DNA from: Octopus vulgaris
Lineage: Eukaryota
Direction: 5' to 3'
NCBI GenBank assembly: GCA_951406725.2
Contig: OX597814.1
Coordinates: forward strand, 1,426,001-1,490,000
Length of the DNA: 64,000 bases
The position numbers and the translations under genes were made by a program. Position 1 is the stretch's first letter; every line of letters begins with the position of its first letter. Shown one piece after another: positions 1 through 64,000 of this stretch. A model generated the notes under the pieces. The model saw nothing but the letters and a program-made list of their open reading frames with translations, was not told where the DNA came from and did no database searches.

Positions 1-936
1 AATACACACAACACACACATCGCCGTATGATACTATCACATATTGAAGAATAGTAATACAATCCGTATATCAAAATTATTATTTTTTTATCAAAATCATT
101 ATTTTGATTGTATTATCTCATTATAATATATATCGTATCATATCATATCACATACGATTGTTATATGATAACAATCGTATCAATTACAACTCGAAAAGGA
201 AATCATGATCACCACCCCTACCCCCGCACCCCCGAGCTAAATCGAGCGACCGCGATAAAATCAATTATGATTGAAGATAGAATTTCAAACAGTTTAATAT
301 TCCGTGTTTGGATTTTATTGATTAGTTCTTTGTTATTGTTGTTGATGATGATGATGATGATGATGTTATCGTTGTTGTTGGTGTTGTTGTTGTTGTGGTT
401 GATGTCATATAACCCCAGGTCAGCCGTTATCCAGTAGATCTATGATCAAAGTATCAAACTTAAAGTAAGCACTGGGGTCATTCAGCTAAAAGATCTTCAG
501 GGTGGTGCCCCAGCATGGCCGCAGTCTAATGAGTGAAACACGCAATAGATAAAATATCAAAGATGAACGCTTTTAAACCCTATCTCATTCCTTTCTTTGT
601 TTAGCAAGAACAACATTGACGGAGTCGGTTGAGTGGTCAATATTGACCCTTAGGGATCTATGTAGCTATTCAATGGGTCAGTAAGCACAGGAGACACTAT
701 TTGAGCATTAAGGGTGCTGAATTGGTGGCACTCCGCCGGTTATGATGACGAGGGTTGCAGTTGATCCGATCAATATCAACGGAACGACTTGTTTGACTAA
801 AAGTGGTGCTCCAGCATGGCCACAGTCACGTGACTGAAACAAGTAAAATAATGAAAGAATAACCGTATCAAAATGACAAAAATGTTTTTTTATTGTTTTT
901 TTATTAACTTCGTTTAATATTTTTATTAAATTATTT

Positions 937-1235
937 TACGAGCTCTAAAAAAAAAAAAAAAGTATCAGAACTGTTGCTATAAAAAGTATTCTATAACACA
1001 TACCAGTTCGGCAGTTAATCCCCTTCGAAGTCCCTTTCAAAAGCCACACACTTTATCCAGCATCGTTTCCATTGATGGAAACATTCCCGGATGTCTTTCT
1101 TTGGTGGAAACTGCGAACATCTGCCTCGTCGCATTCTCTTGGATTTCCTCAATGATTTGTTCTCTTGGAATGGGATTTGATGTTTGGAAAGATTCTTGGC
1201 CATAATAATCTTCAAGCAGTGTTTCTTTCCAAGCA

Positions 1236-1284
<49 letters not shown>

Positions 1285-1388
1285 AACCACACACAACCAC
1301 ACATACAACCACACACACACACACAACCACACACACAACCACACACACAACCACACACACAACCACACACACAACCACACACACACAA

Positions 1389-1435
<47 letters not shown>

Positions 1436-1509
1436 ACACACACACAACCACACACACAACCACACACACAACCACACACACACAACCACACACACAACCA
1501 CACACACAA

Positions 1510-1559
<50 letters not shown>

Positions 1560-1938
1560 CCACACACACACAACCACACACACAACCACACACACAACCA
1601 CACACACACAACACACACACACAACCACACACACACACACACACACACACAACCACACACACAACCACACACACAACCACACACACAACCACACACACAA
1701 CCACACATACACACATTTCCTCTGCGATGGTCACTGGTGGAGCCTCTCTGGTGTGGTGAGAAGGCCACACTCCATACACTTGGCTTCCAAGTACTGCTTG
1801 AGAGTGAGCGAGAACATAATAACTTAGTGCGCATGCGCAACAGAGTCTAAGACCAATCTGTGCCAAGCGGCTTCACTCTGCATACGTTAGCTCCGTTACC
1901 ATGACAACAGTCCCGAAACCCTTTGATCATGCCTCTTA
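937..1938 (-). mobile_element. Internally deleted mariner transposon with both TIRs, interrupted by a (CA)/(CAACCACACA) array
   Basis: Minus strand 1015-1165 reads IEEIQENATRQM / CFHQWKRCWIKCVAFERDFEGD*, matching a mariner C-terminus (W.KCV...YFEGD). The ends TACGAGCTCT..AAAAGTATCAGAACTGTTGC (937) and rc TAAGAGGCATGATCAAAGGGTTTCGGGACTGTTGTC (1938) resemble each other and the TIR at 47044. Confidence 0.75.
1233..1715. repeat. Compound (CA)n / (CAACCACACA)n microsatellite
   Basis: Directly visible; source of the spurious CV/HT ORFs. Confidence 0.95.
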
Positions 1939-2004
1939 AATATTTCTTTAAAAAAAAAACGGTAATGACACACACACACACACACACACAAACACTCACT
2001 GATA

Positions 2005-2505
2005 CAAACGACGGGCTTCCGCACAGTTTCCGCCCACCAAATCCACTCAGAAGGCACAGGTCTGTCCGGAACTGCAGTGAAAGACACTGGCACAAGGTGC
2101 TGCGCAGAGGGATTAAACTCGAAATCCCATGGTTGTGAAGCAAGCTCCTAAGCCATATCTTTTATCTTTTATTTGTTTCAGTCATTAGACTGCGGCCATG
2201 CTGGGGCAATGCCTTGAAAAATTTCAGTCGAACGAATCGACCCTTGTACTTTTATTCTATCAGTTTGCTTTGCAGAACTGTTAAGTTACGGGACGTAAAC
2301 CCACCAGCATCGGTTGTCACGCCATGGTGGATTCCTCCATCATCCAGCACCATACACACACGACGGGTTTCTTTCAGTTCCGGTCACCAGATCCATGCAC
2401 AAGGCATTATTCAGCCTGGGGCTATATAGTAAAAGACACTTGCAGAAAGTGCTGCTCCGTGAGATTGAACTCGAAGCCACATGGTTGCAAAGCAATCCCC
2501 TACGC
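2005..2505 (-). mobile_element. SINE family A (tRNA-like head, central microsatellite, 3' tail ...GCATGGCCGCAGTCtAATGACTGAAACAA): a head fragment plus a near-full copy
   Basis: Same head (CAGTTTCCG..CCAAATCCACTCACAAGGC..GAACCC) and tail seen in about ten copies in the window. Confidence 0.8.
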
Positions 2506-2520
2506 CATTCACCCATACCT

Positions 2521-2935
2521 ATTTCTTTATTGCCTACAAGAGGCTAAACACAGAGGGGGCAAACAAGGCCAGACAAAGGTATTAAATCGATTACATCGAC
2601 CCCAGTGCGTAACTGGTACTTATTTAATCGACCCCGAAAGGATGAAAGGCAAAGTCGACCTCGGCGGAATTTGAACTCAGAACGTAACGGCAGACGAAAT
2701 ACCTACTTCTCTATTGCCCACAAGGGGCTAAACATAGAGGGGACAAACAAGGACAGACAAAGGTATTAAGTCGATTATATCGACCCCAGTGCGTAACTGG
2801 TACTTAATTTATCGACCCCGAAAGGATGAAAGGCAAAGTCGACCTCGGCGGAATTTGAACCCAGAACGTAGCGGCAGACGAAATACTGCTAAGCATTTCG
2901 CCCGGCGCGCTAACGTTTCTGCCAGCTCGCCGCCT
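2521..2935 (-). mobile_element. SINE family B, internally duplicated (dimeric body), with TSD
   Basis: Two ~184-bp copies of the body containing GTCGACTTTGCCTTTCATCCTTTCGGGGTCGAT (minus strand); flanked by CCATTCACCCATACCT (2505-2520) and CCATCCACCCATACCT (2937-2952). Confidence 0.85.
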
Positions 2936-3465
2936 TCCATCCACCCATACCTGCGCTACCTGTAGCATCTTTAAAAACTTTTGTTTTTCTTTCTATATAG
3001 ATTAACTTAACCTCTGCAATTCTTGATTAGCGTAAATACAGGGATAGAGAGTTAATCTTGTTTTTTATGAATGGCCGTCATTAGTTGTGGATAAAGCAAA
3101 TCTTAATCTAAATTTATCCCCGCTGGTGCCACATTACCTGCGGTGGTGCAGCCTCATAAAGATATCTGCTGCAGTGTTTGCTTAGGCTTGATGACGTCAC
3201 GCGTTTTCCTACTGACGTCATCGCTATTTGCATTCGGCTCAAACAATGGTCTCTTTGCTTTCAGCCGGACAAAATGTAGTGTATGGCCAGCATAGCGAAA
3301 TAATGGCCTGCCTTATCACTTGGCATAGATTCACTTAAGTTTTACAGTGAAATACCTAGAAGTCAGTTGGTCATGGTTTGTATTAATAACTTATTGCAGA
3401 CTTCTTGGCACCTCTGTGGCGAAGCTGAGCCGACTGTGAAGATACACACACACACACACACACAT

Positions 3466-3550
<85 letters not shown>

Positions 3551-3958
3551 GTTTAGAAAATCTATGTCTGTTTGTAGAAGAAATCTAATTTTACTATTGA
3601 ATTTCTTTATTTTCGTGACTGTTTGCTTTCGACAGTTTCCAACTGATGTTTCCCAGGAACCCTTTGTCTTTGAGATATGGTTATGGAACCGATATTTCAG
3701 GAAAGATACGTTTAAAGATAAATCGACGAGATTTCCATGGACGAAATGTTTAGCCTTGAGATCTTTTGCTGAGTGATTCTTTCAAAAATACCCCAACGTA
3801 GCTACAATACTTCAGATTTCCTTCTAATTTTTCTTGCTTCTCACAGATTCGCGCGAATTAACGAGGAAAATTCTGCGCAGTGAAGTAGCAAGAAATAACA
3901 GCCAAGCCACTTCAAATCAGGAAATACTATCTTAAACAAGGAAAGACACATTGAGCAT

Positions 3959-4637
3959 CAGTGGCGGCTCGTATATAGGCACTGCAGAACTGCAGCACCC
4001 CCTATTTCCACTCGATATTATCGATAACATTCAATATAAAGAGTCTTTTTTCTTTCTTTTTTTTTTATACTTGTACATTATATAATCCTTTAGCTTAATA
4101 TCAGTAGCCATCCCCTAGTTTATGAAAAAATACAAAAATCCTTGTATAGAACTGTGCGCTTCACTGTTCCAGCGACGCGGTGTTTGGCTGTTGTGCGCAT
4201 GCTCACATGTCCGAGATAGGAAGCTTCACGCTAGGGAGAGACAGCACTGTCGTTCATGCAGTGCAGGTGAAAGGTAGTGTTTCTTTATGACTCCTCGTGT
4301 GCTGTGCTTAAAAAAACGTGTTTATATTCTTGAATGTGATAAAGTGTAGAATTAGATTATTATCCTGCTTCCAGCTTCAGTGTTGCTGCCAGGATTTACA
4401 AAACAGGGTAGATTTCACCCCCTTATTTTGTGATTTAGGAGGGGATTTTTGAAAAGCAAGAGGGAATTCACGGCAGTATTCAGTGAACAAATTAAATACA
4501 CTCCCCGGCAGTGGCTAAAATGCGAACCGATCAAGTTTATGTATAAACATTCTTTTTATATGTTTATTTCCTTTTCGGCAAAAGTTTTTCTGAATTAGCA
4601 CCCCCACCCCACTAGTTTTATCTACGAGCCGCCACTG
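3959..4637. mobile_element. Non-autonomous hAT-type DNA transposon (MITE), 679 bp
   Basis: Perfect 15-bp TIR CAGTGGCGGCTCGTA / TACGAGCCGCCACTG; 8-bp TSD TTGAGCAT (3951-3958) / TTGAGCAG (4638-4645). CAG ends with an 8-bp TSD are hAT hallmarks. Confidence 0.85.
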
Positions 4638-4779
4638 TTGAGCAGTGTACAAAGAGGCAGGATGATCATGGCTTGAATATCTTTGACTATGAGACTTGGA
4701 ATAAGCAATAACGACAACAGTTACACGTTAGTGGCAAATAGAAGGATAGCACTTTGTAAAAGAGCTTTTGTTTTTTTTA

Positions 4780-4938
4780 AACGAAATATTCTGCAATATT
4801 TCATCAGACGAAATTTTATCAAACGAAATTTTATCAGACGAAATTTCATCAGACGAAATTTTTTCAGACGAAATTGTTTCAGACGAAATTTTTTCAGACG
4901 AAATTTTGTCAGATGAAATTTCGTCAGATGAAATTTTA
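4780..4938. repeat. 15-bp minisatellite (TCAGACGAAATTTTT), about 10 units
   Basis: Directly visible; gives the RRNFF/SDEIF ORF repeats. Confidence 0.9.
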
Positions 4939-5301
4939 CCGTCTTTAATCCCGTGCGCACAGTGGTTAAATCACACGTAATCTAGATATTTATACCAATC
5001 TTTAACTGATTCGATAATGAAGAAGCTCGAGAATATCCTTTAATTAGGATAAGCCATCCTAATCTCATGCAACGACGCAATCACAAAATATACACAGGAA
5101 ACTTTGAAAGCCATTAAAATCATTGAAAATGTAAGGCCTGGCGATCGCTGGTGACGTTCTGGCGACCACATCATGCCACGCTCGTCCACGCTCATATATA
5201 ACATAGACATTTAACGAGTAAGTCTCACCTTGTGTTTCTTGATCTGCTAGAAATAGCTGTTGAATCAAAAGAATAAACATTACAAATGTGACCGTCATCG
5301 T

Positions 5302-5346
<45 letters not shown>

Positions 5347-5469
5347 ACACACACACACACACACATACACACGCATGTGGACATATCTGCGAGCCACATG
5401 TAGCAGCAAAAGAAGTTGGCTTCAATATCGTTGGGAATAGGTGACGATATTTATTAAATGATACAGTGA

Positions 5470-5825
5470 AGGCGCATGGCTCAGTGGTTAGAGCGCCGGG
5501 CTCACAATCATGAAGTAGTGAATTCGATTCCCGGACCGGGCTGCGTGTTGTGTTCTTGATCAAGATACTTTATTTCACGTTGCTTCAGTTCACTCAGCTG
5601 TAGAAATGAGTTGCGACATCACAGGTGCCAAGCTGTATCGACCCCTTTGCTTTTCCCTTGGATAACATCGTGGACGTGGAGAGTGGGGGGGGGGGGGCTT
5701 GTATGCATGGGTCAATACTGGTCTTCTGCAAACAACTTTGCCCGGACATGTGCCTCGGAGGGTAACTTTCTAGGTGCAATCCCATGGTTACTCATGACCG
5801 AAGGGGGTCTTTACTCTTTTTACAG
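5470..5825 (+). mobile_element. tRNA-derived SINE with CORE-like middle and a distinct 3' tail
   Basis: A box TGGCTCAGTGG, B box AATTCGATTCC, CORE-like TTCTTGATCAAGATACTTTATTTCACGTTGCT..CACTCAGCTG, tail ending in TTTAC-like repeats. Confidence 0.8.
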
Positions 5826-5899
5826 TTATGGAGACTTACTTTCAGTTTATCTGTCAATGATTCGATGATCACTGTACATCTTCAGCTGGGGCTAACATC

Positions 5900-5995
5900 A
5901 TCGAACTTCCAAGATCTTCCAAATATATATCACCGCATATATCTCTCGTCCTCTCTTCAGGGCATAGAGACTCAGCTTCTTTAGCCCCAGCTCCT
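5900..5995 (-). pseudogene. LINE (CR1/Crack-like) post-RT fragment
   Basis: LKKLSLYALKRGREIYAVIYIWKIL resembles the L.L.SL.RRR.R...I..WKI motif near the 3' end of CR1-group ORF2. Confidence 0.5.
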
Positions 5996-6097
5996 TTAGT
6001 ACACACACACACACACGCATACACACACATAAATGTATGCATATATATGTATATATATGTTTATATATACATACACACACACACACACACACACACA

Positions 6098-6135
<38 letters not shown>

Positions 6136-6601
6136 ATATAAATGAGTAACAAAGATGTATAAGTGTCAATTCATTACGGCCGTTTCGAGCGACTTCCTTT
6201 AACTGAACAATGGAAGCATTTTTAGTTTCTGCCAGAAAGTCTAGCAATGGAATCAGTTTAAATATTTGCTCTCTATTGATGATATGAAAATGCTTAAATA
6301 TCTCACGTGTCCTTTATGCTTGAAGCCTATGCGGTCATCTGGTGAGATCGTTTTTCTTTGTAACGATGTACAAAACTGGATCTCCTTCTGTCACGAGTTC
6401 CAGATGAATTTACATGACGGAAATCCCACATTCACCAAATGCCACACATCAAAAGAGGTTTAGTGAAAGTGCAGCAAAGCAAGAGGAGGTGATCCAGTAT
6501 GGCCGTAGCCCTCAGGCTGAAACTAAAAGATAAAATATATGTTCTTTTATTCTTTAAAAATAAACACAAAGGATATACATGCATATATATATATATATAC
6601 A

Positions 6602-6658
<57 letters not shown>

Positions 6659-6681
6659 GAATATATATATATATATACTCT

Positions 6682-6734
<53 letters not shown>

Positions 6735-6928
6735 GTATACATATATATATGTGTATATATATATATGTGAGTGTGTGTGTGTGTGTGTGAGAATAGAAGA
6801 AATGTAGGGAGGCTGATTATAAAATAAAACATGAATTCTTTAACTATTTTAATGCAACGTATTTCGGGATTCTTGAAGACTTCTCAAAGAACAATGGTAT
6901 GACTACTGGCATTCGTGGACATACATGC

Positions 6929-7042
<114 letters not shown>

Positions 7043-7299
7043 ACACACACACACACATGCATTCTGGCAGACACAATAACAGAAACACAATCTTTTCCCC
7101 CACATAGATGCAAATTGTTCAATATTTCTGAGGAAAACTAAATAATCGATAAACATCGATCTCACTGATTGATTGACAACTCTTTTATCGATCCCTGAAG
7201 GATGAAAAGCAGAGATGACCTAAGAAAGATCTGAACTCAGAATGTAAAGAGATGGAACTAAGTACTGTTATTTTTGTTCGTCGCACCATCGGTCGGGTA

Positions 7300-8265
<966 letters not shown>

Positions 8266-8504
8266 GGCTCTGAATGTCTGTTTAGTATTCGTATGATATT
8301 TTAGTAACTAAACCATTAGTATCTCACAATACTACTAGCATTAGTATTAGAGTTTATGATATTAGTGTTTGAGACACAAACTGTTACTTCTGTTTTACTA
8401 GCCATTACCATTGCGATTATAACACACACACTCCCCACCCCCTCGTCCACCTCAACCACGACCAAAACATCATCACAAACACCACAACACTAGATCATTA
8501 TTGT

Positions 8505-9255
8505 ATCATCATCATCATCATCGTCGTCGTCGCTGTCGTAGTCGTCATCATCATGATCGTGGTCATCAGCATTTTCCTCATCATCATCGTCATCGTCATC
8601 ATCACCATCATCATCATCATCATCATCGTCATCATCACCATCATCATCATCATCGTCATCGTCATCATCACCATCATCATCATCATCGTCATCGTCATCA
8701 TCACCATCATCATCATCATCGTTGTCGCCGTCGTCATCATCACCACCACCATCATCATCATCATCATCACCTCGATCAACACCACTAATAAGACTACAGC
8801 TACCCCCGTAGCTCCATCATCGCCATACCACTACCTTTACCGTAACCACCACAAGTATCATCATCACCTTCATGTCTAATGACACCGCAAAGGAGAACAT
8901 CGTATCCACCACCACCACCACCACCACCACCACCACCATCACCACTACCACCACCATCACTACTACCACCACCATCACCACTACCACCACCACCATCACC
9001 ACTACCACCACATCTACTACCAACAAAAGAACGCCACCACAATCACTACCGCTCCACCCCACCCCAACAACAACCATCAACACAATCACTACAACAACAA
9101 TCAAAACCACTACTACCGCCACCACCATAATACCACCTTAATCATCATCACCACTACAACCCCCACAACCTTCCTTACCACAACTTCAACTACCACCACC
9201 ACTACCACCACCACCACCTACACCACCACCACCACCACCGCCGCCGCCAACCGCC
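8505..9255. repeat. (CAT)/(CGT) and (CAC)/(ACT) trinucleotide arrays
   Basis: Directly visible. Confidence 0.9.
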
Positions 9256-9924
9256 ATACGGTCAACCTATCATATAAAATAATAAAACACAACAACAACA
9301 ACGAAAACAAATCAGTCTCGAAGTAGTTTATCGCCATAAAACGGCGAGCATCATCAGCGCTAAGTAACACCTAGAGTGACCTCGTCTTGGAGATAACCGC
9401 TTGGCCATTTTGAAGTGGTGGCGGGGGGGTGGGGGTGGAGAGGGGGAGGGGAGGAGAAAAATCCATGAACTGAACTGTCTCTCTCTTTTCTTTCCTAAAA
9501 CCACCGCCACCGCCACCAACGCCAACACCATCGCCGCCATCACAGACAGCATCTCTGGAGCTTCCTCGCGCTCTTCCAGTCACCGCCTGCCTACCCCCTC
9601 CCCCGATGACACTACTGCTCTCTGCGTAACCAGCCAGTCCTCGCCAAAACACACACACACACACACACACACGTATGTATATATACATATACGTACACAT
9701 ACCCATACATGCACACTTACCATCTTTCTATCTTATTACTGGAGAAAGACTAAAGGTTAGATTATGAACAATGTTTCAGGAAAATGGCAGAAGGCAAATG
9801 AAATGTAATAAACAGAGCTTGATAAAAATCTTCATTTTCCAAAGTTTCGCGTGATGGCTTTGCTCTACATAAATATGTATAGGTTTGTGTGAAGACTATT
9901 GTATATGTATGTACATTTATATAC

Positions 9925-10008
<84 letters not shown>

Positions 10009-10133
10009 GCAGGCGTAAATGTACATATTTACCAAATGATAGCCTCACGCATACATACAGTGAAATATATGCACGTATATGTTATACACATATCCACAAA
10101 GATATATGTATACATACTGCTATGTATGTATAC

Positions 10134-10177
<44 letters not shown>

Positions 10178-10721
10178 CATATACATATAAATAGTCATAC
10201 ATATGTCTTTCACAATACACATATGTTTATATATATATACATACACGTATGTATGCATGTACATGCGTACATATGTATGTATGTATGTATGTATACTTGT
10301 CTCATGGGCCAACTTTGCAACAGGAGATGTTCCTGATAGAGTTACCACATAATGGCAATATGATCAAAGATCAAAACATGTAGCAGACTTGTTAAATGTG
10401 TTGAGCAGAAGACAAAAAAAAAACGAAACAAGAAAAAACAACAACAACAAAAAAACAAAACAAAACGAACAATAAATGTAACAAAACAGTATAAACACAA
10501 CAAAGACAAAAGACTACTAGTAACATAGTGTTGTGAAAAAAAAATTCAATAAGGACATTGGTACACGCGCGCACGCGCACAAATACACACACAGACACAC
10601 ACACACACACACACATGCATCTACACACACATACACATGCATACGTATGTGTGTGTATGTATATTTGTGTGTGTATGTGTATGGATTTATGTGTTCATGG
10701 ACACTACACATGCACATTGCA

Positions 10722-10771
<50 letters not shown>

Positions 10772-11401
10772 ATACATATATACACACACACACTCACATA
10801 TATATATATATAATGTACACATACAGATTGACATTAGAATAATTTCGCAGGTATGCCTTCTGCATGACGTACAAGTAGTTTAGCGCAGGTTACCATTATG
10901 TACGTATTAAACCGAAAATATTTTCTAATTATTACTGGTAAGGATTGTGTTCTCTCTTGAGACATAATGCGAGATTTGAACGTGAATATCTAATTTCTGT
11001 TGTTTTTCGTCGTCAGAGAATATCTCCCCCTTTTAAATGAGGAGCATTAATAACATACGTGATCCAACGGTTTAAGGAAACTTTTGAGAAAGCGCGCTGT
11101 TTCGACATCGTTAAATGTAATTCAATCTAAAGAGGAAGCGGAGAAATGAATTGTTATCTGTTCGGCAGACATCAGCCCGCATTAGAAAATAATTTATTTG
11201 CCGATTCCTAGCCTGGCGCTCCGTCAGTTACGACGACGAAGGTTCCAGGTGATCCGATTAACAGAATGGTCTGCTCGTGAAATTAACATGTTATATCGGT
11301 CGCTTTTGCCAAACCGCTAAGATGCAGGAACGTAGAGAAAACAAAAACACAACACCGATGGTCAAACGGTGGGGAACGACAACCACATACAGAAAGACAC
11401 A

Positions 11402-11453
<52 letters not shown>

Positions 11454-11454
11454 A

Positions 11455-11765
11455 GTACTCCGTCGGTTACGACGATGAGGGTCCCAGTCGATCCGATCAA
11501 CGGAACGGCTTGCTCGTGAAATTAACTTGCAAGTGGCTGAGTACTCCACAGACACGCATACCCTTAACATAGTTCTTAGGGAGATTTAGCCTGACACAGA
11601 ATGTGACAGGGCTGACTCTTTAAAATACAGGTACAACTCATTTTTGCCAGCTGAGTGGACTGGAGCAACGTGAAATAAAGTGTCTTGCCGAAGGACACCG
11701 TGTGCCACCTGGAATAGAACTCACGACCTCACGTTCGTGAGCCGAATACCCTAACCACTTAGCCA
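11455..11765 (-). mobile_element. SINE family C (tRNA head, CORE-like middle, ..GTCGTAACCGACGGAGTGC tail)
   Basis: Near-identical layout to 42265-42580; tail fragments also at 725-790 and 11215-11290. Confidence 0.8.
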
Positions 11766-12431
11766 GGTGTCTATAAACAAGAGGGCATGCTTTTCTTTTA
11801 GATTCATAGGTTTAGTGAGGTAGCTTTGACTGAGGAGGCACAGAACGGGGCTGAAACACCTCGGTCTCTCAAAGTCTCCTTACATCGGTGAATCTCGTAA
11901 GTGTTTTGAACAATCATCATCTAAAAAAAGAGGATATTCTCTGATGAGGAAAAGTATGTCAGTGATAACTATTCCTAAAATGGGCAAGGGAGAGAATTCC
12001 CGAATTTCTATTTCCCCAAAATTAAATGGAGATGAATAGAAAGGGCAACATGATTCTTTGCTGCTATGGGGACCACTGCGGACATATTCAGCTTTATTAG
12101 ACCCTGATATTGCGGGGCGGAGTCCATTCTTAACTACAAAGACCTCAAAACGACTAATTATTTTGTGTGGAAATAATTGAACAGGTAAATTAAAATGTTG
12201 ACATTTGAGTTATTCCTAGGGAGGCTTTCTGCAAAAATGACGTAGTTAAGTGCAGGCTACCACGTTTAACATAGTGAGCGGAACATCCTTTGAAATTATA
12301 GTCACAATCGAAAGACTGATTAGCATTAATGACAGTTACTACCAGAGTGGCAAAGAAGAGAAACAGTACATACATACGTCTTAGCCCGTAGGCTGCGGCC
12401 ATGCTTGAGCATTGTCAGCGAAATTGCCAGA

Positions 12432-12505
12432 AGGCGGGTACGGGACTCGAACCCGTACCCGCTTAGATACCGGCTGAGAGCTCTAACCATTAAGCTAAAA
12501 GGCCC
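12432..12505 (-). pseudogene. tRNA-like module, probably TE-borne; second degenerate copy at 12707-12767
   Basis: A box TAGCTTAATGG, B box GGTTCGAGTCC, T-stem ACGGG/CCCGT, anticodon loop CCGGTAT; acceptor stem poorly paired. Confidence 0.55.
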
Positions 12506-12890
12506 ACTGACAGCAATTACCGTCCGTTTTAATGTTAAATTATAGCTTTCGAATGCGACAACATTTTATAATCAAATTTTGGAGGCGCCGAATATGGTTG
12601 GTATTTTACAGACAAGAAAGTAAAATTCGAACGCAGTAAAGCTGCAAGAAGAACAAAGACAAATTGGGTATTCACCCTTATAAAACGGAGGGAAAAAAGT
12701 TGTGAGAAGGCGGCTACAGGGATCGAACCCGTACACCTCAGATACTGGCGAAGCGATTTAACCATTAAAATAAACTTGGAGTAATAGAATTAGGAACCTT
12801 TCAGTTATATTGCATTAATGAACACACTCACACACACGTATTAAGTCCTGCAATTTATCGCTTCTCGATGAATCAACAGGGATGTATGTA

Positions 12891-13056
<166 letters not shown>

Positions 13057-13059
13057 ATA

Positions 13060-13093
<34 letters not shown>

Positions 13094-13098
<5 letters not shown>

Positions 13099-13214
13099 AT
13101 CCAAACATGAAAGCACAAAAAAAAACACACACAACAACGCGAGGACATGGAACAAATATAGTATTATTGGACGCTCAGGAAGGAAGGGAAGAAGGAGGGT
13201 TTAACGTTTCGAGC
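13094..13214 (-). mobile_element. Truncated copy of the HHR element found at 44485-44692
   Basis: Reverse complement of about 44578-44692; ends at GCTCGAAACGTTAAA (3' half of the HHR); embedded in (TA)n. Confidence 0.75.
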
Positions 13215-13239
13215 ATATATATATATATATATATATATA

Positions 13240-13502
13240 TGAAAAAATAAGTCAAAATAGAAAATGCTAAAATAATTTTATAAAGAACATTTCAGTACCG
13301 GTTTCAGTAATTTTGAGACCTTTTCAACTGTAACGATTAAATAATTAAATTTAGAAAAATTAAAAGAAATGTTTTTTTAAAGGAATATTTGTATAGTGTT
13401 CAAATATAAGTGGCATTTTCCTTGTTTCTACCTTGCTCTGTTTCTCTTGAAATGTTCTTTATAAAATTATTTTAAAATTTTCTATTTTGACTTATTTTTT
13501 CA
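13240..13502. mobile_element. Short element with 55-bp terminal inverted repeats and an atypical HHR-like motif
   Basis: 13240-13294 is the reverse complement of 13448-13502 with 2 mismatches; minus strand CAG-TTGAAAA-GGT..ACT-GAAACCGGTA-CTG. Confidence 0.6.
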
Positions 13503-13543
13503 TATATATCAACTCGTGTGCTCCTTTTCATCCTTATACATAC

Positions 13544-13607
<64 letters not shown>

Positions 13608-13727
13608 ACAATATAAGGAATGGCCCTAATGGGCCATTCGACTCACTAGAAAGAGCAGCCAAACTCAAACCGCTAAATAGTTGTAATTTTGAAATTGAAA
13701 GAGAAATAAAAACATTTACCCTTTTCA

Positions 13728-13822
13728 TCTCTGGACTATGCATAGTTTCGACAAACTTTGGTAAACAAATTAATTAAATTAAATTAAATTTATTTACAAC
13801 TGGCGTGTCTCGTCAGCAGAGA
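13728..13822 (-). ncRNA. Type I hammerhead ribozyme, mirror copy
   Basis: Reverse complement of 13940-14034. Confidence 0.85.
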
Positions 13823-13939
13823 AGCCGAGGACAAGTATATGTCCACGAGGCGACGGTGGCGGTGGATTTTGAAAATTTAGATCATATAGACTGGAGGCGT
13901 CTTTGCCGTCGCCTCGTGGACATATACTTGTCCTCGGCT

Positions 13940-14034
13940 TCTCTGCTGACGAGACACGCCAGTTGTAAATAAATTTAATTTAATTTAATTAATTTGTTTA
14001 CCAAAGTTTGTCGAAACTATGCATAGTCCAGAGA
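13940..14034 (+). ncRNA. Type I hammerhead ribozyme, canonical core
   Basis: Helix I TCTCTG/CAGAGA; core CTGACGA; helix II GACA/TGTC with extended AT stem; GAAA; palindromic helix III ACTATGCATAGT; GTC cleavage triplet, predicted cut after 14028. Confidence 0.85.
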
Positions 14035-14234
14035 TGAAAAGGGTAAATGTTTTTATTTCTCTTTCAATTTCAGAATTACAACTATTTAGCGGTTTGAGTT
14101 TGGCTGCTCTTTCTAGTGAGTCGAATGGCCCATTAGGGCCATTCCTTATATTGTTGAATGTATATTATATAGCCTTTTCTTTCCCACTAGACCGCTGGTA
14201 GCGGAGAATTTTTTTGCTACCCTTATATTTATTA

Positions 14235-14272
<38 letters not shown>

Positions 14273-14367
14273 ATATGTATGCATATCTTTATGTGTGTGT
14301 ATATATATATATATATATACATATATATACAGGTGTGTGTATATATATATGTATAAATGTGTGCGTA

Positions 14368-14436
<69 letters not shown>

Positions 14437-14451
14437 GTCTGTCTGTCTGCC

Positions 14452-14488
<37 letters not shown>

Positions 14489-14689
14489 GACTGTCTGTCT
14501 GTCTGTCTGACTGTCTGTCTATCTGTCTGTTTGTCTGTCTGTCTGTCTATCTGTCTGTCTACCTGTCTGTCTGTCTATGTATGTATGTATAACATTCCAA
14601 GGATCCAGAAGAGAACCAAGATAGAGTTGAAAGGGAGGTATCCTTTTTGTCCAGTTGCAATGACCATTTGTCACTCATATGGAATTTGA

Positions 14690-14960
14690 TTTATGACAAC
14701 GACCCCCACCCCCACCTCCCATCTAAGCATTCCGTATGTTCAGTCAAGCAGTTCTTTCCCAATCAAAACATTAAGCTGATGCTCCAGCTCACTCAATTCC
14801 CAATCTTAAAATCGATCGAAAATCTCTGGGATGAAATCAATAATGACATTCTAGAAATTGTCAAATCTCAACAATCTATTCAGCGTAGTCAAAGAATTCT
14901 GGCGAGAAATTCCTGTTTCTCGTTGCCAGTTCCTTGGTTGAATCTCCATCTCAAAGATGT
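14690..14960 (+). pseudogene. Tc1-like transposase fragment
   Basis: YDND..KHS..VKQFF and IENLWDE resemble the Tc1 QDNDPKH and SPDLNPIENLW motifs. Confidence 0.5.
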
Positions 14961-14997
14961 CAAAATAACGAAGAATAATCGCACTGCATGTTGGTGT

Positions 14998-15252
14998 CTT
15001 TTACTTGTTTCAGTCATTAGCCAGCGGCCATGCTGGGGCAGCACCTTCAAGAATCAGTTTTAGTCGAATGAACCGACTGCAGTACTCATTTTTTTTAAAG
15101 CCTAGTATTTATTCTTCTCGTTCTCTTTTACTGAACTGCTAGGTTACGGGGATGTAAACCCACCAAGACCGATTGCCAAGCGGTGGTGGGCTGGACAAAT
15201 ACACACACATACACATATATATTTATATATATATATATGTATATATACATAC

Positions 15253-15320
<68 letters not shown>

Positions 15321-15470
15321 GGCTTCTTTCAGTTTCCGTCTACCAAATCCACTCACAAGGCTTTGGCCGGCTCGAAGTTATAGTAGAAGACTCGTGCCCA
15401 AGGTGCCATGCAGTGGGACTGAACCCGGAACCATGTAGTCGGGAAGCAAACTTCTTACCACACAGCCACT
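14998..15470 (-). mobile_element. SINE family A, full copy with internal (TA)n
   Basis: Tail, microsatellite and tRNA-like head in the family order. Confidence 0.85.
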
Positions 15471-15779
15471 CTTATGCCCGTATGTTATAAAGTATATAGA
15501 TACTTGCACAAAATTTAATGCCGAATTGAATGTTCCTCGTTTGTCAATCGAGTCACGCCGGAGGCCATAAAGATTATATAAATGTCAAAGGTTTGTTCAA
15601 TGATTTTAAATTTCAGCAGCTTTTGTATATATCCAAATTTACTTTAAGGATCAAGTTGACAGGAATTTCCAAAAAAAAAAAAAAAAAAAGAAGAAAATAA
15701 AATAAACCATCAAACACATATAGGACTTGACACAAATTTGTGAAATGATTTATCTAGATAGCAAAACTAGTAAAAATAT

Positions 15780-15990
15780 TCTTTTCTACTCTAGGCACAA
15801 GGACCGAAATTTTTGGGGAGGGGGCCAGTCGATTAGATCGAATCCAGTACGCAACTGGTACTTAATTTATCGACTCTGAAAGGATAAAAGGCAAAGTCGA
15901 CCTCGGTGGAGTTTGAACTCAGAACGTAAAGACAGACGCAATACCGCTAAGCAGTTCGTCCGGCGTGCTAACGTTTCTCCCAGCTCTCCA
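15780..15990 (-). mobile_element. SINE family B, monomeric
   Basis: GAAAGGATAAAAGGCAAAGTCGACCTCGG core plus head; flanked by AAAACTAGTAAAAATATT direct repeats. Confidence 0.8.
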
Positions 15991-16429
15991 CTTTTAAACT
16001 AGTAAAAATATTACACGGGCAACTAAATGCTTTGTGCTCCACTCTTATTCAAAGTCTATTCGGATATTACTAACTCATAGAACCTCTTATCCAGTTTCAT
16101 AACAGATCGAGATCACAACTTTGTGAAGGGGACGCCAAGTCCATCACTTTTAGCCGAGTGAACTTGAACAACGCGAAATGAAGTGTTTTGCTCATGAGCA
16201 CAAAGTACTGCCTAGACTGGGAATCGAAATCACAATCTTGTGATCAGGAGTGCAACACCCTAACCAATAGACCAAACCCCTTCACTTATATGTTCACCAT
16301 ACCTCTGAAAATACATGCGTGAAGTTATGGATCATGAATGAATGCGATAGGCGAAACCTTTGACGCTCCACCGGGTATTTTTTAATATTTCACTCAGCTT
16401 GCTTTATAAATACAAATACACGTGCATAC

Positions 16430-17083
16430 CTGCATACATACATACATACATACATACATACATACATACATACATACGTACATACATACGTACATACATA
16501 CATACACAAACACATACATACATATATTTATATATATATATATACATATTTAAACACAGATACACTCACATACATACATATACACATACATATACATATA
16601 TACATACATATGTACATACATACATATACACATACATAAATACATGCATACATACATACATACATACGTACATACACACATATACATATATATACATATA
16701 TACATACATATACAAACACACATACACTCACATACATACATATACATATGCATACATACATATTTACATACATACATATATACATGCATACATATACAAG
16801 CGCACATACATACATACACACGTACATACATACATACATACATACATACATACATACATACATACGTACATACATACATACATACATACATACATACATA
16901 CATACAATCATACATACATACATACATACATACATACATACATACATACAATCATACATACATACATACATACATACATACATACATACATACATACATA
17001 CATACAATCATACATACATACATACATACATATACACATACATACGTACATACATACATACATACATACATACACACATACAC

Positions 17084-17114
<31 letters not shown>

Positions 17115-17637
17115 CACATACATACGTACATACATACATACATAGGCACATGCATACATTCAAACGATCGTCAATTTGACTGGTTCATCCATTTGATTGT
17201 TTTTGAGCGGGAAGGATCCACTGTTTTTTTTTGTTTTTCTTTTTAGCTAATCCAAGGTAATAATAATGAACATGTCGGATCGTCTTTAATCAATTTATTT
17301 TGTAAGTAATGAGGAAAAAAAGAAAGAAAGAAAAGATGTGGATTAAAAGAAATCAGAAAAATTAATCACATATAAGTATTTCTATCTAAACTGGATCTCC
17401 TCAGTTGGGGTGTCGAATTTCGGATATTTGAAGGGGAAAAGGGGATAAAAAGGGGTTTGGGTGGAGAAAGAAAAAAAAAACTGAAAAAAATATTTCGTAA
17501 ACATTTGTATGTATGTATGTATGTATGTATGTATGTATGTATGTATGTATGTATGTATGTATGTATGTATGTATGTATGTATGTATGTATGTATGTATGT
17601 ATGTATGTATGTATGTATGTATGTATGTATGTATGTA

Positions 17638-17668
<31 letters not shown>

Positions 17669-18730
17669 ATGTATGTCTGTCTGTCTGTCTGTATGTATGT
17701 ATGTATGTATGTATGTATGTATGTATGTATGTATGTATGTATGTATGTATGTATGTATGTATGTATGTATGTATGTATGTATGTATGTATGTATGTATGT
17801 ATGTATGTATGTATGTATGTATGTGTGTATGTATGTATGCATGTATGTATGAATGCATGTGTATAAATGTATGTGTGTGTGTGTGCGTGCGAGCATGTGT
17901 CTATGTATGAATTCATGCATGTATATATGTATATGTATGTGCATGTGTGCGTACATGCAGACATGTATATATGCATGTACGTATGTATAATTTATTTATG
18001 CGTTTATGTATATATATATATATATATATGATGCATTTTATGTATGTAAATTATATATATATTTATAAATATATACACGCACACACACATATATATATAT
18101 ACATATATATTTCTGTGAGTCCGTGAGTGTACATATACGTATTCATATATCCTGTAATCAAAATTAGACTCTTCTTAAATCATATTATATTCTGTAAATT
18201 AACTCTTGGAATTATTCCTCATTTCGTGGAAATTACTTCCGAAATGTCTTTGAGAGTCGCTAACGACTGAGGCTGTTGTCTTTGCTTTCTCTTTTTCCTC
18301 CAATTTAGATGGAAATTTTAATAACTTCGGAATTTATTGCGCTCGGCATTCGGTATAACACTTTTTAAACTTAATTCTGTCTATGCTAACACACGTACAT
18401 ACATACATACATACATACATGCATACATACATACATACATACATACATACATACATACATACATACATACATACGCATACATACATACATACATACATAC
18501 ATACATACATACATACATACATACATACATACATACATACATACATAGATACATACATACATACATACATACGTACGTACGTACGTACATACATACGTAC
18601 ATACATACGTACGTACTTACATACATACATACATACATACGTATACATACATACATACATACATACATACACAAATACGTACATACATTCATTCGTTCAT
18701 TCATTAATTTATACCTACCTACCTACCTAC

Positions 18731-18763
<33 letters not shown>

Positions 18764-19112
18764 AATGCATATATAAACACACACACGCGCGCACACAAGT
18801 ATGTATGTATATATATATAGGTAGGTATGTATGTAGGTTCATTCATTAATTTATACATATATGCATACATACCTGTCTACTTGCCCACTACACACACGCA
18901 CACACACATATGCACACACATATATATGCATATATAAGCACACACACATGCACACACACACACAAGTATGTATGTAGGTATGAAGGTCGATTCATTAATT
19001 TATACATACATACATACTTATCTATCTATCTACACACACATACATACACACACATATGTATATATGAATATATATAAACACACACACACATATGTATGTA
19101 TATATGTATGTG

Positions 19113-19144
<32 letters not shown>

Positions 19145-19372
19145 TGTATGTGTGTATGTATGTGTGTGTATGCATGTATGTGTATAAGTATGTGTGTATG
19201 TATGTGTATATGTATGTATGTATGTATATATGTATGTGTATATGTGTGTGTGTATGTATGTATGTATGTATGTATGTATGCATGCATGCATGCATGTATG
19301 TATGTATGTATGTATGTATGTATGTATGTATGTATGTATGTGTGTATGTATGTATGTATGTATGTATGTATA
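16430..19372. repeat. Four (TACA)n/(TGTA)n arrays in alternating orientation
   Basis: 16430-17145 (TACA), 17507-17850 (TGTA), 18395-18680 (TACA), 19090-19372 (TGTA). Confidence 0.9.
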
Positions 19373-19863
19373 AGCCGATATAAGATATGCCGATGGTACA
19401 GCATAATTGACAGACAGCAACGAGAAATTAAAACGAATTGTTGATTTAGTAAAAGAACAGAGAAGAAGAAATGCGTGAATATATATGTGAAAAAGACGAA
19501 AACAATGGTAATTCGTGAGACAGGACAAAAGGGAAGAAGTCTAAAAGTAAATGGCCAGAATCTTGAGCGAGTTAAAGAAGCTTGAAGTAAAGCAGGAAAG
19601 TCTTTGTGAAGAAACTGGTCGAAGAATAAATAAAGCTAAAATTACGTTTACCTCTTCGAGGCAGGAATTCGGATAATATACAGATAAAAGGGAAAAAGAT
19701 AGAGATTCTTTTGAGATGTGGAAAGGCAGAGTAAGAGATGCTGAAAGTCTAAAAACATCAACTGCCAAGAATCAAGTCTACAAACGTAATGTATTTCGAA
19801 CACAGAATGCGCCATATTTGGATGCATCGCGTTCAATCAAATAATAATATAAATAATATATAT

Positions 19864-20856
19864 ACACAAAGGATCGTGTGTCTTCACCAAGAGGGCAAGT
19901 CAAATTCTGTGATAGCAACCACTGTAGGAAGGTCTAGAAGTGTTGTGCAACGAAATGTAGCTCGTTTTAAGCCACTAGGATCGACAGATGCTAAATCCCA
20001 AACCGGTAGACCTAATAAAACTTCACCAGGACAGGACCGTATTATGGTTAGAATGTCATTGAAGGATTTGTTTAAGAGTGTTGCTGAGATATCCCGCGAG
20101 TTTAGCTCCACTTCCGATGTTAACGTATCGCGCAAAACAGTTTCTCGGAAGTTACGAGGTTCTGGGCTGCTCGCTCGGGCACCGTCAAAGAAACCTCCGA
20201 TCTCCAAGAAGAACCAAAGAGTCCGTCTTCGCTTCGTTCACGAACATGTCGTTTGGACAGAAGAACAGTGACCGCAGGTTCATTCTAGCGATAAATCGAA
20301 GTTTAAAAGGGGCCGATGGCGGGATGTACTTCCGACGGAGAAGTGGCGAATGGTTATCTCGTGCATGTGTGAAGAAGGTAGTAAAATATGGAGGAGGCAG
20401 TGTAATAGTATGGGGAGTGATTTCTGCTGCTGGTTCTGGTCCACTTATTCGCCTACAAAAGACTGTCAATGCTGAAATATATAAGAAAATTCTTAGACTG
20501 TGTGCTCCTCCACATCTCCGATCCTTGTCAGTTCAACCGCCTGTCTTCGTGCTGGACGACGCTCCCTATCACACTGTGAAGAGAGACAAAAATGTTTTGA
20601 GTGATGAAGTGGTTGATCTCATGGAGTAATCACCTCAAAGTCCTGGTCCCAACCCTATAGAAAACATTCGGAAGGTTATTGAAGATGGGGGCCCGAAGGA
20701 CCAAGGACCAAGCTGAAGGACCAAGCTGAACTCTGTGAATTATTAAGAAACGAATGGAACAATATTACTCCATTATTTTACAAGAAATTAATTCAGTCCT
20801 GTGGTAACAGATGTCAGGAGATCATTGACAGCAAAGGGATGTTCACAAAATATTAA
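19864..20856 (+). pseudogene. Tc1-like (DD34E-type) transposase pseudogene
   Basis: HTH region with GRPNKTS, KKPPIS..RLRF, VKYGGGSVIVWG, DDAPYHT, *SPQSPGPNPIEN, C-terminal KGMFTKY*; broken by stops and frameshifts. Confidence 0.9.
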
Positions 20857-20919
20857 TAGTAAGGGTTTCTTTTTTTTATTTTTTATTCATGTTCCGTTTT
20901 TTAATTACTTTTCTAAGTG

Positions 20920-21143
20920 ACTCTTAACTTTTGGCCGTTGCCGTTTGGAAGATATTTGTTTATCGCTTCATAACTTACAAAATATTTATTCCATTCATTT
21001 GAAAATATCACGAAAGATAGACATTAGATATATCTAAATATGCGTAAAATATCTAGTCTCAACGTTTTGTTAATCTTCTATAATTCTATAATAAATAGTT
21101 CAATACACTTGTTCTTACTGATGCTTATATTATGGCCGCTACC
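20920..21143 (+). mobile_element. Right IR/DR-type terminus of the Tc1 element
   Basis: Inner CTTAACTTTTGGCCGTTGCC (~20923) and outer CTTATATTATGGCCGCTACC followed by TA (~21125-21143); left end not found. Confidence 0.55.
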
Positions 21144-21188
21144 ATATATATATATATAAATTTGGATTTATTCCCTAATATTTATTAT

Positions 21189-21280
<92 letters not shown>

Positions 21281-21405
21281 CACACACATATATATGTATA
21301 TACACACACACACATATATATATATATACATAGATATAAATACGCACACACACACACACATATATGTATATATACACATATATATATATACACATATATA
21401 TATAT

Positions 21406-21451
<46 letters not shown>

Positions 21452-21456
21452 GCATA

Positions 21457-21945
21457 TATGGGTACAGGACGTCACAACAGTAAACAACAGGAAATACGAA
21501 AACAAATGAGTTCGATACGCAAACAACGAGAGAAACAAATGGAAAACAAGTAACACAGAGAAAGGACCCTTCATCAGTCGTCGGCTCTCTATCTGCTCCT
21601 TATTTCAAGCATTGAACGATAATATGAGTCTTCAAAGACAGTCGCTCCCATAAATACCAAAATAAAATTTGGGACTTATGGAGGGTCAAAGTTGGGAGCA
21701 AAAACAGGACAGTGGAGACATACAAGGAAACCGAACGAAAACAAACATGGAGGGTGGTTAGGCCAGAACGAGGGTAAAATAGCGAACGCTGGAGAAACAT
21801 TTCCTTTGAAAAGTGAAAAGATAGAAGAGAGAGGTAGAATACGTTCAGTCCTTAGGACAGTCCTGAAGGAAAAGAAAGATAATTACATGAGGAAAAGAAT
21901 GATGGATGATGGTCACGTGTGAGAAACAAGAGAGAAAAAGAGAAA
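21457..21945 (-). mobile_element. Unclassified non-coding interspersed element next to (TA)n, possibly PLE-related
   Basis: Complex sequence between microsatellites; minus strand carries CTGATGAAGGG at about 21568-21578 but no complete HHR could be folded. Confidence 0.35.
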
Positions 21946-22018
21946 GGAGAGAGAGACAGATAGAACACGGTGAAGGGGAGAAAAAGATGGGAGACTCATA
22001 TAGATATAAACATATGCG

Positions 22019-22087
<69 letters not shown>

Positions 22088-22419
22088 GCTTGTTCGGCCA
22101 GTGAACATTGTTAGCCAACGCTAATATTTTTCCTGAGCTGTTCGATGTTATTTTGTTTTATAAGACAAAAAAAAAACTACTTCATTACCAAAAATAGTTA
22201 CACTTCCACTAACGAGGGCTGCAAAAAACCAAAACAAAACAGGTCACAAATATCACAGTTGTCTCCCTTGATAACTCACCCATACTTATTGTTAATCCCT
22301 ATATTTATTTCACTGTAGTTATCGTCTGATGCTAAAAACCATTGGAAGGCATGAAGACCATCTTCTATATTACTTATATCGTAGATTATGCAAGCTTGGT
22401 CGTCAGTAATGTTTGTCTT

Positions 22420-22455
22420 TGAACAACAACAACAACAACAACAACAACAACGACG

Positions 22456-22519
<64 letters not shown>

Positions 22520-22940
22520 CGTTAGATTTACGATAAAATCTGTGTGACAGATTGGTGAAAAGATTTGAAGTAAAAACTTCAAGATGTCCGTGTGATGTAC
22601 TGAGAGAAGTGTTAAGAAGAGGAACGGCGTTGATTTTGAGTATTTGGAAGAGAAGTAACGCACAACCAAGCGTTAGTGTCATAGTTGGTGAACAGAAACC
22701 ATTGGGATGGTGGTGGTGGTAATGGTGGTAGTGGTGATGGTGGTGGTGATGATGGTGGTGGTGATGGTGGTGGTGGTGGTGATGATGGTGGTGGTGATGG
22801 TGGTAGTGGTTGTAGTGGTGATGGTGGTGGTGAAGGTGGTGTTGGTGATGGTGGTGGTGGTGGTGGTGATGGTGGTGATGGTGGTGGTGGTGGTGATGGT
22901 GGTGATGGTGGTGGTGATGATGATGGTGACGGTGGTGATA
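22420..22940. repeat. (AAC)n and (GGT/GAT)n arrays
   Basis: Directly visible. Confidence 0.9.
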
Positions 22941-23524
22941 TTGCTCCCAACCCGCCAGTTCAGCAATCATTGAGCACTCCTATCGGACGCAGCAAATCAG
23001 TCAATCGATTCGATGTTATCAATATATCAATGCTTCCACACATCCTGCCCCCCACCCTTGTCCCGGCCACACCACGTGCCCGTCTGACATGCAAAAGGTT
23101 ATTCCAAAACTGCAATCCAGAACATTCTGGAAATGTTGGATTTTCTCCGCCGTTTAGTCTTTTCTCTTATGACTGCAGATTCTAATCTTATCCACGGCAC
23201 AGATGATCAAGGTGGACTTATCCGGATGGCTCCAGATGTTTCTTTCCACTTCACGTTTCTCTTTTATCTCTTTTACTTGTTTCGGTCATTGGACCGCGGC
23301 CACGCTGGGGCATCGTTTTGAAGGGCTTAACCGTACAAGTACCCCGGTGCCTATTTTCCTTTTTGTAAAGCATGGTACCTATTCTATCGGTCACATTTTG
23401 CCGAACTGCTATGTATGAAACGTAAACACACCAACACCGGTTGTCAAGCGGTGGTGAGGACAAAGATACACACATATATATATATTTAAACGTATACAGT
23501 ATATATATTGACATACACGCGCAC

Positions 23525-23617
<93 letters not shown>

Positions 23618-23620
<3 letters not shown>

Positions 23621-24770
23621 GTAAAATAATATGTTACAATTACTCAATAGTCAAGATAAAACTCTGAGTTTCAGATGCCGAAGTGGAAATCCACAACGCC
23701 ATCTCTTCGGTTATCTGGCCATCTGAAAAAACGCTATGAAAAAATACCGTTATACAAAGGGAAATTACTGTATTATAATTCTGCTACTTATATAAAATAA
23801 TATTCCCCTAAAGAAAACAGACAGAACTTGCTTTCTATATTATGTCCCAAAAAGTTTTTTTATCTCATTATACCTTTTATTATTTCAGATATTTTTATAT
23901 TTTCACACATAATAATTTTTTCTGTACTTTTCTATCCTGCATTTTTTCCTGTGCCTATATAGACGTGTATATAGATTCATTTGTACACGTGTGTGAATAT
24001 GTATGAGTGGGCAGTTTTAGATGTGTGCGTGTGTGCGGGCATAAGAATGCATATATATATATAGACGTTTTTACTTAGTATTTTTCCATTTTTTTAGGGT
24101 TTTTTTAAGGGGGGGGGGGATATGTATATTCATTTTTCGTATATGCGTGTGTATGTATGCGTATATAAACATGTACGGGTATGTACATATATGGGCGTGT
24201 GCGTGTGTGTGAGTGCATAGGGGCATGTCCGTATATGAACGTGGTTTTTATGCTTTGTATACTTCCTTATGTTTTTTTCTGTTACCTTTAACCATGGTTT
24301 TTCTTGTGTTTGTGCGTATATAGACGTATGTATGAACTTTTACAGTACGCATGTGTGTGTGTATGAGTTTGTATATATATGCGTATATATTTGGCGAAAA
24401 ATGCGAGTGAAGATGTGTACGTTTTCATAGTGACGTATAAGTACGCACGTGGGTCCGCGAGCGCACATGTGAGCGTATGACTAGCCATGTTTACGTGTTT
24501 TACTATGAAATTTTAATCTTATTTTATATAAGTAGCAGAATTATAACACAGTAATTTCCCTTTATATCACGGTATTTTTTCATAGCGATTTTTCAGATGG
24601 CCAGATAACCGAAGAGATGGTGTTGTGGATTTCCACTTCGGCATCTGAAATTCAGAGTGTTATCTTGACTATTGAGTAATTGTAACATATTATTTTACAG
24701 ATAAATTTCCTCTATTTACATAATATTGAGGTCTCTTTCTTTCTTTTGTTATCTTACCGTTTTTACCAAT
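23618..24770 (+). mobile_element. PLE-type non-autonomous element with ~183-bp inverted arms, each carrying a variant hammerhead
   Basis: 23618-23800 approximates rc of 24520-24702; the right arm continues about 70 bp; (TA)n on both flanks; HHR-like AGATAA-CCGAAGA-GATG..CATC-T-GAAA-CTCAGAG-TT-TTATCT. Confidence 0.8.
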
Positions 24771-25384
24771 ATATATATATATATATATACAAATTCATGC
24801 ATACGTACATACTTATATTCCTACATATATATATATATATATATATACATTGTACAACCAACAGATAACATCTTAAACATTAGGGATGAAACGTTCTCTT
24901 ACTGCTGTCACAAGCAATAATTTACACTCAAATATTTTCAAATCAGAGCCACTATCTGCGACGGTAACCTCACCAGTATAGCCCCTTACCTAAACATGAA
25001 CACACATAGCACACAAACTCCATACGAAAAAGAAATATGCTCCAATGACGAACTACCAAATTGATCACGCAAAACTTTACCCAAAAGACAAATCCAAGGG
25101 AGACAAGCATCCGAAAAATGCCACCCAATGGTAACGCCCTTTGATTCATTGTTCTATTCATGTGAATCTATGAGAAACCCCGTGAACAAAAGGAAGCTGT
25201 TTTCCAAAATGCAGGCGAAAACCTTTTTCCATTTGATCGGCTTGAAAAATTGTTAAGACACTAGGATATACTATTTTTCTTAACATGAAACCAATGGTAG
25301 CCTTAATTCACACACACATACACTCACCCCCGCATACATGTATACATGTATATGCGTGTGTATATATATATATATATACATACA

Positions 25385-25750
25385 TACTCTTTTACTCTTT
25401 TACTTGTTTCAGTCATCTGACTGCGGCCATGCTGGAGCATCTCCTTTAGTCGAAGAAATCGACCCCAGGACTTATTCTTTGTAAGCCTAGTACTTATTCT
25501 ATCGGTGTCTTTTGCCGAACCGCTAAGTTACAGTGACGTAAACACACCAACATCGGTTGTCAACACACACATACATATATTTATATATGTACGACGGGCT
25601 TCTTACAGTTTCCGCCAACCAAATCCACTGAGAAGGCTTTGGTCGACCCGAGGCTATAGTAGAATACATTTGCCCAAAGTGCCACACAGTGGGACTGAAC
25701 CCGGAACCATATGGTTGGTAAGCAAGCTTCTTACCACACAGCCACTCCTG
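25385..25750 (-). mobile_element. SINE family A, full copy
   Basis: Tail TTTTACTCTTTTACTTGTTTCAGTCA..., head GGGACTGAACCCGGAACC..CTTCTTACCACACAGCCAC. Confidence 0.85.
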
Positions 25751-26071
25751 CACCGTTTTTACATATATACGATTATCTGAATCACACACATACGCATATA
25801 TATGCGGAAAGAGATACACATTCATACATAGGAATGTTTATATCTATAGACTCTAGACCAAAAACAAAGCAAAAGCTACATGTATACATGTGTGTATAAA
25901 TATACACACTTAAACACATGTGTATGCCCGCAAATATCTGAATGTACACACACGCCCACACAAACACGCATGCGCACTCGGCCGTGGTTTACTGTCTTTT
26001 CACCAAGTCTTCTATTTTGCAACATTAGGTTGATTTTTTTTTTATTGTGAATTACTACGACCACGTGATCG

Positions 26072-26118
<47 letters not shown>

Positions 26119-26192
26119 GTTATACATTTACACTTACACACAGAGACGCTCTCGCATAGACTCTCATACACACGAATATGTACAAACACACA

Positions 26193-26228
<36 letters not shown>

Positions 26229-26311
26229 AACACACACTCACACACACATATATATATGTGCCTATGTATACGAGTACATACACACACGCACGTATATATA
26301 TACATACGCAC

Positions 26312-26430
<119 letters not shown>

Positions 26431-26661
26431 CATAATACAGATACATATATATGTATATATATATATACACACATATGTGTCTATGTATACGAATACATAT
26501 ACATATATATATATATATATTTATATATGTACACACACACAGATACATACTATATATATATATATATATACATATGTGCCTATGTATACGAATACACACA
26601 TATAAAAATGTATTCATATATATTTACGTATACACTTACATATATACATTTATATATACAT

Positions 26662-26694
<33 letters not shown>

Positions 26695-27017
26695 CTTGTA
26701 TATATAATATATACACACTCACACACACACGTGTGTGCATATATGTGTATATATATGAACGCACACAAGCACACATCTGCCATCATCAATATCTAATATA
26801 TGATGAATAAATAAGCAAAATATGTTGGCATAAATTAAATTCGAACTCTTTGAACTTGGCTTATCTCGTCGATTGTTAGCAATTATAATTAGCACCCCCC
26901 CTCCCGTTTACACACCACACCTCACCCTCATACCACACACACACACACACACACACATCACCACCGCCATCTTGTTAACGGCGGCAATGATCTGGAGATT
27001 ATACATACCAACAATAC

Positions 27018-29605
<2,588 letters not shown>

Positions 29606-29997
29606 TCTATTGAACACATTCACTTCACCCTTTATTCTCTCCTCTTTTCCCTCATACGCGTCCCCACCTCTCTCTCTCTCTTTGTGCCCTTTCTCTCTCT
29701 CTCTCTCTCTCGTCTTCCCTCTCTCTCTCATCTGAACTTTCTATTCTTCCTTCTCTCTATCTCAGTTTCTCCCTAGTTCTCTCTCCTTTTCTTGTACCTT
29801 ATCATCGTTCTCCCTATCACTCCCTCCGTCCCTCTCTCTTCCTCTCTCCCTCTCTCTCCCTCCACCTTTCTGTGTTTTTTAATTCTGTCTGGTTGTCTGC
29901 CTGTCTGTGTTTGATTATTTTCTTTTTTAAACTCCAAAACATCTTCCACTTCAAGCTTAATATTGTATGTAAAGTTTTGCTCCACCTCTTCCTTTTC

Positions 29998-32524
29998 CTC
30001 ACTCACTCACTCACTCACGCATTCACTCACTCACTCACTCACTCACTCACTCACTCACTCACTCACTCACTCACTAACTCACTCATTCATTCACTCACTC
30101 ATTCATTCACTCGCTCACTCACTCACTCACTCACTCATTCATTCACTCACTCACTCATTCACTCACTCATTCACTCGCTCACTCACTCACTCACTCACTC
30201 GCTCACTCACTCACTCACTCACTCACTCACCAGCTCACTCACTCACTCACTCACTCACTCACCAGCTCACTCACTGACTCACTCACTCACTCACTCATTC
30301 ACTCACTCATTCCCTCTCTCACTCACTCACTCACTCACTCGCTCACTCACTCACTCACTCACTCACTCACTCACTCACTCGCTCACTCACTCACTCACTC
30401 ACTCACTCACTCACTCTCATACTCACTCACTCACTCACTCACTCGCTCGCTCACTCACTCACTCACTCACTCACTCACTCGCTCACTCACTCACTCACTC
30501 ACTCACTCTCATACTCACTCACTCACTCATTCATTCACTCGCTCACTCACTCACTCATTAACTCACTCACTCACTCTCATACTCACTCACTCACTCACTC
30601 ATTCACTCACTCACTCATTCACTCACTCATTCACTCGCTCACTCACTCACTCATTCATTCACTCGCTCACTCACTCACTCACTCGCTTACTCACTCATTC
30701 ACTCACTTACTCATTCATTCACTTACTCACTCACTCACTCACTCATTCATTCACTCGCTCACTCACTCACTCATTCATTCACTCACTCACTCACCCTCAT
30801 ACTCGCTCACTCACTCACTCATTCACTCACTCACTCACTCTCATACTCACTCACTCACTCACTCATTCACACACTCACTCATTCACTCACTCATTCACTC
30901 GCTCACTCATTCATTCACTCGCTCACTCACTCACTCACTCGCTTACTCACTCACTCACTCACTCACTCATTCATTCACTCACTCACTCATTCATTCACTC
31001 GCTCACTCACTCACTCACTCACTCATTCACTCACTCATTCACTCACTCATTCATTCACTCATTCATTCACTCGCTCACTCATTCATTCACTCACTCACTC
31101 ATTCATTCACTCGCTCACTCACTCACTCATTAACTCACTCACTCACTCTCATACTCACTCGCTCACTCACTCACTCACTCGCTTACTCACTCACTCACTC
31201 ACTCACTCATTCATTCACTCACTCACTCACTCATTCATTCACTCGCTCACTCACTCACTCACTCATTCACTCACTCATTCACTCACTCATTCATTCACTC
31301 ACTCATTCACTCGCTCACTCACTCACTCACTCACTCACTCTCATACTCACTCACTCACTCATCATTCACTCGCTCACTCACTCACTCATTAACTCACTCA
31401 CTCACTCATACTCACTCACTCACTCACTCATTCACTCACTCACTCATTCACTCACTCATTCACTCGCTCACTCACTCACTCATTCATTCACTCGCTCACT
31501 CACTCACTCACTCGCTCACTCACTCACTCACTCACTCACTCACTCACTCAGTCACTCACTCACTCACTCACTCACTCGCTCAGTCACTCACTCACTCACT
31601 CACTCACTCACTCACTCACTCACTCACTCACTCACTCACTCACTCACTCACTCACTCATTCTCTCACTCACTCACTCACTCGCTCAGTCACTCACTCACT
31701 CACTCACTCAGTCACTCACTCACTCACTCACTCACTCACTCTCTCACTCACTCTCTCTCACTCACTCACTCACTCACTCACTCACTCACTCACTCACACT
31801 CACTCACTCACTCACTCACTCATTCTCACTCACTCACTCACTCACTCACTCACTCACTCACTCACTCACTCACTCGCTCAGTCACTCACTCACTCACTCA
31901 CTCGCTCAGTCACTCACTCACTCACTTACTCACTCACTCATTCTCTCACTCACTCACTCGCTCAGTCACTCACTCACTCACTCGCTCAGTCACTCACTCA
32001 CTCACTCACTCACTCACTCACTCTCTCACTCACTCGCTCACTCACTCACTCACTCACTCACTCATTCTTTCACTCACTCACTCACTCGCTCAGTCACTCA
32101 CTCACTCACTCACTCACTCGCTCAGTCACTCAGTCACTCACTCACTCTCTCAGTCACTCACTCACTCACTCACTCACTCACTCGCTCAGTCACTCAGTCA
32201 CTCACTCACTCAGTCACTCACTCACTCACTCGCTTACTCTCTCACTCACTCACTCTCTCACTCACTCGCTCACTCACTCACTCACTCACTCACTCACTCT
32301 CATACTCACTCACTCACTCACTCATTCTTTCACTCACTCACTCACTCGCTCAGTCACTCACTCACTCACTCACTCACTCGCTCAGTCACTCAGTCACTCA
32401 CTCACTCTCTCAGTCACTCACTCACTCACTCACTCACTCGCTCAGTCACTCAGTCACTCAGTCACTCAGTCACTCACTCACTCACTCGCTTACTCTCTCA
32501 CTCACTCACTCACTCACTCACTCA
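29998..32524. repeat. ~2.5-kb (CACT)n array with CATT/CGCT/CAGT variants
   Basis: Directly visible. Confidence 0.97.
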
Positions 32525-33050
32525 TATATATATATATATATATATATAAAACTTACATATATATACATAGCCACACACACACAAACAGACATACGAACAC
32601 ACTCATGTATATATCTACAACACTACATATATACTAACATACAGGCATATATATGTATATATATGCATATACTTACATATATATATATACTTACACACGC
32701 ATATATATATATATTCTTTTATTTGTTTCAATCATTTTGACTAAGGCCATGCTAGAGCGCCGCTTTTTCGTGTGTATATATATATATATACGTACACACA
32801 CTCACGCACACACACATGTATGAAAGACATGGTACAGACGTGTGTTAACCGACTCAATTCTCGTTCGACCACAGAATAATGATTGCTCAAATGATTACTA
32901 TTGTTACCGTCTTCTACTAGACAACGGGCAACACACAGACACACACACAACCGCGCGCGCACGCACAACCCACGCACACACACACACACTCGCGCGCATA
33001 TTGTGTCTGCATATAGATGCACATAATCACGATTACTTTCACGCATAATA

Positions 33051-33084
<34 letters not shown>

Positions 33085-33119
33085 CATATATAGATGCATG
33101 TATGTATGTATATATATGC

Positions 33120-33155
<36 letters not shown>

Positions 33156-33159
<4 letters not shown>

Positions 33160-33500
33160 AGAGTTCACGAAAAAAACAAAAGACGAAGACAGGTGATGTA
33201 GAAAACAAACAGATGTATTGGTATAACGCTCGGGAATAGAAAAAGTCTTTTACGTTTCGAGCCTACGCTCTTCTACAGAAAGGGACACAGAAAAAAAACA
33301 AGGAGAGAAAAAATGTGTGTAGTGGCTAACGATCTATCATGGCGACTAGTGCCGGACAGAAGGGTCAAACACGAGGAGGAAAGTAGGGGAGATAACAAGG
33401 TATGATGACCCCCAACACAAAGGTGCGTGTGTGTATAAGAGAGTATGTATGTGCGTGTGAAAGAGGGTTGGTGGTCTGGACGTGTGTGTGTATGTATGTG
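33156..33500 (-). mobile_element. Minimal-HHR element (same family as 59276-59490)
   Basis: Shares about 190 bp with 59276-59480; minus strand CTTT-CTGTAGA-A-GAGC-GTAG-GCTC-GAAACGTA-AAAG (33247-33282); starts at a (TA)n. Confidence 0.7.
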
Positions 33501-33660
33501 TAGGTGTGAAGATGTGGAGATGAGTGTGTGGGTGGTGCGTTGTGATGTGGGATATCTTTTATATCCCTGAAACAGCTGTAAGGCAACTCTTCTCTTCTCT
33601 TTATAAAACGTCCTAGAAATTTCACACTACCCTGGCTTTGTTGCCTCATTTTATTTATCC

Positions 33661-33691
<31 letters not shown>

Positions 33692-33952
33692 GACTAAATA
33701 TAATAAATATATATGTGTGTTAAGAGCCATATATACAAGGGTGTTAAGAAAGGGTCAAACAGATTGATCATGAGAGCGATTCATGCAAGTTGAAAACATC
33801 AACTCTCCTATTGAATGTAAGTAGATATGTATAAACGCACGTATATATAGATATACGTAGCGATAGTAGCATACTGGTAAGCGCTTTATATGTGTGAAAC
33901 CAAAGGTCACTCCATGACCGACCATAACATTTAACTTCCTAAAAGATATATC

Positions 33953-34076
<124 letters not shown>

Positions 34077-34112
34077 CCTATCTATCTATCTGAGTGTCTA
34101 TCTATCTATCTA

Positions 34113-34178
<66 letters not shown>

Positions 34179-34657
34179 AACATTTACAAACATACATGCT
34201 TGCATATGCTCATGTACACATACGCACATACATACAAATATACTCGCATGCATACATATACGTTTACATACGTACGCATCTATATATGTGTATACACACA
34301 CGCATAAATATACACAGACATATATATATATATAGACATTAATGTATAGTTAGCCCCCCACCACCACCACCACACGTATACTATAAACATGAATACATAC
34401 ATATATTTACGCATACAAACCACCATTCCTTCACTAACCCCACAACCTTATACAGATTTGGGCGAAACATTGAAAATAAATATGAGAAAAGATATAAAAT
34501 ATTCATAAGTCTCAAGATAAACCATTAAAAAAATTCTTTCCGATTACCACATTGTAAATAATTTTGAAAAAGTTATATACTGAAAATAGAAATAAAATAT
34601 ACACAGGAATAGAAATACATAGAACTATCTTTAGAAGCCCTTAAAGGTAAAACAAGC

Positions 34658-34693
<36 letters not shown>

Positions 34694-35144
34694 GTATGTA
34701 TGTATGTATTTTTTTCTATCGTCTGCTCTCTCGTTTTTCTGTGAAGCAGACGACGCTATCATACAGGGTTACTCAATTACAGTTACAGTTTGTGCTTCGA
34801 ACGTCTCTCTCTCTATTAAATATGTATTATCCGTTGTTTTTACTGATCCCCGAAGACTGTGCGCTTGATATCATAGACACAAGCAAGAAACAGCTGCACT
34901 TATTTGACTCGGTTATTCTTATGTTCTATTCTGGAAGAACATGAAAAAAGAAATGCCAAAAACCTGTGGACACCTCCCTCAGTTTATTAAAATAAAGGAG
35001 AATATCAAAACGGTTAAACGGATGAGATGGTAGTTTGTCAGTTTAATGGTGATGGAGAATAAGTGTTATGTGTACGTTTTCTTGTGATTCATCTGTCGAA
35101 GGAACATCAACAATATTCTGTCTTAGTTCACTTAGCTGTGAGTA

Positions 35145-35350
35145 GTTGTTGTTGTTCAGCAACAAGACGAGTAAGGGTGATTAGGTGATGGTCTAGGGCT
35201 TAGGGGTGGGAAACCCCAGACCTTGGAGAAGAAAAAGCTTTGGTTGTCTTGTTGTAGTCGAGGGCTCTTCGTTGACGCCCGACACCACTGGCAGGTGGCC
35301 CTCGAAGTCGCTGGAAATGGAGATCTCCAGGTCCAAATTCTTGAACGGCT
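35145..35350 (-). mobile_element. Short internally deleted LINE derivative (same family as 45790-46260)
   Basis: 5' segment matches 46098-46206; 3' end ATCACCCTTACTCGTCTTGTTGCT plus (AAC)n matches the 45790-45840 tail. Confidence 0.75.
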
Positions 35351-35905
35351 AGCTGTGAGTAAGAGATTACCTACATGGCAGTGTCCTACATGGCAGTGTC
35401 GGGCAGAAAGCTTCGTGGTATCGTTCCAGGCTTTCTGTGCTCTAAGTTCAAGCTCTGCACAGATCAGCTTTGCCGTTCATCCTTTCGGGGTCGGTAAATA
35501 GAGTGAATTGCTGTTTTGATTCCAAGGGCGCATCTGACCAGATTACTGCTTTCGATGGCGAATAAATAACCGAGATCACAACATTCCCCTTGATCGGAAG
35601 GCTATGCCATTGCCATAGTTACTCATTTGCAATCAATTGACCTAGAACTTCGTCAAATGAAGTGTTTTGCTTAAAAACCCAACGCACCGCTTATTCGAAA
35701 CTACGATATTGCAATCGTGAGTGCAATACCTTGATCATTAAGCTTCGCATCTTCACTTTTAGGCAGCTAAGATGATGGAATTGTTAGAGGTGATGTTTAT
35801 CCCCTCTTAAACGTGGATGTTCTCTTGGAACAAAATTTACTGCGGTTTTTACCATAAGAGAAATTCTCATATAAGCTTTTGGTGCAGAATGCACGCTTGT
35901 TCGTT

Positions 35906-36047
35906 TATATCGCTAGCGGGGAGATAACTCCCTACCAACTCCAACCGAGATCATCAGGTCACGTAATTTCAACTTTCCCTGATCTCATTGGTGATGGACG
36001 CTCGACTGCTTGAGATAGCTGCGACTCATCTCTCCGCTAGCGATATA
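35906..36047. mobile_element. Small foldback/MITE-like element
   Basis: TATATCGCTAGCGGGGAGAT and ATCTCTCCGCTAGCGATATA form a 19/20 inverted match. Confidence 0.5.
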
Positions 36048-36785
36048 GAATAAAATAATGCCACATCAGGTACGGGTATCGCGATTAGCCCGTTAGTTTG
36101 TTAAAAGATATATTGTAGAATTATTCGAGTTACTGGTGCGGGATCTATTCTGAGTGCAGATTCTGCCCTGGGAGTTAAATGTTATTCGATCTAATAAGTG
36201 TGTGCGTTCTTTCAGCTGTACAGAGCCAGCATTCCTTTTTACCTATCAATGCATAGCCGAGATCTCTATACAATGCTCCACTTGATAGCGTGCGCTATAT
36301 TGCTTATCATTCAAGTCCCAGATATAGCTTGATAGCGTTGTGTTATTTTACATGTTGCTAAGAAGTCTGATGGTTGACGTATCTCTTTTTAAAGTCACTT
36401 TCACGCAGTCCAATGTTCTTTCGGTTTCCTTGCATAACAGAACGGTGGTGACTTCGGCTTCGTTGGCGACTGAGCTGACCATGCACGATTTTATGTTCAT
36501 GTATGTGCAGGGATGGACCCAACCAGCTTATCCACTTTTCCTACTGGTCTCCTGCTTCAATTAGAAGCAATTATTTTCTCTCTTCTTATTCATCATCACC
36601 ACCAACACAATCACCACCACCGCCGCTGCCGCCACCAAATCCACCCCATCCCCGCCGCCGTCGCCACTACCACCTCACCAATGTATACAGTGCGTTTCTC
36701 TGCCCTAGGTGTCAGGAAGACGCAAGGCAAGAAATGGAAATAGAATTGAAAGAAGATAATGAAAATAATAATAATAATAATAATC

Positions 36786-37110
36786 TGTTGTGTCTGGGGA
36801 GAGTCATTCTTTTTTGGTGCTTTAAAATCTAACACACTCACCGGTAAAACTTACGCTTATTTTTATTTTTCTAAAATTTTTGTTGCATCTTGCAACCTTT
36901 TCAATAGTTTCCAATAGTTTTGAAAAGGTTGCAAGATGCAATGAAAATTTTAGTAAAGTAAATAAGTAAATGAGTGGAAATTTCACCGGTGAGTGTGTTA
37001 AACTATAAGGCACCAAAAGAGAATGACTTTCCCCAGACACAACAAAATATGCTTCAACACACGAACTCACATAAAGAATCTTGCAAACCAAATCTCAAAA
37101 TGAAATAATA
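36786..37110. mobile_element. Foldback element with ~120-bp degenerate inverted arms and atypical HHR-like motif
   Basis: 36786-36903 approximates rc of 36920-37044; TTGAAAAG-GTTGCA-AGA-TGCAA-(T)GAAAATTT; flanked by (AAT)n. Confidence 0.65.
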
Positions 37111-37368
37111 ATAATATTATCTCAAATTTTGGCACAAGGCCAGCAGTTTCGGGAAGAGTATAAGTCGATTAAACCGACTCAGTGTTCAACTGATATTCAT
37201 TTTATCGATCCCTACAGGACAAAAGCAAAGTCGACCTCGGCGGAATTTGAGCTCAATGTAAAGAGCGACGAAGCATTTTGTTCAGTATTCTAACGATTCT
37301 GTCAGTTCACCCCCTTAACAACAACTGCAACAACAACAACAACAACGACGTCGACGACTAAACAACAA

Positions 37369-37756
37369 TGGATGGAAGCACTCCGTCGGTTACGACGACC
37401 AGGGTTCCGGTTGATCCGAATCAACGGAACAGCCTGCTCGTGAAATTAACGTGTAAGTGGCTGAGCACTCCACAGACACGTGTACCCTTAACGTAGTTCT
37501 CGGGGATATTCAGCGTGACACAGAGAGTGACAAGGCCGGCCCCTTGAAATACAGGTACAACAAAAACAGGAAGTAAGAGTGAGAGAAAGTTGTGGTGAAA
37601 GAGTACAGCAGGGATCACCACCACCCCCTGCCGGTGCCTCGTGGAGCTTTTAGGTGTTTTCGCTCAATAAACACTCACAACGCTCGGTCTGGGAATCGAA
37701 ACCGCGATCCTATGACCGCGAGTCCGCTGCCCTAACCACTGGGCCATTGCGCCTCC
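37369..37756 (-). mobile_element. tRNA(Arg)-like SINE (OR-type head), full length with 12-bp TSD
   Basis: TSD ACTAAACAACAA (37357-37368 / 37757-37768); A box TGGCCCAGTGG, B box GGTTTCGATTCC on the minus strand. Confidence 0.9.
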
Positions 37757-37974
37757 ACTAAACAACAAGAATGGTAATGATAATAATGCTTGTTGTTATA
37801 GTAGTAGTTGTTGTTGTTGCTATCATTGTAATACATGGTAGTTTGGTAGTTGTGTGGGTGAGCAGAGGGTAAGGCTTAGCACACAATAACAGATGCTGCA
37901 GTTACCGTCTTCAGATATAATACCGGAATTACGGACCAACAAACAGCGCTGGGATGTTCAAATTGGTGGAAACA

Positions 37975-38580
<606 letters not shown>

Positions 38581-39159
38581 AATAGACATATACAATAAAC
38601 AAAAGGATGAACATATTCATACATACATATATATATATACATACATACATATTATACATATATATATATATAAATATATATATGTATGTGTGTGTGTGAG
38701 TGTGTGTGTGGTTTAGAAATGTGTGTATATAAATGATTAAGTAGAGAGATAAAACCATAATTGTATCATACCACTCGACTGAACTAACAGCATTAAGTGA
38801 AGGGAAAGATTTCGAAGCGAAACTAACATGCCCTACACCAAACAGGACATAAGCAACAGTGGGGGTGTGTCTGAATGGAGACAGGGGCCTCTGTGATTAA
38901 TCTCCTTTTTATAGGCTTTCATATTACACCAGTTCTTTTACACCCTTGGGTTCACCTTAAAATCTTATCCGATCTCGTATCTCCATTATTTTGTTTTTAA
39001 ACATGTAAATAGTGATTGCCCTATCTCGATGGATACACTGCGTGGATGTTGCCTGCTTGGGTAGACATAGTGTGTAGATGCTGACGGGAGAGGCACAGTG
39101 TGTAGAGGCTGTTTATTGGCTAAACGGATATTGCATGTTGATGTTGACTGGGCACATCG

Positions 39160-39541
39160 TGGCACTCCGTCGGTTGCGACGACGAGGGTTCCACTTGACG
39201 CGATCAACGGAACAGCCTGCTCGTGAAATTAACGTGCAAGTGGCTGAGCACTCCACAGACACGTGTACCCTTAACGTAGTTCTCGGGGGAGATTCAGCAT
39301 GACACAGAGTGTGTCAAGGCTGGCCCCTTTTATGTACAAGTACAATAGAAACAAGAAGAAAGAGTGAGAGAAAGTTGTGGTGAAAGAGTACAGCAGGGTT
39401 CGCCAATACCCCCTGCCGGAGGCTCATGGAGCTTTAGGTGTTTTCGCTCAATAAACACTCACAACACCCGCCCTGGGAAACGAAACCGCGATCCTACGAC
39501 CGTGAATCCGCTGCCCTAATCACTAGGCCATTGCACCTCCA
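39160..39541 (-). mobile_element. OR-type SINE, full length
   Basis: Homologous to 37369-37756; interrupts a degenerate ~30-bp minisatellite. Confidence 0.85.
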
Positions 39542-39819
39542 CACTAGGCATATAGACACTGTGTGTAAATGCTGACTGGTTAGATAGGCACAGAGTGTAG
39601 GGGGATGTTGATTGTATCGGGACAGTATAGAATTGCTGACCGGAAAGATAATTACGGTTTGTAGATGTTGGTTAGTCGGATAGGCACAGTGTGTCGATGT
39701 TGATTGGGTAGACACTACATAAATATTGATTTCAAATTTTGGCACAAGGCCAGCAATTTTGAGGGAGGGCGTAAGTCGATTACATCGACTTCAGTGTTTA
39801 ACTGGCACTTATTTTATCG

Positions 39820-40090
39820 AGTATCCTGCATATCACAGGCCTTTAATGAGGACTTGACACAGTCCTTAAATCGTAGCCCTGATTTCTGCCGAGGTCTCTT
39901 TCCATACACAAGTTCCCCATATAGCATCTGCTTAGGGATCCTGCTATCCTTCATTCTAATAAGGTCCAACGTAACTGGTGCTTGTGCACCATCGCCTCAA
40001 TACTCAAGATATCAACTATCTTCAGGACCTGTTTGTCTGGAGTTTTCAAGGTCCGACCAACATTCAAAATGTTCAAGGACCCTTATTGTT
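39820..40090 (-). pseudogene. RTE-clade LINE ORF 3' fragment
   Basis: Minus strand SIEAMVHKHQLRW / LIRMKDSRIPKQMLYGELVYGKRPRQKSGLRFKDCVKSSLKAC matches the RTE LRW.GH..RM...R.PK..LYGEL..GKR motif. Confidence 0.8.
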
Positions 40091-40379
40091 GTGTACCGTG
40101 CATACGTACATACATACATACATACATACATACATACATGCATACATACATACACACTGCCTAAATACCAATCTTCAGAAATTAGGATTCTCAGAACCAG
40201 AAAGAAGATAGCTAATTTGAAGACTACAGATCTACTCCATCATTGGAACTGTAAAAATCTGTAAAACTTTCCAGAAGTTTATCTATTAAATATATATGAG
40301 CATGTCTAGATATGCAACTATGTGCATGAGAATACATAAAACATACAAATTTGCACTTACATACATACCCACCCACCCT

Positions 40380-41124
40380 GTTCTATATTTAAGAGACGAG
40401 GAATTATGTACATTATTTACATGTTCTCATCTTGTTTGTTGTTGTTAACACAACATTTCGGCTGAGGTGTCTTGGGGAAATTTCGAACCTGGGTATTTTT
40501 CGGCGTCATGGAACTCGGAATCTCGGGGTTAGTAGTCCGCGCTCTTAACCACTACGCCATATGCCCGTGGGCAATCATGGAATGAATTTTAGGGCTTATA
40601 AATCTAATATTTTCCTATCCTTCCTTAATATCGGTTCCCATATGCTGCTCATATCTGCACTCGGTCTGCTTGGGAGGATGTTGTGTCCTAGCATATGTGC
40701 TGCTTCTTTTAGTTTTCGTATTTTCCAGTGGTGTTCTCTGTCTATTATTCTAACTTCATCCCAAAGGGGGAGGTGGTCTCCATTTTTTCATACATGATCA
40801 GCTATGTCCGATTTATCTCCTCGTGTCACAGTTTTGTGATGTTCCTCTACCCTTATTTTGAGGTGGGTGGCATGTTTCGCTTTGTATGACCTACCACATC
40901 TGCATGGCATGGAGTACACGCAGTTCTTAGTCATATTCTCTTCGAATGGAAGTTTTACTCGAAGGAAATATTTGCGAAGTGTTGTATTACTTTTGAATAC
41001 TGTCCTGATGTCATATGGGCCGCATATCTTTTGTATCTTTTCGGAGGCTGGAGGGTATATCAGCCGAAACGTTGTGTTAACAACAAGCAAGATGAGGACA
41101 AATATCCGTCGAATGTAAATAATG
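40380..41124 (-). mobile_element. 5'-truncated Penelope-like retroelement with inverted pLTR cap
   Basis: GIY-YIG remnant, then tRNA-like module, deleted HHR and tail; 41045-41124 is an inverted copy of the HHR/tail region. Confidence 0.85.
40596..41045 (-). pseudogene. Penelope/Poseidon-type C-terminal GIY-YIG endonuclease fragment
   Basis: IRTVFKSNTTLR..NCVYSMPCRCGRSYKA..LKIRVEEH..SDIADHV*KNGDHLPLWDEVRIIDREHHWKIRKLKEAAH..WEPIL fits the PLE motif VY.IPC.CG..Y.G.T...L..R..EH..S..A.H..R..KE. Confidence 0.85.
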
Positions 41125-41314
41125 CAAAAATACCATGTTGTTGGTGTTTAAATTCCTATGAAAGAGCCTTGAATCTAGGTTAGAAACCGGTTCTTTGTTG
41201 GCAAGAAATCTTGAAATAAACTGAATAATGACATACATACATATATATGTACGTACATGTATGTACGTTTTTCTATTCATAGATGTGTGTGTATGTATAT
41301 ATATATATGCAGGA

Positions 41315-41485
<171 letters not shown>

Positions 41486-41698
41486 GTATGTATATAAACA
41501 TATGGATGGATATGTGCATGTGTATATGTGTATATATGTGTATGTGTGAGGGATAATCATTGCCACTAATCATAAAATATTCGTATTTTATATGCAAATT
41601 TATATATCACACTCAATCATCCATCCATAAATACACACATACTCACACACACATACACAAACATATATGTGCATACATACATTCATGCATGCATACAA

Positions 41699-41734
<36 letters not shown>

Positions 41735-42264
41735 TGTATTACGCAGCTATATCTATCTATATATATACACACACATACACACATACATATGCATATATGT
41801 ATATATACATGCGCATATATATATGTATATATGTACGTATATGTACATATATATACATATGTATACATACATGTGTATGTGCGTCTGTGTTTGTTTTCTT
41901 GACATTCGATGCCAAATATAGATGGACATCACGTGATTAGCATATAGAAATTAAACTGTTTTATAAAGTCACCCACTGCCAAATTCTAGTTGGCGACTTT
42001 AGAGAGATAAGAGAAAGTTAATTATGGCTTAATTAATCCTTATAATTAAGTTGTATAGAATCTCGAATTGTAACTGTGTGTGGTATGTTCGTTAGTGTTT
42101 TATAGTATCAATTAATTAGGTGTTGTTATTGCCGGTAGCAAGACATCACAGAAGGCGATGTTTTATAAATGCGGAGTAAGATGTCACTGTAGCAGGGGTG
42201 GGCCACATTGGCTGGTCAGAGAGAACCTATTGTTGTTATTGTTGTTGTTTTGTAGCCGTCACTG

Positions 42265-42580
42265 GCTCTCCGTCGGTTACGACGACGAGTGTTCCAGTCG
42301 ATCCGATCAAGGGAACAGCCTGCTCGGGAAATTAACGCGGAAGTCGCTGAACACTCAACAGACACGTGTACCCTTAATGTAGTTCTCAGGGAGATCCTGC
42401 GTGACACGGAGTGTGACGAGGCTGGACCTTTGAAATATAGGTACCATTCATTTTTGCCAGCTGAGTGGACTAGAGCAACGTGAAATAAAGTGTCTTGCTC
42501 AAAGACACAACGCGCCACCGGGAATTGAACTCACGACTTTATGATCGCGAGTCGAATATCCTAATCACCGAGCCACACAC
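42265..42580 (-). mobile_element. SINE family C (CORE-like)
   Basis: Homologous to 11455-11765. Confidence 0.8.
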
Positions 42581-43974
42581 CTTGCTGCTTGTTGTTGCTT
42601 GTAGCTGTAAGCCCGGTTTCTTCAAGTAAACCTAGAACCTGTGAGATAGCTTGTCAAACGGTTTGGTACAGCCTCGGAACTCCATTTCACGAGAGATAAT
42701 AGTGGTGTTAAGGTGTTACCCGGTTTAACACCGCAATTTGATTCTTGGGTGTCTTTAACCGAGTCTACACTCTTTCAAGCATTTCAACCAACTATCAACT
42801 TTGATGCCAATTTCCTTCTCTTCTTCTCTGGAGGATCTGAAAGTGGCCATCTCTTCGACTTGAAAACAGTTTGCTTGTGCAAGTGCATTTAGTTAAGAAA
42901 AAAAAAAAAAAAAACTCCACTCACCGGACGCCTGTAGGATTCAGGAACCATCAAGAGAGAATGCGCACGGTTTCGGGGCCTTCGTCTCGAATGCTTTACA
43001 GCACACCGGACACCCTCTATCGCACCGACACTCGGAAAATTACAATTTCTATATGCATCGATTTTTTTTCTTGGTACACTACAAAGCTTTGGTAAAATCA
43101 GTATGCTCGAATAGTTAAGAAGCTTGCTTTGTAACCGCGAGTTCTTGGGTTCGATCTCCTGCGTAGTATCTTGTGGAAACGTTATTTTCAGTAACATCGG
43201 GCTGAGCCATACTCTGTGAGTGAAATTGGGTAGACGGAAACTGTAAGGAGCCCGTCGGGCAAATTATACCCGGAATTCAAAAGGTACAGCTTTATTACCC
43301 GCTGCGTTATGCTGATTCTATTTGAGAATTGCGTTAATGATACACTTGTCTGCGGAATACTCAGCCACTTATATGTTAATTCAGGAGCAGGGAATTCATT
43401 GGACCAAACAGCCAAATCCTCTTCGTCAAACGACGGAGGTCCAACGCTATACAACATTAGCTTGAAGTCGTGACATATTTGCCTGTAAATATTTTAAGGA
43501 CATTTTTCGTATCTTGTGTTCAAGAGTGGGAATGGGGTTAGCGGGTTTTGGGGTCGAAATCCCTACAGAAATCGATGTGAAAATGATGTGAGTCCGGTTT
43601 TATTACTGCCAAAGCCATCATTTGCTTTTCCCTGTTTATTCTTCACGATTGGAACAATGGCGAATGAGTATATTGGTCTGTATGCGTATCGTACTTATAT
43701 AGGGATATGTGTGGGCTAATAACGTCAGGGGTAAGTTTTTCTAAAATGTTTCAGGGTGTGTAGAAGAGGGTGACCGCTCTATAGTAACAAGGTAAAAGTC
43801 AAATAGGTGCTTCGTGTTATTCTGCGATTTAAAATTTCGAGTTACTTTTCCGAGTTTTACATTTATATCTAAACCGCTGGAATGTATTCTGTGCAGAGTC
43901 TTAGCATCGAAAAGGGAGATAACAACTATACTTCCGCTTTATGTCGTAACTGTTCCTGCAGTTATTATACTTTG

Positions 43975-44192
43975 TGGCAGCGAGCTGGAAGAAACGTTAG
44001 CACGCAGGGCGAAATGCTTAGCAGTATTTCGTCTGCCGTTAATGTCTGAGTTCAAATTCCGCCGAAGTCGACTTTGCCTTTCATCCTTTCGAGGCGGCGA
44101 GCTGGCAGAAACGTTAGCATGCCGGACAAAATACTTAGCAATATTTCGTCTGTCTTTACGTTCTGAGTTCAAATTCCGCCGAGGTCGACTTT
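43975..44192 (+). mobile_element. Two tandem 5' halves of SINE family B
   Basis: GGC(A/G)GCGAGCTGG..GAAACGTTAGCA..GAGTTCAAATTCCGCCGA repeated at 43976 and 44093. Confidence 0.8.
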
Positions 44193-44239
44193 ACTCAAGG
44201 GCGAACTATACTCGAGAATTTACGGTATACACACGAACG

Positions 44240-44313
<74 letters not shown>

Positions 44314-44484
44314 CTGTTCTAATTTAATTAAATTCTATGTCTTTGTGCAGCTGAAGATTGCTCTACATTGTAAACTGATGTAATGATTGGATTGTTCAAT
44401 TAAATGGAGTTGCATGAAACGATTGTACAGCATTACCTCTGGATATCCTTGTTGCTTATTTTGATACATACATACATATATATT

Positions 44485-44692
44485 AAAATGTGACCGCGTG
44501 TGTATCGTTGGCGATTTTTTCCTCTATCTTCCCTTCCTTGGATTTTTCTTTTTTCTATATTTCTGACGAAGAGCTCTGCTCGAAACGTTAAATTCTCCTT
44601 TCTTTCCTTTCCTGAGCGGCCAATAACACTATACTTGTTTCACGTCCTCGCGTTGTTGTGTTTTCTCGTTGTGTTTTCATGTTTGGATTAAT
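44485..44692 (+). mobile_element. Short element carrying a minimal type I hammerhead (44559-44593)
   Basis: ATTT-CTGACGA-A-GAGC-TCT-GCTC-GAAAC-GTT-AAAT; second partial copy at 13094-13214. Confidence 0.75.
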
Positions 44693-44734
<42 letters not shown>

Positions 44735-44779
44735 GTAGAAGGCACTAGCCCAAGGTACCACGCAGCCACTCCTGCGCCT

Positions 44780-44814
<35 letters not shown>

Positions 44815-45789
44815 GAGACACAGACACATATATGTGCATGAGTGGGTATACGTATGAGTAGATCTGTGATGAAACGTGTCCCACCCCTAAACCACCCGAT
44901 CTCACATAATGTTATTACGAACCCAAACTGTCAGATGTCATAGGAGCGAGAGCAATATCTGTTATTTCTAGCAGGTGCAAGCGGCCCCGTGGAGGCTGTC
45001 TCGTTGTACCATGTGACATGTGTTGATGTACGTAAAACAGAGGAAGTGACCTGAGACAGTGACGACAAGATAATACAGAGGTCGCTGAAGCAGCAAAATC
45101 TCGGCTAATAAACGTCATAACACAGACAACCTCCACCCTTCCCTCTTTTCCTCTCCACACCTCCTCCTCCTTTCATTTTATACCCACATTTCGTGGTTTC
45201 TCCTACTCTTTCTCTCCCACTCTCTGCCTCCACTCTTCTCTTCCCACTCCTCTCGTTCCTCCTCCTTTCTTATTAATTCTCCTCTCAACTTTCCTTCAGA
45301 CGGAATACTTTCTCCCATTTGCTGGCGACGATTCACACACTCACGCACACACACACATGTGGGCGCGCACACACACGCGCACACACACACACACACACAC
45401 GCACACACACACGCACATACACACACCCACTCACACACATATCCATACGCCACACACCACAAACACACACGTACACATACACACACGCACATATGCACAC
45501 ACGCACATATACACACACGCACACACCACATATACATGCCCGCACACACACACACACACATCTCTCTGCTCTCTCGCTTCTCTCTTTCTCCCCCTCTCCT
45601 CTTCTCTGTCCGTCTCCCCTTTCCCTGTCTCCCTCTCTCTCTCTCCCTCCCCAATACATCTGCTTTGGTGGTGATGGTGCTGGCGTGGATTATGATGTTG
45701 TGTTAGCAATGTGGTTGTGATGACAATGATGATGCGAATAAGCACGATAAAGAAGCTGCTGGTGCTGACGCTGACGGTGTTGCTGTTGT

Positions 45790-46260
45790 TGTTGTTGTTG
45801 TTCTTGTTGTTGTTAAGCAACAAGACGGGTAAGGGTGATTTCACTGCGTCCGTTCTGGCAGGTCGGGAGAGGAAGTCCACTTTTCCCAGATCCGAAGAGC
45901 AAGAAGAGGGTCACTGGCCCCAGAGTGTCTGGGGTGGGAGGGTTGGCATTTGTGGCGGGCTTTGGATCCGTGGACAGTCGTAGATAACATGCTCCGCCGT
46001 CTCTTCCCCCACTCCGCACTTTCTGCAGGTTCTGTCTATGGCTCGGTCGATCTTGTAGAGCCAGTACTTGAGGTCCGGGTGATGACCAAAAAAACATTGG
46101 TCGTCTTGTTGTAGTCAAGGGTTCTTCGTTGACGCCCGACACCACTGGGAGGTGGTCCTTGAAGTCGCTGGAAATGGAGATCCCCTGGTCAAAATTCTTG
46201 AACGGCCTCGAGTTGCTGCTGAACCGCTGCCCTGGTATATTTCTGTTTTTGTAATGGCGA
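45790..46260 (-). mobile_element. Internally deleted I-group (Ingi/Vingi/Nimb-like) LINE with CCHC finger and (AAC)n tail
   Basis: Minus strand GHHPDLKYWLYKIDRAIDRTCRKCGVGEETAEHVIYDCP (about 45970-46087) is a non-LTR C-terminal CX2CX7HX4C finger. Confidence 0.8.
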
Positions 46261-46273
46261 AGGCTCGTGGCCT

Positions 46274-47044
46274 AGTTTTAACGTTCTAGTTCACTTCCGC
46301 TGTTTACAGCAGTGTTGGGAAGGAACGTGTGTAGCGTGTGATCGTCGCATAGACTGTGACAGAGAAAGTTATCATGGTGATACCTGCTCAGAGGCCCATG
46401 CAAAGATACAAAATATGCATGTGGGGGAGTGTATGAGCCGCGTACATGTGTACGAGTGGTTCAGACGTTTCCAAGATGGCCGAAAAAATGTCGATATTGA
46501 CGAATGTTCTGGGAGACTTGCAACCAGCAGAACTGAGAAAACCATCGCAGATGTGCGTGTAGCTGTGAGGGGAAATCGTCGAATCACCATCCGTGAGTTA
46601 TCAGAGGATGTGCAGATTAGTTATGGTTCAGTTCTGTCCATTATCATTGAAGATTTGGCTACGAGACGCGTGTCTGCCTAGTTTCTGCCAAAAACTGCTT
46701 TCAGCTGAGCGAAAATATACTCGGGTTTCAGTTGCACAAGATCTCCTTGATTGTGTCGAGAACAATGAAAACTTTGCGTGGGCCTCTAAGCAGGTATTGT
46801 GAAGCTTTTGGCAAAGTGTGATGCAGATTCTCTGCTCAACTTTCTCTGTCATGGTCAACGCGACGATCACACGCAACACACGTTACTTCTAAGCACTGCT
46901 GTAAGTAGCGGAAATGAGCTAGAACGTTAAAACTTTGTGCGCATGCTCAACAGAGTTCAAGATCTGTATCAAGCGGTTTTACTCTGCATGATTTAGCTTC
47001 GTTACTATGGCAACAGTCCGAATACTTATTGATCAGACCGCGTA
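46274..47044. mobile_element. Mariner remnant built from two inverted 5' halves
   Basis: Plus strand MSRVHVYEWFRRFQDGRKNVDIDECSGR..NRRITIRELSED..RRVSA; minus strand MTEKVEQRICITLCQKL; TIR TACGCGGTCTGATCAATAAGTATTCGGACTGTTGCC at 47044. Confidence 0.85.
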
Positions 47045-47454
47045 CAGTGGCTCAGATTGACTGACAGGCATAAACAAGCCTACAGTCAGACTGACAAACA
47101 TATAAACAGACTAATAGCCTGCTGCCATTGTTGACTGTAAGTGATATTGACAAATGTTTGAACATAAAACATTCACAAACAGACGACAACATTAGACAGA
47201 CAAACAGCAAGACGACCACGTTGCTAGAAATGGCAGCCCTTCTCTTCCGACAAACCGGTAAGAAAGACAAAGCTGTCTACGGTCAAATTTGAACCCAGAA
47301 CATAAAGAATTGTACAAGGTATGTTTTCGTTGATGTTTGCTTTACCGATCCTACCGTTTCGCCCTTTGCTGCCCATTCAACAACAACAACAAAAGCAACG
47401 AGTTTAATTAGGACGTCGATAACGAGAGGTGATTAGTTATAGAAATATGAACAG

Positions 47455-47550
47455 GTACCCCAATAAACACCAACTGTCAAGCGGTGATGGAGGACAATCA
47501 CAGACACAAATACACAAAGACTCACCACACCCCAAACACACACACAAATA

Positions 47551-47598
<48 letters not shown>

Positions 47599-47765
47599 AG
47601 GGTTTCTTACAGTTTCCTTCCGTCTACCAAAGCCACTCACAAAGCTTTGGCCGGCCCCAGGCTATAGTAGCATTTACTTGCCCAAGGTGCCTCGTAGTGG
47701 GACTGAACCCAAAACCATAAGCCATAAGGTTGGGAATCAACAATCTTCTTACCACACAACCACAT
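47455..47765 (-). mobile_element. SINE family A, partial
   Basis: Head and microsatellite-bearing middle. Confidence 0.7.
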
Positions 47766-47808
47766 GTATTTATACTTATACATACATACAAATATATATA
47801 TATATATT

Positions 47809-47842
<34 letters not shown>

Positions 47843-47905
47843 CATGTATGTCTATACATATATATATGCATTTATATATATATATGCATGTATATATATA
47901 TATGC

Positions 47906-47977
<72 letters not shown>

Positions 47978-48766
47978 CGTTGAATATCTAGGAGGGAAAG
48001 CGTAGAGAAAACTTGAGTAGTAAAATAAGAGAAGCGAAAATTGCAAAGAAAAAGTAACAAAAAAGAAATCAAAATCAAAAGCGAAATCCTAAATAAAAAC
48101 CAGACAAATGTACGACCACCATGGAGCATGTCGTTCGTTTATTTATAAACATTTGAAGATGAAGAGATATATTTTAGTAGAGTTGGGGTGAATGTTGATC
48201 AAATATTTTCCTGGTTCCTCTCTCAATTCAATACAGCAGAAAGTTCTAATTCCACCATTTTTGCTACTCCCTACTTCACTTCTTTTTCTTCTTCTGCTTC
48301 AACTCCGCCCGCCATCTTGTCTTGTTTTCTTTTCCTTTCTTCTCTTACAGCAGCCATGTTTATACAAATTTTATTCGGTCTTTTTGCAAATGTAGTCTTA
48401 ATTTTGCTACTCGTTTATTTCAGGAATAAACTACATGAAACAAAACAGAAAAGGCTACATTTGATTCTCTCACCAAACCTGTAAACTGAAATGTAATCTT
48501 TTCCCTATCTTTTTATATTTTATCATTTATTTACTTGGCTTCGTTCTCCATTCAACATCTATTTCTGTAGACGTTTTGGGTTCCCATTATGGATTTATGT
48601 TGTTCTCTCTTGTGGATAGAGCTGTAAAATAGTTTTAGGGACCCAGTTTAAATATAGACTCTTCCGTTGAATGTAATTTCTTCATGGGGTCTGTGTGACT
48701 TGTTATGTAATTTTATTGGTAATCTAACTAAAAAAAAACTATATATTTTCTATATTGACATCTATC

Positions 48767-48841
<75 letters not shown>

Positions 48842-48865
48842 ATCATCTCTCTGTCTGCCTATCTG

Positions 48866-48957
<92 letters not shown>

Positions 48958-49131
48958 AACTCTGTGTGTGTGTTCGCGTGCGCGTGTGACGAAGAGAAAG
49001 TTTTTACTGCTCTGAAACTGAACATTGCGTACAATCTCTTTCTCTTTTTTTTCTCTCCCCCGGGATTATGACCCCAAAATTAGTTTACATAAAAGTTACG
49101 TTTGTGTAATATATATATATATATATATATA

Positions 49132-49358
49132 TACCAGAGTAAGCACATAAATGTGAAACAATGTAGAAAAATAGTACTCGAATACCGGAGGTAGGGTAAT
49201 ATGCTTTATTAATAAAGCTGCAAAAGCATCACGAAAAAAAAAAAAAAAACTGCTGCTCAGAGCTTCGTGTTCCTGTTAGTCGCATATTCGAAATCACAAC
49301 CGTCCGACGAACGGGAACGTGAAACTCTGAATAACAATCTTTTGTGATGTTTTTGCAT
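49132..49358. mobile_element. Foldback element with variant hammerhead (49302-49335, plus strand)
   Basis: GT-CCGACGA-ACG-GGAA-CGT-GAAA-CTCTGAATA-AC; 49219-49277 is a degenerate inverted copy of 49310-49357; starts at a (TA)n. Confidence 0.6.
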
Positions 49359-49403
49359 ATTAGAAGAGGCGAATATTGTTTTTGATTTTTATTTGGAAAA
49401 AGG

Positions 49404-49443
<40 letters not shown>

Positions 49444-49485
49444 GAGAGAGATAGAGAGAGAGAATAGCAAAGCGTGTATGTGTAT

Positions 49486-49518
<33 letters not shown>

Positions 49519-49894
49519 GAGAATAGATAGGGAGATTTCAGGACAATCCAGAAAGAGGAGAAAAAAAATAATAATACTGAACCTCTCTCTCTATTTCCCC
49601 ATCTCCGCTTTCATTTGCTTTTTTTCTCTCTCTCTCTCTCTCCCTCTCTCTCTCTCTATCTCTCTATCTCTATCTCTCTCTCTCCCTTTTACCAAAAAAC
49701 CCCAAGATTATATTCTCCCCTTCTAAAAAACAAAAAAAAAAAAAAAAAGAAAGGAAAACATCCGATTCATATAAATAAACAACGAATCGTTCTGTTTTTA
49801 CCATTTTGATTTTGGTTTTGTGTTGACGAGTTCGAAAACAAACGAAAGCGCTAATAAAGGATTATCCAAAATTCTGTCTGCCTCCTTTTTCTCA

Positions 49895-49936
<42 letters not shown>

Positions 49937-49984
49937 CCCCTTCTGTCTGTGTTTGCCCCCACACCCCGCTCAACGACCGGTGTG

Positions 49985-50278
49985 GGTGTGTTTACTTCAT
50001 AAGCTTAGTACTTATCCTATCTGTCTCTTTTGCCGAACTGCTAAGTTACGGGGACGTAAACACACCAGCATCGGTTGTCAAGTGATGTTGAAGGGGACAA
50101 ACACAGACATACAAACATATATATATACATATATACGACGGGCTTCTTTCAGTTTCCATCTACCAAATGCATTGACAAGGCTTTGGTCGGCCCGAAACTA
50201 TAGTAGAAGACACGTGTCCAATGTGCCACGCAGTGGGACTGAACCCGTAACCACGTGGTTGGTAAGCAAGCTACTTAC
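49985..50278 (-). mobile_element. SINE family A
   Basis: Family tail, middle and head present. Confidence 0.8.
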
Positions 50279-50549
50279 CCGAAACATGTCTCTACGTTTT
50301 AACAGCTGATAACTCAATTTTCCTTTGTTTTTAGATTTAACCTAATTCTTTTCTTCTCTCGGCACAAGGCCCGAAATGTTTGGGGAGAGTGCTAGTTAAT
50401 TAGATCGACCTCAGTACATAACTGGTACTTAATTTATCGACTCTGAAAGCATAAAAAGTAAAGTCAACCTCGGCGGAAGATTTAACCCATTTGAAATGAT
50501 GAAGAGAGCCAAACAGCTTTGAATAAAAGGAATTTACCCTAAAGTACTA

Positions 50550-50992
50550 GAAGTATGAAATCGCAAAGAAAATTTAGGAGTCTAGTTTCAAACAGATCCA
50601 TTTTCGTGATCCATCATCCCTCAAATTAGAGACAAATTTAACGCCGATGGTGTTTTCAGAATGGCCACAAGAAACGTTATTGAAGGCTGTGGACAGCGAT
50701 GAGTTCAACAAAAGATGAGCTTAACAAAAGAAGAAAGTGTATTAGATCAGTATAATCAGAACTCAAGAAAATCTGTGAGGCAAGCAAGTCGTGAGATTCG
50801 TATCTCGCATTTTGAAGCGTTGTCACTAGAAAGGTTACATTTCAAGAAGAAACTAGGCTTTCAGTGAAATGATCTGGAACGAATAATGGTACTTGGCAAG
50901 GTGTGCAGAAGGTGCATGCTTTCTAAGAAAGATTGTTTGGAGTGGTGAGGCTACATTTAAAATAAATGGCTCAGTTAAACGCCACAGTTGCA
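50550..50992 (+). pseudogene. Decayed Tc1/mariner-superfamily transposase (DUF4817-type)
   Basis: RKSVRQASREIRIS and [22 protein letters not shown] match the I.WSDEA.F..NG.VN.HNC motif. Confidence 0.65.
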
Positions 50993-51349
50993 CCCACAGG
51001 GAGGGTAGCAGACCATCTGTTTATTATGGAGGAACGTTATGTCATGTTTAGTGTATATATTAACAAAATGCTAAGAATCCTACGAACCGTGGGTTCATCC
51101 CCGCATTACATACATATTACAAACGTTATACATGACGACTGCAGATGGAAGTGAGGCATCGGTACGTCATTGGATTCAAGAGAGAAAAACTTGCTCAACA
51201 CTTTTGTCAGCCTCTCGCTCACCAATCTGGGTTCCAGTGAGAAGCATTGCAAGGCGACTGGTGTGATTTGGACTGGAAGCTTTATGTCATGTCTTTGATA
51301 TATACATAGTACATACATACATACATACATACATACATACATACATACA

Positions 51350-51380
<31 letters not shown>

Positions 51381-51400
51381 GTATATATATATATATATAA

Positions 51401-51630
51401 ATGAAAGAATGGAGTTGAACGACGAATTAACAAAATTCCTTTGTTAATTTGTCGTTCAACTCCATTCTTTCATATATTTGTATTAAAAAAACAACAAATT
51501 TCCACACGAAAGCACGTGATCTCTGCCCTTGGCATGTAGCTTCAACCATGTTTTTCTGACGTGAATTTGCTACCCAGGTATCGGTTAACTGAATTATCCT
51601 TAATAAGATAATTCATTCAACTACTCTAAT
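51401..51630. mobile_element. Short (TA)-flanked element beginning with a 34-bp-arm hairpin
   Basis: 51401-51434 equals rc of 51440-51473 with one G-T pair. Confidence 0.55.
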
Positions 51631-51639
51631 ATATATATA

Positions 51640-51910
51640 AGTGATTAGGGCAGCGGACTCGCGGTTTCTATTCCCAGACTGGGCGTTGTGAGTGTTTATT
51701 GACCGAAAACGCCTAAAGTTCCACGAGGCTCCGGCAGAAGGTGGTGGCGATCCCTGATGTACTCTTTCGCCACAACTTTCTCTCACTCTTTCTTCTGTTG
51801 GTCTGCTCGCTTAGCCAGCGGGGTGGCGTCATTTGAAGGCTAAAACAATGCGAAGCGCATTGTGACCAGCGATGTGTAGCAACATCTGATAGCCTGGTCA
51901 GTCACGGTGA
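51640..51910 (+). mobile_element. OR-type SINE head fused to an alternative 3' tail
   Basis: First ~155 bp match the head of 37369-37756, followed by an unrelated tail ending GTCACGGTGATA. Confidence 0.75.
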
Positions 51911-52104
51911 TATATATATATATGTAGCGTAAAAGGCATAGGAATTTGGAATCCGGGCAGGTACCATATTAGCACGCTGATATAATTCAGATCTGGCTAA
52001 TCACATCGAATGATAGGGAACCAACAGAATTGCTTAAGATGAAGAATTAAACGGTATTCCCACTTGATAGATAAATCCTGAGTTTGTTCCAATGGACTTC
52101 ATAC

Positions 52105-52174
<70 letters not shown>

Positions 52175-52644
52175 CATATATGAATACTTGTGTGTTGCGT
52201 GTACTTCGTGTATAATATATAATTACGCAAGTGCGCTTGAATGTACGAGTATATGCGTATGAATGTGTGCGTTTATGAATGGATGCAAGAACGATATTGA
52301 TATTTGCATTTATGTTTGTGTGTGTGCACGTGTGTATCTGTGTGTGTATGCGTGTGTGTGCTTGAATGACTGTGTTATTGTTTGTATAACCAATTCCCGA
52401 CGATAAGAGGCTGGGTGGTCTTCAACGGAAGCAGTCCTTTACTTCCCCACCTCTCTCCCTCTTCCCCATACAGTTTAGTCACAATATAATTAAGGTCCAA
52501 TAGAAGGCCAATTCCAAACCTCTAAAATGGTAAAACAATCTGATCCCTCTGAAGTCTAGTGAGAGAAAAGTAAAAGAGGGTGGGTGGGGGTGGCACAACA
52601 CACGGGATCAGTAGTAAAGAGCAAGACCACTTCGAAGTCCCAAA

Positions 52645-53499
<855 letters not shown>

Positions 53500-54419
53500 C
53501 TCGAAACTTCAGTGGATCATGTTTTAGTAGATCTTAGTAATTTGATGTTGGTAGCTTACAACATATGGTAGACTGTGTGTGAAGGTAAGAACGACCACAC
53601 TAGTATTTGTATGAGATTCTACATATTTCTTATCGCTTGGAACATTTGCATAAATAAAATATCATACATGAGATGGGAAATATGATAGTTACAAGTCTTC
53701 ATTGCATAAAATACAGAAATTATTCGTGGTTATTAAAGACAGAATAAGTAGAAAATGTGAGAACACTTTACCACAAAATTGACTAACAGAGTTCTGTGTA
53801 GCACCTGCGATTGTTCTGGTTGAGAGTTCAATATTCCAACTTTTTATAACATTCAGTCAAACTTCCAGAAATGTCAACCGGACTATTTATTTGGCAGGAA
53901 AATTTACAAAACTTCATATCACATCTACCGCTTATTCGGTTACACACCAGCCAAGTGTGATTGTTGAACTATGTTCACATAGGCCCGAATGGTTTTTATG
54001 GGGACAGAGTTAATTTGTCGTAGCTGGTCTTTTCGTTTTTTATGCAATAATTGTTGATCACAGTCCTAAACTGGGAAGCCGAGCGAGGTGGTTCGAAACT
54101 CTGAGAAGTCCTCATTACAAAACTGTCATGTTTCTTCCATTATCTTTTTTATTTCCTGTTACTGTCGTCACTTCCGGGTTACCATTTTCATTTCAATTGC
54201 ATTTTACATTCGCGTTTTTGAAAGCCTAAAATTAGATTTAGCCGGTCACTTGACCCATTAAAAAAACAGTTAAATCTTCTCCCTTATTACATCCTGCTGT
54301 CAAAATAAGGGGCGGAGTGGGCACACATACGCTTATCTAGTTCTAGATACACAACATACAATGCATAAGAGAAAGCTTTGATCAGAAGTTTGCTGGGCAG
54401 TTTTGACCAGTGGTCAAGC

Positions 54420-54872
54420 AACATCTACAACAGCAAGAACAACATCATCAGTACCAACAGTACCAACAATCACATCCACAACCAACAACAACAACAAGCA
54501 CGACAACACTATCACCATCATCATTATCATCATCACCAGCATCATCAACAGCAGCAACACCACTATCACCACTATCATCAATAACATCGTCACCAGCAGT
54601 ACCACCACCACCACCACCACCCATACTACTATTCCCACCACCATCACCACCATCAGCACTACTAACTACACTACTACAAGTACTACCACTACCACAGCCA
54701 CTACTACTAACCACCACCATCACCACCACCACCACCGCACCTGCTACCACTGTCACAATCACCGTCGTCACCGCCACCAACACCATCATCATCCCCTGCA
54801 CCAGCACTACCACCACCACCTCCGTCACCGCACCACAATCACCGTCACCACCACCACCAACATATTCTACAG

Positions 54873-54905
<33 letters not shown>
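54420..54905. repeat. Degenerate (CAC/CAA/CAT) trinucleotide region plus (CA)n
   Basis: Directly visible. Confidence 0.85.
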
Positions 54906-54908
<3 letters not shown>

Positions 54909-55145
54909 TCGATGACGTACCGCGACATACTTGAAAAGGACCAGACGCCATCGGAGCTCTAAGAAAAATAAAATACAATAAATGTATATTAAACTAGGAT
55001 TTAACTTCGATGGGAATCCGGCCGCGGATAATTTAGCGATTAAGGGTTAGGGTTCTTAGGGACTCACAGCGAAAAGGGGAAGGCACATAATTTAATCGAA
55101 AGCATTCAAGGTTCGATTCCTAACTAAGTCGTTCGGCAATTAGCT

Positions 55146-55562
55146 ACCTGTTTCTTTATTACCCACAAGGGGCTAAACACAGAGTGGACAAACAAGGACA
55201 GACAAACGGATTAAGTCAATTATATCGACCCCAGTGCGTAACTGGTACTTAATTTATCGACCCCGAAAGGATGAAAGGCAAAGTCGACCTCAGCGGAATT
55301 TGAACTCAGAACGTAGCGGCAGACGAAATACCTATTTCTGTACTACCCACAAGGAGCTAAACACAGAGATGACAAACAAGGACAGATAAACAGATCAAAT
55401 CGATTAAATCGACCCCAGTGCGTAACTGGTACTTAATTTATCGACTCCGAAAGGATGAAAGGCAAAGTTGACCTCGGCGGAATTTGAACTCACAACGTAA
55501 CGGCAGACGAAATACGACTACGCATTTCGCCAGGCGCGCTAACGTTTCTGCCAGCTCGCCGA
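55146..55562 (-). mobile_element. SINE family B, dimeric body
   Basis: Same junction (GGCAGACGAAAT|ACCTA) as 2521-2935; flanked by TTCGG(C/T)AATTAG. Confidence 0.85.
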
Positions 55563-55598
55563 CTTTCGGTAATTAGTTATCATCTTTATAACACATAT

Positions 55599-56542
55599 GT
55601 GGAAGCACTCCGTCGGTTACGACGATGAGGGTTCCGGTTGATCCGATCAACGGAACAGCCTGCTCGTGAAATTAACGTGTAAGTGGCTGAGCACTCCACA
55701 GACACGTGTACCCTTAACGTAGTTCTCGGGGATATTCAGCGTGACACAGAGAGTGACAAGGCCGGCCCTTTGAAATACAGGTACAACAGAAACAGGAAGT
55801 AAGAGTGAGAGAAAGTTGTGGTGAAAGAGTACAGCAGGGATCACCACCATCCCCTGCCGGAGCCTCGTGGAGCTTTAGGTGTTTTCGCTCAATAAACACT
55901 CACAACGCCCGGTCTGGGAATCGAAACCGCGATCCTAGGACCGCGAGTCGGCCCTTTGAAATACAGGTACAACAGAAACAGGAAGTAAGAGTGAGAGAAA
56001 GTTGTGGTGAAAGAGTACAGCAGGGATCACCACCATCCCCTGCCGGAGCCTCGTGGAGCTTTAGGTGTTTTCGCTCAATAAACACTCACAACGCCCGGTC
56101 TGGGAATCGAAACCGCGATCCTAGGACCGCGAGTCGGCCCTTTGAAATACAGGTACAACAGAAACAGGAAGTAAGAGTGAGAGAAAGTTGTGGTGAAAGA
56201 GTACAGCAGGGATCACCACCATCCCCTGCCGGAGCCTCGTGGAGCTTTAGGTGTTTTCGCTCAATAAACACTCACAACGCCCGGTCTGGGAATCGAAACC
56301 GCGATCCTAGGACCGCGAGTCGGCCCTTTGAAATACAGGTACAACAGAAACAGGAAGTAAGAGTGAGAGAAAGTTGTGGTGAAAGAGTACAGCAGGGATC
56401 ACCACCATCCCCTGCCGGAGCCTCGTGGAGCTTTTAGGTGTTTTCGCTCAATAAACACTCACAACGCCCGGTCTGGGAATCGAAACCGCGATCCTAGGAC
56501 CGCGAGTCCGCTGCCCTAACCACTGGGCCATTGCGCCTCCAC
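55599..56542 (-). mobile_element. OR-type SINE with four internal 186-bp tandem units and 11-bp TSD
   Basis: TSD ATAACACATAT (55588-55598 / 56543-56553); units start at about 55764, 55950, 56136 and 56322. Confidence 0.92.
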
Positions 56543-56753
56543 ATAACACATATAATATATCTCTGTTAATGTGTCAGCATTCGATAAACGTTGCATATTT
56601 ATCAAGCTGAGTTAAATTTTGATGCGCAAGTGTACATACATTTATACGTACGTACGTAAACAGACGAAAATATGTACGCAACTCTCTTCTGTTTTTAATC
56701 ATTTAAATACTTCCCCGGAGGAAGGAGCTGGTTTCTGACGAAGATACAAAGCA

Positions 56754-56983
56754 GTTCTATATTTAAGAGATGAGGAATTATGTACATTATTTACGTTATT
56801 TACATTATTTACATTTGACGGATATTTGTCTTCATCTTGTTTGTTGTTAACACAACGTTTCGGCATATGGCGTAGTGGTTAAGAGCGCGGGTTACTAACC
56901 CCAAGATTCCGAGCTCGATTCCAGGCAGTCACCTGAATAATAATAATAATAATAACAATAACAACAACAACAACAACAACAAC

Positions 56984-57036
<53 letters not shown>

Positions 57037-57156
57037 CAACATCGAAAAATACCTTAGGAATGAGAACCCAGGTTCGAAATTTCCCCAAGACACCTGATGA
57101 AGGCTGGAGGGTATATCAGCCGAAACGTTGTGTTAACAACAAACAAGATGAGGACA
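56754..57156 (+). mobile_element. tRNA-headed, hammerhead-tailed SINE-like element with inverted 5' cap
   Basis: Inverted tail 56754-56864; tRNA head 56862-56935 (A box TGGCGTAGTGG, B-like GAGCTCGATTCC); (AAT/AAC)n; HHR; tail shared with the PLE at 40380-41124. Confidence 0.85.
57089..57134 (+). ncRNA. Minimal type I hammerhead ribozyme (PLE type)
   Basis: GACAC-CTGATGA-A-GGCTG-gagggtatat-CAGCC-GAAAC-GTT-GTGTT; palindromic AACGTT in place of helix III. Confidence 0.75.
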
Positions 57157-57409
57157 TACGTACATACATGCATGCATGCATACGTGCACACGCACACATA
57201 CATACATATATATATATGTATATACATATATACATATATACATATATACATACATACATGCATGCATACATACACACACAAGCACAGATACACATATATG
57301 TGTATATATACATACATACATAAATACATATATACATACACCCATACACATATATACACACATACACACACACACACATATATATGTGTGTGTGTATGTA
57401 TATTTATGT

Positions 57410-57650
57410 ATATTGGGTTGGTGCATAATTATTGCGGCTTTTTTCAACAAATTTTATTCAACAAAAACAATGACAACATTTAACAAAAACATCTTTAAAT
57501 GATTATTCCGGAGCATATTCACCATCTACTTCAATTACTGCTTCCCATTTGTTTGGCAGACGGTCAAACCGTCATTTAAAGATGTTTTTGCTAAATATTC
57601 TTATTGTTTTTGTTGACTAAAATTTGTTGAAAAAAAGCCGCAATAATATT
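57410..57650. mobile_element. Palindromic mariner MITE built from two 3' ends
   Basis: TIR TATTGGGTTGGTGCATAATTATTGCGG resembles the Hsmar1 TIR; minus strand DRLPNKWEAVIEVDGEYAPE*; about 57428-57502 approximates rc of 57573-57647. Confidence 0.8.
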
Positions 57651-57697
57651 TTTATTTCGTACTTTTCAGGTTTTTAGACTGGTAAGGAAAATTCAAA

Positions 57698-58271
57698 ATG
57701 GCTGCCCCCTTAGAGTTACGTCAAAAACAAAGAGCAGTATTCGAATTTCTTGTTGCTGAGGGGGAAATCCCTGTGACCATTCACCGACGATTACAGTGTC
57801 TTTGGGGACAATACTTTAGATTATAGCAATGCAGGCAGGTGGGTCCGTCGTCTGAAGGATAAAAAGGTCTGAAAGATGAAAAGCAGATGCTCTGATCAGG
57901 GAAGACAGGCGCATAATTCTTGCTGAGTTGGCAGAAAACCTTGAAGTGAGCCATGGAAGTGCTTACAACATTGTTGAATCACTTGGCTTTTCAAAAGTGT
58001 GTGCCCGTTGGGTACCGAGAGAGCTGACTAGCGAATGCAAGACTGACAGGGTCCATTCTCACCAGATTTAGCGCCTTCAGACTATCATCTCTTTGGCCCC
58101 ATGAAAGAGGGTTTGAGAGGCAAACATTATTCCAGTGACGAGAAAGTGAAAACTGTAGTGAAGAAGTGGCTCAAAGAACAGTCAACATAATTTTACGGGG
58201 CAGGGATACATGCTCTCATTCGAAGGTGGAACATTGCTATTGAGAGAAACGGTGACTATGTTGAGAAGTAG
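57698..58271 (+). pseudogene. Internally deleted mariner transposase
   Basis: MAAPLELRQKQRAVFEFL..; KVCARWVPREL; SPDLAPSDYHLFGPMK; RRWNIAIERNGDYVEK*, covering both mariner signature motifs. Confidence 0.9.
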
Positions 58272-58970
58272 GGGTGTGAACTCCTGTGTGGCAAACGTGC
58301 GCTAAAACGTCACGATGAATGTTTAGAATTACTATTGTCACTAGTATCATCATGAAGTCATAAAATTCCCTTTCAAATTGAAAATCATCTTTGCGTCAAT
58401 TCTGGTCCTTAAAGGCAGGGCAAAAGTCCGGTCTTTCTGGTGTTAGATACTTTGTATATAGGAAAAATACTGGGAAAAGGTTGAATTTGTTTTGATATTA
58501 AAATATATATATTTTTTGTGTAATTAAAACAAGCTTAACGTTTTAACATAAGGGGAAAACAGTTTTATTTGTGTATTTATATGGATAAAAATAAAAATAT
58601 AAAAATACGTTTTCATCGAATAAATGTTTTCGTATTGTCGATTAACTGAAAATATATTAGTGTATGTATTCATAAAGTAAGATTGACATAGAAAAGGAGC
58701 AAAAGGTTTAAAAAGGGATCACATATTACTTTGAGTCTTTTGCATAGGAAAAGGTTTTTGTGTATAGAATTTTGTTGCGGCTGAAAGAGGTTTTGTAATA
58801 GAAGAGAAAGTCATATCTAACTGACCAGTGTCTGGCTTATGCTGATCTTCAGCTTTTCAAAGTTTTGGGTAATTTTTCCATTTTTAAAACTACGTGTGGG
58901 TTGATTAATAAATAGGGATCACTTATATACATACATACATACATACATACATACATACATACATACACAC

Positions 58971-59266
<296 letters not shown>

Positions 59267-59275
59267 GTCTATCTA

Positions 59276-59490
59276 GTGAGAATTTACAAAAAAAAAGTAA
59301 AAGAAAAATCAAAAGACGAAGACAGGTGGTGTACAAAACAAACAGATGTATTAGTTTAACGCTCGAGAAGTGAGAAAGTCTTTTACGTTTCGAGCCTACG
59401 CTCTTCGACAGAAAGGAACACAGAAATAAATAGGGAGATAAAATAGAAAAGGTTTGGTGGCTAGCGATCTATCATGGCGAATGCCTGACC
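59276..59490 (-). mobile_element. Minimal-HHR element (family of 33156)
   Basis: Minus strand CTTT-CTGTCGA-A-GAGC-GTAG-GCTC-GAAACGTA-AAAG (59380-59415). Confidence 0.7.
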
Positions 59491-59627
59491 TATATATATA
59501 AATATAAATAGTACATAAGGAAGTGGAGAGGGTATAAAATCGACAGACACCGGCCGGTAAACATTCCCGTATGTCTATTTATTGAAATGTATTGGATGAA
59601 TCCCCACACTTGTATTACTGGTACAGA

Positions 59628-63810
<4,183 letters not shown>

Positions 63811-64000
63811 CTCCTTCTTCTCATCCTCCTCCTTCTTCTCCTCCTCCTCCTCCTCCTCCTTCTTCTCCTCCTTCTTCTCCACTCTCTGACATTTCCTCTC
63901 TACCAATTCCACGTCCCTCCAAGAAGCTGTCAATAGAACAAACTAAAAACTCTTCCAATTCCTGAGGACTTTTTTCTTTTTTCTTTTTGCTTTTTGTTTT

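What the first reader, a model, noticed from the sequence alone, without database searches (positions are those of the whole stretch)
40380..41124. Penelope GIY-YIG remnant with a tRNA-like Pol III module in its 3' UTR: the candidate autonomous partner
Seen on the minus strand: GIY-YIG C-terminus ending TAA at 40596; about 30 bp later the tRNA-like module (40511-40566); then the HHR locus with core and helix II deleted (CACCT^CAGCCGAAA); then the tail. The 5' truncation point carries an inverted HHR/tail copy (41045-41124). This links the tRNA+HHR cassette physically to PLE coding sequence. An internal tRNA-derived promoter is not a standard PLE feature to my knowledge.
Basis: partly seen in the sequence, partly recalled or inferred. 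Interest (0 to 1): 0.8.

Follow-up and report, generated by a model that had tools for sequence, protein, structure and literature searches.

The report
Penelope retrotransposon with tRNA-derived promoter
An abundant Penelope-type retrotransposon carries a tRNA-derived sequence at the start of its terminal repeat, most short copies begin right there, and its copies share no polymerase III stop signal on the coding strand, so it is likely transcribed by RNA polymerase III, which is unexpected for a protein-coding transposon.

Summary
Observation confirmed and extended. The window copy is a dead, deleted remnant of a Penelope/Poseidon-type PLE family (order of 10^4 copies). In the family, a tRNA-Arg(ACG)-derived head with A and B boxes follows the GIY-YIG stop (72 of 76 ORF ends, usually 30 nt after it), then (AAT)n, a minimal hammerhead and the tail. 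The head also lies upstream of the ORF start, so it opens the pseudo-LTR. Of 56 hammerhead-selected copies reaching the head, 40 end at its first bases and 5 continue into the endonuclease, which likely marks the transcription start. Short and long copies share subfamily variants, so this is one family, not a SINE plus a partner. No TTTT run is shared along the 2.7-kb sense strand (P about 0.002-0.05 by null), whereas a Neptune-like PLE of the same genome has 8-9. Best reading: a PLE whose pseudo-LTR promoter is a captured Pol III promoter. Transcription itself is untested, and a Pol II start at the same place (TATA-like motif 30 nt upstream) is not excluded. Analogues: Schistosoma Sm-alpha, Cassandra/Helenus; all described as non-autonomous.

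The parts
40599..41044 (-). 5'-truncated end of the PLE ORF: linker and GIY-YIG endonuclease, broken by a TGA at 40788-40790 and a 6-nt deletion
40567..40598 (-). Stop codon (inside a TATA-like TTTATAAG) and 29-nt spacer, whose 3' part is a degenerate inverted copy of the head's first bases
40508..40566 (-). tRNA-Arg(ACG)-derived head, positions +1 to about +58; A box 40549-40559; B box broken by a deletion in this copy
40472..40507 (-). Remnant of the middle segment; (AAT)n tract and the family's in-frame ATG deleted in this copy
40447..40471 (-). Hammerhead locus with catalytic core and most of helix II deleted
   Evidence: intact form
40380..40446 (-). Tail (= ORF N-terminal sequence), ending at the distal of the family's two 3'-end clusters
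41045..41124 (+). Inverted copy (hammerhead helix II to the proximal 3'-end cluster) joined at the 5' truncation point by short microhomology
56862..57156 (+). Second family insertion in the window: short unit starting at head +2, with full head, (AAT)n, middle segment, intact hammerhead and partial tail
56754..56864 (-). Inverted hammerhead-half and tail copy at the 5' side of the short unit

Best explanation
This is a dead piece of a Penelope/Poseidon-type retrotransposon family whose pseudo-LTR begins with a tRNA-Arg-derived head that likely serves as an internal RNA polymerase III promoter. Shown: the anatomy (head, (AAT)n, minimal hammerhead, tail, ORF, same repeat again), the pile-up of 5' ends at the head, two 3'-end clusters, and no shared TTTT on the sense strand. 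Inferred: Pol III would start at about -7 to +1 and, meeting no terminator, could run through the 2.5-kb ORF and into tandem units. The PLE protein would start reverse transcription internally in a tail, as shown for the Anolis element. A start in the first tail would give the ~280-nt SINE-like units (about 90% of copies reaching the head); a start in a later tail would give the long, 5'-truncated copies such as the one in the window, often with an inverted second product.
For: Head after 72 of 76 distinct ORF ends, mostly at +30, and upstream of the ORF in 3 of 30 N-terminus-selected copies. Head is tRNA-Arg(ACG)-like with both boxes kept and the acceptor and T stems unpaired. Of 90 hammerhead-selected copies, 56 reach the head: 40 end at -18..+9, 11 inside it, 5 in the endonuclease; per-base truncation rate about 8% there against 0.2-0.3% on either side. 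Contigs of runs labelled organisms B and D show the same boundary at -7 with an inverted head (loose ends at 3610). No T4 run is shared by 25% or more of copies over 2.7 kb, against 36 A4, 9 C4 and 1 G4. Zero T4 over 831 codon columns against 2.7, 4.1 or 5.4 expected (P0 0.054, 0.010, 0.002). Neptune-like PLE ORFs of the same genome and T content carry 8-9 T4 in 781 codons. Metagenome PLE ORFs show 471 T4 against 452 expected, with zero in 3 of 59. 3' ends: 73 of 89 fall in two clusters about 30 nt apart, matching the two RT start sites in PMC11167929.
Against: No transcript evidence: only contigs were available, which give no strand or start. The T4 deficit is borderline under the most conservative null (P0 0.054), and 3 of 59 control ORFs are also T4-free over 1.3-2.3 kb. 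A TATA-like TTTATAAG lies about 30 nt upstream of the head, so Pol II could start at the same place. A hairpin spanning about -14..+10 could favour fold-back there. Two of the three 5' pseudo-LTRs that reach the head extend upstream of it (L142, L148), so some templates began further up. Pol III is held to be poorly processive (PMC10886601). All copies seen are decayed (6-7% from the column-commonest letter).
Confidence: 0.6

Rival explanations
1. Pol III makes only the short units from each head; the full-length mRNA and template come from Pol II (pseudo-LTR or upstream read-through), and the T4-free ORF is chance.
For: P0 is 0.054 under the element's own codon usage. Some long templates start upstream of the head. 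Known PLE promoters resemble TATA-less LINE promoters (PMC2377424).
Against: Under less conservative nulls P0 is 0.002-0.01. The Phe TTT share lies further below the other NNY codons (0.32 vs 0.53) than in any of 59 controls. No polypyrimidine tract or intron signature is seen in the pseudo-LTR.
Confidence: 0.22
2. The head is an inert passenger (a tRNA-derived SINE head or tRNA pseudogene captured once by the master). The 5' pile-up reflects a Pol II start directed by the TATA-like motif, or fold-back at the hairpin.
For: TATA-like motif at about -34..-30 and a hairpin over -14..+10. Many copies show fold-back exactly at the head. (AAT)n after a tRNA head looks like a simple SINE tail.
Against: Copies without fold-back also start at +1 to +6. 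Both boxes are kept while the tRNA stems are lost. No head with a different consistent body was found: 27 of 30 head-selected copies continue into the middle segment, hammerhead or tail within 1.5 kb. It does not explain the T4-free strand.
Confidence: 0.13
3. The short units are an independent SINE lineage with their own masters, mobilised in trans by the PLE.
For: About 90% of copies reaching the head stop there; each keeps promoter and tail and could propagate.
Against: Short and endonuclease-linked copies share the same three subfamily variants at similar frequencies (head 64, hammerhead T/A, tail 136; p 0.25-1) and the same divergence; one CpG site differed.
Confidence: 0.05

Closest known systems
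Penelope/Poseidon PLEs (D. virilis Penelope; Anolis PAc/Poseidon_Ac)
   Same: Single ORF with RT and C-terminal GIY-YIG, pseudo-LTR made of the 3' UTR, minimal hammerhead overlapping the ORF start, two 3'-end sites defining a tail, inverted 5' copies (PMC11167929 parts 1-2, PMC8557442 passages, PMC4209133 parts 1-2).
   Different: Their described promoters are LINE-like internal promoters overlapping an intron (PMC2377424 abstract and discussion). Here the repeat opens with a tRNA head and the sense strand has no shared T4.
Schistosoma Sm-alpha / Sj-alpha SINE-like repeats
   Same: Pol III promoter followed by a type I hammerhead (PMC6765202, passages).
   Different: Non-coding, described as tandem and as losing the promoter after cleavage; no link to a PLE ORF in the passages read. 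Here the same module is the repeat of a coding PLE.
TRIMp3: Cassandra, Helenus, Ajax
   Same: Small-RNA-derived Pol III promoter inside the terminal repeat (PMC10886601, passages).
   Different: Non-autonomous LTR elements of 0.3-1.3 kb; the author states that their autonomous partners must use Pol II. Here the repeat belongs to the coding element.
Animal non-LTR retrozymes
   Same: Short hammerhead units related to PLE pseudo-LTRs (bioRxiv 10.64898/2026.07.22.740005, part 1 and term search).
   Different: Defined as tandem repeats; the text has no occurrence of 'tRNA' or 'promoter'. Here the units seen are dispersed, often as inverted pairs.
Octopus tRNA-derived SINEs OK, OR1, OR2 (Ohshima and Okada 1994)
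   Same: Recalled: OR1 and OR2 were described as tRNA-Arg-derived, a few hundred bases long.
   Different: Paper not held. OR2 is listed as a CORE SINE (PMC4758252, passage). Whether OK or OR1 is this short unit could not be tested.

Membership tests
Penelope/Poseidon PLE | Single ORF with RT followed by a C-terminal GIY-YIG endonuclease | tested here: met
   Natural copies carry N-terminus, RT and EN in order; RVT_1 hit; alignment to full PLE proteins. No intact copy seen; Pfam GIY-YIG does not hit.
Penelope/Poseidon PLE | DKG motif, CCHH motif in EN, no zinc finger in the RT-EN linker | tested here: met
   Alignment A1; contrast with the linker cysteines of the Neptune-like L450.
Penelope/Poseidon PLE | Pseudo-LTR with partial-tandem and inverted arrangements and a tail | tested here: met
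Penelope/Poseidon PLE | Minimal type I hammerhead in the pseudo-LTR | tested here: met
   Sequence and fold: helix I 5 bp, helix II 6 bp, palindromic helix III site. Cleavage not tested.
Penelope/Poseidon PLE | RT phylogeny inside the clade | tested here: inconclusive
   Quick tree of 31 rows: groups with P0001 (99), far from the Neptune-like rows, deep forks open; only one reference (Anolis protein) can be tied to a named family.
Penelope/Poseidon PLE | Pol II-type internal promoter with a 5' UTR intron | tested here: inconclusive
   No polypyrimidine tract in the repeat; no transcript data.
tRNA-derived SINE | tRNA-derived head with A and B boxes at the 5' end | tested here: met
tRNA-derived SINE | Transcribed by Pol III | not testable with these tools
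   Only contigs available.
tRNA-derived SINE | Own non-coding master lineage, mobilised by a LINE | tested here: not met
   Shares variants and age with ORF-linked copies; 3' ends and inversions are PLE-type.
tRNA-derived SINE | Target-site duplications | not tested
   No systematic search made.
Non-LTR retrozyme / Sm-alpha | Head-to-tail arrays of non-coding hammerhead units | tested here: not met
   Sampled copies are single or inverted pairs, with rare direct neighbours such as L092/L153.
TRIMp3 (Cassandra, Helenus, Ajax) | Non-coding element with true LTRs | tested here: not met
   The repeat flanks an RT-EN ORF and overlaps its start.

The most novel reading that the evidence does not exclude
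An autonomous, protein-coding retrotransposon whose whole 2.9-kb RNA, mRNA and template alike, is made by RNA polymerase III from a captured tRNA promoter, with the ORF purged of TTTT terminators; the same repeat yields SINE-like short copies through internal initiation of reverse transcription, making one element both LINE and SINE.
Probability: 0.45. Interest if true: 0.87.

Novelty: new variant of a known kind. Interest (0 to 1): 0.7.

Why it matters
Small-RNA-derived Pol III promoters are described in non-coding mobile elements (SINEs, Sm-alpha, Cassandra, Helenus), and PMC10886601 states that their autonomous partners must use Pol II. A coding retrotransposon run by Pol III would break that rule, give a natural case of an uncapped Pol III mRNA, and show a direct route from a PLE pseudo-LTR to SINE-like and retrozyme-like units. 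The pile-up of 5' ends also gives a genomic read-out of a PLE start site, and the T4 count is a cheap screen for further cases. If the host is an octopus, part of what is annotated there as SINE may be this PLE repeat.

Tried and rejected
ARAGORN and Rfam do not detect the head or the hammerhead, so the Rfam scan of 20 of the 80 control loci (one unrelated tRNA-like hit in a flank of L283) says little. Pfam GIY-YIG does not match this family's EN. Sequencing runs: no RNA holder listed; four runs were laid as contigs and give no strand, start or level. A sister Penelope/Poseidon family without the head was not found in G000: all 30 loci fetched from the Anolis-protein search belong to this family, so the empty site and the capture event could not be shown. 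The careful tree did not finish; the quick tree was used. The A/B-box pattern used on controls (0 of 28 loci with a 3' UTR) finds only 27 of 76 of the family's own decayed copies, so it shows only that heads are not general in PLEs. tRNA-Thr, -Lys, -Ala and -Cys scored below Arg as parent among the tRNAs fetched; not all isotypes were sampled. Ohshima and Okada 1994 is not held. Earlier findings of the scan: none. Paper searches with no hit.

Full report
Observation. The copy is dead: it has a TGA at 40788-40790, a broken B box, and no (AAT)n tract. The peptide has no Pfam GIY-YIG match but is 52% identical to the C-terminus of PLE protein P0001 and 24% to an Anolis PLE protein. A second insertion of the family lies at 56754-57156.

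Host and family. G000 has 2.8 Gb in 227 contigs. From size and microsatellite content I take it to be an octopus; this is an inference, not a tool result. Walking upstream through natural copies recovered an ORF of about 2.5 kb with N-terminal region, DKG motif, RT (RVT_1), a linker without zinc finger and a GIY-YIG domain with CCHH. It is 53% identical to P0001 and 40% to the Anolis protein over 461 residues. A quick tree of 31 rows joins it to P0001 and sets it far from the Neptune-like PLEs of the same genome, with deep forks open. No intact copy was seen; copies differ by 6-7% from each column's commonest letter. Exact matches number 285 for a 46-mer of the head and 460 for a 60-mer of the middle and hammerhead. 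With exact-match rates of 3 of 72 and 1 of 38 in ORF-selected copies, this gives very roughly 10^4 copies. The element, head bins included, is covered by contigs of runs labelled organisms A, B, D and E.

The head is part of the pseudo-LTR. Among copies chosen by EN, RT, N-terminus or the Anolis protein, the head follows 72 of 76 distinct ORF ends, mostly 30 nt after the stop. Of 30 N-terminus-selected copies, 3 have the head upstream of the ORF: L126 starts at head +3 and runs through (AAT)n, hammerhead and tail into the ORF; L142 has heads at both ends (L184); L148 is a partial tandem. The ORF frame is open from an ATG in the middle segment through the hammerhead and tail, P0001 has matching residues there, and the Anolis PAc ORF also starts within its hammerhead (PMC11167929, parts 1-2 read). 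The hammerhead folds with a 5-bp helix I, a 6-bp helix II and a palindromic helix III site, the minimal dimer type of PMC4209133 (parts 1-2 read). The head aligns best with the genome's tRNA-Arg(ACG), score 70 against a shuffle maximum of 41; A and B boxes are kept while acceptor and T stems no longer pair.

Where copies end. I sampled 90 of the 460 hammerhead-pattern hits (the first 90 listed). Of these, 56 reach the head; the other 34 break earlier, many in (AAT)n where other repeats insert. Of the 56, 40 end at -18..+9 of the head's first base, 11 inside the head and 5 in the endonuclease (L398 and L399 share flanks and may be one event; ends at -14 and -17 are largely fold-back artefacts of the alignment). 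The truncation rate per base is about 8% in that window against 0.3% and 0.2% beside it. Among 30 of the 285 head-pattern hits, 1 reaches the endonuclease, 2 end at -20 and -21, and 27 end at -17..+8. Loose contig ends at -7 with an inverted head appear in runs of organisms B and D. At the 3' side, 73 of 89 alignable copies end in two clusters about 30 nt apart, as expected from the two internal RT start sites reported for PAc. Short and ORF-linked copies share three subfamily variants at similar frequencies and have the same divergence; one CpG site differed. The short units are therefore best read as products of the same masters: a template that starts at the head and is copied from the first tail.

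Which polymerase. A 5' pile-up marks a start site but not the enzyme: a TATA-like TTTATAAG spans the stop codon about 30 nt upstream, and a hairpin covers about -14..+10. The discriminating feature is the terminator. Over the 2.7-kb sense strand no run of four or more T is shared by 25% of copies, against 36 A, 9 C and 1 G run (122 segments). In 831 codon columns there are 0 TTTT; expected are 2.7 under the element's own codon use (P0 0.054), 4.1 with Phe set to the other NNY codons (0.010) and 5.4 from four-fold sites (0.002). Nine near-full natural copies hold 0-4 T4 and no T5. Controls: Neptune-like ORFs of the same genome and T content have 8-9 T4 in 781 codons, four of them T5 or longer in L450 and L453. 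Of 80 metagenome PLE loci, the 59 with at least 1.2 kb matched hold 471 T4 against 452 expected; 3 have none, and the two of these with a 3' UTR have T4 there. These loci include redundant families. None of 28 control 3' UTRs has an A/B pair, with a pattern that finds 27 of 76 own copies. The T4 evidence is thus moderate, not decisive.

Mechanism. Shown: anatomy, end distributions, shared variants, T4-free strand. Inferred: Pol III starts at about -7..+1 in a pseudo-LTR and, lacking terminators, can read through the ORF and tandem units, which would also explain the two 5' repeats that extend upstream of the head. Internal RT initiation makes a defined 3' end unnecessary. The uncut RNA would be the mRNA, since hammerhead cleavage would remove the ATG. 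Protein from Pol III promoters is reported for reporters once TTTT is removed (PMC8223928, passages; Gunnery and Mathews 1995 seen only as a reference title). Against this stand the absence of transcript data, the TATA-like motif and the limited processivity attributed to Pol III (PMC10886601, passages).

Comparison and novelty. The family works like, and on the features tested belongs to, the Penelope/Poseidon PLEs. Described PLE promoters are LINE-like internal promoters overlapping an intron (PMC2377424, abstract and discussion; PMC8557442, passages, whose single 'tRNA' occurrence concerns selenocysteine). Pol III promoter plus hammerhead is known from Schistosoma Sm-alpha (PMC6765202, passages; PMC8490949, passages), and Pol III promoters in terminal repeats from Cassandra, Helenus and Ajax; all are non-coding. 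A 2026 preprint derives animal retrozymes from PLE pseudo-LTRs without mention of tRNA or promoters (part 1 and term search; supplements closed). A 2026 Octopus vulgaris repeat annotation lists Penelope and SINE classes with no link between them in the passages read (PMC13282606; supplements not read). Ten searches found no report of a tRNA-headed PLE pseudo-LTR, but Repbase Reports, SINEBase entries and Ohshima and Okada 1994 could not be read, so the short unit may already be named as an octopus SINE. Verdict: new variant of a known kind, interest 0.7; the full Pol III reading has probability about 0.45.

Noticed in passing
window 12432-12504 (-): Lone tRNA-like sequence (Rfam tRNA 39.9 bits) with mismatched stems, not called by ARAGORN; probably a pseudogene or SINE head.
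   Followed up: no
window 56200-56545 (-): A different tRNA-headed SINE-like repeat with an internal duplication of about 120 bases, 200 bases from the second PLE insertion.
   Followed up: no
window 39814-39996 (-): Short frame resembling the C-terminus of an RTE-type LINE ORF (resemblance recalled; no Pfam hit).
   Followed up: partly
L450-L453 (G000 C16, C17, C6): A young Neptune-like PLE family with many identical-length 781-codon open frames, a linker zinc finger, no hammerhead or A/B match by my patterns, and repeated TGATGACGTC motifs in its 3' UTR; likely recently active.
   Followed up: partly
L173, L365, L392, L400, L012, L107: The (AAT)n tract of the pseudo-LTR is often interrupted by other recurring repeats, which appear to target this microsatellite.
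   Followed up: no
L273 (G000:C2:211898500-211901200): Tandem array of tRNA-Arg(ACG) genes at about 206-base spacing, including copies with a TCG anticodon on the ACG body.
   Followed up: no
window 40567-40580 (-) and family spacer: The spacer just upstream of the head is a degenerate inverted copy of the head's first bases; it could be the scar of the fold-back insertion that brought the head into the master.
   Followed up: partly
L284, L285, L326: Three control PLE ORFs from metagenome contigs are also T4-free over 1.3-2.3 kb but show no A/B boxes in the 3' UTRs available.
   Followed up: partly
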